This document shows, one piece after another, positions 1 to 57,378 of a stretch of DNA of 57,378 nucleotides. The notes beneath the pieces are model-generated. The model worked only from the letters and a program-made list of their open reading frames with translations, did not search any database and was not told the DNA's origin. Source of the DNA: an uncultured Gammaproteobacteria bacterium (GTDB lineage Bacteria; Patescibacteriota; Patescibacteriia; UBA9934; CAZDDW01). Each line of letters starts with the position of its first letter. The stretch's first letter is position 1. The translations under genes were made by a program, and so were the position numbers. The stretch spans positions 1 to 57,378 of the forward strand of contig CAZDDW010000001.1 in the NCBI GenBank assembly GCA_964504365.1, in the 5' to 3' direction.

Positions 1-9
1 GGGAAGAAA

Positions 10-258
10 ATGTATCAATTCAGAACTTCTGGTGGAGTTCCTCCGTCGCTCGATCGGGAAGCAATGCAACGCTTCCGCGATCGCGAGAAGGATCGCAAGA
101 TCGGCGTGGCCGCAGCCAAGGCGCGTGGGGAGAGCATCTTCGCACCGCTGATCCCGGCCGAGGGGCACGCCGACGACGTGTTCCAGCCCATGCCCACGGC
201 CCTGACGGCCACGGGCACCCCGGTCTTCGAGGCCGTGCTGGCCAATACCCAGTCCTAG
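10..258 (+). CDS. hypothetical protein (82 aa; may be 5'-truncated)
   Basis: GC-rich ORF on the same strand as all island genes; no recognisable motif. Confidence 0.55.
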   Translation: MYQFRTSGGVPPSLDREAMQRFRDREKDRKIGVAAAKARGESIFAPLIPAEGHADDVFQPMPTALTATGTPVFEAVLANTQS

Positions 259-282
259 AACCCAAGATCCCTGAAAGGGGGG

Positions 283-630
283 ATGATGTACCCGATCTTC
301 AAGATCGAGGATCTGGTGGTCGTCCTGCCGTCTGCTCATGCCGAGCGGGCAGGAGAACTGCTGGACGAAGAGTGGATCTTCCTGATCGCCAACACTGACC
401 TGGCCGTGATGAGCAGCCAGCGCCTGTTGCACGACGCCCGGCTGGAACCCACCGTGGTCATCCAGATTCAGGGTGACGAGCTACAAGAGGCGATGGACGA
501 GCTGATCGCAGCCGAGCGTCCGGATGGCACCGAGGTCATCTGGGACAACCTGTCCCTGTTCAACGAAGAGCCCGACGAAGAGCCGGCACAGATCGAACCC
601 CGTACGATCGTCTGGCCTCGCGCGGCCTAG
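283..630 (+). CDS. hypothetical acidic protein (115 aa)
   Basis: Purine-rich SD-like AAAGGGGGG before ATG; GC-rich third positions like neighbours. Confidence 0.7.
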   Translation: MMYPIFKIEDLVVVLPSAHAERAGELLDEEWIFLIANTDLAVMSSQRLLHDARLEPTVVIQIQGDELQEAMDELIAAERPDGTEVIWDNLSLFNEEPDEEPAQIEPRTIVWPRAA

Positions 631-695
631 AGTCCTTTTCCACCCACCCTCACTCACCCTGAACCAGACGCCGCTACGCGTCGACGGTTCAGGGC

Positions 696-810
696 CCTGC
701 CAGAGATTCTGAGAGAAGTAGAGAGTAGAAAGTTGAAAGTAGAAAGAAACAAATCTAGTTCCTTTCTACTATCTACCATCTACTTTCTACCCCTCGGAGC
801 CCCTGGCAGG
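696..810 (+). repeat. CCAC-family hairpin copy H1, long form with heptad-repeat insert
   Basis: cctgccag...ctggcagg outer stem; inner gtagagagtagaaagttgaaagtagaaag / ctttctactatctaccatctactttctac arms. Confidence 0.9.
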
Positions 811-966
811 TCCAAACTACAACGAGAAAGTTATGGCGAGAGATGATAAACTATTGTAGTGAGAGGGCGGTCATTACAACTTAATATCCAAGGCACGTGA
901 ACATTTGTTCGTGTATCTTGGAATCAACATCAGGATGAGCCTGGTGTTGAGGAGGTCGCACAGCTT

Positions 967-1038
967 GGAGGTATCAAAATGAAACTGTGCAAAAGGTGGT
1001 AGTCGGAACCACCTAAAACAAACCGGCCGGCTTGAGCG
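967..1038 (+). promoter_or_regulatory. SD-led 7-codon ORF (MKLCKRW, 979-1002) overlapping an H-type pseudoknot
   Basis: GGAGGT 967-972; stem aggtggt/accacct; loop gtcgg pairs with ccggc 1023-1027 after an A-rich linker. Confidence 0.6.
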
Positions 1039-1134
1039 CCGCTGATTGGGGACTGCACCATTGTGGTGCGAAATCTGGCAGAAATGTCAGTGCGGCTGTG
1101 ACGCAGCTGTAGAAGGGGTATGTTCACCTAACAA

Positions 1135-1159
1135 ACTCATAAAATGTGAGTTCTTTTTT
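1135..1159 (+). terminator. terminator-like hairpin with U-tract
   Basis: actcat-aaa-atgtgagt-like stem followed by tctttttt. Confidence 0.45.
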
Positions 1160-1279
1160 AAAAAAAAGGAGAACATCCTTGTGCATTGTGCACAACGTGC
1201 TTCGGCACGAAAGCAAAACGTTAATCATACGTCAGACCCTTCACCCAAATAGAACGTCAGCAAAAGCTCAGGCTCTGTT

Positions 1280-1930
1280 TTTCCTGGTGACAGACCAGGT
1301 GGATCTGCTCGATCTATATGCTAGAGCAAAAGCGCCACCAAGGTTGTCTATGATCTGAGGTGGTGGTGGATACGCGGCAATTGCCTGCTGCGTTGAAGCT
1401 GGAATAGTAGAGGCCGGCAAGTGCCCGGACCCAAAAGAGTGTTATCAAGGGTCCTCACGAGGGATTCAGTTCTCAAAAGAGAGCAGCACTCACCATATCT
1501 GCTTGGCAAGCAGGTCTGTGGGCATTCACGGATGAGGACCAATGAGCAAGTGAAACTAGCAGTGCTTTGTAGAGAATCCCCGCCACCGGACTTTAGTGCC
1601 GGGGTTGCTGCGTTTAACGGCGCGTAGTGAAGGGGTACAACCCAACGTCCAGCATTGTGTTGGACAAAACTGTCAGCCCTCGCCTTGCCAGATTCAGTTC
1701 TGGAAGAAAAGGAGGGTGAGGAGGGTGGCATCTCCTTGATAAAAAACATGGCCAAAAAAAGCTCGTTCAAGGCATGTTAGGGAATCCTGTTTTGCGGGAT
1801 CAGCCACAGGAAGGTATAAAGGCCGGACAAGGAGTACGGCCTGGAGCCTAGGCAATGGGTATATTGTGTAGGATATGAACGGGGCATGTTCGCTTCCGTA
1901 ATATTCTTCCCCTGTTGCGACAAATCCTGG
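1280..1930 (+). ncRNA. large structured non-coding RNA, copy 1 (family unidentified)
   Basis: No credible CDS; 72/75 nt identical block with 9262-9336; compensatory changes against copies 2 and 3; ends approximate. Confidence 0.75.
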
Positions 1931-1973
1931 TGATAGAGAAATCGAATTAGAACCCAACACCCTGGAGGTAATC

Positions 1974-4343
1974 ATGGGTCGCAAGAGCAGACGTCAGATC
2001 GTCTACCTACCGCAGGACAGCGGTAACCCCTTGTCGGCCCGGGATCTGGGTGGCAAGGGTGCGGGACTAGTGGCCATGGTGCGCGAAGGTGTGCCTGTCC
2101 CGCCGGTGTTCACGGTGCGTACCACTGTGGCCCGGGCCTACGCAGAGAACGAACGCCTCCCGGATCGCATCGGGTGGCAGATGAAACGCGGAATCCGGAG
2201 CCTGGAGCGGGCGACCGGACGTTTCTTCGGAAGCGTTCGCAAGCCCCTCCTGGTTTCGGTCCGCAGCGGAGCCCAGGTTTCCATGCCTGGGATGATGGAT
2301 ACGGTTCTCAACCTCGGCCTGAACCCGGACACAGTCCAGGGTTTGATCAAGCTGACCAATGACGAGCGTTTCGCCTACGACTGCTACCGGCGGTTCCTGG
2401 CGCAGTTCGCCACGGTCGTGCTCGGTATGGAGACCGAGAAGTTCGACAAGGCTTTGGCTGAGGCACTGCAGCGGAATAAGGTTGACGACCAGCGTCAGCT
2501 TTCGGCCGCGTCTCAGCTGGCCATGTGTGGTCACTACCGTTCGCTGATCGAGGAGTACCTCGGCGAGGACATGATCGACGACGCTTACGAACAGTTGGTC
2601 CTGGCCCTGGTCGCGGTCTGCAAGAGCTGGAACAGTGACCGCGCCCAGACTTACCGCCGCGAGCATCAGCTCCCGGACTGGTGGGGCACGGCAGTCAACG
2701 TGCAGACCATGGTCTTCGGCAATGCCGGGGACGATTCCTGTACTGGTGTGGTCTTCAGCCGCAACGTGTCCACGGGCGAGCCCGGGCTCTACGGTGAGTT
2801 CCTGGTCAACGCTCAGGGCGAAGACGTGGTTGACGGCAAGCACAACGCGCTGCCGATTTCGGACATGGCCGACTGGAACGAGCGGCTCTACCAGGAGCTG
2901 CAGCGACAAGTGGCCAAGCAGGAGCGTCGGTTGAACGACGTGGCCGACGTGGAGTTCACCGTGCAGAAAGGTCGGCTCTGGATCCTGCAGTCCCGCACGG
3001 CCAAGCGTACACCGCTGGCTGCGGTGACCATCGCTTACGACATGGTTCAGGAAGGTACCTGGACCAAGACTGAAGCTCTGGCCTCGGTTGGTTCGGAACA
3101 GTTGGAGGCTCTCTCTCGCCCCCGCATTGATCCGGATCATCTGGCCGAGCACGTTGAGGACGGTGTCAAGGTCTATCGTGGTCTGCCAGTTTCCTTCGGG
3201 GGAGTGGCTGGTCGAGTAGTGACCAGTTCGCAGGCTGCAGTCAAAGCAGCCAAGAACAAGACCGAGCCGGTCATTCTGGTTCTTCCGGATACCACACCCA
3301 AGGATCTGGCTGGCATGATCGCGGCTGACGCTATCGTCACCATGACCGGTGGCACCAGTTGTCACGCGGCTGTGGTCGCGCGCGAGCTGAACAAGCCGTG
3401 CGTGGTCGGGGTCAAGGATCTGATGGTCCTGGATCATCAGATCCTGTCCATGGATGGCAGTCTGGGTGTGGTTTTCGGTGTTTCGGTCCAGATGATCGAG
3501 CCGGCCAAGACCAAGGCCACGGCCGTGTTCAAGAGCTGGGTCCATCACGCTGAGCGCAAGCTGCAGCTGGTCAACCCGGTCGCACGGCTGAACTTCGACC
3601 TGGTCACCGGCGACAGTCTGAACGTAAGCACAGCAATAAACGACTTCTACCTCGCAGGTGCCATGGAAGTGGCAGCTCGAGGCACGGCACTTCACCACGC
3701 GGCCGTGAGTCTGAAACAGCGTGTTCACCATCAGGTGGCCGAGCACATCGCCATGTACCTGGTCGTTGCCGTGTCCGGTGAGCTGCGGCACCTCTTCGAC
3801 AAGGGTCTTGACGGATACCGCTCGGTTCAGGAAAAGGCCGAACAGCTGGCCAACAAGTTCGGTGTACATCGTAGTGGCAGCAACCGGCCCGGTGCGCAGA
3901 TGGACGCGGTCAGTCGGCTGAAGGGGTTGTCTCCCCAAGACCATGTCCAGTACCTACAGCTGGCCGTCGAAGTCTTCGATAACCCCGATGTTCACTGGAG
4001 AGGCTCCAACATCGGTGGTCAGAAGTGGGCCCGTATTGCCGAGGCCGCGCTGCACTATCTGACCGGCAAACTGAACGCGACAGCCTTTGCTGACCACGCC
4101 TTCGACCTGAAGCACAACGGCGGCCTGGTCTTCAACAAGCACAGTATGGTCGCGGCTTATCCCAACACCGTTTACCGGCAGCTGGATGCCAAGAAGATGG
4201 CCCGTGGTGTGCACGAGATGATCCGTGCGCTCGAGAACACTGGTCATCGCACCTTCTCGGAGCAGGTGCTGACTGTTAGCCATCGCGGCGAGCGTATGGG
4301 GATCTGGCAGGCTGAGGCCCGCCGATTCGGCATCGCCGCTTGA
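1974..4343 (+). CDS. PPDK-like dikinase (ATP-grasp + phospho-His domain) with non-PPDK C-terminal domain
   Basis: LGGKGAGL, PLLVSVRSGAQVSMPGMMDTVLNLGLN, NAQGEDVV, GGTSCHAAVVARE motifs; SD GGAGGT; C-terminal ~280 aa is not a PEP/pyruvate TIM barrel. Confidence 0.85.
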   Translation: MGRKSRRQIVYLPQDSGNPLSARDLGGKGAGLVAMVREGVPVPPVFTVRTTVARAYAENERLPDRIGWQMKRGIRSLERATGRFFGSVRKPLLVSVRSGAQVSMPGMMDTVLNLGLNPDTVQGLIKLTNDERFAYDCYRRFLAQFATVVLGMETEKFDKALAEALQRNKVDDQRQLSAASQLAMCGHYRSLIEEYLGEDMIDDAYEQLVLALVAVCKSWNSDRAQTYRREHQLPDWWGTAVNVQTMVFGNAGDDSCTGVVFSRNVSTGEPGLYGEFLVNAQGEDVVDGKHNALPISDMADWNERLYQELQRQVAKQERRLNDVADVEFTVQKGRLWILQSRTAKRTPLAAVTIAYDMVQEGTWTKTEALASVGSEQLEALSRPRIDPDHLAEHVEDGVKVYRGLPVSFGGVAGRVVTSSQAAVKAAKNKTEPVILVLPDTTPKDLAGMIAADAIVTMTGGTSCHAAVVARELNKPCVVGVKDLMVLDHQILSMDGSLGVVFGVSVQMIEPAKTKATAVFKSWVHHAERKLQLVNPVARLNFDLVTGDSLNVSTAINDFYLAGAMEVAARGTALHHAAVSLKQRVHHQVAEHIAMYLVVAVSGELRHLFDKGLDGYRSVQEKAEQLANKFGVHRSGSNRPGAQMDAVSRLKGLSPQDHVQYLQLAVEVFDNPDVHWRGSNIGGQKWARIAEAALHYLTGKLNATAFADHAFDLKHNGGLVFNKHSMVAAYPNTVYRQLDAKKMARGVHEMIRALENTGHRTFSEQVLTVSHRGERMGIWQAEARRFGIAA

Positions 4344-4517
4344 ACGATACAACATCAGTACATTCACGGAGGTGAAACACGAGTTCCAGTGGGCGCGACC
4401 GACATCGCGCTCACTGGACTCCTTAAATGAGCTTCCCGGACGTTAGTGTTCCGGGAAGTTGATCGAGGAGAATTGATAAAGCGGCCAAATCGCCGCACGA
4501 TATACGGAGGAAGAACG

Positions 4518-5003
4518 ATGAGAAGCATTCCGCATAGCGAGCGTACGGGTGTCGCGATACAGATCGGTCCACACACGGTTCACGCCGGTGGTGGTAGCTT
4601 CATGCAGCCCGGTGACGTCAACGGTTACGACGTGGTCGTTCCGCTGGCCGGCCGTCTGCCCGACGGTGCCGAGCTGACCGACGACCAGGAGCGCTTCGAG
4701 CTGGAGCTCGAGGACTTCGGTGGTGTACCCAAGGACTGGGAGCAGATTCTGCGCGAGCAGGTCATCCCTCTCCTGGAGCAGGGCAAGAGCCTGCTGGCAT
4801 TCTGTGCCTGGGGGCAGGGGCGGACCGGGACTTTCCTGGCCTCGCTCATGGCCATCCTCGAGCCGAATGTCGACGATCCCGTCCTGGAGCTGCGCGAGCG
4901 GTACACCATGGAGGCGGTCGAGACCCAGACCCAGGCCCGCGCGGTCTTCGCCATCAAGGGTATCAAGGAGTTGCCCGAGGTGCACCAGCGCCTGCGGAAG
5001 TAG
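4518..5003 (+). CDS. protein-tyrosine/dual-specificity phosphatase family protein
   Basis: CX5R loop FCAWGQGRTG, downstream VETQTQ (ETxxQ-type); SD GGAGGA before ATG 4518. Confidence 0.85.
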   Translation: MRSIPHSERTGVAIQIGPHTVHAGGGSFMQPGDVNGYDVVVPLAGRLPDGAELTDDQERFELELEDFGGVPKDWEQILREQVIPLLEQGKSLLAFCAWGQGRTGTFLASLMAILEPNVDDPVLELRERYTMEAVETQTQARAVFAIKGIKELPEVHQRLRK

Positions 5004-5037
5004 TTCCACAACCAGAACCTTAGCCCGGAAGGACTAG

Positions 5038-5487
5038 ATGAGCAGTAAGTTCGAGATGATCGGACCCGGAAACCAGAACTATACGGTTTTGGCTGGAAGC
5101 AGTCGTGGCCGTGTTGGGTTCTGGATATCGGATCTTGATGGTCAGGCTCGTATTCGGGTCGAGTTCAGGAAAGGTGTTATCGGTAAGATCGAGGGCATAC
5201 TGCATTGGACTTGTTCTGGTCCTAGTGATTTTGTGGCTTACACCCGAAATCAGGGTGCAACAGAGCAGGCCTTGAAAGATGCGCTTACGGCTCTAGGTAT
5301 CAAGGAGATGGGGTTCGGTGATACGATGCCAGCCGGGCTGAGCCTGAACTTCGAAGCCCCACACTGGGCCATCGGCTTGATCATGCCCAAGTACGCGGGG
5401 TTGACTCGAGTACAAGTCGAGGCTAGGCAATCCTTGCCAGCCGTTCGTGTGCTGGCAGCCAGGATTCGCAACGCCCTGGTCACATAG
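5038..5487 (+). CDS. hypothetical protein, member of island paralog family
   Basis: Shares YTVLA...VG...RIRVE pattern with 5735 and 7949 products; stop TAG lies in the repeat tagttctttggaag. Confidence 0.75.
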   Translation: MSSKFEMIGPGNQNYTVLAGSSRGRVGFWISDLDGQARIRVEFRKGVIGKIEGILHWTCSGPSDFVAYTRNQGATEQALKDALTALGIKEMGFGDTMPAGLSLNFEAPHWAIGLIMPKYAGLTRVQVEARQSLPAVRVLAARIRNALVT

Positions 5488-5556
5488 TTCTTTGGAAGCG
5501 TTTTTGCGGCGCAATTCTCGCGCCGCACTTCAACATCCCGAGTACAGACTCGGGAT

Positions 5557-5671
5557 CCCACCAGAGTTTCGGAGAAAAAGTAGAGAGTAGAAAGTTGAAA
5601 GTAGAAAGGAATAAATTTGTCCCTCTCTACTATCTACCATCTACTTTCTACTTCTCGGAGTCCCTGGTGGG
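5557..5671 (+). repeat. CCAC-family hairpin copy H2, long form
   Basis: cccaccagagtttcggag...ctcggagtccctggtggg with heptad insert. Confidence 0.9.
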
Positions 5672-5734
5672 AGAAAATGTGAGTAAGCGGGAAAACAGTT
5701 CCGTGATCCTCACCAACGATCCCACAACAGCGCT

Positions 5735-6376
5735 ATGGAAGCGCTGAAACACGAGGAGGGCATCATGCCCAGCTACGCCTACGACGCCACGAGCAAGCGC
5801 CGGGACATCGCCAACGTGCCCGGCACCGAGCGCACCCACGAGTACCAGGTTCTGGCCATCACGCCCAAGGCCGTCGTGGCCCTGCGACACGACGTCGGTC
5901 GCAGCTGCTGGCGTATCCGCGTCGAGCCGCTGTCCGAGGCGGCCGCCGAGGAGATGCGCCCGTACTTCCCGAAGATGGTCGGTTGGAGTACCGACAGTGG
6001 CTGGAAGCATCCGGACCACCAGCCTCGGTTCAGCATCACCGCCCGGGACGCCGACACCAGGGACCGTGACAAGAAGCTGGTCCTGGCCCTCGAGGTCGCC
6101 CAGTCCGAGGGTCGGATCGTGCGTCGCTTCCGCGAGCACCTGCTCGAGCGGAAGACCGAAGCGCGTCCCGAGGGTGTGAACTGCACCCGGTGCGCGAACA
6201 CGGCCTGCGTGTTCAACGGCACGCCCACGATGATGCTCCCCGGCGAGCACGACCCGACCGGGTCCAAGCTGCGGCACAACACCTGCGGTGACGCGGACAT
6301 GGACGACGTCATCCTGAGCTGGCTGCGCCGCGACGCCGACACCGAGCTCGAGGCCGCCAAGGCCGCCGAGGCCTAG
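5735..6376 (+). CDS. hypothetical protein, paralog family, with C-terminal Cys cluster
   Basis: YQVLAITPKAVVALR...RIRVE; CTRCANTAC...HNTC possible metal site; true start may be ATG ~5765 after GGAGG. Confidence 0.75.
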   Translation: MEALKHEEGIMPSYAYDATSKRRDIANVPGTERTHEYQVLAITPKAVVALRHDVGRSCWRIRVEPLSEAAAEEMRPYFPKMVGWSTDSGWKHPDHQPRFSITARDADTRDRDKKLVLALEVAQSEGRIVRRFREHLLERKTEARPEGVNCTRCANTACVFNGTPTMMLPGEHDPTGSKLRHNTCGDADMDDVILSWLRRDADTELEAAKAAEA

Positions 6377-6476
6377 GGTAGCGCGCTAGACCAGTACAGC
6401 ACTGATCAACAAGTTCTTTTCGTTAACTTGCCTCGAGCACGTCGAGGCCTGCCCGGAACTATTCGTAGTTCCGGGA

Positions 6477-6591
6477 CCCACCAGAGTTTCTGAGAAAAGT
6501 AGAGAGTAGAAAGTTGAAGGTAGAAAGAAACAAATTTTGTCCCTTTCCACTATCTACCATCTACTTTCTACCCCTCAGAGTCCCTGGTGGG
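6477..6591 (+). repeat. CCAC-family hairpin copy H3, long form
   Basis: cccaccagagtttctgag...ctcagagtccctggtggg with heptad insert. Confidence 0.9.
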
Positions 6592-6634
6592 TCAATGGTT
6601 GGCCCAATTCCACGAAAGACATAAGGAGGTCATC

Positions 6635-6700
6635 ATGTGGAAACGTCAAATGAAGGCGGGAATCGGAACTCGCCATCGAAAAGAAAATCCGGTCAGCTGA
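6635..6700 (+). CDS. small SD-led ORF (21 aa, MWKRQMKAGIGTRHRKENPVS)
   Basis: Strong SD AAGGAGGT just upstream; same position relative to the pseudoknots as the leader ORFs of copies 1 and 3. Confidence 0.35.
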   Translation: MWKRQMKAGIGTRHRKENPVS

Positions 6701-6722
6701 GCACATGGAGTGCAAGCAGCTG

Positions 6723-6814
6723 GTGGGAATCAGATCCCACTGAAAATAAATCTGGTCGGCCTACGGGTCGGTGGAGGTTGGATCCCACTATAAATAAACC
6801 AACCGGCTTGAACG
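6723..6814 (+). promoter_or_regulatory. two tandem H-type pseudoknots
   Basis: gtggga/tcccac with loop atcaga pairing tctggt; gtgg/ccac with loop ggttgg pairing ccaacc; A-rich 10-nt linkers. Confidence 0.6.
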
Positions 6815-6839
6815 ACCGTGGGGCAATAAAGAGGGCTCT

Positions 6840-6865
6840 AACCCTCTGTTGTCAGAGGGTTTTTT
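6840..6865 (+). terminator. intrinsic terminator
   Basis: aaccctctg-ttgt-cagagggtt followed by T run. Confidence 0.7.
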
Positions 6866-7119
6866 AAAATGAAGGCTATAAAGGCCAAACCGCAGCTTGT
6901 TGCGGATAGCTAAACGTTAACCCTACAACCCATCAGCTCTTTTCGCCCAGAAGAAGCCACAACTGTTTCAAGTTCACCCACTCGACCACCGCACACCAAA
7001 AACACAAAAAACAAAGACGAAGTGCGATTGGTTGAGGAAGTAGAGCTGTCAGCACGAAATTGGACGGACTCTGCGGACGGGGTATACCGCGAGCGTCGAA
7101 GTGACCCAAAATCGACGTG

Positions 7120-7810
7120 CTCATAGGGGGTAGTGCCCCCTGGGTCAAGCCATCAAAGGTTGCACTGACCTGTGATGGTGGTTCGTAGTGCGGGAATTGC
7201 CTCCTGCGCTCGGGCTAAAGACCAAAGGAGTCAAAGCGGCCGTTCAAGTGAACGGTATATGTTAACACCGCTTGGCGAGCGGTTCCGTTGGTAATAACGG
7301 ACAAGGACCAACTGGTTGTGAAATCAGGCGGTAGCTAGTCAGAAATCAGCCTGGGGTAACTCAGGTTCAGGGCCGAGTCGATTATGTTTCTTAACATAAT
7401 AGCGGCGTCAACCCTGATTAAATGTTCTGTGCCGAAGTGGCCGGTCGGGTTTGTATGTGGATTAGTGTAAATAACATAATGTTGTTAATTTACATCCCAC
7501 CTTTGCAAACTCAAGGGGTTGCACCCTTGCAAGCGACAGCTAAAGAGATTGACTAGAGATTGTTTGAGGAATCAATTCGGAAGGGATCAGCCTCAGGAGG
7601 GTGAAAGGTTCGAGCGCGAGTTCGGGCCGGAGCCTAGGCAGCGGGTAGATTGAGCTCATAATCGACAGGTCTGCTTTCATACCTAGTGGTGGATGGCAGG
7701 CATTGGGTACGGGGGTCGAGTGAAGGCTGATGGTTTTCGGACCTGAAGCTGAAGAACTGCACGTCAGAGAAAAGCCCAAGGTTGTGAGTCCCTACTGCGA
7801 CAGATCCTGA
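7120..7810 (+). ncRNA. large structured non-coding RNA, copy 2 (most diverged)
   Basis: Same ordered blocks: aagccatc..gatggtgg, gcttggcgagc, ccgtt-ggtaat-aacgg, gggatcagcctcaggagggt, agcctaggcagcggg, ctgcgacagatcctga. Confidence 0.7.
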
Positions 7811-7887
7811 AAATAGCAACACCCCTCTTTCGGCCGTTCGGCCACAAAGTTCTTTGGAAGCGTCTTGCGGTTAGTCTCCCTGACCGC

Positions 7888-7931
7888 CTTCCACCAGAGT
7901 TTCTGATTTCGATCGGAGTTCCTGGTGGAAG
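7888..7931 (+). repeat. CCAC-family hairpin copy H4, short form
   Basis: cttccaccagagtttctga-tttcga-tcggagttcctggtggaag. Confidence 0.9.
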
Positions 7932-7948
7932 CAAGGAGGAGAGACAAC

Positions 7949-8731
7949 ATGAAATCGTTCCAGATGTACGGTGCATATGGCAGCGATTACTTCGTTGTCG
8001 CGTGCACAAAGCTGGGAAAAATTGGTTGGAAAGACTCAGGTAAGGGCTATCAACACGTTGAGGTGCAGGGTCACGAAGAGGATGTCCTGGACTTTGATTT
8101 CGACAAGCTGTATGAGAAGTTGCCTGGCTGGAAGATCAACGAACTGTCCAACGCCTGGGTCTCGACCATGGTCCCGAAAGGACCTGAGCTCACAAAAGCA
8201 CTGGTTGAAGGTCTTCGTGCCTTGGGCTTAGAAGGGTTGGAGGTAAATCCAGAGGCTGGTCCGTGGTTCGGAGGAGTGGTCAGGAAGGCTTTCGGCCAAG
8301 GCCCATTCGACATGGAGGATGTGTCTGGTCTCAAGTACACAGTGGTTGTTGCCACACCTTGGGCCAGGGTCGGACTGAGAACCGATCAGGATCATCAAGT
8401 TGTCCGTATCGAGATGGATGACGGGCCAATGGCTTACGCAGCTGACAGAGGCTTCACTCCAAACTGGGAGTTTTTTAAAGGATCTGGACAACGACCTATC
8501 TGCTTCACAGCTACGGCCTTCAGTAAAGAGCAGGCCGAACAGTTGTTGACCAGCGCATTTCGGGCAATCGAAGCTGAATTCGATCTGCTTAACCCTGACT
8601 TGACCGAGACCAGGGTCAATCCGGAGATCAGTGGTTGGATCATGGAGTTGATCAAGGCTGAGTCCAGGATTGAGTTGAGAGCCATGCTCGATCACGCCCG
8701 CAAGTTAGCTGCTCGCATCAAAGTTGCATAG
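7949..8731 (+). CDS. hypothetical protein with two tandem copies of the island paralog domain
   Basis: SD AAGGAGG; halves FQMYG..DYFVVA..GKIG and FDMED..KYTVVVATPWARVG; both end in (V/L)NPE..(P/G)W. Confidence 0.8.
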   Translation: MKSFQMYGAYGSDYFVVACTKLGKIGWKDSGKGYQHVEVQGHEEDVLDFDFDKLYEKLPGWKINELSNAWVSTMVPKGPELTKALVEGLRALGLEGLEVNPEAGPWFGGVVRKAFGQGPFDMEDVSGLKYTVVVATPWARVGLRTDQDHQVVRIEMDDGPMAYAADRGFTPNWEFFKGSGQRPICFTATAFSKEQAEQLLTSAFRAIEAEFDLLNPDLTETRVNPEISGWIMELIKAESRIELRAMLDHARKLAARIKVA

Positions 8732-8770
8732 TTCTTTGGAAGCGTCTTGCGGCGCAATTCTCGCGCCGCA

Positions 8771-8882
8771 CTTCCACCAGAGTTTCTGAGAAAAGTAGAG
8801 AGTAGAAAGTTGAAAGTAGAAAGAAACAAATTTAGTTCCTTTCTACCATCTACTTTCTACCCCTCGGAATCCCTGGTGGAAG
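8771..8882 (+). repeat. CCAC-family hairpin copy H5, long form lacking one heptad
   Basis: cttccaccag...ctggtggaag; right arm 7 nt shorter than H1-H3. Confidence 0.9.
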
Positions 8883-8889
8883 TATGAAT

Positions 8890-8959
8890 GGAGGTAATTA
8901 AGATGGAACAGTTTGAATGGTGGTAGCCGGACCACGTTAAAAAAGCGGTCGCTTGAGCG
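8890..8959 (+). promoter_or_regulatory. SD-led 7-codon ORF (MEQFEWW, 8903-8926) overlapping an H-type pseudoknot
   Basis: GGAGGT 8890-8895; gtggt/accac stem; loop gccg pairs with cggt 8946-8949; same gcttgagcg tail as copy 1. Confidence 0.6.
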
Positions 8960-9054
8960 AAGTTGATGAGATAATATTGGTAAATAGTTTTTAAAAAAAT
9001 TATTTACTTCTTGTTCTAATAGGACATCAACACAGTTCAAGTCTGGCTTAAGAT

Positions 9055-16559: not shown

Positions 16560-16964
16560 GTGGGCGACAGATTTCAAATGATCATGGGCTATTTGTACAT
16601 CATGGAGCGTCGTGGTGGCAAGGAGCACTTCCTGCTGTACCGCAGCGGACGAGGTACCTACTTCGTGCTCGCGCGCACAGACTTGAACTCCACTCCGATC
16701 GAGACCCAGGCGGTCATGTGTGACATGACCGCCATTCGCCCTGACAGGGTTAATAGCCGTCGTTTCGCCAATGACGCGGATCTGCGTCAGGTCATGCAGA
16801 CCTGGCAGGACATCCAGACCCCGCTCGCACTCTGGGTGGCTGGTCTGGAAGAACACCCGGAGTTCGGTCGGCTTCGTCGCACCTTCGAAGAGATCAGTGC
16901 TTCTACTGGATCACCGATCCCAGCTGTTTCGGTAGACAGGGTAACTACACCCGCATCCGTCTGA
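16560..16964 (+). CDS. hypothetical protein (134 aa)
   Basis: SD GGAGGG, GTG start, own promoter. Confidence 0.65.
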   Translation: MGDRFQMIMGYLYIMERRGGKEHFLLYRSGRGTYFVLARTDLNSTPIETQAVMCDMTAIRPDRVNSRRFANDADLRQVMQTWQDIQTPLALWVAGLEEHPEFGRLRRTFEEISASTGSPIPAVSVDRVTTPASV

Positions 16965-17072
16965 TCAGCTGATCAGCAGAACGTATCTCCATCCAGGCTC
17001 GTTGACAGCCTGGTTTTTCTATTGTACAATCCTGTTCACAAACGCTCCTTACACCCGTGGAAGGGAAGAAAC

Positions 17073-17414
17073 ATGGGCACGCTTGTCTCAGTTTATCTCG
17101 GGGTCGTGGATCTGAACAAAGTCAGACACGACCCGACTCGCTCCGTGGACATCAGACCTCTCCAGGTCGGGATGCCGGTTTTAGTCGGAACTCGAACGGC
17201 TAGAATATCGGCTGCTGGAGACAAAGTCGCTTTGTATCACAGGGACACAATCGAACACTATCTGCGTGTTAGTGGTCCTGAAACAAAAACCGCCGACGAT
17301 CTGCTCGTCCGCGCGTTTGGTAGCCATGTTGAGGCCATGCTCTGGGTCAGCAGTGAGCTGATTCAACGCCGCCCAGGCAAGATCGTTCTCACCCAACTCG
17401 CTCCTGTCCACTAG
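17073..17414 (+). CDS. hypothetical protein (113 aa)
   Basis: Purine-rich leader before ATG; followed by terminator ccccagg/cctgggg-ttttt. Confidence 0.6.
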   Translation: MGTLVSVYLGVVDLNKVRHDPTRSVDIRPLQVGMPVLVGTRTARISAAGDKVALYHRDTIEHYLRVSGPETKTADDLLVRAFGSHVEAMLWVSSELIQRRPGKIVLTQLAPVH

Positions 17415-17445
17415 GATTCGTCCCCAGGAACACCCTGGGGCTTTT

Positions 17446-19356
17446 TTATTCAATAACAATTCCTTGTCCAGCAGCGTAAGTATCGTTGACCAGATTTGTG
17501 CTTAGTTCGTCCAGTGATCGAGTTAGATTATCACCAGTCACAGTGTCAGTTGCCGTGACAGAGATGCGGTTACTTAGTTTTACAAAGCTGCCCACGTCCG
17601 CTTCTTCTGGGGTAATTGAAACTTCAAAATCCGCAGTTACTGATTCAATTGAAGTTGGTAAAGAATCGATTGACCAACGGGCAACTCGGCTTTCCGGATC
17701 ATATGAAAGCTGTCCGATATCAGTAGAAGTACTTCCTGTCCAAGCCACATCTAGCGGTAAAGTAGTTGAAAGAACCACGTCTTCGAGTTCATGAATTGAA
17801 TTATCAACTGACCAAATGATTTGATAAGATGTTATTTCGTTAACTTCAGGAGGCATTGGCCCAGATCCTAAAGCTGATCCATTATCATTGTAATAGCGCG
17901 ATTCAGCAGTTGGATTGAAATCTGAATTAATCGAAATGGTAATTGGTGAACTAGACAATTCACGAGGGCTGTTTACGCCGCCAATGGTATTAAGTGAACT
18001 TTCTACGGCCACCACAATCTGGTCGGCCAGTGTTTCTGGATCAAGGTCATCTAAGATCGGTAGGCTTAGATCGATCACTCCTTCTTCACCCACTTCAAGT
18101 GTGGCCAGATCTGGTGTTGAGTTTGGTCCCCAAGTAATCTCGTTTTCAACTGGGTCAAAGTAACCACCAGAGATGTCTGCATTTTCCCATTGTATCGGCA
18201 CATCCTGACCATTTTCAGAACTAAAGGTAACACTGATTACCACCCCGCCAACAACTTCTTCTCCGGAATTTGAATAATTAATTGACATGCGTAATGTGTC
18301 ACCTGGACTTGCACTTTGGTCACTGCTTGAGCCGTTGATGATTGTTTGAACAACCAGATCACTGCCCAGAACATCGGTCTGAGCTCGGTCCGTAGTCTGT
18401 GTTAGTTGAACACCCTCAGCGTCTTCGAAATAACTTACAAACGTAACATCTTGAAGACCTTGTGCTTCCGCAGCGAAACTACCAGTCAAGGTTAGCTCAA
18501 TTGTCTCTTCTGATTCGACCTTCGAAACCAGCCAGTACAATTTTTCTTCAACCAATTCTGGAGAAGTACTTTCAATAATCCAAGAATTTGGTGCGTGAAT
18601 ACCAACAAATATATTTTCCAAAGCAGACTCGCTAGTGTTGGTTAGCTCGAGTTTGTATTCGATCACATCTCCGGGCACAGCCTTGGATGGGCTTGCCAAA
18701 GCAGTCTCGACAACTGAGTTATCAATAGTAAACTCCATTGTTTCTATGTCCTGGAAATCAGCATTAAAATTTGAAGGACGATAAGTGACAATTGCCTGGA
18801 TCGTTGAAGTTGTGTTTACACTGCCGAGGATTACACCAGTTAACTCGATCGTTCCTTTACCTCCTTTTTTCAAACTACCAACTGTCCAAGTGTCTTCATC
18901 TTTTGTTGGTGCAGGGTTGGCTTCAGATAAATAAAAAGTCTCAGGTAGATTTAACTGGATCTCAAGTGCGGCCATTGGTACCCGACCATTGTTATCGTAT
19001 TTGATCTCAAAACTGACTTCCTCGCCTGAGGTAACCTGTTCAGGTCCATCAATCAAGATTTCTAGCGATTGTCCATCAGCTCCACCAAATGGATTAAAAA
19101 ATAAAAATCCAGCCCAAGCCACAGCTGCCAGGATCAGAGCAATAACAATAAAGCGAATTAAAAATCGCGTCATGCGCGAGCTGCGGTTTTTGTCCAACTT
19201 AGTCAAATTCGGCATCTTGCCATTTTCCTTGTAAATGGCTTTTAGCTCAGTTTCAAAGCTCTTAGTCTTTTTACGAGGAGCTTTGCGTTTGCTGGTTTTT
19301 GTTGGCTTTTTAGTTTTGCTAGTTTTTTTGGCCGAAGCCTTGGGTACTCGAGGCAT
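17446..19356 (-). CDS. membrane-anchored surface protein with repeated Ig-like beta domains
   Basis: Basic N-terminus, one TM helix, repeated (P)GD.(I/L).Y/M..Y.N.(G/S) modules, acidic T/S-rich body. Confidence 0.8.
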   Translation of the reverse strand: MPRVPKASAKKTSKTKKPTKTSKRKAPRKKTKSFETELKAIYKENGKMPNLTKLDKNRSSRMTRFLIRFIVIALILAAVAWAGFLFFNPFGGADGQSLEILIDGPEQVTSGEEVSFEIKYDNNGRVPMAALEIQLNLPETFYLSEANPAPTKDEDTWTVGSLKKGGKGTIELTGVILGSVNTTSTIQAIVTYRPSNFNADFQDIETMEFTIDNSVVETALASPSKAVPGDVIEYKLELTNTSESALENIFVGIHAPNSWIIESTSPELVEEKLYWLVSKVESEETIELTLTGSFAAEAQGLQDVTFVSYFEDAEGVQLTQTTDRAQTDVLGSDLVVQTIINGSSSDQSASPGDTLRMSINYSNSGEEVVGGVVISVTFSSENGQDVPIQWENADISGGYFDPVENEITWGPNSTPDLATLEVGEEGVIDLSLPILDDLDPETLADQIVVAVESSLNTIGGVNSPRELSSSPITISINSDFNPTAESRYYNDNGSALGSGPMPPEVNEITSYQIIWSVDNSIHELEDVVLSTTLPLDVAWTGSTSTDIGQLSYDPESRVARWSIDSLPTSIESVTADFEVSITPEEADVGSFVKLSNRISVTATDTVTGDNLTRSLDELSTNLVNDTYAAGQGIVIE

Positions 19357-19359
19357 AGA

Positions 19360-21933
19360 TTAGAGATCAGTTTCAAACAGGATACCAAGAAATGCGTCAC
19401 TTGTCTCGTCAGCGCTTAAATTTATTATCTGCCCCTCCTTATTTTCACTTGAAGTCCAAACCAGGTCAAGCTTGTCTGGTAAATTGATCTGAACGTTAAT
19501 GTCGCGATCAAGCACACCAGATTGTTTTTGGATAAACAAGGTGTAGTCGTCAATTGGGTGGAAGCCAAGCAAATTTTTGATATTGGCGACTAGATCTGGT
19601 TCTTCAGAAAGTGTTTGTACTGTCCATGGTAGGCGATAAGTAAAGGTGGCGATTTCGGTTTCGCCAGGCTTGGTCTGGATCCAGTTACCAAAAACAGTTT
19701 TACCAAACTCTTCAGAGATGTCAGTGCCGCTAGCAGGATCGATATGACTGCTGGCAGAGGCGAACGAAAGATCCTCGTCCTCTTGATAATAGTCTTGTGG
19801 TCGTTCAAAAAGTTCTGGTGGCGGAATCTCAAAATTATTAGCATTGATTAGCTGGCTGCCACGCGGAACATACAGCCTGATGTAGTCCACGTTGTTCACT
19901 CCGACAAAGAGATCGTTTTTAATCCCGTGGTGAGTTCGTGTGACTGTAACAGTGTTGGTTATTTCGCCTGTTTCAGAAATTTGAACATCTAGATCAATAT
20001 CTTCGGATACGATTGCGTCAGTTTTTCCACCACCAATATTAGTTGTCACCACCATCAAATAGTCGCCTGCAATACGTTTGATTTCCCCAGCCCAGCCAAG
20101 CGAAGTGATCTGTTGTTCCAGATCGTGGTCTGTAAAGTATAGCTGTAGGTCCCGTCCAGTTAGGCCATGATCAATATGTGACAAAATGTTTAAGAAATCA
20201 TTAGCCGAAGCGTCTTTGATGCGCTCGATTAATTTTGGTGCCAGGTCACCAATAAACTGTTTTGGTGCTGATTCGTCTGCTTCCAGCTCAACAATTTTTT
20301 GAGTTTCAAAAATAAAGTTTTCACTATCAATAGTCCGTCCATATTCAGGCATGTCGATCGGTCCTAGTAGGCTGAGTAGGTCAGCCACGTAAGTGGCATT
20401 GATTGCAATGACACCATCAACTGTAGGTCCACCAGCATTTTCATAAAAATCAATTAGCTTGTTGGCTGAAGCTGGGTAATCCGGGAACCAGTTGGCGTCT
20501 TGGAACTCCCAGTGTGAATTGATTAACTGCAAAGGTTCAGGTGCAGCGATGTGTTCTCGCAGACTGCCTTGCAGATCATATGATCCACCTGCTGGAATTG
20601 TAATCTTAGTGATTTCCCCGCGATCAATATCGATTTCAGCAAAGCTGCCAATGAAACCACCGGTTGGCCGTAGCTCAGTGTTGTTTTGGAAAATAACAAG
20701 GTAACGCTTTTTCATCTCATCTCCCAGGATTGTTTTGATAAGTTCTGAGAAAGACAAAAATTCCTGGAACGAGGCGGTTAGAGCAGGGAGTTGGTCAGCG
20801 ACAGTTTTAACAGTGTCACGAGAGCTTTCTGGAATCAGATCAAGTTCAATGTTTTCAAGGTAGTGCTCAGCATCTTCAAGCATTGGTAGGGCCTTGCTCA
20901 GAGTTGTTTCTAGGATCTCAATCTTAGAGACCAGAGTTGGATTAATTTCATTTTGCATGACAGCAAAAGCATCAGAGATTCTAGTAGCTGCTCCAGCCAG
21001 AGCGTCGCCTGCTTTTAGAAGATCAACTCCGGTGTTGTAGGCTCGCCGAGTCGAAGGGAGCAAGCTAATCAAGGCACGTAATGATGCATCAAGTTCGTTC
21101 AGGGTTGATCCAGCCTTTTGGAAATCTTCATTGGCTTGAGCAAAGCTGCCAGCTGCAGACTGAAAGTCGGCTTGCATGATTGAACTGGTTGCGTTTTCCA
21201 AATTTCCTAGAGCAGCCTGACCACTATTTTCTAGATCTGTTTTTTGTGAACTAAGATTTCGATAAGTATTCATCGCATGCAGTGGCAGAACAAAAGCAAA
21301 TGAAACTAAAACAAAAGCGGCAATAGCTCGTTTCCAACCATGTTCAAGTTGCCATGACCAACGTCGGGCCGTGTCACCGATTTCTTCAACCACTTCTTCA
21401 ACCTCTTCCTCAAGCGCCTCAATAATACTTGGTTCACCTTGTTCGTTTACAGCAAAGACGTACTGTGGATCCATGGCTTCAACTGGTTCTTCTGGTGTCT
21501 CGATTTCTTCCTCAGACAAGTTGACTTCTTCAAAAATGTCTTCGGCCTCAGCTTCGCTGGCTGTTTTTACGATATTGATTTTTGGAAGTTTTGACAGTTT
21601 TAACAAGCGTTCAAGTAAAGGAGACTTTTCAATCAGATCGCTTTCTTTGAGCTGACCAAGTAGCTCGGCTTCAGAAATACTAAGATCATCTGCTGCGGTT
21701 TCTAGCAGTACTGGGTCATCAAGTAGACTAACGTAGTCAACAAAGTTGGCTGCGGTTACCTGGGTTTCATCCTCGATCATTTTTATCGGATCAGGAAGGT
21801 CGCGTGAAAGATAAACTGTATACGGTGACAACTTGGCCTTTTTGGCAACATTAACTTTGACCTTGCGCGCACGCTTGATCGGTTTCTTTATTTCCTTCTT
21901 TGTTTTTTTATTTATTTTTTTCTTTGCAGGCAT
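19360..21933 (-). CDS. DUF4012 domain-containing protein
   Basis: YLVIFQNNTELRPTGGFIGS, DANWFPDYP, TNIGGGKTD, YIRLYVPRGS. Confidence 0.85.
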   Translation of the reverse strand: MPAKKKINKKTKKEIKKPIKRARKVKVNVAKKAKLSPYTVYLSRDLPDPIKMIEDETQVTAANFVDYVSLLDDPVLLETAADDLSISEAELLGQLKESDLIEKSPLLERLLKLSKLPKINIVKTASEAEAEDIFEEVNLSEEEIETPEEPVEAMDPQYVFAVNEQGEPSIIEALEEEVEEVVEEIGDTARRWSWQLEHGWKRAIAAFVLVSFAFVLPLHAMNTYRNLSSQKTDLENSGQAALGNLENATSSIMQADFQSAAGSFAQANEDFQKAGSTLNELDASLRALISLLPSTRRAYNTGVDLLKAGDALAGAATRISDAFAVMQNEINPTLVSKIEILETTLSKALPMLEDAEHYLENIELDLIPESSRDTVKTVADQLPALTASFQEFLSFSELIKTILGDEMKKRYLVIFQNNTELRPTGGFIGSFAEIDIDRGEITKITIPAGGSYDLQGSLREHIAAPEPLQLINSHWEFQDANWFPDYPASANKLIDFYENAGGPTVDGVIAINATYVADLLSLLGPIDMPEYGRTIDSENFIFETQKIVELEADESAPKQFIGDLAPKLIERIKDASANDFLNILSHIDHGLTGRDLQLYFTDHDLEQQITSLGWAGEIKRIAGDYLMVVTTNIGGGKTDAIVSEDIDLDVQISETGEITNTVTVTRTHHGIKNDLFVGVNNVDYIRLYVPRGSQLINANNFEIPPPELFERPQDYYQEDEDLSFASASSHIDPASGTDISEEFGKTVFGNWIQTKPGETEIATFTYRLPWTVQTLSEEPDLVANIKNLLGFHPIDDYTLFIQKQSGVLDRDINVQINLPDKLDLVWTSSENKEGQIINLSADETSDAFLGILFETDL

Positions 21934-23050
21934 ACTGCTCGTAGACCTTGATTATTTCTTCGGCCATGGTTTTCCAGGAATATTTTTTTATTTGCTCATG
22001 GCCTTTATGTGTCATTTTATCTCTAAGCTCTTTATCACCAAGTGCTTTTTCCATTGATTCGACCATTGCCTCAATATCATCTGGTTCAAAGTAGAGCGCT
22101 GCGTCACCAAGGATTTCTGGGATAGCTGTGGCGCGAGAGGCTGCTACTGGAACTCCTCGAGCCATGGCTTCTAGTGGTGGTAGTCCAAAACCTTCGTGAC
22201 GTGAAGGGAAGACATATAAAGTTGCGTTCTGATATAACTGATCTAGCTCTTCTTCAGTGGCGTAGCCATGAAATATGACTGCTTTACGTGGAATCTCGAT
22301 TTCATCAAATTCTTTTTCAAGCCATTCCCAGAAAATATCTTTCTTGCCAACTAAGACCAGTTTTACTTCAGGGTGTAGTTTGTGAAAAAAGGCAAAAGCG
22401 TGAAGCAGGGCCTCGAGGTTCTTGTGCGGATAAGCATTGCCGACGTAGAGGAAGTAGGGGTCTTGAATGGTTTTCTGGTTTTCTTGTTTTCTTGTTTTCT
22501 GGTTTGTTGTTACTCCTTCGTGCACAACCGAGATTTTGTTTGGGTTGGTTGAGAAGTGTTTCAGGATCGATCCTTTGGTAAATTGCGAAACAGCAATGAT
22601 GTGTTTGCTTTTGTGAACAGCTCGGTCAACAATATATTTGTATCCCAGATATTTCAGTTTGTAACGGAAAGGGTCAAGCTGTGTTGCCTTCTTGGCAGAA
22701 GTCGGTTCTTCCAGCAGGAGCAGATCATGAATTGTTACAACGAACGGGACCTTTGCTCGCAAGGGGATATTCCAGTGCGGGTAGTGGATAAGGTCTAAGT
22801 CTTCCTGATCGATTAGTTTAGGCATTTGCATCTGTTCTTTGATTGAATACCAATGAATATCAGCCAGCCGTTTTTCAAAGTTCTTATTAGTGATCTTGCA
22901 CGCATCAAAGTTCTCTTTTTTGAGAAATAAAATATAGCGGTTCTTTTTGTCGATTTTTTGTAGCTCAGTAACAAGCTGCTCAACATATCGACCAAGACCG
23001 CCGCCCCCCACTTTTGGGCCGTAAAGGCGTGCATCAATACCTATTCTCAT
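21908..23050 (-). CDS. glycosyltransferase family 4
   Basis: MRIGIDAR, YVGNAYPHKN, FPSRHEGFGLPPLEAM. Confidence 0.93.
   Translation of the reverse strand: MRIGIDARLYGPKVGGGGLGRYVEQLVTELQKIDKKNRYILFLKKENFDACKITNKNFEKRLADIHWYSIKEQMQMPKLIDQEDLDLIHYPHWNIPLRAKVPFVVTIHDLLLLEEPTSAKKATQLDPFRYKLKYLGYKYIVDRAVHKSKHIIAVSQFTKGSILKHFSTNPNKISVVHEGVTTNQKTRKQENQKTIQDPYFLYVGNAYPHKNLEALLHAFAFFHKLHPEVKLVLVGKKDIFWEWLEKEFDEIEIPRKAVIFHGYATEEELDQLYQNATLYVFPSRHEGFGLPPLEAMARGVPVAASRATAIPEILGDAALYFEPDDIEAMVESMEKALGDKELRDKMTHKGHEQIKKYSWKTMAEEIIKVYEQYACKEKNK
22469..22504. repeat. imperfect 8-nt tandem repeat inside GT4 gene
   Basis: ggttttct ggttttct tgttttct tgttttct ggtt. Confidence 0.7.
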
Positions 23051-23110
23051 AGACCTTCTTTATTATAACAAAAAAACAGGCTTAAGTCGGCCTGCTTGTC
23101 CACACGCTGG

Positions 23111-23491
23111 TTAGCGGCGAGAGATTGAGAAGATAAGGCGGCGTAGTTGAGCGAATTCCTTGTCTGCTTCAACATGGATACCGCCGGCTATACGCTGGTA
23201 TACTTCTTGGAGTCTGCGTCCATGGATATCTTGAGCAGTGAGCAGTCCGAGCCTGAGCTTGCGTCGCTCAAGGGCAATTTCCAATGTTTGTCGAATCATG
23301 ATCACGAAGAGTAAATCATTCTCAGCTCTCAGATCTTCACGCCAGCATTCGAAAATAGTTTGATCTTTTTTGTTGTTGATCGTGACTTTCACGATTTTGT
23401 TGGTGCCCGGGTCACGATCAATGATGAAGTAGAGCTGGTTCGTTGTCGTTAAATTATGACAAAATGGTATCCAAAGGCGCTGGTTTAACAC
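23111..23491 (-). CDS. hypothetical protein (126 aa)
   Basis: ORF fills the gap between GT genes; purine-rich leader. Confidence 0.55.
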   Translation of the reverse strand: MLNQRLWIPFCHNLTTTNQLYFIIDRDPGTNKIVKVTINNKKDQTIFECWREDLRAENDLLFVIMIRQTLEIALERRKLRLGLLTAQDIHGRRLQEVYQRIAGGIHVEADKEFAQLRRLIFSISRR

Positions 23492-23527
23492 ACCCTTCTC
23501 CCTGGTTTTAAGGTCCGCTGTTCGAGT

Positions 23528-24688
23528 TTATGTTTTTTTGGCTGGGTTGTCAACAGTACAAAGTACTTCTAAAGTCTTTTGTGCTGCTTTTTGCCAATTG
23601 AATTTTTGAGCTTGTTCAAGGCCGGCTTTAACCAGGTCGGCCCGCAGGTTGTCAGATCGTGATAGTTCATTTAGTGCCGTTGCAATATCATTGCTGTTGT
23701 ATGGGTTGATTAGCAGCGCAGCATTACCAACGGTTTCTGGAAGAGAGCTGGTGTGGCTGGTGATCACTGGGGTTCCGCAGGCCATGGCTTCGAGCACGGG
23801 CAAGCCAAAGCCCTCATAAATCGATGGGAAAACAAAAGCGTGTGCGGCGCGATATAGAGCTGGTCGGTGTTCGTGTGGCACGTAGCCAAGGTAATGGACA
23901 TTGGTCATCTGCTTGAAGCGATCTAATATGTCGTCGCTGCGCCAGCCAGGTCCGCCAGCGATGACCAGGTTGTCTGGTTGTCTGGTTGTCTGGTTGTCTA
24001 GCGCATCAAGTAGTGCATGTAAATTTTTCCGGGGTTCGATTGTGCCCATGAACAGAATGTATTTTTCCGGGAGGCGATATTGTGATCGGATACCGTGATC
24101 TTGTGGCAACATTTTTGGTTGGAAGAGTTTGTGATTGATTCCATGCGGGATGACAGACATCTTCTCAGGGTCGATTCCGAACTGATCAATCGCGTCTTGT
24201 TTGGTGCTGGTCGAGGGGGTAATTATTGCCTGGGCTGTACTTAGTGTTCGTTCTGGCCGAACTGTTCTGTGCCATACCTGGCCACGGGCTTTAAAAAAGT
24301 GAGGAAAGATTTTCCAGGATAGATCATGGAGCGTGACAACACTTGGAGTTCTGCCAGTGGCTATGTAATTTAGGTTTGGAAAAAAGAAAATATCACAATC
24401 AACAAGGTCATCAAGTTTTGGACTGGTCTGAGCAACAATTCCTAGGTTAAGAATTTTGTTTGGTGTTGGAAGATGTTCGTGGCGCACGTGTGAGCGATAA
24501 CGATCTATATCAATCAGATTTAAGTTGTCCAGAACGTGGCGGCGAACAGTTTCTGTTCCGGATGAGAACAAGACAAAGTCGTGCTCTGATCCAATCTCAA
24601 AAAGTGCGCGGAGGATTTCCAAGGTGTATTCCCCCACGCCGCTTTGTTTTGGTGAGCCAAGCCCTCTGACATCAATTGCTATCCTCAT
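23528..24688 (-). CDS. glycosyltransferase family 4
   Basis: MRIAIDVR, GTIEPRKN, FPSIYEGFGLPVLEAM. Confidence 0.93.
   Translation of the reverse strand: MRIAIDVRGLGSPKQSGVGEYTLEILRALFEIGSEHDFVLFSSGTETVRRHVLDNLNLIDIDRYRSHVRHEHLPTPNKILNLGIVAQTSPKLDDLVDCDIFFFPNLNYIATGRTPSVVTLHDLSWKIFPHFFKARGQVWHRTVRPERTLSTAQAIITPSTSTKQDAIDQFGIDPEKMSVIPHGINHKLFQPKMLPQDHGIRSQYRLPEKYILFMGTIEPRKNLHALLDALDNQTTRQPDNLVIAGGPGWRSDDILDRFKQMTNVHYLGYVPHEHRPALYRAAHAFVFPSIYEGFGLPVLEAMACGTPVITSHTSSLPETVGNAALLINPYNSNDIATALNELSRSDNLRADLVKAGLEQAQKFNWQKAAQKTLEVLCTVDNPAKKT
23968..23999. repeat. perfect (ggttgtct)x4 tandem repeat inside GT4 gene
   Basis: Four exact 8-mers read directly. Confidence 0.85.
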
Positions 24689-25775
24689 GTTTCTGGTGCT
24701 TACTTTCTACAAATCGCTTCATTTTAAGCTTAAATTGTTCTGTATCGAACTGTTTGGCGTGTGTTCGGATTTTTTCTGGATCATATTTTGTTTGGTCAAA
24801 GTGGATTGCCTGATCAGCAAGTTCTTCCCAACTTTGCTCATCAATAAATTCGCCAGTAACCCCTTCCTCGACTGCTTCGATCGAGCCACCGCGGCGCAAG
24901 GCAATCACTGGTCGTCCTGAAGCCATTGCTTCAACCTGAGTAATTCCAAAGTCTTCTTCGTGTGGATGTAAGAAGGCGATGCAGTCAGCGTATAGGTCAG
25001 CTTTTTCTTGATCAGACACTCGACCTAAGAATTCAACGCTTGATCCAGCTCGTTTTCTTAGCTCTGCCTCTTCTGGTCCTGATCCAAAAACCTTTAAAGG
25101 TAACCCGGTTTTTGTAAATGCATCGATGGCAATATCATATCGCTTGTAGGCGACCAGACGTCCACCAATTAAAAAGTAGTTTTTTGGTTTGTGGCTGATT
25201 GCGAATCGTTCAGTTTCTACTGGTGGATGTATTACTTGTGAGTCACGTCCATAATACTTTTTGATCCGTCGTCGAACTGTTTCTGAATTGGCAATAAATA
25301 CATCAACCCGATCAGCTGCTTGTTTATCCCACATGCGCAAGCGCGATAACACGGCTGGCAAAATTTTCTTAACCAATCGTGGTACTTTCAGATTCTCAAC
25401 ATACTCGTGTGTGTCAGACCAAAGATATCGAGTTGGTGTATGGCAGTAGCAGATGTGCAGTGACCCAGGCTGTCCGATAATACCTTTGGAAAAAGCACTG
25501 GTGCTGGAAACGATTAGATTGTAATCAGTCAGATCATAGTGTTCCGTGGCCGCCGGCATCAGTGGTAAGTACCACTGATATTTTTTTAATGCCCAAGGCC
25601 ACTGACTCAAAAATGACGTCCGAATATCTCGGCCGCCAAACTCTTTATACATTTTATCCTTGTCGTAGAGCAGGGTGTAAGTCGGTGCTTCAGGCCACAT
25701 CTCTTGGAAGACCTGTAAAACCTTTTCTGCTCCTCCGGCTTGGATCAGGTGATCGTGAACCAGGGCAAGCTTCAT
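24672..25775 (-). CDS. glycosyltransferase family 4
   Basis: MKLALVHDHL..GGAE, CYCHTP.RYLW, EDFGIT.VEAMASG. Confidence 0.93.
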   Translation of the reverse strand: MKLALVHDHLIQAGGAEKVLQVFQEMWPEAPTYTLLYDKDKMYKEFGGRDIRTSFLSQWPWALKKYQWYLPLMPAATEHYDLTDYNLIVSSTSAFSKGIIGQPGSLHICYCHTPTRYLWSDTHEYVENLKVPRLVKKILPAVLSRLRMWDKQAADRVDVFIANSETVRRRIKKYYGRDSQVIHPPVETERFAISHKPKNYFLIGGRLVAYKRYDIAIDAFTKTGLPLKVFGSGPEEAELRKRAGSSVEFLGRVSDQEKADLYADCIAFLHPHEEDFGITQVEAMASGRPVIALRRGGSIEAVEEGVTGEFIDEQSWEELADQAIHFDQTKYDPEKIRTHAKQFDTEQFKLKMKRFVESKHQKHEDSN

Positions 25776-25776
25776 A

Positions 25777-27198
25777 CTAATAGGCGCCTTTTCTGAATAG
25801 AACTACTAATGGAGTCTTGAGCAGGATGTAAATATCTAAGAGTGGACTCCAATTCTCAATGTAGTAGACATCTAACCTGACTTCTTCCTCAAAGTCAAGG
25901 TCAGCCCGGCCACTAATTTGGGCCATGCCGGTTACTCCGGCTTTAACTGTATGAACTCGTCGGTGGTGTGGTTGGTAGGCATTTACTTCTTCTGGCAGGT
26001 GTGGGCGAGGTCCGACCAAAGACATTCGGCCGATCAGAACCAGGAAGAATTCTGGCAGTTCATCTAGTGAATACTTGCGGATGAATTTTCCAACACGAGT
26101 AACTCGTGGGTCATCTTTTAATTTGAACAACGGACCTTCTTCGCGCTCATTGCCATGCTTTTTTACAAATTCAGGGTCAAAGCGATACTTATGAGCGTCC
26201 TTAATCATTGAACGGAATTTGAAATAATGGAATGGTTTACCATCCTTTCCCACGCGCATAACTCTTTTGTTGTTTGGTAAGCGCGAGAAAAAAATGCGGC
26301 CAGGTTGTTCTATGAAAAGCGCTAGGGCAATCAGGATTTGGATTGGTAAAGTCAGGATGATCAAGATGAGTGATCCAACAATATCGAAAATACGTTTGTA
26401 CACTGCACCCCAACCTTCTAATGGTGTAGCTTTCAGTTCTATGATCGGAATACCAGCAACAGTGTGAGCCTCGAATCTGGTTGAGGCAGCAGCAAAGATG
26501 TCAGCCGTGTGTTTGAAGGTGATGTGTTCTGCGTCAGCGAAGGTCAGCAGGTCCTCGCGATCCTGACGAGTGGCTTCTGGTTTAGCAAAAATTATTTCGT
26601 CGACCTTGTGTTTGCGTCCTAGTTTTTTGATCTGTTTAGCCACCTCATCATCGAACTTATCAAACTCACCAACAACTACAAATCCCAGTCGAGGTTTCTT
26701 TAGGAATTCTTCTTTCAGTGCCTCTGATGCTCGGCCTTTTCCAATGATTACCACTCGATGTACACCAACTCCGAAACGTTTTATAGATCGTTGTAATCCA
26801 CGAATAACAATTCTTTCTGAACCAACAAAGATAGTGGCCAAAGCCCAGGCAGCGAGCATGATGTAGCGGGATTCAAACGCTTGGCGTGTAAAAAATAGGA
26901 TCGCCACAACCACAGCAACGCTGAGTGCACAGGCGATAACGACTCGTGAGAGTTCGTCAGCTAACTTTTGTCGTGTGGCTGAATACAGTCCGGTCAGTGC
27001 AAAAACAACTACCCAAACCAGAGCAATAAAAATAACAATATTTGTATATTGTTCAATGGTCAGACCAAAGGTGACCGGACGGATGTCAGTCAGCTGAGGC
27101 AGGAAACGGGAGTAGTAGGCAGCGATACCAGCCGCGACTAAAGCGATGTAATCGAGGGGTAGGCGCAGCACTGTAAAAAAAATCTCAGAACGTTTCAT
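25777..27198 (-). CDS. priming sugar transferase (WcaJ/CpsE-like, undecaprenyl-phosphate glycosylphosphotransferase)
   Basis: KRIFDIVGS, YFKFRSM, DPRVTRVGKFIRKYSLDELP, MSLVGPRP, LDVYYIENWS. Confidence 0.92.
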   Translation of the reverse strand: MKRSEIFFTVLRLPLDYIALVAAGIAAYYSRFLPQLTDIRPVTFGLTIEQYTNIVIFIALVWVVVFALTGLYSATRQKLADELSRVVIACALSVAVVVAILFFTRQAFESRYIMLAAWALATIFVGSERIVIRGLQRSIKRFGVGVHRVVIIGKGRASEALKEEFLKKPRLGFVVVGEFDKFDDEVAKQIKKLGRKHKVDEIIFAKPEATRQDREDLLTFADAEHITFKHTADIFAAASTRFEAHTVAGIPIIELKATPLEGWGAVYKRIFDIVGSLILIILTLPIQILIALALFIEQPGRIFFSRLPNNKRVMRVGKDGKPFHYFKFRSMIKDAHKYRFDPEFVKKHGNEREEGPLFKLKDDPRVTRVGKFIRKYSLDELPEFFLVLIGRMSLVGPRPHLPEEVNAYQPHHRRVHTVKAGVTGMAQISGRADLDFEEEVRLDVYYIENWSPLLDIYILLKTPLVVLFRKGAY

Positions 27199-27298
27199 AT
27201 TGACTCTATGATATCGTAAATAAGAGGGAATGACAATGTCTCGATTCGTTTCTCCCCCCTTTCCAAGGGGGGATCAAAGGGGGGTTCTGCGTGACTTG

Positions 27299-27509
27299 GC
27301 CGGCCACGGGATGACTCGGACATTCTTTTGTGAGAAGCACTCGGCCTATTCGTGGAGTGATAAAAGGACATTGTCAGGCCTCGTTCGGGTTCCACCGGGA
27401 CCACCACCGTTAATGGTAATACGAGAGTGTGGTGTGGGCCCGGCTCCACATGTTCTCACAAAAAGAATATCCTCGTCATTTATTTCTTACGGCAAAGGAA
27501 GTGGCCGGC
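27299..27509 (-). ncRNA. long rod-shaped RNA, 6S RNA candidate
   Basis: ~170-nt core imperfect hairpin with an outer 9-bp stem; G-U pairs favour the minus strand; no family match checked. Confidence 0.4.
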
Positions 27510-27541
27510 TAGCAAATAAAAAACCACATCAGGTGATGTGG

Positions 27542-27793
27542 TCATGAGAGGATGTACTCGAAGATGCCACGATTCAAGCCGATGTGGAACCAGGCACCCC
27601 AGAGGTATACGATCGGTGCGGTAGCTATTGCTGCACCTCGACGCAACAAGGATAAGTCGTACTCGTTGAGCAGGTTGTGTCGGCGATATAGGTGATGGTA
27701 GAACGGAAAGTTCAGCCAAAATATCGAGCTGAGCATGCAGGCTCCAAATAGGAGCAAGAAGATCTGAGTCGAGTTTAGTATTTGGTAGATCAC
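27542..27793 (-). CDS. small membrane protein
   Basis: SD AGGAG before GTG; two hydrophobic segments; followed by terminator accacatca/tgatgtggt-ttttt. Confidence 0.55.
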   Translation of the reverse strand: MIYQILNSTQIFLLLFGACMLSSIFWLNFPFYHHLYRRHNLLNEYDLSLLRRGAAIATAPIVYLWGAWFHIGLNRGIFEYILS

Positions 27794-27801
27794 ACTTTCT
27801 C

Positions 27802-28011
27802 CTATAGGTTCCTGGCCCAAAGGTGAATTGTTAGTCCCCAGAGGACCAGTGAAAGGACTATGTGAGCAATACCTAGAAATCGCATGCGTCGTACACGATT
27901 CCAGGGTGCTATATCACGCTTGTTTTCAAGTTTGACCCACTTGACCATGACGTGATACAGCGCGAATATGTCGAGTACGCTGAGTACTATCATGGTGCAA
28001 ACAAGGATCAT
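27802..28011 (-). CDS. small membrane protein
   Basis: SD GGAGGAG before ATG; two hydrophobic segments. Confidence 0.6.
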   Translation of the reverse strand: MILVCTMIVLSVLDIFALYHVMVKWVKLENKRDIAPWNRVRRMRFLGIAHIVLSLVLWGLTIHLWARNL

Positions 28012-28042
28012 GCGCTTCTCCTCCAAATAAGCTTACCAGGGG

Positions 28043-28071
28043 TTGACAAAATGGTCAAAACATGGTATATT
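28043..28071 (+). promoter_or_regulatory. sigma70 promoter of rnpB
   Basis: TTGACA-17 nt-TATATT with extended -10 TG. Confidence 0.75.
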
Positions 28072-28080
28072 TTCCGCGCC

Positions 28081-28488
28081 TTAGAGTACTGGATGATCGC
28101 CTGGTGTCTTGTAAAAGATATTGGGGGGAAAGTCCGAACACCCCTTGTTTGGCAACATTCAAGGAGCATGGAAAGTCGCTAACAGCGACCAGGAGTAAAG
28201 ATGTGTCGTTCTGTTCTCGAGACAGAAAAACAGATCTCAAGCCTAGGGAAAGTGCCGCAGAGACAATACTAGTCCCGTCTATGGCGGGATGAAAAGTGAA
28301 AAGTTAGATGGTGTTAGTTCGCTAGCTACATCTTTCGTCCCACGGTGACGTGGTGACGTGGTAAACCCTTTCCGGTGCAAGAGCAAATTTGGTAGCTCGC
28401 TAGAGGTGCTTGGCAACAAGCATCGTAGATAGATGATCATCGATCTCACTTCGGTGGGAGAACAAAATTCGGCTTACAGGTATTCTGA
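28081..28488 (+). ncRNA. rnpB: RNase P RNA
   Basis: GGGGAAAGTCCG, GAAAGTGCCGCAGAGA, GGTAAACCC..GCAAGAGCAAAT, TAGATAGATGATC, ACAAAATTCGGCTTAC; P1 ttagagtact/ggtattctga. Confidence 0.93.
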
Positions 28489-28496
28489 GGCAATCA

Positions 28497-28526
28497 AAAA
28501 CACTGAGTGAAAGCTCAGCGTTTTTG
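28497..28526. terminator. bidirectional terminator between rnpB and trpS
   Basis: aaaaacactgag-tgaaag-ctcagcgttttt. Confidence 0.65.
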
Positions 28527-28535
28527 TTATTTCGT

Positions 28536-29525
28536 TTAGAGTTTCATTCCAACCCGTTCGCGAACGGATTGCATGTTTTTTTCTGCGATTTCTTGGGCGC
28601 GTTCGGCGCCGTCGTCCAGGATCGACTTGAGCATGTCTTCATCTTCCATTAGTTCCGTGTGGCGTTCGCGGATCGGGCGAACGAAGTCGACTACAGCTTC
28701 GGCCAGGTCGCCCTTGAAATCAGCGTAGCCCTTGCCATCGTAATCTGCCTCGATCTGATCCGGCGACTTGTCAGTAACAGCACTCATAATCGTAATCAGG
28801 TTGTAAACACCAGGTCGCTTGGCATCGTATTTGATCGTTCCTTCAGAATCAGTTACAGCAGACTTGATCTTCTTGCGAATAGTATCATCGTCATCAGTCA
28901 TTGCAATAAAACTTTTAGGACTGTCTGCAGACTTGCTCATCTTTTTAGTTGGATCATCCAAAGCCATGATACGTGCACCTTCTTTTTTCATACGCACCTC
29001 AGGAACAGTAAATGTCTGACCAAAGTCACGATTGAATCGTTCAGCTAGGTCGCGTGACAATTCAACATGTTGCTTCTGGTCATGTCCAACAGGAACAACA
29101 TCAGTTCCGTAAAGCAAAATATCAGCAGCCATCAAAATTGGGTACGAGAAAAGTCCAACACCAACAGATTCATGTTCACCACGTCCTTTTTCTTTGTACT
29201 GAGTCATGCGTTCCAATTCGCCCATGCGTGTGATCGTGGTCAATACCCAGCTAAGTTCAGCATGTCCACTGACTCGAGATTGTTGGAACAAGATGGCTTT
29301 CTTAGGATCGATTCCAGCAGCCAGATACATGGCGGCCAAGTTCAAGATATTATCACGCAAATCAATTGGATCTTGTGGCATGGTTATTGCATGCAGATCA
29401 ACTACACTAAAAATACAGTCGAACTCATTTTGTAGCTCAACGAATTGTTGTATAGCACCAATATAGTTGCCAATGTGGATGTTGTTTGTCGGTTGAATTC
29501 CCGAAAAAATACGCTTTTGTTTCAT
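28536..29525 (-). CDS. trpS: tryptophan--tRNA ligase
   Basis: IFSGIQPT..HIGNYIG, VPVGHDQKQHVEL, KMSKS. Confidence 0.97.
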   Translation of the reverse strand: MKQKRIFSGIQPTNNIHIGNYIGAIQQFVELQNEFDCIFSVVDLHAITMPQDPIDLRDNILNLAAMYLAAGIDPKKAILFQQSRVSGHAELSWVLTTITRMGELERMTQYKEKGRGEHESVGVGLFSYPILMAADILLYGTDVVPVGHDQKQHVELSRDLAERFNRDFGQTFTVPEVRMKKEGARIMALDDPTKKMSKSADSPKSFIAMTDDDDTIRKKIKSAVTDSEGTIKYDAKRPGVYNLITIMSAVTDKSPDQIEADYDGKGYADFKGDLAEAVVDFVRPIRERHTELMEDEDMLKSILDDGAERAQEIAEKNMQSVRERVGMKL

Positions 29526-29552
29526 ATGAGGAGATGATAGCATATCTGTGTT

Positions 29553-29669
29553 CAAGCACCAAGCACCAATATCCAAATACCAAATAAACACTAAATAACA
29601 AAAACCAAAGATTTTTTGGTCTTTGGAATTTGTGATTTATTTAGTTTTTGATTTTTGGGATTTGGTATT
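29553..29669. repeat. intergenic inverted heptad-repeat hairpin without gene
   Basis: ccaagca/ccaaata-type 7-mers facing tttggga/tttggta-type 7-mers. Confidence 0.65.
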
Positions 29670-31534
29670 TACACTTCAATAATCACTGGCAAGACCATTG
29701 GTCGACGCTCAGTCTTTTTGAACAGAAGCGTGCCAATGTCGTTGCGGATGCGTTTGCGGATATAGTCAGTATCAGCCTGTGAGGATGGATCTCGGTCAGT
29801 AACAATCTTTTTCGCACGTTTTCGTACTGCTTCAATCAGTGCTTTGTTTTCTTTCATGTATACAAATCCTCGGCTAATAATATCTGGACTACCATGTAGT
29901 TTACCAGTCTTGCGTTCAACCTGAACAATAACCACAACCATTCCGTCGCCAGCCAAAAGCTGTCGGTCACGCAAAACAACTTGTGAGACATCGCCAACAC
30001 CCAGTCCATCAACAAATACATAATCAGTCGGGAACTTTTCTTGGGTTAGTTTACCTTCGCCCTTTGCGAATTCCATAATCTGACCATTCTCCGGGATAAA
30101 TATATCTTTATCCTCTCGATAACCTAAGGTCTCAGCGATTTTCGCATTTGCTACCAGCAAGTAAGTATTTCCTTCAATCGGAACATAATACTTTGGCTGC
30201 ATTAGCGAGATCATTAATTTGATATCCTCGGCTTTGGCGTGACCACCGGCGTGGATATCTAGTAAGTTGTAATGAATCACATTAACTCGATGGCGAGCTA
30301 AGGTGTCTTGCAAGCGTTCAACAGATTTTTCGTTTCCTGGAACAACCGAGCTAGAGAAAATGACTGTGTCATCAGGATTCAGTCGGACTGAACGGTGCTC
30401 GTTGTTAGCGATGCGCATCAGTGCGGCTCGTTGCTCGCCCTGGGCTCCAGTACACACCAACATGACTTTGTGCTTTGGATATTTATCCATCTGCTCTGGA
30501 GTAATGATTGTACTCTGTTGAAATTGAAGATAACCAAGCTGTTTGGCAATCTCAACGTTAGTTTTCATTGAGTATCCATCAATGGCGATTTTGCGCCCGT
30601 GCTTTTCTCCAATTTCGATTATCTGTTTAACACGTGATAGCTGGGAAGCGAAAGTTCCAACAATGATTCGACCTCTAACATTTTTTATGATTTGCTCCAA
30701 GTTAGCACCAATTTCCTTTTCCGAAATCTGATGTCCTGGTTTGTTAGCATTAGTTGAATCACTGAGCAGAGCCATTACTCCCTCGTTGCCAACTTTGGCG
30801 ATCTTACCAAAGTCAGCTGGACCAGTTCCAGAAGGATGGAAGTCAAATTTCCAGTCACCAGTGTGAACAACACGTCCTTCGGGTGTGTCGATAATTACTC
30901 CAACAGCATCAGGGATTGAGTGGTTCAAGTGGATGAAAGAAACTTTGAATTTTCCAAGCTGTAGAGTGTCATCGACTTTGATCTGTTTCAGATTAATCGA
31001 GCGACCCTGAAAATCTTCCTGTTTCTTCTTGATCATCCCAGCAGCCATAGGCATAGCGTAAACCGGGGGATCACCAATTTCCGGCATGACGTGGCCAACA
31101 CCACCGATATGGTCGTAGTGACCATGGGTGATAATCACTCCACGGATGTTTTTTTCTTTACCTTTGACACAAGCCATGTTCGGGATAACATAGTCGATTC
31201 CAGGCATATCATCTTCAGGGAACTGCAGTCCCATGTCAATAAAGATAATGTCATTGCCATATTCAAGCATTGTACAGTTACGGCCAACCTCTTCATTTCC
31301 ACCAACAATACCAATCCTTAGCTTGCCTTTCGGGGCGATATTTGGTTTACCGTGTTTAGCTCTTCGTTTACTGTGTTTTGTTTGTCGTTTCTGATTTGCT
31401 TGTGGCTTGTGATCAGAAACGGCTTTTTTCTTGTTTACGCGTTTGGCTGGTCGCGAAAACTTGCGGCTTGGCGGTTTTGCCTTACCTTTAGGTTTCTGCG
31501 CAGCCGGACGCGGCTTACGTTTTGTTTTTACCAT
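29669..31534 (-). CDS. rnj: ribonuclease J
   Basis: GGNEEVGRN, ITHGHYDHIG, HTGDWKFD, HAGGH; long basic N-terminal extension. Confidence 0.95.
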   Translation of the reverse strand: MVKTKRKPRPAAQKPKGKAKPPSRKFSRPAKRVNKKKAVSDHKPQANQKRQTKHSKRRAKHGKPNIAPKGKLRIGIVGGNEEVGRNCTMLEYGNDIIFIDMGLQFPEDDMPGIDYVIPNMACVKGKEKNIRGVIITHGHYDHIGGVGHVMPEIGDPPVYAMPMAAGMIKKKQEDFQGRSINLKQIKVDDTLQLGKFKVSFIHLNHSIPDAVGVIIDTPEGRVVHTGDWKFDFHPSGTGPADFGKIAKVGNEGVMALLSDSTNANKPGHQISEKEIGANLEQIIKNVRGRIIVGTFASQLSRVKQIIEIGEKHGRKIAIDGYSMKTNVEIAKQLGYLQFQQSTIITPEQMDKYPKHKVMLVCTGAQGEQRAALMRIANNEHRSVRLNPDDTVIFSSSVVPGNEKSVERLQDTLARHRVNVIHYNLLDIHAGGHAKAEDIKLMISLMQPKYYVPIEGNTYLLVANAKIAETLGYREDKDIFIPENGQIMEFAKGEGKLTQEKFPTDYVFVDGLGVGDVSQVVLRDRQLLAGDGMVVVIVQVERKTGKLHGSPDIISRGFVYMKENKALIEAVRKRAKKIVTDRDPSSQADTDYIRKRIRNDIGTLLFKKTERRPMVLPVIIEV

Positions 31535-31755
31535 AATATAAAAGTTATTAGTTTTGAGTTGTGAATTATGAGTTTTTGATCGCAAAGTGCGATCTGAGAC
31601 AACGAAGGGTCTGGGCCCCTCACAAAGAGAGAAACAGGCCTTTTGTTGGCTTGCCATCCGTAGCTCCAGCCGGACCTCATCTGAGGCCCTTCTTCGCCAA
31701 GGCTTCGAAGGGTATCCTCCGCTCCACCAGCAGAATATCTTGCTGGAGCGCAGGA

Positions 31756-31841
31756 TGGTGCGGACGGAGGGACTCGAACCCTCACAGGATTGCTCCCACT
31801 AGAACCTGAATCTAGCGCGTCTACCATTCCGCCACGTCCGC
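31756..31841 (-). tRNA. tRNA-Leu(CAG)
   Basis: gcggacg acceptor, anticodon arm ctaga-ttCAGgt-tctag, long variable arm, GTTCGAG, encoded CCA. Confidence 0.96.
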
Positions 31842-31938
31842 GTGGCAATTAAGTATCAAAGCAACCGGGGAGACCCCGTTTTTGCTCTAATCTTAGGTAT
31901 CAATTTTTCCTTGAGAGAAGAAGTAAGAGATCAGTATA

Positions 31939-33852
31939 TCATTCTTCCTCAGAATTGTCAAGGGGCTCTTCTTCGATCGTCTCTTCAATTGTTGGTCCGA
32001 CGACCTCTTCTGCAGTTGGTTCTTCAGCTGCTGGTTCAACGACTTCTACTTCTTCAACCATTGGTTCTTCGGTTGACCAACGTAGCTTCATCTTCATTTT
32101 AATATACCATTCATTGATTCGTGAGAAGCGGTCAGATGGATCAGTGATTCGTTCCAGATCTATGTTTTTGATTTTTGATGCAACAGCGTATCGGTAGGTC
32201 GGTTGATACAAGAATATCGCTGGTAAGTCTTCTGCTAAGAAATCCTGGAATTCAATATATTTTGCCGCGCGCTCTTCGGGGTCAGTGGTAATCCGGGCCT
32301 CTTCAAGCAATTCATCAGCTTTCCGGTTTTCATATCCAGCCAGATTCAGTCCTGGGTCTGATGCTTGAGATGAATGCCAGAATGGATACGGATCAGGGTC
32401 AGTTCCTAATAACTCACCAGTCAAGAACATCTCGTAGTTTCGCCCAGACAAGACCAGGGCCTGCAGGTCCAAGGCAGCCACCACACGAATTTCCAAAGTT
32501 ACTCCGATTTCAGCCCACTGACGCTGAATGATTTCTGCCGCGTGAATAAATTCAGCTTGATCAAGTACGGTTAAAGTAAATGCCACTTCTTCGCTTTCCT
32601 CACGGTGTTCATCAAACAAAATACGGGCAGCATCTGGGTCATATCCAAAGCGCTCGATATCTTCGTGATAACCAACCATGCCTGGCAAAATTGGAGCATC
32701 GATCGCAGAAGCGTGTCCTCCAAGAACTTCGTTAATGATCTCCTCTTTATTAATCGATTGGATTAAAGCTTGGCGTACGTCATGTTCGGCCAAGAGATCA
32801 TTTTTTTCTTGGTTGAAAAAGATGGCTGTGATTTGAGGAATGCTTGGACGCATTATTTCTACGCCACGTATTTTTTCTACTTCAGAAACTAGATCAGCTG
32901 GGATGAAAGCCAGACCTTCGATATTGCGATTGGTTAGCGCATCAACCGCAGTATGAGCATCTGAATAGAACTTAAAAGCTAGTTGTTCAATAGAGGCTGG
33001 TTGAGCGTAGTAATCTGGATTACGCTCTAAAACATAGGTCCCAATATTACCCATCTTGTCCTTTGTGTATTTAGAAAATTTGTATGGACCGCTGCCGATC
33101 GGGGTTAGGTTCAGGTCAGTTAGGGTGGCTCGAATTGGAGCGATCTGCTCCCATAAGTGCGAAGGGATAATACCAACAGTCAAACTAGATAAGAATGGAG
33201 CAAACGGTTCAAGCAAAGTGAACTGCACTTGTTTTTCTCCCATCTCAGCCACACTCACCCCCTGGAAACTAACAGCCAAGGGACTTTTGTATTCTGGGTT
33301 TTGGATGCTTTGAATTGTGAAGATAACATCACTGGCTCGCACCGGCTCACCGTCGTGCCAGCGCGCATCATCGCGGATAGTAATTGTATACGTGGTTTGG
33401 TCCTCAGAGATTTCAAACGAGGAAGCTAGATCTGGAACTAAACCAGAAACAGGATCATAGCGGAACAAGCCGCTGAAGACCAGTTCAGTCAAATCCGAAT
33501 CAACATCACTGGCTGAGGCGTAAAGAGGGTTAACGAATTGTGGCTCACCAATCAGTCCCTCGGTATACTCGCCTCCGACAGAAGCCATTTCTACACGGTG
33601 GGTAACAACAAACCAACTAGCCACAAATACAACCGAAAGAGCAAATACAGCAAGAGCAATTAGAGAAATTTTACGTTCGCCTTTTGAAAGCACGTTTGGA
33701 AGTTCGCCCCACTGCTGCCAGCTTGGCCAGGTCTTGTCTTTGTTAATTTGAAGAACATGAGCCGCGGTCAGATCTTTTTCTGTTCGGCCTAGTTTGGTTT
33801 TTAAGTTAACGAGTCTTTTTAGGACCCGTTGTATGGGAGAGTCTTCTTTCAC
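31939..33852 (-). CDS. ABC transporter substrate-binding protein, family 5 (OppA/DppA-like)
   Basis: NPLY..D..LVFSGL, PDLA, WHDGEPVRASDVIFT, PIGSGPYKF. Confidence 0.9.
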   Translation of the reverse strand: MKEDSPIQRVLKRLVNLKTKLGRTEKDLTAAHVLQINKDKTWPSWQQWGELPNVLSKGERKISLIALAVFALSVVFVASWFVVTHRVEMASVGGEYTEGLIGEPQFVNPLYASASDVDSDLTELVFSGLFRYDPVSGLVPDLASSFEISEDQTTYTITIRDDARWHDGEPVRASDVIFTIQSIQNPEYKSPLAVSFQGVSVAEMGEKQVQFTLLEPFAPFLSSLTVGIIPSHLWEQIAPIRATLTDLNLTPIGSGPYKFSKYTKDKMGNIGTYVLERNPDYYAQPASIEQLAFKFYSDAHTAVDALTNRNIEGLAFIPADLVSEVEKIRGVEIMRPSIPQITAIFFNQEKNDLLAEHDVRQALIQSINKEEIINEVLGGHASAIDAPILPGMVGYHEDIERFGYDPDAARILFDEHREESEEVAFTLTVLDQAEFIHAAEIIQRQWAEIGVTLEIRVVAALDLQALVLSGRNYEMFLTGELLGTDPDPYPFWHSSQASDPGLNLAGYENRKADELLEEARITTDPEERAAKYIEFQDFLAEDLPAIFLYQPTYRYAVASKIKNIDLERITDPSDRFSRINEWYIKMKMKLRWSTEEPMVEEVEVVEPAAEEPTAEEVVGPTIEETIEEEPLDNSEEE

Positions 33853-33855
33853 AGA

Positions 33856-34074
33856 TTAAAACAAGACGTTGGCTAAAGCCACAGCAAAAAACAGGATAGC
33901 CACCACAACTGTAGCTTGGTGAAGTTTTTTCTCAATGCCGCGTTTGGCTAAATAGACGTTTCCGCCTCCGCCAAAAATACCGCCTACACCAGCCCCTCGG
34001 GCTTGAAGCAAAATAAACAGCACCAAAAGCACGGCTAGGATTATTTGAGCAATATTGAGTATAGTATCAAGCAT
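33856..34074 (-). CDS. secG: preprotein translocase subunit SecG
   Basis: ILLQARGAGVGGIFGGG...RGIEK. Confidence 0.93.
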   Translation of the reverse strand: MLDTILNIAQIILAVLLVLFILLQARGAGVGGIFGGGGNVYLAKRGIEKKLHQATVVVAILFFAVALANVLF

Positions 34075-34168
34075 ATTTATCCTTTATCAATTCATCAGGA
34101 TTCTAGAACAGTTATCCGTTTCTGTCAATCTTATATACATGATATACTGTTTTCAGAAAGTAGACCAT

Positions 34169-34891
34169 ATGGAGGCGGTTGAGCTATCAAAAAAGAAACA
34201 AATTATTTTAACTGTTATTATTCTCCTGGTTTTGATTTTGGGAGGATTTTTTGCTGTTAAAGTAATCTTGATATACAGCAAAATTATGAATGGTGAATTG
34301 GGTATGGGTGGTTATGACTTTGAAGAACAGATGTCGATTGGACAAGCCATAGCCAATGTAGAACCTGATATTGATCCAACTCTGGTGGCTAGTGATGATG
34401 ATCCTGCTTTGGGAGCTGAAGAACCGGTTCTAACCATTGTTGAGTTTGCTGACTTTCAGTGTCCACATTGTGCAGCTGTTAGTGGCACAGTACGACGCAT
34501 GGCTTCTCTATATGGAGAGAAGGTGCGCTTTATCTATCGTGATTATCCAGTTTCTGAAATTCATCCAGATGCGCAGTTAGCAGCTGAAGCTGCTGAGTGT
34601 GCACACGACCAAGGATTGTTTTGGCAGTACCATGACAAGCTGTTTGCTAATCAAGGGGATTTAGATGTTGTCTCTTTGAAAAGTTATGCAATTCAAGTTG
34701 GTCTGGATCCAACAGTATTCAACCAGTGCCTTGATTACAGCAGTAAACGTGGTGAAGTACTGGATGATTATACTGACGGGTCTTTGGTCGGTGTCTACGG
34801 TACCCCAACTTTTTTCTTCAACGGCTCACGAGTTTCCGGTGCTATCCCAGAAGCTGTGTTTGAATCAATAATTCAAGGATTCTTAGAGTAG
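34169..34891 (+). CDS. DsbA family thioredoxin-fold protein
   Basis: IVEFADFQCPHC, YRDYP, GTPTFFFNG; N-terminal TM. Confidence 0.92.
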   Translation: MEAVELSKKKQIILTVIILLVLILGGFFAVKVILIYSKIMNGELGMGGYDFEEQMSIGQAIANVEPDIDPTLVASDDDPALGAEEPVLTIVEFADFQCPHCAAVSGTVRRMASLYGEKVRFIYRDYPVSEIHPDAQLAAEAAECAHDQGLFWQYHDKLFANQGDLDVVSLKSYAIQVGLDPTVFNQCLDYSSKRGEVLDDYTDGSLVGVYGTPTFFFNGSRVSGAIPEAVFESIIQGFLE

Positions 34892-34892
34892 T

Positions 34893-36422
34893 ATGAAAAC
34901 GCGATTGCTAAGTTGTTTGGTTGTCTTGTTGGCTGGTTTTTTGGTTGTACCAGTAGCTGGTGCTGCGACTGATCCTTGTGATTGCTGGTGTGGTGAAACC
35001 GGAACCGGCGCTGCGTCAATCGACAACAAGGCGGATCGAGATATTTGTCAGGATGCTTGCCAGGATGCTGGTCAGGACTACATTATTTGTACTAATGAAA
35101 GAGGGGCCAAGCCACCATCAAATATTCGTTGTTGGACTGAGTCCGAGTGTAATCGCTATAGCACGGAGACAGATATTCTAAATACCACAGCCATTGGTGG
35201 TACAACTTGGGAAGGTAATATTCCCAAAGAATGTTTTGCTGGTCCAGCGCCAGAGAGCTACTGTTATCCAGCTCCGATCCAGGTTGATCTGAGTATTGTT
35301 ATGGGTACCCCGGATGATCCGGTAACAGCCGTGTACGATCTTTCTACATATATTAATGCCCTTTATCGCTGGTTGCTCTACGCTGGCATGATTGCTGCTG
35401 GGCTGATGATCATGATTGGTGGGATTGAATACATGTTAGGACATGGTTCGGGTCAGGTGACTAAGGCCAAAGACCGTATCCGCAGCGCAATCATTGGAAT
35501 TATGATTCTGTTTTCAGCCTACTTGATTCTAGCTACGGTTAACCCAGCAATTGTCCAGATGAGTTTGCCAAGATTCCCTTTGATTAAACAAGTGATATGG
35601 GTTGATGATAGTACGACCTGCGAAGCCCTTTGGCAGCAGGGATATATTCTTAATGTTGACGGAAATCAGACATACAGTGGCATTGGTGGTTGTACCGGTT
35701 TTCTTAGTTGCCCCCCATGGTTTACGTGTGGAACCGTGGCTCAGGTTGTTGGACACGTTGATGATAAAGAAGCAACAATTCAGGAATGTGTTTTTTACGG
35801 ATGCTCAGAAAAAGGAAGTGTGTGTACACCAAAACGTGATGAGACGTACACCTGCATGAAGTGTGAGGACATTACACCGAACAATGAATATGGTGTAATT
35901 GCATCAACCACTATGTGTAACCGTTTTACACCAGAGATGACATACAACGAAGCCGATGGCACCGGTGTATATAAGAACTGTTTCTTTACCATGGATGCTA
36001 CGGTTACTGGGGCTGGGGGCGGGGCGGCATTAGAAAAGGCTTGTGCGCTGGCCGTTATTGATTGTAATGCTGTTAAAGTTTGTCAAGGGTATGATACTCA
36101 GACAGTGACCTATAAAGAAGATTCGGGTGAAAGCAAGTCAACACAACTAGACGAGATTCAACTGTCGTCAAAGTCAGGGTTTGATCCTTCTTTATTCGGT
36201 GACATGCTTGGCGATTTTAGTTTAGGTGATGCCTGTCATGAAGATATTTGTATGGTAGCCACAAAATATCCGGCCACTTTTCCTGATGGTTGTTTAACAG
36301 AATCTGCCGCTATTGGTGGGGGCGTTGTTGAGGCCTTAACTGAAATTATTACTGGTTTCCAATATGACTGCGAAAAGGCTGTTGCTGATATGGATCGTGG
36401 AATGGCCGACTTCTATCCTTAA
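34893..36422 (+). CDS. Cys-rich secreted protein with TrbC/VirB2-type pilin segment
   Basis: Signal peptide; YINALYRW..IMIGGIEYM..KAKDRIRSAIIG..SAYLILATVNP. Confidence 0.75.
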   Translation: MKTRLLSCLVVLLAGFLVVPVAGAATDPCDCWCGETGTGAASIDNKADRDICQDACQDAGQDYIICTNERGAKPPSNIRCWTESECNRYSTETDILNTTAIGGTTWEGNIPKECFAGPAPESYCYPAPIQVDLSIVMGTPDDPVTAVYDLSTYINALYRWLLYAGMIAAGLMIMIGGIEYMLGHGSGQVTKAKDRIRSAIIGIMILFSAYLILATVNPAIVQMSLPRFPLIKQVIWVDDSTTCEALWQQGYILNVDGNQTYSGIGGCTGFLSCPPWFTCGTVAQVVGHVDDKEATIQECVFYGCSEKGSVCTPKRDETYTCMKCEDITPNNEYGVIASTTMCNRFTPEMTYNEADGTGVYKNCFFTMDATVTGAGGGAALEKACALAVIDCNAVKVCQGYDTQTVTYKEDSGESKSTQLDEIQLSSKSGFDPSLFGDMLGDFSLGDACHEDICMVATKYPATFPDGCLTESAAIGGGVVEALTEIITGFQYDCEKAVADMDRGMADFYP

Positions 36423-36425
36423 AGT

Positions 36426-37991
36426 ATGAGACTTAGAGTTTTTTCTTTCTTTCTTTTTTTCTTCCTGGCTTTTTTTATTTTATCTCCCGCAGCCTTGGCC
36501 GTGGAAGAAGAGTGTGATTGCTGGTGTGGCAAAGAGGGTGTTGGGGCAGTGACCTTGGGAGATCAGCCAACACGGCTTGAGTGCGAACAGGCTTGTGAGG
36601 ACGATGGAAAAGATTATTTGATTTGCACTAATGAACGCAATGCCAAGCCGCCAGCTGACACGCGTTGTTGGACTGCAGAGGAGTGTGCTGATTATCCAGA
36701 CGCCACTTGGGGCGGAGCTGGAGGATATAATGATCCGCAACCAGCCTACTGCGTTGCCTCTCCAATAAAAGAACATTTATGTTATCCAGAACCAGCCACA
36801 GTGCCTTTGGCTGTTTTTATGGGTCCTCCAGGAGAACAGATCGAAGACGTAACTGATCTGGCCGATTATATCAACTCGCTTTACCGTTGGATGCTTTATT
36901 CCTCGATTATAATAGTAACCGTGATTGTTGCTGTTGGCGGGGTTCAATATATGATCGGTCAGCCAGACCAAGGAAAGGAGCGGATTCGAAATGCACTGAT
37001 CGGGTTAGTCATTCTCTATTCGGCGTACTTGATTCTAGCCACAGTCAATCCCGAGATTGTTAAACTCCAGATCCCGCGCTATCCGTTGATCAAACAAATA
37101 TTCTGGATTGATGATGACATCAACTGCGGCAAGCTCTATGATCTTGGCTACTATATTTACGCGCCAGACTCAGATACACTTTTTGATCCTACTTTGGCCG
37201 GACCTTCATTGGGCGGTGTGATTAGTGGGTCGACTATCAACCCTGGCTCGTGTGGCCAGAAAGGCGAGGTGCGTGAGAATATTGATGGGACCACCTCTAC
37301 AACAGAAGAGTGTTGGTGGACTCATTGTGGTAGAAGCTCTGATGACACCTGTATGTTTTCAGATCCTTCAGAGCCACCGCAGTGCACCAGTTGTCAAGAG
37401 GTTGGCTATGAGCCCGGAAACGCTATAACCACTCAGTTAACAGCTTCCCCAACGGTCTGTGATGCTTTTAATGCTGCATACGACAATGATCCAAAAGGAC
37501 GGTCTGGTAATCACAAGTTTTGTTTCTTTACCAACGATGCCAGTTTTCATCCTAGCGAAATCGGTGAGCACGTTGATATTATACAAAGAGGGCTTTGCGC
37601 TGAGCTGACAATAAACTGTGTCGGAATGCGATCGTGCACAGATTATGATAATGTCCGTTTGAAGAACCGTTTTGCATTTAACGATCCAAAGCTGGATAAC
37701 ATACATGGTCCTGATGGAGCTTTTGATGATAGTATTTGGAGTTATATTTGTGAAGAGGATGTTTGTACTGTTGATCCAAATTACGAAATAGAAGTACCTT
37801 TACCAGACGGAACAACTGTAAAACAGACTGAGTCTGAAAATTGTGTGGCTTTCGTAAACGAGTCTTTGCTGTTTGCTGGGGGAGCAGATCTGGCTCAGGG
37901 TTGGCACTGTCGTAATACAGGTTATGCCACTGGTGATTGTCGCGACGCGGAAGGCAACACATTATTCTGTACAGATAGCCCGGGTTATTAA
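36426..37991 (+). CDS. Cys-rich pilin-like protein, paralog of upstream gene
   Basis: Shared CDCWCG..DYLICTNER..CWT N-domain and YINSLYRW..SAYLILATVNP segment. Confidence 0.75.
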   Translation: MRLRVFSFFLFFFLAFFILSPAALAVEEECDCWCGKEGVGAVTLGDQPTRLECEQACEDDGKDYLICTNERNAKPPADTRCWTAEECADYPDATWGGAGGYNDPQPAYCVASPIKEHLCYPEPATVPLAVFMGPPGEQIEDVTDLADYINSLYRWMLYSSIIIVTVIVAVGGVQYMIGQPDQGKERIRNALIGLVILYSAYLILATVNPEIVKLQIPRYPLIKQIFWIDDDINCGKLYDLGYYIYAPDSDTLFDPTLAGPSLGGVISGSTINPGSCGQKGEVRENIDGTTSTTEECWWTHCGRSSDDTCMFSDPSEPPQCTSCQEVGYEPGNAITTQLTASPTVCDAFNAAYDNDPKGRSGNHKFCFFTNDASFHPSEIGEHVDIIQRGLCAELTINCVGMRSCTDYDNVRLKNRFAFNDPKLDNIHGPDGAFDDSIWSYICEEDVCTVDPNYEIEVPLPDGTTVKQTESENCVAFVNESLLFAGGADLAQGWHCRNTGYATGDCRDAEGNTLFCTDSPGY

Positions 37992-38062
37992 CCCGGTCTC
38001 TTGCCACATGAAACATAGTATGGTATGATCTCGAGCACTGTTGTATATAAGTGTTCAAGGTT

Positions 38063-40906
38063 ATGAAAGATGCCATACAAATCAGAGGTGCCCGAGTGCA
38101 CAACCTTAAAAATATTAACGCAGATATTCCCAAAGGAAAGCTGGTCGTAGTTACCGGTTTGTCAGGATCTGGGAAGTCTTCACTTGCTTTTGACACTGTC
38201 TATGCGGAGGGGCAGCGACGTTACATGGAGTCGCTATCGTCCTACGCCAGGCAGTTTTTAGAATTACAAGACAAGCCGGATGTTGATGAGATTCGCAACT
38301 TGTCGCCAACGATTGCTATTGATCAGAAATCTAGTTCACACAATCCGCGTTCGACCGTGGGTACAGTGACTGAGATCTATGATTACTTGCGAGTTTTGTT
38401 TGCCCGAGCTGGTCGACCACATTGTCCTGATTGCGGAGTCGAGGTTTCTGAGCAAACACGTGATTCAATTGCTGAGCAAGTTATGGCCATGGTTGCTGAT
38501 ACTAGTTTAGATCTGTTTGCCCCAATGGTGACTAATCAGAAAGGTGAACACAAACAAGTCCTGCTTGGTGCTGAGAGCGCTGGGTTCAAGGAGATTCGTT
38601 ATGATGGTTTGCTAATGGATACAGATGAGGCCACACGAATGCGTAAAGACAAGAACAAGATTCATTCGATTGATGTTTTGATGAGCCGTTTTACAAAAGC
38701 TGAGCCATTGACCAAGTTGCGCATGATGGATGTTCTGAAGCGAGCCTTGGATTATGGAAATGGTGTTGTTTTGGCTGTGCGTGAAGATACTGGTGACGAG
38801 ATTCTGTTATCTGAATCATACGCTTGTCCAAACTGTCACGTGAATTTACCAAAGCCTGAGCCACGCATGTTTAGTTTCAATTCGCCTTTTGGTGCTTGTA
38901 CTGAGTGTACAGGTTTGGGAGTTAAGTTGGTCTTGGAACCGGATTTGGTTATCCCAAACAAGCGCCTGACTTTCGCTGAAGGCGCGGTCAAACCATGGAC
39001 TCGTATCGCTGGAAATCAAACTAGTTATCTGAAAATGTTGGAGTTGGTTGGTAAGAAACATCGTTTTTCTGTGAACACGCCGGTGCAGAAGATCCCTAAA
39101 GCCAAATTAGAACTTGCTTTGTACGGAACAGGTGATGAGGTTTATAAATTTAATGGAACTGAAACAACTTATCCGGGAATTCTTGGTCAGCTTGAAGATA
39201 AATACAAGACCACAGATTCTGATTACGTTCGTGGCGAGCTAGAGACTTATATGCGGACCATGGTATGTACAGGATGTAAAGGACATCGTTTGAAACCAGA
39301 GGTATTAGCTGTGAAATTAGGTGATAAGAATATTGCTGATGCTGTGACCATGTCGATCGAGGACATGTCAGAGTTTTTTGATGTTTTGTTAAAGAAAGAA
39401 GACAAGAAAAAAAACACGGCTTTGAGCGAGGCTGAGACATTGATTATTGAGCGAGTGAAGAAAGAAGTTAATGCTCGGTTAAAGAACTTGCTCGATGTTG
39501 GTCTTGGATATTTGACCCTGGATCGTTCAGCCATGACTCTGTCTGGTGGTGAGGCTCAGCGTGTGCGTTTGAGTTCACAGTTGAATGCCAAATTGTCTGG
39601 TGTGATTTATATCTTGGACGAGCCTTCGATTGGTTTGCACCCGCGAGACAATGATCGTTTGATTGAAACAATTAAAGCTTTGCGTGATATCGGAAACACG
39701 GTAATTGTTGTTGAGCATGATGAAGCCATGATGGATGCAGCTGATCACGTGATCGACGTTGGTCCAGGTGCTGGTGAGTATGGTGGTGAGATTATTGCTG
39801 CTGGCACATCAGCCATGTTAAAGAAAAATAAAGATTCATTAACTGGTCAGTATTTGTCTGGGCAGAAAAAGATTGAACTACCAAAGAAATATCGCAAAGG
39901 ATCAAACAAAAAAATTACAATTCATGGTGCCAAAGCTTTTAACCTACAAGACATTGATGTTGAGATTCCGCTAAGCAAGTTGGTTTGTGTTACTGGTGTG
40001 TCTGGTTCAGGTAAGTCAACTTTGATCTTGGATATTCTTGGCAAGGCTTTGAGCAAGAAATTTTATCGAGCTAAGGCTTTCCCGGCTGAACACGACAAGA
40101 TCAAGGGAATTGAGAATATCGACAAGGTCGTGGCTGTAGACCAGTCACCGATTGGTCGCACCCCGCGATCTAATCCAGCTACTTACACTGGTGTGTTCAC
40201 AACTATTCGTGATTTGTACGCCTCGCAGCCTGAGGCTAAGATGCGCGCCTTTGATGCTGGTAAATTTAGTTTTAATGTGAAAGGTGGCGGACGTTGTGAG
40301 GGTTGTGGTGGTGATGGAATGAAGCGGATTGAAATGCAGTTCATGCCTGATGTGTACGTTGAGTGTTCTGAATGTAAAGGGAAGCGCTATAATCACGAGG
40401 CTTTGGAGGTTTATTACAAAGGTAAGAATATTGCTGACGTGTTAGATATGACGGTTGAAGAAGCCCGACGATTCTTTGCTAGTCATCAGTTGATTTTTGA
40501 CAAATTGAACGTACTCCACGAGGTCGGACTTGGTTACATCAAGCTAGGTCAGCCGGCAACTACTTTGTCTGGTGGTGAAGCCCAGCGCGTGAAACTAGCT
40601 ACAGAACTTGGTCGTCGTGCTACTGGTCGAACGTTGTATATCCTAGACGAGCCAACAACCGGTTTGCACTTCGAAGATATTAAGCGCTTGCTGGGCGTGC
40701 TGCATTTGTTGGTTGATAAAGGAAACACCGTCTTGATCATCGAACACAATCTGGATGTGATCAAGCAAGCTGACTGGATTATTGATATGGGACCTGAGGG
40801 TGGAAGTAAAGGTGGGGTTGTTGTGGCTGAAGGAACTCCGAAAGAAGTGGCTAGGAAAACAAAGGCCAGCTACACAGCCCGGTATTTGAAAGATGTTTTG
40901 AAATAA
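38063..40906 (+). CDS. uvrA: excinuclease ABC subunit UvrA
   Basis: GARVHNLKN, GLSGSGKSS, two LSGGEAQR signatures, zinc fingers. Confidence 0.98.
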   Translation: MKDAIQIRGARVHNLKNINADIPKGKLVVVTGLSGSGKSSLAFDTVYAEGQRRYMESLSSYARQFLELQDKPDVDEIRNLSPTIAIDQKSSSHNPRSTVGTVTEIYDYLRVLFARAGRPHCPDCGVEVSEQTRDSIAEQVMAMVADTSLDLFAPMVTNQKGEHKQVLLGAESAGFKEIRYDGLLMDTDEATRMRKDKNKIHSIDVLMSRFTKAEPLTKLRMMDVLKRALDYGNGVVLAVREDTGDEILLSESYACPNCHVNLPKPEPRMFSFNSPFGACTECTGLGVKLVLEPDLVIPNKRLTFAEGAVKPWTRIAGNQTSYLKMLELVGKKHRFSVNTPVQKIPKAKLELALYGTGDEVYKFNGTETTYPGILGQLEDKYKTTDSDYVRGELETYMRTMVCTGCKGHRLKPEVLAVKLGDKNIADAVTMSIEDMSEFFDVLLKKEDKKKNTALSEAETLIIERVKKEVNARLKNLLDVGLGYLTLDRSAMTLSGGEAQRVRLSSQLNAKLSGVIYILDEPSIGLHPRDNDRLIETIKALRDIGNTVIVVEHDEAMMDAADHVIDVGPGAGEYGGEIIAAGTSAMLKKNKDSLTGQYLSGQKKIELPKKYRKGSNKKITIHGAKAFNLQDIDVEIPLSKLVCVTGVSGSGKSTLILDILGKALSKKFYRAKAFPAEHDKIKGIENIDKVVAVDQSPIGRTPRSNPATYTGVFTTIRDLYASQPEAKMRAFDAGKFSFNVKGGGRCEGCGGDGMKRIEMQFMPDVYVECSECKGKRYNHEALEVYYKGKNIADVLDMTVEEARRFFASHQLIFDKLNVLHEVGLGYIKLGQPATTLSGGEAQRVKLATELGRRATGRTLYILDEPTTGLHFEDIKRLLGVLHLLVDKGNTVLIIEHNLDVIKQADWIIDMGPEGGSKGGVVVAEGTPKEVARKTKASYTARYLKDVLK

Positions 40907-40955
40907 AAAACCGAACCTTTCGATTCGGTGTAGGGCGGATCTGCGGATCCGTCTT

Positions 40956-41303
40956 TTACGTTACGTTGGCAGTCATGTGGTGAGCTATTGCTGCGGCGTT
41001 GGCAAATGCAGCCAGAACCATGAAGACCAGGGTGCTCAGGCCAAGGCCGATCATTGAGCGGCGCAGCCAGTTGCTGAACAGATGCTCAGAGTTTTCGACG
41101 AATTCATGGGTAGCGACTGCACCGAAGACGCATGTCAGCATTCCGATTGCGGTGCCAAGAACCCACCAGTCACTGTGGAAGTAGACCATGGTGATCGACA
41201 GGCAGGTCAGAACGATTCCACTCAAACAGCCAAGCAGGCCATATCGGAGTTGTTGCCAGCTCTTTTGACGCCACTGCTTTTTGGTAAGAGGTTGCTGTCT
41301 CAT
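40956..41303 (-). CDS. membrane protein (3 TM)
   Basis: SD AAGGAG; hydrophobic segments. Confidence 0.65.
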   Translation of the reverse strand: MRQQPLTKKQWRQKSWQQLRYGLLGCLSGIVLTCLSITMVYFHSDWWVLGTAIGMLTCVFGAVATHEFVENSEHLFSNWLRRSMIGLGLSTLVFMVLAAFANAAAIAHHMTANVT

Positions 41304-41432
41304 CAGGTCAGACTCCTTTGATTTAAGTGCATTACAAGGTACATTTTGTCTATTGACTGTATAACATAATCCATGGTAAGACAACAGTCAAGTGGATTTG
41401 ACTAAAATAAGCTAAATATGCAGGTTTTAAGC

Positions 41433-41461
41433 TTGACAAAAGCGCTAAAATATGCTATTAT
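41433..41461 (+). promoter_or_regulatory. sigma70 promoter
   Basis: TTGACA-17 nt-TATTAT with extended -10 TG. Confidence 0.7.
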
Positions 41462-41521
41462 AGCAAGTCTTGTAATGACAAATATTGTTTAAAAATAATC
41501 TAAAATAAGAGAAAATATATT

Positions 41522-43180
41522 ATGTCTAAGTCAATTATTTCAGCAGTTGTAAGCTTTGCCATGGTCGCTTTAAGCGTTCCTGCTTTGGCTGCAATTGTTT
41601 CCGATTCTGTGCCAGCCTCAAATGCTTGGCACTATGACGGTTATCGTGTTGAACGATTGAACTTTGATGCCGGAGTCGACGGTCCAATTTCAATCGGTGA
41701 GCACGTGCTTGTAGCCGTGCCTACCGGTGACACTAATTATCGTGACGTATACTTTTTGCGCAACGGTGGTTACGTTAAGGTCGAGGATGTTCCTGACTAC
41801 GTAATTTCTGAAGCCAACTATACTGCTAACGATGATCGTTTTGTTTGGGCTGAGCAGGTTGAGTCAGATTCATATTACTATGATCTGATCGAGCTTGATC
41901 CTACAACCGGTGAAAAAGTTACCTTGCTTAGCGACAAGCACTTTAACGGTGCTGAGTCTGTTGCTGTGCACGTAACTGGTGATGATTATTACTTCACCTC
42001 AACCATTAACTTTAACGACCGCACCACTTCACGTGATGCTGAGGTCTATTGGTATGACCCATTAGAGCGTGCTCCAATGGTGATTGAAAAGTTTAATGGA
42101 TTTTTGAATGAGCAGATGCTTGATGCTAATGAAGGTGCTTTGCTAACCAAGGTTACCTTTGAAGGCGGTGAGGAACAGTTGTGGATCCATGATGGAGATG
42201 ATATGTGGGCCATTCCTGATTCTTGGACAGTGTCTCATGAAAATATTGAGTCAGCTCACTATCTGAGTAATGGTAACGTTGAGTTTTTCCGCATGTATGA
42301 GCGTTTCGTATATGATGTAGAAACCAACACTACTACTGCCACAGGTGATTACTTGAGCTGGAACCATGACCTAGCCGGTGCTGTTAAACTGGTTGATCAT
42401 AATATGGTTTGGTTGAACCCTGACGCTGAGCTGAATCTGTCTACCACTGGTGAGGCAGTTGAGTTAGGTGATATTGGTTCAACTGGTATGTTCCGTCTTG
42501 AGTCTGATCGTTTGTTCTATGACGCTGATGGAACTGGTGTAATTTATGACCTGGCTTCTGGTCAGGAAACAGAGTTAGACTTTGTTGCCACTGATGCTGT
42601 TGATGACGTAATCGTTGGAACAAATGAAGCTGGTGATGTGATCTATTACAACACTGAGCATGGGTTGCTCCAGACCGTAGGGTTTGGTGGAACTCCTCTG
42701 ATTAGTGATGAGACTCACGTTTACTGGATTGGTTCTGATGAGAACATCTATGAGGCTACTATCGACCCAGAGGTATTGACCGGTGAAATTACTTCCGGTG
42801 CAGTAAAGACTGCTGACAGCAATACTGTATATCTGGTTGAGGGTAAGAATTTGTACACTATTCCAAATGAGAAGGTGTTCTATTCTCACTTTGATAGCTT
42901 TAGTGAAATTCAGACCGTGACTTATGCCAAGCTTAGTGAGTATGCTGATGCTGGTGAAGCACGATTAGCGATTGGTACTCGTGTCAAGCTGGAGAACGAT
43001 CCTAAGGTGTACACTGTCGGACACGACGGTAAGTTGCACTGGATCATTTCTCAGGCCGTTGCCTATAACGTATATGGTAACGACTGGAACCAGGATATTA
43101 TCGAGATTAACTTGATGGACCTGGTCGACTACAGCTTTGGTACGTATATTACTAGTGAAGCTGACGCTGAGCTGATCTAA
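41522..43180 (+). CDS. secreted beta-rich protein with duplicated C-terminal VK...VY module
   Basis: Signal peptide; VKTADSNTVYLV and VKLENDPKVYTV repeats as seen in Parcubacteria surface proteins. Confidence 0.75.
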   Translation: MSKSIISAVVSFAMVALSVPALAAIVSDSVPASNAWHYDGYRVERLNFDAGVDGPISIGEHVLVAVPTGDTNYRDVYFLRNGGYVKVEDVPDYVISEANYTANDDRFVWAEQVESDSYYYDLIELDPTTGEKVTLLSDKHFNGAESVAVHVTGDDYYFTSTINFNDRTTSRDAEVYWYDPLERAPMVIEKFNGFLNEQMLDANEGALLTKVTFEGGEEQLWIHDGDDMWAIPDSWTVSHENIESAHYLSNGNVEFFRMYERFVYDVETNTTTATGDYLSWNHDLAGAVKLVDHNMVWLNPDAELNLSTTGEAVELGDIGSTGMFRLESDRLFYDADGTGVIYDLASGQETELDFVATDAVDDVIVGTNEAGDVIYYNTEHGLLQTVGFGGTPLISDETHVYWIGSDENIYEATIDPEVLTGEITSGAVKTADSNTVYLVEGKNLYTIPNEKVFYSHFDSFSEIQTVTYAKLSEYADAGEARLAIGTRVKLENDPKVYTVGHDGKLHWIISQAVAYNVYGNDWNQDIIEINLMDLVDYSFGTYITSEADAELI

Positions 43181-43194
43181 ACATTAGAAATTTA

Positions 43195-43222
43195 AAAGGC
43201 ACGGGCGTAAGCTCGTGCCTTT
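43195..43222. terminator. bidirectional terminator
   Basis: aaaggcacggg-cgtaag-ctcgtgccttt. Confidence 0.7.
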
Positions 43223-43232
43223 TGGTTTGGAT

Positions 43233-43901
43233 TTATTTGACCCAAGTCTCTTTTAGTTTTCGTTTGAAGCGGCGCTTCAGGTTTCTGAGATAGGTCAACT
43301 GTGCACGTCGGACCTTAGCGATCTTTACCACTTCGATCTTCTGTACGTTTGGTGAAGCCAGTGGGAAAACCTTTTCAACGCCGTGACCACCTTTACTAAT
43401 CTTGCGTACGGTCATGGTCTTTTTGTTTCCAGCACCACTGATTCCGAGAACAATTCCTTCAAATACCTGTGTTCGTTCTCGTTTATCACCCTTTGGAGTG
43501 ATGTCAACGATTCGTTCATGAACACGGATGGTCATACCAGCTTGAACGTCCTCAGCACCCATCATCTTACCTTTGTGACCAGAGGTGTCCTGCATTTCTG
43601 CAGCAATTGGTGAAGGTGGTTCTGGAGCAGGCTCTGGTTTTGCTTCAGGCTCAGCTTCTACTTCTGCCGGAGTTTCTTCAGCAGGCTTTTCCTCTGCAGG
43701 AGCCGCTTCTTCGGTCTTGGGCTCTGGAGCCGTTTCCTCAGCTGGAGTTTCTTCTGCTTTCTCTTCTGGTTTTTCTTCAGCCTTGTCCTCAGCTGGCTGT
43801 TCCTCAGTCTTAGTTTCCTCAACAGATTCTTCTTTGGTTTCAGGTTCCTTTACTTCAGGCTCCTGTGAGTCATCTTGAGTTTTCTTGTCATCGTCAGACA
43901 T
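43233..43901 (-). CDS. rplS: 50S ribosomal protein L19 with long acidic N-terminal extension
   Basis: G.TIRVHERI...RTQVFEGIVL, VRKIS..GVEKVFPL.SP, VRRAQLTYLR. Confidence 0.93.
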   Translation of the reverse strand: MSDDDKKTQDDSQEPEVKEPETKEESVEETKTEEQPAEDKAEEKPEEKAEETPAEETAPEPKTEEAAPAEEKPAEETPAEVEAEPEAKPEPAPEPPSPIAAEMQDTSGHKGKMMGAEDVQAGMTIRVHERIVDITPKGDKRERTQVFEGIVLGISGAGNKKTMTVRKISKGGHGVEKVFPLASPNVQKIEVVKIAKVRRAQLTYLRNLKRRFKRKLKETWVK

Positions 43902-44044
43902 ATAAATGTGTTTAATTCAGCCTGCCCGCCGAAATCTTGATGGAGGCGGGTGGTCGGAAGTGTAACAAATTGGCTTATTTTGGTCAAGAGCTGAATAAAA
44001 CACACCGGATTTAGACCGGTGTGGAATGTCAGGATAAGCTTGTT

Positions 44045-44602
44045 CTAAGCCGATTCGATAATCTTGCGGACTTCAGCCACGGTTTGATCAATCTGGCCTT
44101 CGTTGTTGACCACGGTGTGGGTACATTCAGGAGCAAAAGTCATCTCAGCTTCTAGTTCGCTCCGGCGACGCTCTAGGTCGGCTGCTTCGATTTTGCCTCT
44201 GCTAAGCAGGCGCTTGGCTAGGTTTTCGGCTGAGTCAGCGGTAAGGAAGATTGTGGTCGCGTCTGGTCGTTTCTCGCCGACCGTCTTGGCGCCCTGGACG
44301 TCGATGACCGCGAGCACGTTTTTGCCTGAAGCCAGCAGAGCCTCGACTTCAGCCGTAGAGTTTCCATAGAACTGGCCGTAGACCTCAGCATGCTCGAAAA
44401 GTTCACCAGCAGTGATCATTTGTTCAAACGTGGCACGGTCAACAAAATGGTAGTCAACGTCATTGACCTCATTGGGTCGCATCTCGCGAGTGGTAATCGT
44501 AACCAACCTGACGAGATTGGGCATCTCGGCCAGAAGTCGTTCAGCGATAGTGGTTTTACCAACTCCTGATGGGCCAGTGATAACAAATAGTTTTCCAGTC
44601 AT
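44045..44602 (-). CDS. gmk: guanylate kinase
   Basis: GPSGVGKTT, TTREMRPNEVNDVDYHFV, IDVQGA. Confidence 0.95.
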   Translation of the reverse strand: MTGKLFVITGPSGVGKTTIAERLLAEMPNLVRLVTITTREMRPNEVNDVDYHFVDRATFEQMITAGELFEHAEVYGQFYGNSTAEVEALLASGKNVLAVIDVQGAKTVGEKRPDATTIFLTADSAENLAKRLLSRGKIEAADLERRRSELEAEMTFAPECTHTVVNNEGQIDQTVAEVRKIIESA

Positions 44603-44611
44603 ACGTTCCTC

Positions 44612-45541
44612 CTACGATAATTTTGTTAGTAGTTGTTCGAGTTGTTCTGGCAGCGGCGCCTCGAACGTCTGTATTTCACCATTTGGCAGCTTGATCGTCA
44701 ACTTGGCTGCGTGCAAGAACAAACGATCTAGTTCAATCGGGCGGATGTTGGTCATGACCCTCTTTTTGTACAACGGGTCACCAACGATCGGATGGTCGTA
44801 AGCCAACATGTGCGCTCGGATCTGGTGAGTGCGTCCGGTTTTAATCTGGACTTTCAATAATGTGGTCGTTGCGTATCGTTGGACAACATCAAATGTAGTT
44901 ATTGCTTCCTTGCCTTCCTCAGACTCTTCCGGCTTAGCCACCATCTTGCCAGATCGTTTTGAGCGTCCAATACGAAAATTAATCTCACCAGCATCCTGAT
45001 CGATCTTACCATAGACTAGAGCAGTGTATTCTTTCTTGGCTGCACGGGTTGCAAACTGCTGTTTCAAATGTTCGAAAGCTTCTTGACTCTTCGCTACAAC
45101 CAAGACACCAGAAGCATTCTTGTCCAAGCGGTGTACGATGCCGGGTCGTTCCTCAGGATCATCTCCAACACCGGCGATTCCAGGATCATGTTTAAGCAAT
45201 GCATCAACAAGTGTGGGTGAAGTGTCCTCGGGCATGGTTCTGTGAACCAGCAGGTCGGACGGCTTGTTGACTACAAGTGTATCAGAATTTTCGTAGACAA
45301 CATCCAGATCGACGTGCGACGCGCCACGTGCGACGTGCTCCTCTTGATTCTGGTCCACCTCAACCAGATCACCATCAATCACCTTCACACTCGGCTTAAG
45401 CACCTCTTCACTATTTACCTTGACCAGCCCACCCTTAACCAACTTCTGTGCTTGTGAGCGTGAAATTCCCAGCTGTTCAGCCAAAAAAACACCTAGTCGT
45501 AAGTTGTCCTCTGTATCTGTTGCTGTAAATTGTTGTATCAT
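44612..45541 (-). CDS. RluA family pseudouridine synthase (RluD-like, with S4 domain)
   Basis: RPGIVHRLDKNASG, TGRTHQIRAH, PIVGD..Y. Confidence 0.95.
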   Translation of the reverse strand: MIQQFTATDTEDNLRLGVFLAEQLGISRSQAQKLVKGGLVKVNSEEVLKPSVKVIDGDLVEVDQNQEEHVARGASHVDLDVVYENSDTLVVNKPSDLLVHRTMPEDTSPTLVDALLKHDPGIAGVGDDPEERPGIVHRLDKNASGVLVVAKSQEAFEHLKQQFATRAAKKEYTALVYGKIDQDAGEINFRIGRSKRSGKMVAKPEESEEGKEAITTFDVVQRYATTTLLKVQIKTGRTHQIRAHMLAYDHPIVGDPLYKKRVMTNIRPIELDRLFLHAAKLTIKLPNGEIQTFEAPLPEQLEQLLTKLS

Positions 45542-45608
45542 ATGATTGCTTGACCTTGGGCCTGAATGTTGATAGTGTACCAGAACCCAGCAAGTTTGAT
45601 AATATCAT

Positions 45609-45684
45609 GGGTCGGTAGCTCAACGGTTAGAGCGCCGAGCTTATACCTCGGTGGTTGGAGGTTCGATTCCTCCCCGACCTACCA
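45609..45684 (+). tRNA. tRNA-Ile(UAU)
   Basis: Anticodon arm ccgag-ctTATac-ctcgg; canonical D and T arms; A73; encoded CCA. Confidence 0.92.
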
Positions 45685-45697
45685 AAAAGACATATTT

Positions 45698-46126
45698 ATG
45701 GACATGCAAATTTTTACTTGGTTTTTAACAATTCTCTGGTTCCTGTTTTATTGGGTTTTTGGAGGAGTGTTTTTTACGGTTATTGCCGTAATCAGATTGG
45801 GGCGCATTAAAAAAGCGCGCTTTTCTTGTTTGTATACAATTTTGTCTGCGTTTGGTGGATATGCCGCTGCTCTGCTTGGGGTTTACTGGGCAGAGGATTC
45901 GATCAATCGATGTTTGGCTCAGGCCACGGATATGACTGAGCAGTTTGCTGCTGTGTTTGCTTGTGGAATTGTTGGGATTTTGTCAGCCATGTTGATCGTT
46001 GCCGCGTTCTTGGTTTTTGGTGGATTCATAATGATGCGTTTGTCTAGATCAAAAGAACCACGTTGGTTTGATAAACCTGATGATGTGATAGAACATGAGT
46101 ACGAAGATGAGTTTGGTGAAGAATAG
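45698..46126 (+). CDS. membrane protein
   Basis: Three hydrophobic segments, acidic tail. Confidence 0.7.
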   Translation: MDMQIFTWFLTILWFLFYWVFGGVFFTVIAVIRLGRIKKARFSCLYTILSAFGGYAAALLGVYWAEDSINRCLAQATDMTEQFAAVFACGIVGILSAMLIVAAFLVFGGFIMMRLSRSKEPRWFDKPDDVIEHEYEDEFGEE

Positions 46127-46162
46127 ATAAAAAGAAAAGATCCCGCTGTTGGCGGGATTTTG

Positions 46163-46702
46163 CTATCTGCCCTGACTGTTCAAGGCAACGAAGATGCGAC
46201 GCAGGCGTTCCGTACCATTGTCTAGCCAGTAAGCCGTTTGCCAGCGTATGTAAACGCTGGCTCCAGCCATGGCAAGATTGAATACAGTCACGGCCCGCAA
46301 AAGATCATCTAGGTTTTCGTGTTGAGTAACCTGATAAACGTTGATCATGATCAGGTTGAACACCAGGTAAGCGATTCCGAGGACGATCAAGGCCCAGTTC
46401 GGCCAATAGTGTTTTTTCGAAAGCGCTTCCAGTTCGACCCTGGCTTCACTCAACAGAGACATGCGCTCAGCCTGATTAGTCTCGATCAATTGTTTTGCCC
46501 AGCTGATGAACCGGGCCTTTTCGTTCCGATCACAGTAGCGGATAATTCGATCCCATGAGCCGACTTCAGCCAGATGTACCAGTGAATTCATGTGCTTCAT
46601 AGGAACCACCATGCGTCTTTGTTGAAAGACGCAATGGAACACCTCGATAACAAAGGCGCTGCCGAAAATTGCTAGGTAAATGGCCAGGGTTGTTTCATGC
46701 AT
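46163..46702 (-). CDS. membrane protein, paralog of 46702-47241
   Basis: TM - helical W(D/Q)..I..C segment - two TMs. Confidence 0.7.
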   Translation of the reverse strand: MHETTLAIYLAIFGSAFVIEVFHCVFQQRRMVVPMKHMNSLVHLAEVGSWDRIIRYCDRNEKARFISWAKQLIETNQAERMSLLSEARVELEALSKKHYWPNWALIVLGIAYLVFNLIMINVYQVTQHENLDDLLRAVTVFNLAMAGASVYIRWQTAYWLDNGTERLRRIFVALNSQGR

Positions 46703-47241
46703 CAGGTTTCCTTGTTCTCGTGAAGCAGGTCACCTTCGATCACCTCGAACATCACCTGTATCTGGTCGTAGATCTTCTTCAGCTTGATGCGGAAGGCTAT
46801 GGCGCACATTCCAAGCCCCAGAACCGCACTCAGGCAGCTGGCGGTCAGGATGTAGTTAAAAGGCATATCGACCACCAAGCTGACCACCCAGACCAGAGTA
46901 GTCATGATGACCAACTCGTACATGGTCAGGCTGGGCTTGCTCAGTTTCTTGGATTCGCTTAGGGCATGGTTCTGTCCAAGCCGCCGTTTGTTTCTCAGCT
47001 CGTCTGGTTGCTTTCGGTTTTGGATCATCAGTTTGATGATCCTGAGGAAGGTCGAAGACCGTTTTTTGCCACAGGTTTCGATGGCCTGGTCCCAGTTGGA
47101 CTGACGCAGGTGTTCGTGCACCTGACTGATCAACCGTCTCGACACTTTAAGGCCCCTGAAGGCCCAGGCCCGGCTGCCGAGCATGATCATCCAGACCAGG
47201 ATCGTTCCGATGCTGAGAAGGATGGAATACTTGTCTGACAT
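46702..47241 (-). CDS. membrane protein, MotA/ExbB-like topology
   Basis: SD AAGGAAG; TM - NWDQAIETC segment - two TMs. Confidence 0.7.
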   Translation of the reverse strand: MSDKYSILLSIGTILVWMIMLGSRAWAFRGLKVSRRLISQVHEHLRQSNWDQAIETCGKKRSSTFLRIIKLMIQNRKQPDELRNKRRLGQNHALSESKKLSKPSLTMYELVIMTTLVWVVSLVVDMPFNYILTASCLSAVLGLGMCAIAFRIKLKKIYDQIQVMFEVIEGDLLHENKET

Positions 47242-47250
47242 CTGTCTTCC

Positions 47251-47706
47251 TTAGCTGCTCAGATGCAAGGCCATGACGTTGGTGTCGTAGACCTTGAAGC
47301 CGAGCGACTCATAGAGTGCGACCGCTCTCAGGCGATCGGGGTTGCTGGGGTTGCTAGTCAACTTGAGATGACTCATGCCCAATCTAAGGGCTATGGCGAT
47401 TATCCTTTTGCAGATTTTTCGACCATTTCCGCGACCGCGGTGATTCTCATCAACTACAATGTCATCAACTAGTCCAGAGTAGCCAACCGGAATGTCCAGC
47501 TCACTGAGCGTACCCATACCAATCATCCGACCATCTTCAGTGCGGGCCACGAAGATCCTGCTTTTTCGAATCGATCGGCGCAGGCGTTCCTTGCTCAGAT
47601 CAAGCTCACGCGTTGTCAGCTGCCCAAGCAGGCTGATCATTGCTTCTATGTCATACTCCGGGCAATCTGGGCTGAGCTGTTCGATCCTATATTTATGAGC
47701 ACTCAT
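47251..47706 (-). CDS. GNAT family N-acetyltransferase
   Basis: VDDIVVDENHRGRGNG motif A; ALYESLGF. Confidence 0.9.
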   Translation of the reverse strand: MSAHKYRIEQLSPDCPEYDIEAMISLLGQLTTRELDLSKERLRRSIRKSRIFVARTEDGRMIGMGTLSELDIPVGYSGLVDDIVVDENHRGRGNGRKICKRIIAIALRLGMSHLKLTSNPSNPDRLRAVALYESLGFKVYDTNVMALHLSS

Positions 47707-47812
47707 CTTTTCTTCCTGGTTGAGATTTTGGAAAGTCCGTTGGTTGGCTAGGTTATCGTGAGATGGTGTTTTTGTCAATAACAAAAAGCTCCGAGCAGAG
47801 CTCGGGGCTTTT

Positions 47813-47889
47813 TGGTGGGTGTATGAGGATTCGAACCTCAGACCTCCACGATGTCAACGTGGCGCTCTAACCAACTGAGCTATACACCC
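47813..47889 (-). tRNA. tRNA-Val(GAC)
   Basis: gggtgta acceptor; ccacg-ttGACat-cgtgg; encoded CCA; terminator downstream. Confidence 0.96.
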
Positions 47890-48062
47890 TTGTGCGCAGG
47901 AATAATATCAATTAATAGCCTGCTTGTAAATAGCATCTAATTAAAACATTTCATAACCGATCGGTTATCAAATGTTAATGAAATAAGCTTATTTTGTTTG
48001 AGAAAAGCAAAGGTTGTTTTAAAGGTCAGATATAAAAGACCAGCGTGGTGCTGGTCATGAGT

Positions 48063-48539
48063 TCATGCGCGCAGGTCCATGAAAAATGTGGCTATAACAG
48101 CAATAGCTCTTCTGGTCTGCCCTTTGTCAAGATAGAAGTTTGAGCCGGTCAGGTCGATTAGGTCTTGCAGATCGTTTAGCAACCCATCAGCATTGCCATA
48201 GAGAATGATTGGTCCCAGACTGCTGGTGTGGGTATGCCAACGGGTTTGTTTGGGTTGGGCTGGTCGATGATAGACACCGATTTGTAGCAAGCGCGATGGT
48301 TGTGGGCGGTAACCAAGGATGACCGCACTGTGAGAAAAGCGACGGATAGTTCTGGGACGAGTAATCAGCTCCATGGTATGTGGTCCACGTTGCATGGTTC
48401 GACGAGCCCAGCGTCTGTTTTCTGTGGTTCTGATTGGTGTGATTTCAGCGTGGTCAACTCGGATACCAGCGGCTTCCAGCTGGCGACGTTGCCCTTCGTG
48501 TGCAACTACCAAATCCCGCGCGTGTCCGCTTAGTGGCAA
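48063..48539 (-). CDS. hypothetical protein
   Basis: AAGGAGG SD before TTG; no motif. Confidence 0.45.
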   Translation of the reverse strand: MPLSGHARDLVVAHEGQRRQLEAAGIRVDHAEITPIRTTENRRWARRTMQRGPHTMELITRPRTIRRFSHSAVILGYRPQPSRLLQIGVYHRPAQPKQTRWHTHTSSLGPIILYGNADGLLNDLQDLIDLTGSNFYLDKGQTRRAIAVIATFFMDLRA

Positions 48540-48618
48540 ACTCGACCTCCTTTGCGCTACAAGTGAAAGTGCTAAAAACAATTTAACATAAAATAAAATC
48601 CGCACCAAATGATGCGGG

Positions 48619-49878
48619 TCAGGACTTGTCCGGATGAAGTTCATGCTCGCGGATCGGTAGGGCGATCAAGACGAACAAGCAAAGGCCGACGCTGAGAGCC
48701 ACGACATAGTTCATGTTCATCGAAGCCAGATAACCAGCCAAGAAGAGCAGAGGTACGTCGATGAAGGCTTTGAGCGAGTTCAGGTTGGAGATCGTTGTCG
48801 AACGGCTCTCGTCTTCGATCCGGTCATTCATTGCCTTGGAGAACAGTGGTTCACGCATGGCGTGGAATACTGTTGCCAGATTGATCACCACAAAGGCGAC
48901 CCAACCGCTGCTGGTTAGCAGTGGTATGGCAAAGAAAATCAGACAGATCAGGGCGGTGCCGTTGATGATCCACGAAGCCTTGATTCGTTTTTCGAATCGG
49001 CCGATGAAGTAACGGGCGCAGAAGACCAGGGCAAAGTTGATCGAGGCGTACCAACCAAGCTGTATCACGTTCAGCCCACGCTCTACCAGGTATGGCTGAA
49101 GCATGCGCCAGACCAGGAACAGGGCAATAAAGACCAATAGCTTGTTCAGCACAGCTTTGAGCAACCAAGGATCTTTGCGAACCGTGGCCATGCTCTGGCG
49201 ATAGATCTGAATCACGTTGTGACCAAGCTTTTTCCGATGGATCGGCTCGGCCAAGAACGAGAGCAAGATCATTCCGAAGACCGCACCCAGGCAGTTGATC
49301 ATGAGCAGGACCTGGAATTGATCCTCGCGCAGGTCCTGGGCGATGTATGCTCCGGCCAATGCCCCGATAATTGGGAAGGCTACTCGTGAGGCCAGCTGCT
49401 TTCCGTAGCGTCCGTTCTGCTCTTTCCCTTTTCCTAGCTCAGTCAGGCTTTCGTAAAGCAAGGCCTCCTCAGTTCCTGAGAAACAGGAAAAGGCCGCGGC
49501 CATGCCCAGGAAAACCAAGGCAAAGTGCCAGGGACTGTGAGCGAACATCAGGACGACGTTGAAGGCCAGGAAGAAAAATGATCCAAGGATCAGGGTTTTC
49601 TTACGGCCAAGGCGATCAGCCAGGATGCCGGAAGGGATTTCTGTAAGGACCGCAGCTACAGACCAGATGATACTCAGCCAAAAGACCTGTTTCAGGTCCA
49701 GACCACGGCACTCGTAGAAGAGGACGATGATCGCGGAGAGCATCTTGATGTCCAGCATTGCTCTTCCCCAGAAGAGCAAGCGCGGATTGCGCGCAACTAG
49801 CTCTTTGGGAGGCATTTGGACTCCAAGGTTTGCAGGTTGTAGACCGCTGATAGTACTCTGGATCTTGGTTTTTGTCAA
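48619..49878 (-). CDS. MFS transporter
   Basis: EIPSGILADRLGRKKTL motif A; ~12 hydrophobic segments. Confidence 0.92.
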   Translation of the reverse strand: MTKTKIQSTISGLQPANLGVQMPPKELVARNPRLLFWGRAMLDIKMLSAIIVLFYECRGLDLKQVFWLSIIWSVAAVLTEIPSGILADRLGRKKTLILGSFFFLAFNVVLMFAHSPWHFALVFLGMAAAFSCFSGTEEALLYESLTELGKGKEQNGRYGKQLASRVAFPIIGALAGAYIAQDLREDQFQVLLMINCLGAVFGMILLSFLAEPIHRKKLGHNVIQIYRQSMATVRKDPWLLKAVLNKLLVFIALFLVWRMLQPYLVERGLNVIQLGWYASINFALVFCARYFIGRFEKRIKASWIINGTALICLIFFAIPLLTSSGWVAFVVINLATVFHAMREPLFSKAMNDRIEDESRSTTISNLNSLKAFIDVPLLFLAGYLASMNMNYVVALSVGLCLFVLIALPIREHELHPDKS

Positions 49879-49920
49879 CCCAAAAGAAAAACCCCTCGAA
49901 GCGTGTTCGAGGGGTTGAAG

Positions 49921-50421
49921 TCAGTCGCTCGCGGCTGCGAGTTCGGCTTTGAACTGAGTGACGTAGAAGCGAGCCAGGGCCCGGATCAGTTCCCAGGCGT
50001 CGGTCATGCTGACCTGGAAGGGTTCACCGTCCGGATGTCTTGCAGTGAGCAGATCATGCTGGCGATAGAGACGCTGCAGTTCCGGCCAGTTGGTCAGGTC
50101 CGGCAGCTCTCCTTTGGGTTTGAGTTCGACCAAGCCGGTCTGGAACTCCGGAGAGCAGCACACACTGACAGTGTGAGCCTCGTCAAAATCTTCTGCACAA
50201 CGCAGCTCGATGAAGAAGTGCACCTCACTTTTGCCCAGATCGCGTACGCCCCAGGTCAGGGTGAAGAATTCTACGCCGTTGTGCCGGCGTTCGCACCTGC
50301 TTGTCTTGAGTGGTCGCTCGGTCGTTCCATCGATCTCCAGACCGAGTTCGTCGGCCAGGAATGGTTCGAACTCGCGCATCCAAGCGATGATGGTTTCCAT
50401 CGCTTCCAGGTAAGAATGCAT
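49921..50421 (-). CDS. hypothetical protein (166 aa)
   Basis: SD AAGGA; co-oriented cluster ending in a terminator hairpin. Confidence 0.7.
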   Translation of the reverse strand: MHSYLEAMETIIAWMREFEPFLADELGLEIDGTTERPLKTSRCERRHNGVEFFTLTWGVRDLGKSEVHFFIELRCAEDFDEAHTVSVCCSPEFQTGLVELKPKGELPDLTNWPELQRLYRQHDLLTARHPDGEPFQVSMTDAWELIRALARFYVTQFKAELAAASD

Positions 50422-50431
50422 CAGGCTGTCC

Positions 50432-51031
50432 TTACTTTTCAGGTTTTTGTTGACGGGTTTCGTGTTCGGCCAGCAGGCGTTCGGTGTAGGTCAGGGGTCG
50501 TACGTAGCCAGGGAGCAGGTGTTCCAGACCTTGTTCCTCAACTGCGGTTTCGACTGCTCTCCAGACCCAGTGGTCAGAGAACATTTCCGGGCGTAGTTCA
50601 GCGATTGGAACCCAGTGTGGCTTTCCAGTGGTGGAATTGACCTGGTCGTCATCCAGCAGCTCGTCATCCGTGAAGCATTCGGCGATATACACCTCGACTT
50701 CTTGATCAAACGCTCCCTGAACCGTGAGACGGTCAGAGCAGTGGGCGAACAGTAGGCGGTTGTGATGGACACGGTCGACCAGGCGTGTTACTTCAAGACC
50801 GGTTTGGTTAAGCACGCTGATTGACAGAGCCAAGAGTGTGCCTCTGCCATCCTCGTTGGTTCCGCCTGGTAAGAAGTACTTATCCTGTGCATTCGTCTGG
50901 AGCAGCAGAATGTGTCCCACACTGAACAAGACACCGTAAACACTACGGCGTTGGACCAACAGGGTCTCGGGAATCAGGATCGGCCCGTACAGTGAAGCAC
51001 AGACCTTGAGTTCGAGCTGTCTCCACCTCAC
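50432..51031 (-). CDS. NUDIX-fold protein with degenerate Nudix box
   Basis: RRSVYGVL..ILLL...YFLPGG..E.G..L...V..QTGL. Confidence 0.55.
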   Translation of the reverse strand: MRWRQLELKVCASLYGPILIPETLLVQRRSVYGVLFSVGHILLLQTNAQDKYFLPGGTNEDGRGTLLALSISVLNQTGLEVTRLVDRVHHNRLLFAHCSDRLTVQGAFDQEVEVYIAECFTDDELLDDDQVNSTTGKPHWVPIAELRPEMFSDHWVWRAVETAVEEQGLEHLLPGYVRPLTYTERLLAEHETRQQKPEK

Positions 51032-51041
51032 GGTTTTTCTC

Positions 51042-51368
51042 CTAGCGTCCGATCATGGCGATGCGGATGATTCCTTCGACCTCGGTCTTGAATCGCCTGA
51101 AAGCAGCTTCGTCAAAGTTCTTTTTGGCGCAGATCAAGTCAATCTGACAGGTTTCGACAGTGGTCAGTTCCGTAACCTCCAGCTGACGATCCCGCTCTTG
51201 CTCTTGGTCAACGCCAAACGCGGTTACGTCTGGACCGATGAACATCCTGCACGAGAACGGAGCAGGCGGTATGGCGATGTCGAATAGTTCGGTCAGCAGG
51301 TCTCTGATCATGAAGTGTCTGATCATTTCGTCAGGTGTTTCAGGTCTTCTGGTGCTTGGTCTGGGCAT
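51042..51368 (-). CDS. hypothetical protein (108 aa)
   Basis: SD GGAGG; co-oriented. Confidence 0.65.
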   Translation of the reverse strand: MPRPSTRRPETPDEMIRHFMIRDLLTELFDIAIPPAPFSCRMFIGPDVTAFGVDQEQERDRQLEVTELTTVETCQIDLICAKKNFDEAAFRRFKTEVEGIIRIAMIGR

Positions 51369-51391
51369 CTTTGCCTCCGGATTGGAAAGGG

Positions 51392-52528
51392 CTATATAGA
51401 AATGGCTTCCTTAATTTTTGGAACCAATTCTTTTTCTACTTTTACAATGTTTTTACCAATAAAGCAAACTCGGGCTTCTTCGCGAGTGCCGGCTGGTTTG
51501 AACGGGGCAGCTAGAGCGATCGCATCGTGTGGTCGTTCGGTTCGGATAATTCCGCAGATATTTTTGTCTGCATCTTCGTACAACAAGATTGACACTTTTG
51601 CTTCTGGTGAACTGGCCAGCAGCTCATCAACCACATCTGGTAGATCAGACTCTTCAGCACCAGCGTGCATGAAGTCTTGTTGTGAAAGCAAGGTCCAGAC
51701 TAGTCCAGAGTCACTGTCTGACTTTAGACGAGCCAAGGCCCGGCCCCACAAGCGCAGCGTTTCCACTGATCGAGTGCGGAACAAGTTTTCCACGATCTCA
51801 TCGCGACGCGCACCAAGTCCCATCAAATCCGAAGCAGTTTGCAAAGTTCGTGGAGTAACGTTTGGAGTTTTAAAACTTTTTGTCTTAGCAATCATGCCAG
51901 CCAAGAAAGCAGTAGCGATCTCTTCATCCAACAACTGTGCCTCGTTCTCATTCAAGAAATTATGACAAACCTCGCTACAAGCAGTCGCAGTGGTATCAAC
52001 CAAATTATACTGACCAAAGTGTTCGTTGGCAGGTGAGTGGTCGATGTTAATGATCGGCACTTTATAAAAGAAATCCTTATGTTGTTCAAACAAGTGCACA
52101 TGAGCGTTCAGATCTTGAGCACCAATTGAGATAATCAGATCATGGCGGTAAGTTGATCGCTCAGTTCGCAAGTCATTATCGTTCCAAGTTCCAGATCGCG
52201 GTGTTAAATGTATATGTAGCTCATCGCCTTCAACGTTATACTTTAGCTCATCAACTTTTGTATCAGCAACATTTAGTTTCAAGGTCAGAGTCTCGATTCC
52301 GTCCAGGCTTGGCTGAACCTGTTCTGACTCAGAAATAAAATGTAGCTGCTTAGGTGCAGGACCTTCAGCAGCCACGATCTCAACTGGCTTATCTAATTTA
52401 GCAATTGCCTTTGAAATTCCAATAGCAGAAGCGTATCCATCAGCTCCGGTTCCTGTGGGTACAACAATAAGCGGCTGTTTAGCACGCTTGATCGCTTCAA
52501 AAATTTGTTGTTTTTCATTAAGTGCCAT
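51392..52528 (-). CDS. DHH/DHHA1 family phosphoesterase (NrnA-like, diverged)
   Basis: ADGYAS, IINIDHS..N..FG..NLVD, GMIAKTKSF. Confidence 0.8.
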   Translation of the reverse strand: MALNEKQQIFEAIKRAKQPLIVVPTGTGADGYASAIGISKAIAKLDKPVEIVAAEGPAPKQLHFISESEQVQPSLDGIETLTLKLNVADTKVDELKYNVEGDELHIHLTPRSGTWNDNDLRTERSTYRHDLIISIGAQDLNAHVHLFEQHKDFFYKVPIINIDHSPANEHFGQYNLVDTTATACSEVCHNFLNENEAQLLDEEIATAFLAGMIAKTKSFKTPNVTPRTLQTASDLMGLGARRDEIVENLFRTRSVETLRLWGRALARLKSDSDSGLVWTLLSQQDFMHAGAEESDLPDVVDELLASSPEAKVSILLYEDADKNICGIIRTERPHDAIALAAPFKPAGTREEARVCFIGKNIVKVEKELVPKIKEAISI

Positions 52529-52671
52529 GACTTTGGTGAGTCAGTTTTCCTCTCTCCTCTCGACAAAGCATGGGGGAAGAAAGTACTTTACAACAGGTGT
52601 AAAATTAGGTCAAGTCTTTGTGTCTGAGGGGCTTGTCATCAGGACAAATTTAAGCTAAACTAGGTTGTGTT

Positions 52672-55374
52672 ATGGATAAAACAAACATACCAAAGGCGTA
52701 CGACGCCAAGCAAGTTGAAGATAAGATTTATTCCGCTTGGGAAAAGAGCGGACTTTTTAATCCGGACAATGCTCCGGACCGTGATAAGCGCAAAGAGTCG
52801 TTTTCTATTGTCTTGCCATTACCGAACGTGACCGGGACTTTGCATCTGGGGCATGCGGCCATGTTGGCCATTGAAGACATCATGACTCGTTATGCGCGTT
52901 TGCAAGGTAAGGATACATTATGGATTCCAGGGACTGATCATGCGGCTATTGCGACTCAGACTAAAGTAGAGAAACTGTTGATGAAGGAGGGGATGGAAGA
53001 TCCACGCAAGGAGCTCGGTCGAGAAAAGTTTTTGCAACGAGTTGATAAGTTTGCTCAGGAGTCGCATGATACGATTGTTAATCAGGTGCGTAAGATGGGG
53101 GCGTCGATTGACTGGTCGCGTGAGGCGTTTACTTTGGATGAGACTCGAACTACTGCTGTGCTGACTGTGTTTAAGAAAATGTACGATGACGGTTTGATTT
53201 ATCGCGGCCACCGGATTGTTAACTGGTGCCCACGTTGTCATTCAACGCTGGCTGATGATGAGGTTGAGTACAAAGAGGCTCAGGGCAAGATGTACACTTT
53301 TAAATATTCACACGATTTTCCATTTACGATTGCTAGCACGCGACCGGAGACTAAGCTTGGTGATACTGCCGTGGCTGTGCATCCGGATGATAAGCGATAT
53401 AAAGAATTTGTTGGGCAGGAGATCGAGACAGAGTTTTGTGGCCAGCCAATCAAGTTAAAGATTATAGCTGACAAAGCAGTTGACCCAGAACTTGGGACTG
53501 GAGCGCTTGGTGTTACCCCAGCGCATTCGCACATTGATGCAGATATGGCTGCTCAGCACGACCTGGAAACTGTGCAAGTGATTGATGAAGATGGAAACAT
53601 TGTTCAAGGTATGAAGGTCTTTGCTGGTATGGCGGCTGAGAAGGCTCGAGAGCAGATTGTTCAGTATTTGGAAGAGCAGGGGTTGATGGAAAAGATCGAG
53701 GATGCTCCGCATAATTTGTCTTTGTGTTATCGCTGTGACAGTGTGATCGAGCCGATTCCGTCGCACCAGTGGTTTATTAATGTGAACAAGGAATTTGCTT
53801 TCAAGCAGTCAAAGTCACATCCGATTGATGGATTAAAAGATGGAGACAAGGTTACTTTGAAAAAGTTGATGCAGCATGTGGTTCGGAAAAATCAGATTGA
53901 GATTATTCCTGATCGATTTAACAAAACCTACTTCCACTGGATCGACAACTTGCGTGACTGGTGTATTTCTCGTCAGATTTGGTACGGACACAGGATTCCG
54001 GTTTGGTATCGTGGGGAAGAGACTTATGTTGGCATTGAAGAGCCAGAAGGTGAAGGTTCCTCCTCCGCCAAGGCTTCGGAGGACAAGTGGGAGCAGGATC
54101 CGGATACGCTGGACACATGGTTTTCTTCAGGGCTTTGGACTTTTTCAACTCTGGGCTGGCCAGAGGAAACCGAGGACATGAAACGATATCATCCAACGGC
54201 AATGCTTGAGACTGGATATGATATTTTGTTTTTCTGGGTGGCTAGGATGATTTTAATGACAACTTATAATTTGGGCGAGATTCCTTTTAAGCAAGTTTAC
54301 TTACATGGTTTGGTTCGAGATGAAAAAGGGCGCAAGATGTCCAAGTCTTTGGGGAATGTGATTGATCCATTAGATGTGATTCCTAAATATGGAACTGATG
54401 CAGTGCGCTTGTCACTTGTGATCGGTACATCGCCAGGGAACGATACAAAGTTGTCAGAAGAAAAGATTGCTGGGTATCGGAATTTTACAAATAAGCTTTG
54501 GAATATTTCACGGTTTGTTCTGACGAGTGTTACGAAAGTTTCGAGTGTTGAGAAGGTTTCGGGGGTAACACTGGCTGATAAATGGATCTTGAGTCGGTTT
54601 GGGCAAGTAGTCGACGAAGTGACGGCTAAGCTGGACAAGCATGAGTTTTCGCAAGCCGGGGAATTGCTACGTGATTTTACTTGGAATGAGTTTGCTGATT
54701 GGTACTTGGAGATCGCCAAGATCCAGCGCAAGGATCAGGAAACAAAAGTCAGTACTGATCGGATACTATTATATATACTCGAGCGTGTGCTGGTTATGTG
54801 GCATCCGTTTATGCCTTTTGTGACCGAGGAGATCTGGAAGATGTTTGGTTCTGATGAATTTATGATGATGCACGCCTGGCCGAAAGTTTCGAACAATCAA
54901 GACAAAGAATCTGAGACTAAGTTCGAGCTGTTGCGTGAAGTTGTTTCATCAATCCGTAATCTACGTGCTGAGTATCGAGTTGATCCTGGGCAAAAGATCC
55001 CAGTGCATTTGGTTAGTAAGAAAGATAAAGTGTTTTTGGAAGAGCAGATCGAAACTATTCGCATCTTGGCTCGGGTTACTCCAGTGCATGTTGAGACTGA
55101 TTTGGAAAAACCAGAAGGTGCTGTTTCTGCTGTGGTTGGCCAGGTGCAGATTTATTTGCCACTTGCTGGTATTATAGATGTAGATAAAGAAAAGACTCGT
55201 TTAGCTAAAGAGCTTGAAGGCGCTGAACAGTATCTGGAAAGCCTGGAGAAGCGTTTGGCCAACAAGAGTTTTGTTGCCAAGGCGCCAGAGAAAATGGTTA
55301 GCGACATTAAACAAAAGAAAGTTGACGCTGAGGAGAAAGTTCAAAGAATAAAAAAACAATTAGCATCATTATAA
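52672..55374 (+). CDS. valS: valine--tRNA ligase
   Basis: PNVTGTLHLGH, DWCISRQIWYGHRIP, KMSKS, coiled-coil tail. Confidence 0.98.
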   Translation: MDKTNIPKAYDAKQVEDKIYSAWEKSGLFNPDNAPDRDKRKESFSIVLPLPNVTGTLHLGHAAMLAIEDIMTRYARLQGKDTLWIPGTDHAAIATQTKVEKLLMKEGMEDPRKELGREKFLQRVDKFAQESHDTIVNQVRKMGASIDWSREAFTLDETRTTAVLTVFKKMYDDGLIYRGHRIVNWCPRCHSTLADDEVEYKEAQGKMYTFKYSHDFPFTIASTRPETKLGDTAVAVHPDDKRYKEFVGQEIETEFCGQPIKLKIIADKAVDPELGTGALGVTPAHSHIDADMAAQHDLETVQVIDEDGNIVQGMKVFAGMAAEKAREQIVQYLEEQGLMEKIEDAPHNLSLCYRCDSVIEPIPSHQWFINVNKEFAFKQSKSHPIDGLKDGDKVTLKKLMQHVVRKNQIEIIPDRFNKTYFHWIDNLRDWCISRQIWYGHRIPVWYRGEETYVGIEEPEGEGSSSAKASEDKWEQDPDTLDTWFSSGLWTFSTLGWPEETEDMKRYHPTAMLETGYDILFFWVARMILMTTYNLGEIPFKQVYLHGLVRDEKGRKMSKSLGNVIDPLDVIPKYGTDAVRLSLVIGTSPGNDTKLSEEKIAGYRNFTNKLWNISRFVLTSVTKVSSVEKVSGVTLADKWILSRFGQVVDEVTAKLDKHEFSQAGELLRDFTWNEFADWYLEIAKIQRKDQETKVSTDRILLYILERVLVMWHPFMPFVTEEIWKMFGSDEFMMMHAWPKVSNNQDKESETKFELLREVVSSIRNLRAEYRVDPGQKIPVHLVSKKDKVFLEEQIETIRILARVTPVHVETDLEKPEGAVSAVVGQVQIYLPLAGIIDVDKEKTRLAKELEGAEQYLESLEKRLANKSFVAKAPEKMVSDIKQKKVDAEEKVQRIKKQLASL
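54058..54087 (+). repeat. palindromic repeat inserted in-frame in valS
   Basis: tcctcctccgccaaggcttcggaggacaag; similar copy at 31687-31712. Confidence 0.7.
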
Positions 55375-55375
55375 T

Positions 55376-56410
55376 ATGGAGGAATATCTACAAAACCAAT
55401 ACGTGGTTGCAGTACTAATTATCATCGGTACAGCTATTGTTGCTCAGCTTGCAGCTTGGTTGCTGCAACTGGTGCGCATGTTAACCACCAAGTCAAAGAC
55501 CAAGCTCGACGACTACATTATTAAAGCCATTGCCAAGATCGTTCGTCTAGGATTGATTGTGGCCGGTGTTTTGTATGCTGTTTATTATCTGTGGCCAGAT
55601 GCAGCACTTGGTTCATATCTATTAAGCGATCTGTACATCGTGATTGGATTCATTTGGGGAGGTTTGGCTGTGCAAAAATTAGAGCGTGCTATTTCTAAGT
55701 GGTACACCGATGAAATGGGGAGCAAGACTGGCAAGTCCGGACAGACCATCTTTAGTTTTATTGACAGCTTGTCAGCTATGGGGATTTGGTTAGTTGTTTT
55801 GATGTTGATCTTGCAGCGCTTTGGGGTGGAGATCGGGCCGTTGTTGGCTGGTTTGGGAATTTTTGGTGTGGCCTTGGCTCTTGGGTTGCAGGATACTTTA
55901 TCTGGAATTTTTTCAGCTTTGTATATCGCAGTAGATCAGCCACTGCGTATTGGTGATTATGTTCGGCTGTCAGATGGTACAGAGGGCTTTGTTGAAGATA
56001 TTAGCTGGCGCTCAGTTCGTTTGGAAACCTTTGCTGAGAATATAATTGTTGTACCTAATAGCCAGATTGCCAAAATGACAATAAAGAACTACTATTTACC
56101 AAAGCCTAGAACTGGGGCAGTTGTTCCGTTTGGTGTTTCCTATGATGTTGATCTTGATAAAGTAGAAAAAGCCGCATTGGACGAAGCAGAAAAGGTAATG
56201 AAGAAGTTAGGGGTTGAGGATTATGAGCCAGTGTTCCGAGTTGATGAGTTTGGTGATTCCTCGATTAATTGTAAGGTGATTCTGCGGGCTGGTGAATATG
56301 CTGACCGCGGCGAGCTAATGTCTGAAGTGATGAAGTCCTTGAAGAAACGATTTGACAAAGAGAAGATCGAAATTCCATTTCCACAAATTGATGTACACAA
56401 TAAAAAATAA
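55376..56410 (+). CDS. small-conductance mechanosensitive channel (MscS family)
   Basis: LLAGLGIFGVALALGLQD, RIGDYV, VPNSQI, IEIPFPQ. Confidence 0.92.
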   Translation: MEEYLQNQYVVAVLIIIGTAIVAQLAAWLLQLVRMLTTKSKTKLDDYIIKAIAKIVRLGLIVAGVLYAVYYLWPDAALGSYLLSDLYIVIGFIWGGLAVQKLERAISKWYTDEMGSKTGKSGQTIFSFIDSLSAMGIWLVVLMLILQRFGVEIGPLLAGLGIFGVALALGLQDTLSGIFSALYIAVDQPLRIGDYVRLSDGTEGFVEDISWRSVRLETFAENIIVVPNSQIAKMTIKNYYLPKPRTGAVVPFGVSYDVDLDKVEKAALDEAEKVMKKLGVEDYEPVFRVDEFGDSSINCKVILRAGEYADRGELMSEVMKSLKKRFDKEKIEIPFPQIDVHNKK

Positions 56411-56413
56411 TCT

Positions 56414-57378
56414 ATGGCAGTTTCAACTGATAAAGATAAAATTGAAGAACTACTAACCAGGGGAGTTGAGGCGATCTATCCTGACCGTGAGTTTTTGGAA
56501 AAGCGTTTGAAGTCCGGTGAACAGCTGACTTTGTATACTGGTTATGATCCAACCGCTCCAACATTGCACATAGGTCATGGAATTACTTTGATTAAATTAC
56601 GTCAGTTTCAGGAGCTGGGCCATAAGATTGTTTTCTTGGTTGGTGATTTTACTGGCATGATAGGTGATCCTACTGATAAGACTTCTGCTAGACAGAAGTT
56701 AACTCGCGAGGAAGTGCTGAAGAATGCTAAGGGTTATAAAAAGCAAGCTGAATCAATACTGGATTTTAAAGGCGATAATCCGGTCGAGTTGAAATATAAT
56801 AGTCAGTGGCACGACAAGATGAGTTTTGCTGATGTGATTGAGTTGGCCTCGAACTTTACTGTGCAGCGGATGATGGAACGAGACATGTTCCAGGAACGAT
56901 TGAAAAACGAAAAGCCGATTTACATGCATGAGTTTATGTATCCGTTAATGCAAGGTTATGATTGTGTTGCTATGGATGTTGACGGTGAGGTTGGTGGCAA
57001 TGACCAGACTTTTAATATGCTTGCCGGCCGAACATTGATGAAGGCAATGAAGAATAAAGAGAAATTTGTAATGACCTCACGTTTGTTGGTTGATATGTCT
57101 GGTAAGAAAATGGGAAAGAGTGAAGGGAACATGGTCGCTTTGTCCGACGCTCCAGAAGAGATGTTTGGAAAAGTAATGAGTTGGGGCGATGGAATGATTA
57201 TTCCTGCTTTTGGATCTTGTACACGAGTGCCTGGTTCTGAGATCGATGAGATGGCTGAGGCCATGAAATCCGGGGAGAATCCACGTGACCTTAAACTGCG
57301 CTTGGCCTACGAGATCACTAAGATTTTCTTGGGCGAGAAAGCAGCAAAGAAAGGACAGGACCATTTTGCAACAGTGAT
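56414..57378 (+). CDS. tyrS: tyrosine--tRNA ligase (runs off the window end)
   Basis: YTGYDPTAPTLHIGH, GDFTGMIGDP, GGNDQTFN, KMGKS. Confidence 0.96.
   Translation, partial: MAVSTDKDKIEELLTRGVEAIYPDREFLEKRLKSGEQLTLYTGYDPTAPTLHIGHGITLIKLRQFQELGHKIVFLVGDFTGMIGDPTDKTSARQKLTREEVLKNAKGYKKQAESILDFKGDNPVELKYNSQWHDKMSFADVIELASNFTVQRMMERDMFQERLKNEKPIYMHEFMYPLMQGYDCVAMDVDGEVGGNDQTFNMLAGRTLMKAMKNKEKFVMTSRLLVDMSGKKMGKSEGNMVALSDAPEEMFGKVMSWGDGMIIPAFGSCTRVPGSEIDEMAEAMKSGENPRDLKLRLAYEITKIFLGEKAAKKGQDHFATV

Follow-up and report, generated by a model that had tools for sequence, protein, structure and literature searches.

A tiny reading frame at the head of large RNAs beside dikinase and phosphatase genes is probably a translated regulatory leader that recurs in dozens of other bacteria

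The described systems closest to the present locus are leader-peptide attenuators and arrest leaders (trpL/hisL; tnaC; ermCL, cat, cmlA), compact pseudoknot riboswitches such as preQ1-I, recoding pseudoknots of luteoviruses and retroviruses, 5' stabilisers, and large RNAs such as GOLLD and OLE. TnaC depends on Trp and on Pro-stop, the STAB-SD of cryIIIA and the ermC leader are known 5' stabilisers in Bacillus, and the pseudoknots known to promote read-through are found about 8 nt 3' of the stop codon. The locus analysed here lies in a 57,378-nt window (the whole stretch of DNA that was studied, contig CAZDDW010000001.1), in which three copies of a large RNA, all on the forward strand, are headed by a module of a Shine-Dalgarno sequence (SD), a short reading frame, pseudoknots and a hairpin with a T-run. 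This module had been placed upstream of each large RNA in the initial annotation; it forms the large RNA's own 5' domain rather than a separate upstream element, and is better described in this way.

An SD, an ATG and a short ORF had been proposed for each copy, and all were recovered. The SD of every copy is GGAGGT, followed by a spacer of 4–7 nt and an ORF of 7, 21 or 7 codons. In copy 1 the SD (967-972) is like that of true genes of the island, for instance GGAGGTAATCATG at 1961-1976, and a 6-nt spacer leads to the ORF MKLCKRW-stop (979-1002; 7 codons, ATG at 979, TAG at 1000-1002). Copy 2 has its SD at 6625-6630, a 4-nt spacer and the ORF MWKRQMKAGIGTRHRKENPVS-stop (6635-6700; 21 codons, ATG at 6635, TGA at 6698-6700), and copy 3 its SD at 8890-8895, a 7-nt spacer and MEQFEWW-stop (8903-8926; 7 codons, ATG at 8903, TAG at 8924-8926). 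All three SDs are the same as those of real genes of the island and occupy the places where the genes of the cassettes begin. The peptide sequences differ between the copies and none is conserved. In line with the caution of the initial annotation, Trp is present in copies 1 and 3 because the GGTGG of stem 1 forces Trp codons; pseudoknot c2a is read in another frame.

The body of large RNA copy 1 (1240-1960) ends in a 3' motif just ahead of the dikinase start at 1974; this motif, CTAGGCAATGG...CTGTTGCGACAA (1820-1934), is the best match in 14 kb to R2, the model of the shared 3' motif (E = 0.017). The body of copy 2 (7040-7830) contains the same 3'-motif sequence blocks, and that of copy 3 (9020-9600) carries the motif at 9493-9575 (R2 model). 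In the family, the motif consists of CTAGGCGGYGG, a loop and CCTGCCGCGACAA inside a GGAGA/TCTCC helix, 40–130 nt before the next gene; copies 1 and 3, which R2 aligns where the motif is expected, each carry a 53-nt insert in its loop. R2 matches 29 of 401 genomes, often with two or three matches per locus. The related RNAs sit upstream of homologs of the dikinase (43–50% identical to the island dikinase), with the phosphatase and the next gene in synteny. The cassettes of the island share one orientation and look like a single long unit, with large hairpins separating them.

Other routes to the family were unproductive. Rfam gave no family for the large RNA, at gathering score and at E <= 10, whether run on the region, on the modules or on ten related loci. 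Exact IUPAC patterns searched directly in genome, viral and metagenome contigs returned only a chance match (L021), and CM R1 a single weak false match (L023) in 400 genomes of the phylum. BLAST in 60 relatives, blastn against phages and nhmmer with a profile of the three copies yielded nothing useful as large RNA homologs, and a literature search on the family found nothing. ARAGORN detected no tmRNA or tRNA in positions 1-16000. A coding function of the large RNAs was rejected, as all three stop codons are present in every frame. The island protein encoded at 7949-8731 is an orphan; the other contigs that contain it are 100% identical strain copies and show no variation.

The conservation of the mini-ORF was investigated in 40 related leaders, where an ORF was scored when it was SD-led, had at most 9 codons and lay 450–1300 nt before the 3' motif. 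Such an ORF was detected at the 5' end of the RNA in 25 of the 40, with lengths of 4–9 codons; 200 rounds of mononucleotide shuffling gave a mean of 10 and at most 19 of 40, and 2 of 40 were found on the reverse strand. The remaining 15 leaders had no qualifying short ORF by these criteria. Trp at codon 3 was found in 17 of 40 leaders, versus 0.12 in shuffles and none on the reverse strand, and is the most conserved residue of the frame (variants MHWP-stop, MTWRC-stop, MTWHI-stop, MTWPL-stop). Codon 2 is free and Pro, Arg or His is conserved at codon 4. With the frame maintained, any of TAA, TGA or TAG serves as the stop, Pro is encoded by CCT or CCG, and His by CAT or CAC. At the nucleotide level TGGCC is invariant, which could reflect a constraint on the RNA and not on coding.

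The ORFs of copies 1 and 3 resemble those of two relatives. Copies 1 and 3 have the same ORF length (7 codons) as L057 (MEPLCRC-stop) and L031 (MEPLCSY-stop), which share ATGGAACCTTTATG and differ by TGC/TGT and TGA/TAA. Codons 6–8 of copy 1 (AGG TGG TAG) align with AGG TGC TAA of L057, and AAGATGGAAC is identical in copy 3 and L057, their ORFs being about 70% identical over 27 nt without gaps. Loss of SD, ATG or frame in homologs had been named in the initial annotation as the observation that would speak against a leader peptide; the homologs retain all three. The tiny frame recurs in related RNAs beside the same dikinase-phosphatase genes, and is therefore probably a translated regulatory leader, shared with dozens of other bacteria.

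The pseudoknots of the window are associated with these frames in different ways: the stop codon lies inside the pseudoknot in copies 1 and 3, and the ORF of copy 2 spans the whole of its first pseudoknot. In c1 (995-1027), stem 1 pairs GGTGG (995-999) with CCACC (1009-1013) and stem 2 pairs GTCGG (1002-1006) with CCGGC (1023-1027), each at a predicted -5.6 kcal/mol; the stop codon falls in loop 1 and an A-rich linker occupies 1014-1022. For copy 2 two tandem pseudoknots had been described, c2b (6723-6756; stem 1 GTGGG/CCCAC, stem 2 ATCAGA/TCTGGT) and c2c (6770-6804; stem 1 GGTGG/CCACT, stem 2 GGTTGG/CCAACC; with its tail GGCTTGAACG 6770-6814). Both are present, but the count was too low: a third unit of this copy and fifth of the window, c2a (6655-6693; stem 1 GGCGGG/CTCGCC, stem 2 ATCGGA/TCCGGT, 13-nt A-rich linker), lies inside the ORF, whose stop is the TGA of the c2a tail. 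The c3 unit (8920-8949) is weak, with stem 1 GTGGT (8920-8924)/ACCAC (8931-8935) and stem 2 GCCG (8926-8929)/CGGT (8946-8949); its tail CGCTTGAGCG (8950-8959) follows directly, so that both together extend over 8920-8959. These coordinates confirm that the last codons of copies 1 and 3 form stem 1.

Linkers measure 9–13 nt, of which 6–9 are A. The tail GCTTGA(G/A)CG follows c1, c2c and c3, in agreement with the three of four units for which it had been listed, and c2a is followed by CAGCTGAGC instead. In copy 1 the tail CGGCTTGAGCG and then the GCTGATTGGGG box occupy 1028-1052, where the fold shows a hairpin CGGC-C-GGC/GCC-GCUG competing with the 3' arm of stem 2 of c1; the GATTGG box recurs in the relatives L102, L127 and L057. 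The idea that the GCTTGAGCG tail serves as the -35 box of a promoter was discarded, with no -10 at usable spacing and none found there by a promoter scan, and the matches of GCTTGAGCG on contig C2 are tRNA genes.

Covariation of loop and partner had been claimed for all four units then known. It is well supported for c1, c2b and c2c, and for the additional c2a, with stem 2 of c3 at chance level. Between c2b and c2c, stem 1 and linker are kept and both sides are changed at 5 of 6 stem-2 pairs. Shuffles of the downstream 28 nt gave p values for stem 2 of 0.05 (c1), 0.016 (c2a), 0.006 (c2b), 0.09 (c2c) and 0.55 (c3), and the Fisher combined p over the five units was about 7e-4. The stem 2 of c3, made of three G-C pairs and one G-U, is no better than chance, and this unit scored 8.5 versus 10.5–12.5 for the others. 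Four units are thus well supported and stem 2 of c3 is at chance level. No unit reached a score of 10 when 23 related leaders (4.6 kb) were scanned in the same way.

The relatives have a plain stem-loop, P1/P2, which starts 5–17 nt past the stop of the mini-ORF and which the compact pseudoknot holding the stop codon replaces in the window. Its covariation is strong: 83% of the cells are paired and 11 of 13 pairs show double changes, versus 31–40% in slid controls. An RNA helix always starts within ribosome reach of the stop codon. A pairing of the P2 loop with a segment 17–24 nt after P1 (per-sequence p of 0.07–0.6) is suggestive of an extended pseudoknot in the relatives.

A hairpin and a T-run had been noted behind the pseudoknots. 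These are present in all three copies, but a canonical terminator is found in copy 2 only, where CCCTCTG-TTGT-CAGAGGG (6842-6859; -13 kcal/mol) is followed by T6 (6860-6865) and A4 and gives a terminator-like alignment. Within 6830-6869 a pairing AGAGGG/CCCTCT (6830-6835/6842-6847) competes with this CCCTCTG/CAGAGGG hairpin and its T6. Copy 1 folds into an A/U-rich 8-bp hairpin (1134-1152), after which CT6 (T6 at 1154-1159) and A8 (1160-1167) follow, and has an alternative fold in which GTTCT/AGAAC encloses the T/A run. Copy 3 forms an A/U hairpin with T5A7 in its loop (8980-9007; to 9017 with TTCTTGTTCT) and an interrupted T tail. A stricter terminator scan passed copy 2 and failed the hairpins of copies 1 and 3, for which the folds gave only these A/U-rich hairpins and no antiterminator; no clear mutually exclusive pairing links pseudoknot and T-run hairpin there, except for the overlap of stem 2 with the tail hairpin. 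The T6A4-8 run is conserved in the three copies, L057 and L031 and lies in a hairpin loop in some members; it may be no terminator tail at all.

The best explanation, which we hold with a confidence short of even, is that the module would act as a translated sensor at the 5' end of a large leader RNA that works in cis. A ribosome would load at the strong SD, translate the tiny ORF and, on the last codons and the stop, would have to melt the helix that begins there. In copies 1 and 3 this would involve a stop codon in loop 1 and the last two codons as stem 1; in copy 2 the ORF would traverse the first of three pseudoknots. Ribosome occupancy, that is, how often and how long it dwells at termination, would set the choice between the pseudoknot and an alternative pairing, which in copies 1 and 3 would be the tail hairpin overlapping the 3' arm of stem 2. 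The choice would be relayed downstream as read-through of the T-run hairpin or as the fold of the RNA of about 0.7–1 kb, which runs on into the dikinase operon and into the remaining cassettes. From the sequences we infer that the mini-ORF may be translated, that this could switch the RNA fold and produce an output, and that a signal might alter ribosome dwell. The ribosome coupling in the attenuation originally proposed is supported because the homologs keep the mini-ORF with its SD, ATG and frame, and because a helix starts near the stop codon; regulatory codons matching the pathway are absent, the operon being made of dikinase and phosphatase, with no Trp genes.

Protection without any switching has a modest chance of being the right account: a ribosome bound to or paused on the SD and its mini-ORF would join the compact pseudoknot in shielding a processed large RNA from 5'-end-dependent decay. 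After processing of the long co-oriented unit, the RNA would begin with the SD and the mini-ORF; the peptide varies but SD, start and stop are retained, and the A/U-rich hairpins fit as poor terminators. The conserved Trp at codon 3 and Pro/Arg/His at codon 4 nevertheless exceed what the parking of a ribosome needs, and the terminator of copy 2, with its competing hairpin, is real. In a purely structural RNA, the pseudoknots would be architectural parts of the 5' domain and the short ORFs untranslated by-products of the SD-like GGAGG, of GGTGG and of TGGCC. The invariant TGGCC of the relatives, the leaders lacking a detectable ORF (15 of 40) and GGTGG, which four of the five units have in stem 1 whether or not an ORF is present, favour this reading; it is unlikely, as SD-ATG spacing, a stop kept through TAA, TGA and TAG, synonymous changes and longer variants are hard to explain in this manner, and so are 17 Trp-3 ORFs versus 0–0.12 in controls.

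A small-ligand pseudoknot riboswitch like preQ1-I, where binding of a metabolite would stabilise each unit and control the terminator, was the other mechanism offered in the initial annotation. Size and topology are indeed preQ1-I-like: stem 1 has 5 bp, loop 1 is short, the A-rich 3' linker would suit minor-groove triples, and copy 2 has its units in tandem. This explanation is nevertheless very improbable. No conserved pocket is left because each unit has its own stem 2 and its own junction bases (five distinct stem-2 sequences; loops UA/AA/A and AA/A/U/AUC), relatives have the plain stem-loop in place of the compact pseudoknot, and neither an SD nor a terminator overlaps its 3' arm, the nearest T-run hairpin being 25–105 nt further 3'. 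The Rfam comparison that had been suggested for this point gave no preQ1, SAM-II or other pseudoknot riboswitch at E <= 10 for the three loci (623 nt), and cmscan found no riboswitch family in 600-10200, also at gathering score. Recoding, with the pseudoknot promoting read-through of TAG and translation ending at the tail TGA, would agree with that TGA (1033-1035, 8954-8956) being in frame with the ATG of copies 1 and 3 and with the end of the copy 2 ORF at the equivalent tail TGA. It is hardly credible, however: stem 1 lies upstream of and across the stop and would already be melted by a ribosome at TAG, TAG is the usual stop codon among island genes, and the read-through peptides are dissimilar. 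Frameshifting to -1 was dismissed: an X XXY YYZ motif is missing ahead of stem 1, and the -1 frame of c1 closes at TAA 1014.

If the translated-sensor explanation is true, this is an unusual leader-peptide switch, with an ORF too short for exit-tunnel action, a stop codon inside a pseudoknot and an output that is a kilobase of conserved structured RNA instead of a simple terminator. A bolder version, which we consider doubtful at best, is that the ORF of 4–7 codons (M-x-W-P-stop and variants) would be a minimal termination-arrest peptide whose ribosome dwell time would signal the presence of a small molecule or of an inhibitor of translation, switching the RNA of about 1 kb via the pseudoknot or the P1 helix, and that this RNA, more than a leader, would be the working scaffold or substrate partner of the novel dikinase-phosphatase pair. 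If true, it would explain why there are several RNA copies per locus and their transfer with the genes into a 1-Mb genome. Aside from these readings, the orphan large RNA of one small genome becomes a family with 40 or more members spread over some 30 genomes, with an uncharacterised PPDK-like dikinase and a dual-specificity phosphatase as fixed gene partner and with a 5' mini-ORF and a covarying 3' motif as landmarks. This opens clear ways into genetics, structure probing and the question of what the dikinase acts on, and studies of termination pausing gain a compact candidate in the M-x-W-P-stop ORF.

Compared with attenuators and arrest leaders, the module has in common the SD-led short ORF at the 5' end of the leader, the proposed choice of helix according to where the ribosome stands on the final codons, and a downstream T-run hairpin, which is canonical in copy 2. 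The Trp-(Pro)-stop ending of the relatives resembles the Trp and Pro-stop dependence of TnaC. In contrast, ORFs of 4–7 codons are too short to fill the exit tunnel, an H-type pseudoknot at the stop takes the place of a 1:2/2:3/3:4 hairpin series, about 0.7–1 kb of conserved structured RNA follows instead of 100–200 nt, a run of regulatory codons fitting the function of the operon is lacking, and several copies are present per locus. With preQ1-I (RF00522), SAM-II, fluoride and guanidine-III riboswitches it shares a compact H-type pseudoknot of 33–39 nt, a G/C-rich stem 1 of 5–6 bp, an A-rich 3' linker that could fill the minor groove of stem 1, and a possible tandem arrangement. Sequence and CM similarity to them are absent, the loop, junction and stem-2 bases of the window are unconserved, no expression platform covers the 3' arm, and the pseudoknot is missing from homologous RNAs.

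The recoding pseudoknots of luteoviruses (BWYV) and retroviruses are alike in topology, size, the A-rich loop across stem 1 and the close link to a stop codon and an ORF, but here no slippery heptamer lies 5–8 nt upstream, the stop is inside the pseudoknot and not upstream of it, and no downstream frame would be opened. A strong SD near the 5' end of a long, mainly untranslated RNA is shared with the STAB-SD of cryIIIA and the ermC leader; the window differs by its complete mini-ORF, conserved residues and structured stop element, and stabilisation would be hypothetical here. GOLLD, ROOL, OLE and raiA, finally, are similar in their structured body of several hundred nucleotides, patchy distribution, mobile or accessory context and occurrence of more than one per locus, whereas the dikinase-phosphatase family is unmatched in Rfam, is tied to one gene cluster and is headed by a mini-ORF that has the look of a translated frame.

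The window represents the initial 57 kb of C1, one of 19 contigs in a genome of 1.07 Mb (~46% GC). From position 1 to about 13200 it carries an island of 50-63% GC, in which co-oriented cassettes are separated by long hairpins. Three mutually homologous non-coding stretches were found there (about 1150-1960, 6850-7830 and 8960-9600), referred to as copies 1, 2 and 3 of a large RNA. They contain all three stop codons in every frame, their conserved blocks align, and compensatory changes occur between copies. No Rfam family matched these stretches, whether the gathering score or E <= 10 was applied. The hairpins between cassettes (CCACCAGAG...CTGGTGG at 687-812, 5548-5673, 6468-6593, 8764-8889, 7890-7927 and 9655-9690) resemble RNase III-type processing sites in their arrangement. 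The junction TAGTTCTTTGGAAGCG follows protein genes and, likewise, copies 2 and 3 of the RNA, which thus look as though they occupied gene slots. Every copy has, in its conserved 3' domain, the palindromes GCCTAGGC and CCTCAGG (7629-7650 and equivalents), which could mediate RNA-RNA dimerisation. Copy 1 shows a further pseudoknot-like layout at 1718-1754 (GAGGAG / GGTGGCAT / CTCCTT), where an A-rich linker GATAAAAAACATG is followed by GCCA pairing with TGGC of the loop.

Direct homolog searches with the large RNA sequence (patterns, BLAST, covariance model, phage blastn, nhmmer) gave nothing useful. The protein encoded at 7949-8731 of the island is likewise an orphan, its only other contigs being identical copies from strains. 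Relatives were reached via the PPDK-like dikinase at 1974-4343. Its domains are PPDK_N, a PEP-utiliser swivel domain and, at the C-terminus, an unassigned domain with homologs at 34-40% identity. On the homologs' contigs, a gene-free leader of 1-1.6 kb lies upstream of the dikinase and ends with CTAGGCGGYGG-loop-CCTGCCGCGACAA within a covarying GGAGA/TCTCC helix. These blocks recur in the window copies, where the loop carries an insert of 53-150 nt. R2, a covariance model of this 3' motif, matched in 29 of 401 large genomes (3-9.6 Mb) related to one carrier, often two or three times per genome, with pairs 4-5 kb apart flanking a dikinase-phosphatase cluster. On the window, it recovered copy 1 at 1820-1934 (top match in 14 kb) and copy 3 at 9493-9575. 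Synteny of 1974-6376 with the related loci L027, L029 and L031 comprises the dikinase (43-50% identity), a dual-specificity (DSP-type) phosphatase (40-45%) and the next gene, a relative of the window proteins at 5765-6376 and 5038-5487. R2 matches and synteny thus indicate that the island holds a conserved cluster of large RNA, dikinase, phosphatase, further genes and large RNA. No related locus had a match in Rfam. Judged from sequence, the large RNAs of the window belong to an uncatalogued, Rfam-less family, together with L027, L029, L031, L056-L061, L068 and L102-L131, the homology between window and relatives being based on the 3' motif, synteny, and ORF position and length, not on full-length alignment. 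Gene order is kept far outside the source genome, and the island has the look of a dikinase-phosphatase cluster that a 1-Mb genome acquired horizontally.

All the features described in the initial annotation were found at the positions given there. In copy 1, the SD GGAGGT (967-972) is followed after 6 nt by the ATG at 979 of MKLCKRW, which ends with TAG (1000-1002). In copy 2, the same SD (6625-6630) and a 4-nt spacer precede the ATG at 6635 of a 21-codon ORF with TGA at 6698-6700, and copy 3 combines GGAGGT at 8890-8895, 7 nt, the ATG at 8903, MEQFEWW and TAG at 8924-8926. These SDs equal those of genuine island genes in quality and lie at the usual start of a cassette gene, directly past the inter-cassette hairpin. 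The 3' motif follows at 873, 1002 and 595 nt. In each copy, the tail (GCTTGAGCG or GCTGAGC) contains a TGA that shares the frame of the leader ATG (1033-1035, 6698-6700, 8954-8956); copies 1 and 3 have a TAG ahead of it. The end of the dikinase gene is likewise GCTTGAACG (4338-4346).

Loss of the SD, ATG or frame in homologs had been named as one finding that would speak against the module. Examination of the zone matching the window ORF positions, 450-1300 nt ahead of the 3' motif, revealed that the ORF is kept: 25 of 40 leaders have an SD-led ORF of <= 9 codons, the other 15 having none under the criteria used. Codon 3 is Trp in 17 of the 40 leaders (shuffles 0.12; reverse strand 0), the peptides being MHWP (six times), MTWRC and MKWRC (twice each), and MPWP, MCWP, MNWP, MTWP, MTWPL, MTWHI and MHWH (once each). 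In this group, the stop codon varies (TAA, TGA or TAG), synonymous sites vary (Pro CCT/CCG, His CAT/CAC) and codon 2 is free to vary. Seven-codon ORFs, the length found in copies 1 and 3, occur in L057 (MEPLCRC) and L031 (MEPLCSY), which have ATGGAACCTTTATG in common and differ by TGC/TGT and TGA/TAA. AAGATGGAAC is common to copy 3 and L057, and codons 6-8 of copy 1 share AGG TG(G/C) TA(G/A) with L057.

The 3' end of each window ORF is overlapped by an H-type pseudoknot with a G/C-rich stem 1 of 5-6 bp, loop 1 of 1-2 nt, stem 2 of 4-6 bp, a junction of 1-3 nt and a linker of 9-13 nt, of which 6-9 are A. Stem 2 differs in sequence in all five units: GUCGG/CCGGC in c1 (995-1027; p = 0.05 upon shuffling the 28 nt downstream, as for all units), AUCGGA/UCCGGU in c2a (6655-6693; p = 0.016), AUCAGA/UCUGGU in c2b (6723-6756; p = 0.006), GGUUGG/CCAACC in c2c (6770-6804; p = 0.09) and GCCG/CGGU in c3 (8920-8949; p = 0.55), with a combined Fisher value of about 7e-4. 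Besides the two tandem units already proposed for copy 2, c2a was found entirely within its ORF, so that copy 2 has three. c2b and c2c have the same stem 1 and linker, while 5 of 6 stem-2 pairs are altered on both sides. A pseudoknot scanner scored c3 8.5 and the other units 10.5-12.5, whereas nothing in 4.6 kb of leaders from relatives reached 10; a looser genome-wide scan gave ~1 generic match per 35 kb, none similar to the window units. On these grounds, c1, c2a, c2b and c2c are regarded as solid and c3 as weak.

In 14 leaders of relatives, a helix P1 (xCCGG/CCGGx and covarying forms) begins 5-17 nt past the stop codon and encloses a hairpin P2, followed by an A-rich stretch ending (U)CC and a GAUUGG box. 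In alignment A7, 83% of cells are paired (31-40% in slid controls), double changes occur in 11 of 13 pairs, and 0 of 500 shuffles attained the observed score. The relatives' sequence elements are present in the window units, refolded as a compact pseudoknot: UCGGAA in the c1 and c2a loops, the A-rich stretch ending (U)CC, and the GAUUGG of copy 1 (1045-1050). For relatives, pairing of the P2 loop with a segment lying 17-24 nt downstream, to give an extended pseudoknot, is only suggestive. In one subgroup (L127, L129, L130, L131; about 1350-1430), the P2 loop CUACC/CUGCC/UUGCC covaries with GGUAG/GGCGG/GGCAA about 20 nt past P1, which hints at such a pseudoknot in the family's 5' element.

A hairpin with T-run had been assigned to each module. 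It is canonical in copy 2 only (7-bp G/C stem, tetraloop, T6; -13 kcal/mol), the hairpins of copies 1 and 3 being A/U-rich. Copy 2, in which an AGAGGG/CCCTCT pairing can form in place of the terminator stem, has the look of an attenuator, unlike copies 1 and 3. Conservation also extends to a T5-6A4-8 run 3' of the mini-ORF in all window copies (1152-1167, 6860-6869, 8988-8999), L057 (~690) and L031 (~4340), and may be a motif of its own instead of a terminator tail, because it lies inside a hairpin loop in copy 3 and L057. Copy 1 also contains GGTATGTTCACCTAAC (1118-1129), similar to GGCATAGGTCACCTAC of L057. The CACCT within GGTATGTTCACCTAAC is complementary to AGGTG at the mini-ORF end and could serve as a second, distal partner for stem 1 directly before the hairpin with T-run.

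Of ribosome-coupled attenuation and a small ligand-binding pseudoknot, the two readings first put forward, mini-ORF conservation supports ribosome coupling. A ligand aptamer is very improbable: the module loci alone (623 nt, E <= 10) matched no preQ1, SAM-II, fluoride or guanidine family in Rfam, the bases that would form the pocket vary from unit to unit, and the leaders of relatives gave no pseudoknot unit of 10 or more in the 4.6 kb scanned. Hardly conceivable is read-through of TAG as far as the in-frame tail TGA (1033-1035, 8954-8956), against which the geometry speaks. That the element is purely structural and its ORFs untranslated appears quite unlikely in view of the ORF statistics. 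Shielding of the processed RNA by ribosome and pseudoknot, as a 5' stabiliser, seems unlikely too and is still a serious alternative.

The module is tentatively viewed as a translation-coupled switch heading the leader RNA, the output of which is uncertain. A terminating ribosome, its A site occupied by the stop codon, covers about 9-12 nt beyond that codon. In relatives, it would thereby extend into the 5' arm of P1. Its effect in copies 1 and 3 would be to remove stem 1 together with the 5' arm of stem 2. Since the stem-2 3' arm overlaps the tail hairpin in the fold of these two copies, pseudoknot and tail hairpin would be alternatives, between which the ribosome could select. In copy 2, it would traverse the first pseudoknot, leaving the other two intact. 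Endings of the W-P-stop type are poor termination contexts, as known from TnaC and from C-terminal Pro and SsrA tagging; an altered ribosome dwell time caused by such endings may be considered a lead rather than a result. Judged against Rfam 15 and the literature searched, this would represent a new form of leader-peptide control, on a new large-RNA family.

What the first reader, a model, noticed from the sequence alone, without database searches (positions are those of the whole stretch)
1974..4343. PPDK chassis with a foreign acceptor domain: probable novel dikinase
The N-terminal ~500 aa carry the PPDK nucleotide-binding and phospho-His swivel domains. The PEP/pyruvate TIM barrel is replaced by a ~280-aa helical region (DFYL...YLVVAVSGELRH...GGQKWARIA...FADHAFDLKHNGGLVFNK). 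Established precedent: rifampin phosphotransferase and glucan-water dikinase reuse these two domains with another substrate domain. The His loop reads GGTSCH rather than GGMTSH, so the PPDK regulatory Thr position is altered. Substrate unknown.
Basis: partly seen in the sequence, partly recalled or inferred. Interest (0 to 1): 0.7.

Follow-up and report, generated by a model that had tools for sequence, protein, structure and literature searches.

The report
Barrel-less PPDK-type dikinase with new domain
This gene keeps the ATP-driven, swinging-histidine front end of pyruvate phosphate dikinase but replaces the pyruvate-binding barrel with a conserved helical domain of no known fold, and it belongs to a widespread, uncharacterised three-gene kinase/phosphatase/small-protein module of uncultured bacteria and phages whose target is unknown.

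Summary
ORF 1974..4343 (+) encodes 789 aa. Residues 9-527 are a PPDK-type ATP-grasp plus phospho-His swivel domain, with all the nucleotide-site residues I checked and the catalytic His464 intact. Residues ~530-789 are not a TIM barrel. AlphaFold2 (pLDDT 92) gives a 12-helix domain with one small beta-hairpin. It has no Pfam match, no PDB sequence match and no PDB fold match. It has about ten invariant polar or aromatic residues (Y559, Y595, E603, W685, D707, D711, H714, N715, K722).

The domain defines a large family of 834 clusters at 50% identity. Most members are fused to the same PPDK front end. They occur in Obscuribacterales/Melainabacteria, many Patescibacteria and some viral contigs. 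In Vibrio, Stenotrophomonas, Rhodobacter and Rhizobium siphophages the domain is a separate gene, 2-3.5 kb downstream of a "PPDK" that the literature calls a metabolic gene.

The fused gene is nearly always followed by a CX5R Cys-phosphatase and a small orphan "RIRVE" protein. Here these lie at 4446..5003 and at 5038/5735/7925. The module sits in a GC-rich island and is absent from 40 relatives of the host genome.

Best reading: an ATP-dependent dikinase with a new acceptor domain, part of a mobile phosphoryl-transfer module. The substrate is unresolved. The "altered regulatory Thr" is a conservative Thr-to-Ser change and is not a family trait.

The parts
1974..4343 (+). Dikinase gene, 789 aa: PPDK-type ATP-grasp + phospho-His swivel + new C-terminal domain
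   Evidence: AF2 full length pLDDT 92.8, pTM 0.84; Foldseek top hits are PPDKs at E 1e-46, TMq 0.5-0.6
1998..3128 (+). ATP-grasp nucleotide-binding domain (aa ~9-385). K28, R97, the SMPGMMD loop, D325, E327, Q339 and R341 align to C. symbiosum PPDK K22, R92, D321, E323, Q335 and R337
   Evidence: PF01326 E 5.5e-40; residue-level alignment to 1KBL; K28, R97, E327, Q339 and R341 invariant in all 65 relatives, D325 is D or E
3159..3488 (+). Phospho-His swivel (mobile) domain, aa ~396-505; catalytic His464 (codon 3363-3365) in the loop GGTSCH
   Evidence: PF00391 E 2.3e-21; H464 aligned to PPDK His455 and invariant
3561..4340 (+). New C-terminal domain (aa ~530-789), helical with one beta-hairpin; invariant Y559, Y595, E603, W685, D707, D711, H714, N715, K722, L737
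   Evidence: no Pfam; phrog_20946, function unknown, E 1.5e-15; no PDB sequence or fold match; only 4 uncharacterised phage proteins in BFVD; 834 clusters in the representative library; invariant residues
4446..5003 (+). Partner 1: CX5R Cys-phosphatase of the DSP/PTP fold (D90, C120, R126; 'FCAWGQGRTG')
   Evidence: weak Pfam PTP-SAK/Tc-R-P, 21 bits against cut-off 27; 38% identical to the gene after the dikinase in L004; family HMM E 6.5e-55; same position in 38 of 56 fused-type loci
5735..6376 (+). Partner 2: best-preserved 'RIRVE' orphan protein of the island (GTERTHEY, RIRVEP, GWKHP, RFS)
   Evidence: family HMM E 5.7e-45; motif conservation across 87 clusters
5038..5487 (+). Diverged RIRVE paralogue
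   Evidence: HMM E 1.4e-6; weak match to the L004 neighbour
7925..8731 (+). Diverged RIRVE paralogue
   Evidence: HMM E 4.8e-47, aligned over residues 8-269

Best explanation
The gene encodes an ATP-dependent dikinase of the PEP-utilising (PPDK) superfamily with a new acceptor module. By homology, the ATP-grasp domain uses ATP to phosphorylate His464 on the swivel domain, with AMP released and the gamma-phosphate passed to Pi or water. By inference, the swivel domain then carries the phosphoryl group to a substrate held in a conserved polar pocket of the new C-terminal domain (E603/R605/H606, W685, D707/D711/H714/N715, K722), which stands where PPDK has its PEP/pyruvate barrel. The enzyme works within a mobile three-gene module. 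A CX5R Cys-phosphatase encoded immediately downstream is inferred to remove the same phosphate, or to resolve a phosphorylated intermediate. A small orphan 'RIRVE' protein is the third, obligatory partner, either as substrate/adaptor or as a further catalytic part. In one group of siphophages the same parts are split into separate genes. The acceptor is not pyruvate; its identity (protein, nucleotide or other small molecule, or nucleic acid) is unresolved.
For: Front end intact: PF01326 and PF00391, PDB PPDK E 1e-107 with catalytic residues aligned, K28/R97/E327/Q339/R341/H464 invariant in 65 relatives, structural match to PPDK. Barrel absent and replaced: TIGR01828 aligns only to position 526/865, AF2 gives a confident helical domain, and there is no Pfam, PDB sequence or PDB fold match. 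The domain is under strong selection: 834 clusters, and about ten invariant polar or aromatic residues shared by fused and stand-alone forms. Rosetta-stone link: in 39 phage records the stand-alone domain lies 2-3.5 kb from a barrel-less PPDK-like gene in one cassette with two PTP phosphatases. Module conservation: phosphatase in 38 and RIRVE in 37 of 56 fused-type loci, same strand and directly downstream, with PTP::RIRVE fusions in L036, L037 and P0211, and also on viral contigs. Precedents: VadK (Rv1127c), a barrel-less PPDK derivative, autophosphorylates its His (PMC13400623). RPH and HpeI, dikinases with other substrates, appear as lower structural hits.
Against: No biochemical data exist for any family member. 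No coordinates were available to check that His464 can reach the conserved pocket. The C-domain could be a docking or regulatory domain rather than a catalytic acceptor site. The phosphatase is missing from about a third of loci; some of these are cut by contig ends, but in L005, L008, L014, L016, L023, L025 and others RIRVE directly follows the dikinase. So the phosphatase is not strictly obligatory. The window's own phosphatase scores below Pfam's gathering cut-off.
Confidence: 0.7

Rival explanations
1. Protein phospho-switch. The dikinase phosphorylates the RIRVE protein, for example on the near-invariant Thr/Tyr of its N-terminal GTEGTGxY loop, and the Cys-phosphatase reverses it. This would make an ATP-driven kinase/phosphatase/substrate triad, possibly regulating an effector in a conflict system.
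For: RIRVE is the most constant neighbour and is fused to the phosphatase in L036, L037 and P0211. T9, T12 and Y15 of the loop are 95-97% conserved. The partner is a protein-phosphatase-type DSP/PTP fold. One RIRVE is fused to a TIR domain in an HNH/HIT neighbourhood. From established knowledge, phenylphosphate synthase and HpeHI (PMC12167813) show that this enzyme class can phosphorylate phenolic OH. VadK is proposed to act on proteins (PMC13400623).
Against: RIRVE has many other invariant polar residues (R29, R37, R39, E41, W61, K62, Q63, R71, S73), which fits an enzyme or ligand binder better than a passive substrate. No RIRVE was detected in the two phage cassettes examined. The window's three copies are partly degenerate. 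No PADLOC match. The TIR fusion is a single case without a dikinase nearby.
Confidence: 0.2
2. Nucleic-acid or nucleotide modification. The C-domain binds DNA, RNA or a (deoxy)nucleotide, the dikinase phosphorylates it, for example as an activating step of a phage DNA hypermodification, and the PTP-fold enzyme acts as a polynucleotide or nucleotide phosphatase.
For: In phages the cassette lies beside the DNA polymerase, with DNA ligase or ParB-nuclease genes elsewhere in the fetched 16-18 kb stretches. Stenotrophomonas phage DLP3, which carries the cassette, has DNA resistant to all 15 restriction enzymes tested, modification unidentified (PMC7326821). The C-domain is basic: pI 9.5 here, family median 8.5. 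From established knowledge, some PTP-fold enzymes are RNA 5'-phosphatases.
Against: Cellular loci carry only the three genes in unrelated neighbourhoods, with no hydroxymethylase or other base-modification genes. No match to aGPT-Pplase or any nucleic-acid-binding family in Pfam. DLP3 also has a glycosyltransferase that could explain its resistance. The structured RNAs beside the gene in this window are not found next to the module in 62 other loci.
Confidence: 0.15
3. VadK-like regulatory histidine kinase. The enzyme only autophosphorylates and signals through protein contacts, and the C-domain is a docking or oligomerisation module without catalytic function.
For: The NCBIfam model of the VadK-type truncated PPDK (NF004531) scores 455.8 bits against a cut-off of 456. 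VadK autophosphorylates and binds metabolic enzymes.
Against: Invariant Glu/Asp/His/Asn/Lys clusters, preserved also in stand-alone phage copies, are typical of a catalytic or ligand site. The tight linkage to a phosphatase implies a phosphorylated product that needs removal.
Confidence: 0.1
4. It is a genuine or degenerate PPDK/PEP synthase, that is, an auxiliary metabolic gene, as the phage literature annotates its relatives.
For: Phage homologues are annotated as PPDK.
Against: No PEP/pyruvate barrel by sequence or predicted fold. TIGR01828 is far below cut-off. The published structural comparison itself covers only residues 1-527.
Confidence: 0.02

Closest known systems
Pyruvate, phosphate dikinase (PPDK, EC 2.7.9.1; C. 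symbiosum 1KBL/1DIK; TIGR01828)
   Same: ATP-grasp nucleotide domain, phospho-His swivel domain, domain order, catalytic His and nucleotide-site residues. About 40% identity over residues 15-486; best structural match.
   Different: The whole PEP/pyruvate TIM barrel (~340 aa) is absent and replaced by an unrelated ~260-aa helical domain, so it cannot be a pyruvate/PEP enzyme.
VadK / Rv1127c-type truncated PPDK (NF004531; PMC13400623)
   Same: Barrel-less PPDK derivative with a conserved autophosphorylating His; the model scores 455.8 against a cut-off of 456.
   Different: VadK ends after the swivel domain. This protein has a further conserved domain and a phosphatase/RIRVE operon, and it occurs in different taxa (CPR, Melainabacteria, phages rather than actinomycetes).
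Rifampin phosphotransferase, glucan-water dikinase, phenylphosphate synthase/HpeHI (dikinases with swapped substrate modules)
   Same: The same principle: ATP-grasp plus swivel His combined with a non-pyruvate substrate module. GWD is likewise paired in vivo with DSP-type glucan phosphatases (SEX4/LSF2; established knowledge).
   Different: No sequence or fold relation between their substrate domains and this C-domain. RPH matches only the swivel domain (38.6 bits against cut-off 999). Domain order differs from RPH.
Phage 'PPDK' cassettes (Vibrio SIO-2/VHS1-like phages, Stenotrophomonas Delepquintavirus, Rhodobacter RcZahn, Rhizobium RHph; phrog_18609 + phrog_20946)
   Same: Homologous kinase front end (35-44% identity), a homologous C-domain protein (hhalign 98.6%) and homologous CX5R phosphatases in one cassette.
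   Different: Split rather than fused. The phage kinase has its own unrelated ~190-aa tail. There are two phosphatases, and no RIRVE protein was detected.

Membership tests
PPDK (TIGR01828 / EC 2.7.9.1) | N-terminal ATP-grasp nucleotide-binding domain (PF01326) with K22/R92/E323/Q335/R337 equivalents | tested here: met
   E 5.5e-40; residues aligned and invariant
PPDK (TIGR01828 / EC 2.7.9.1) | Central swivel domain with catalytic His (PF00391) | tested here: met
   E 2.3e-21; H464 = His455 of 1KBL
PPDK (TIGR01828 / EC 2.7.9.1) | C-terminal PEP/pyruvate-binding TIM barrel (PF02896) | tested here: not met
   No Pfam hit at E<=10; TIGR01828 alignment stops at 526/865; AF2 shows a helical domain; no barrel among Foldseek hits
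PPDK (TIGR01828 / EC 2.7.9.1) | Full-length equivalog score at or above the curated cut-off (843 bits) | tested here: not met
   517.5 bits
VadK-type truncated PPDK (NF004531) | Model score at or above 456 bits and a two-domain architecture ending after the swivel domain | tested here: inconclusive
   455.8 bits, 0.2 below cut-off; but the architecture has an extra 260-aa domain
Rifampin phosphotransferase (NF041857) | Full-length match including the rifampin-binding domain | tested here: not met
   38.6 bits against cut-off 999, swivel domain only
Unnamed fused dikinase::C-domain family (phrog_20946-type domain) | C-domain with invariant Y..E.RH, GGxxW, DxxFDLxHNxGxxFxK motifs | tested here: met
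   phrog_20946 E 1.5e-15; 834 relatives; invariant columns
Unnamed fused dikinase::C-domain family (phrog_20946-type domain) | Downstream CX5R phosphatase and RIRVE protein on the same strand | tested here: met
   Window 4446..5003 and 5038/5735/7925; 38 and 37 of 56 fused-type loci
DSP/PTP Cys-phosphatase (neighbour gene 4446..5003) | CX5R(S/T) P-loop with an upstream general-acid Asp; Pfam PTP-SAK/Tc-R-P at or above 27 bits | tested here: inconclusive
   Motifs D90, C120 and R126 are present. The window protein scores 21 bits, below cut-off. Phage homologues linked by the family HMM score 33-34 bits, above cut-off
Known anti-phage defence systems (PADLOC-DB 2.0) | Any component matching a defence-system model | tested here: not met
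   No significant hit for the dikinase, phosphatase, RIRVE proteins or phage cassette proteins

The most novel reading that the evidence does not exclude
The dikinase, Cys-phosphatase and RIRVE protein form a previously unrecognised mobile ATP-driven phosphoryl-transfer system. It is built on two orphan folds, and its acceptor belongs to a class no PPDK-family enzyme is known to use, either a protein (RIRVE Thr/Tyr loop) or a nucleic acid. It would be used in phage-host or inter-element conflict, which would explain its spread through phages, GC-foreign islands of ultra-small bacteria and Melainabacteria.
Probability: 0.25. Interest if true: 0.85.

Novelty: new variant of a known kind. Interest (0 to 1): 0.62.

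Why it matters
The PPDK chassis is a classic example of swivelling-domain catalysis, and only a handful of alternative acceptor modules are known: rifampin, glucan, phenols and the prodigiosin precursor. This one is a large, widely distributed and entirely uncharacterised family with a new fold and a fixed phosphatase partner. Its phage members are routinely published as "PPDK auxiliary metabolic genes" said to boost host carbon metabolism (for example PMC12038007). That interpretation cannot be right without the pyruvate-binding domain. Identifying the acceptor would correct it. It would also add a new reaction, or a new regulatory or conflict system, to phage and CPR biology, and give function to three orphan families at once.

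Tried and rejected
(1) Degenerate TIM barrel: rejected by the AF2 secondary structure and by Foldseek.

(2) Remote homology of the C-domain to a known family. I tried Pfam on the domain and on 40 members individually, an HMM profile against PDB sequences, and Foldseek against PDB and BFVD. Only uncharacterised phage homologues came up. No aGPT-Pplase, HEPN, HPt or HNH signal.

(3) Known defence system: PADLOC negative.

(4) Other domain partners of the C-domain as functional hints: Pfam on atypical architectures (P0144, P0147, P0148, and the 1005-aa protein of a relative genome) gave nothing useful.

(5) Structured RNA as a conserved partner, a lead from earlier notes. The window has three copies of a ~300-nt core, but nhmmer, blastn and a covariance model found none in 62 other module-bearing loci. 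The model rests on only three sequences, so distant homologues could be missed.

(6) Phage PPDK tail as a cryptic C-domain: hhalign probability 0.1%.

(7) A DNA-hypermodification paper on 'DLP3' (PMC13326640) turned out to concern a different, Acinetobacter phage.

Full report
**Observation**

The window has an ATG-initiated ORF at 1974..4343 (+) of 789 aa. The long antisense ORF 2067..3944 is the usual by-product of 61% GC.

Pfam finds PPDK_N (PF01326, E 5.5e-40) and the PEP-utilising mobile domain (PF00391, E 2.3e-21, residues 431-498), and nothing else. The PPDK equivalog TIGR01828 aligns model positions 3-526 of 865 and scores 517 bits against a cut-off of 843. Solved PPDKs match at E ~1e-107 over residues 15-486.

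In that alignment the nucleotide-site residues of C. symbiosum PPDK and the catalytic His455 correspond as follows:

- K22 to K28
- R92 to R97
- D321/E323 to D325/E327
- Q335/R337 to Q339/R341
- His455 to H464

K28, R97, E327, Q339, R341 and H464 are invariant in 65 relatives, and D325 is D or E. The front end is therefore a functional-looking dikinase engine.

The loop GGTSCH aligns to GGMTSH, so the regulatory or catalytic Thr position is Ser here. In the family it is Thr in 54 of 65 and Ser in 8 of 65. I treat this as a conservative substitution, not a feature.

**The C-terminal region**

Residues 510-789 have no Pfam match even at E<=10. None of 40 family members scanned individually matches anything meaningful. 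A profile of the domain finds no PDB sequence.

AlphaFold2 with a 65-sequence alignment gives a very confident full-length model (pLDDT 92.8, pTM 0.84). The domain alone, with 40 sequences, gives pLDDT 91.8 and pTM 0.87. The model shows a linker helix (514-529), then about twelve helices with one small beta-hairpin around 712-727. This is not a (beta/alpha)8 barrel.

Foldseek of the domain against 350,542 PDB chains gives nothing (best E 0.34, TM <=0.25). Against BFVD it finds only four unnamed phage proteins of 326-478 aa (E 1.5e-5 to 2e-4, TMq 0.54-0.59). Foldseek of the whole model returns PPDKs (E 1e-46, TMq 0.5-0.6, as expected if two thirds of the chain match), then PEP synthase, rifampin phosphotransferase and HpeI.

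**Family**

An exhaustive HMMER search of 1.84 billion cluster representatives with the domain alone finds 834 proteins at E<=1e-3 and 155 at E<=1e-10. Of the 152 sequences held (the query plus the best hits), 112 also carry the PPDK front end, typically as 700-830-aa proteins with the domain at the C-terminus.

Invariant columns in the domain are Y559, Y595, E603, W685, D707, H714, K722 and L737. Nearly invariant ones are R605/H606 (ELRH), G681/G682, D711 and N715. The same residues are kept when stand-alone relatives are added and in the phage protein RcZahn gp10 (hhalign 98.6%). A cluster of conserved Glu, Asp, His, Asn and Lys points to a catalytic or ligand site.

**Rosetta stone in phages**

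tblastn against 50,697 phage records finds the front end in 57 records (Vibrio, Stenotrophomonas, Rhizobium, Rhodobacter and others), never covering the C-domain. The C-domain alone finds 39 of these same genomes, 2-3.5 kb downstream of the kinase gene.

In RcZahn and Summit the order is as follows:

1. 'PPDK' (645-735 aa)
2. two or three small genes
3. PTP phosphatase
4. C-domain protein (~340-357 aa)
5. second PTP phosphatase
6. further small genes, then DNA polymerase

The ~190-aa tail of the phage kinase is unrelated to the C-domain. The published analysis of one such phage calls the gene a PPDK auxiliary metabolic gene, although its own superposition covers only residues 1-527 (PMC12038007).

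**Operon partners**

A scan of one genome per GTDB species with a C-domain peptide pattern gave 54 loci. About half are Obscuribacterales/Melainabacteria. Many are Patescibacteria (Saccharibacteria, Magasanik-, Yanofsky-, Nomura-, Morani-, Zambryski- and Parcubacteria). A few are Chloroflexota, Proteobacteria or others. The single pattern makes this a biased sample.

Neighbour clustering and six-frame HMM searches cover 56 fused-type loci: these 54, L004 and the window. They show a ~190-aa CX5R phosphatase directly downstream on the same strand in 38. They show a small orphan protein in 37, with the motifs MaGTEGTgxY, RiRVEP and GWKQPGdxgQxRFS ('RIRVE'). Several loci that lack one partner are cut by contig ends.

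Phosphatase and RIRVE are fused in L036, L037 and P0211. Three IMG/VR viral contigs carry the same fused module.

In the window the phosphatase is 4446..5003 (D90, C120, R126; 38% identical to the L004 neighbour). The RIRVE paralogues are 5735..6376 (well preserved), 5038..5487 and 7925..8731 (diverged).

RIRVE has 87 clusters, all 'hypothetical'. One member is fused to a TIR domain next to an HNH-like nuclease and a HIT gene, with no dikinase on that 4.3-kb contig. PADLOC has no match for any component.

**Genomic setting**

The window is the start of contig 1 of a 1.07-Mb, 98.9%-complete genome. Its housekeeping genes and its T4SS-pilin, DUF4012 and DUF11 genes look Patescibacteria-like (an inference).

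The first ~13 kb are 53-61% GC against ~44% elsewhere. None of 40 relatives, including two genomes of the same genus, has the full gene. They show only swivel-only or C-domain-only matches. In other CPR loci the module is likewise GC-richer than its flanks. The gene is therefore accessory and horizontally acquired.

**Mechanism**

- **Shown by homology:** an ATP-grasp plus phospho-His engine with all the catalytic residues I checked. The precedent that barrel-less derivatives still autophosphorylate comes from VadK (PMC13400623).
- **Inferred:** the C-domain is the acceptor site, and the phosphatase acts on the product. These rest on the domain's position in place of the barrel, its invariant polar residues, the fused/split pattern and the fixed gene neighbourhood.
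- **Unresolved:** the acceptor.

I rank the options as follows:

1. A generic new-acceptor dikinase within a three-part module (0.7 for the general statement).
2. Within it, RIRVE as a protein substrate (about 0.2).
3. A nucleic-acid or nucleotide target (about 0.15). It is supported only by the polymerase adjacency in phages, the basic pI and the unexplained restriction resistance of Stenotrophomonas phage DLP3 DNA (PMC7326821).
4. A VadK-like signalling kinase with a non-catalytic C-domain (about 0.1).
5. A real PPDK, which is excluded for practical purposes.

**Leads from earlier notes**

Earlier notes of this scan describe the same module in other genomes and structured RNAs in this island. 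I treated them as leads only.

- I re-derived the module and its distribution independently.
- I confirmed three RNA copies in the window.
- I found no such RNA beside the module in 62 other loci, so an RNA partnership is not supported beyond this genome.

**Verdict**

This is a new variant of a known enzyme kind and a member of a large, unnamed and unstudied family. It is of real but not singular interest, because the family is widespread and the function is still open.

Noticed in passing
relatives P0010, P0020, P0021, P0025, P0037, P0091, P0094, P0030, P0009 (not in the window): Longer family members (900-1030 aa) carry a 150-250-aa low-complexity tail after the C-domain. It has recurring short motifs: DxSGSM (vWA-MIDAS-like), G(T/V)GKS (Walker-A-like; P0091 hits Pfam AAA at 41 bits) and HExxH. 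The tail is too short for complete AAA+, vWA or zincin domains. Unexplained.
   Followed up: partly
window 1300-1600, 7070-7369, 9076-9375 (+), and hairpins at ~690-812, 5551-5671, 6468-6593, 8774-8879: Three copies of a ~300-nt conserved non-coding core, and four ~120-nt palindromic hairpins, punctuate the island between genes. There is no credible Rfam match (one chance-level miRNA hit at 29 bits against a cut-off of 96). A covariance model built from the three copies finds them at 213-314 bits but finds nothing in 62 other module-bearing loci.
   Followed up: partly
L066 (same-genus genome G001, contig C30, 488-9340, minus strand): Six tandem genes (344-632 aa) each end in a PEP-utilising swivel domain (E 1e-24 to 1e-26) behind unrelated N-terminal regions, two of them with HTH domains. 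This is an unexplained paralogue array of phospho-His carrier proteins in a ~1.1-Mb genome.
   Followed up: partly
L067:2292-5306 (+), L068:4785-5972 (-), L069:1903-3165 (-) in relatives of the host genome: C-domain-like regions (HMM E 1e-22 to 1e-29) occur in proteins of 396-1005 aa with no detectable ATP-grasp or swivel domain and no Pfam match. The domain therefore also exists in other, unknown architectures in Patescibacteria.
   Followed up: partly
L064:574-1395 (protein P0189): A RIRVE domain is fused to a TIR domain, flanked by an HNH-like nuclease fragment and a HIT-family gene. This hints that RIRVE can be wired to an immune-type effector. It is a single case on a 4.3-kb contig.
   Followed up: partly
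phage records (e.g. L001:8777-9544; Stenotrophomonas DLP3 gp141; phrog_17568): The second phosphatase of the phage cassette is annotated 'thymidylate synthase' in PHROGs and in some GenBank records. By Pfam it is a DSP/PTP phosphatase (PTP-SAK/Tc-R-P, 33-34 bits). This is probably a propagated mis-annotation.
   Followed up: yes
window 45609-45684 (+): ARAGORN calls a tRNA-Ile with a genomically encoded UAU anticodon.
   Followed up: no
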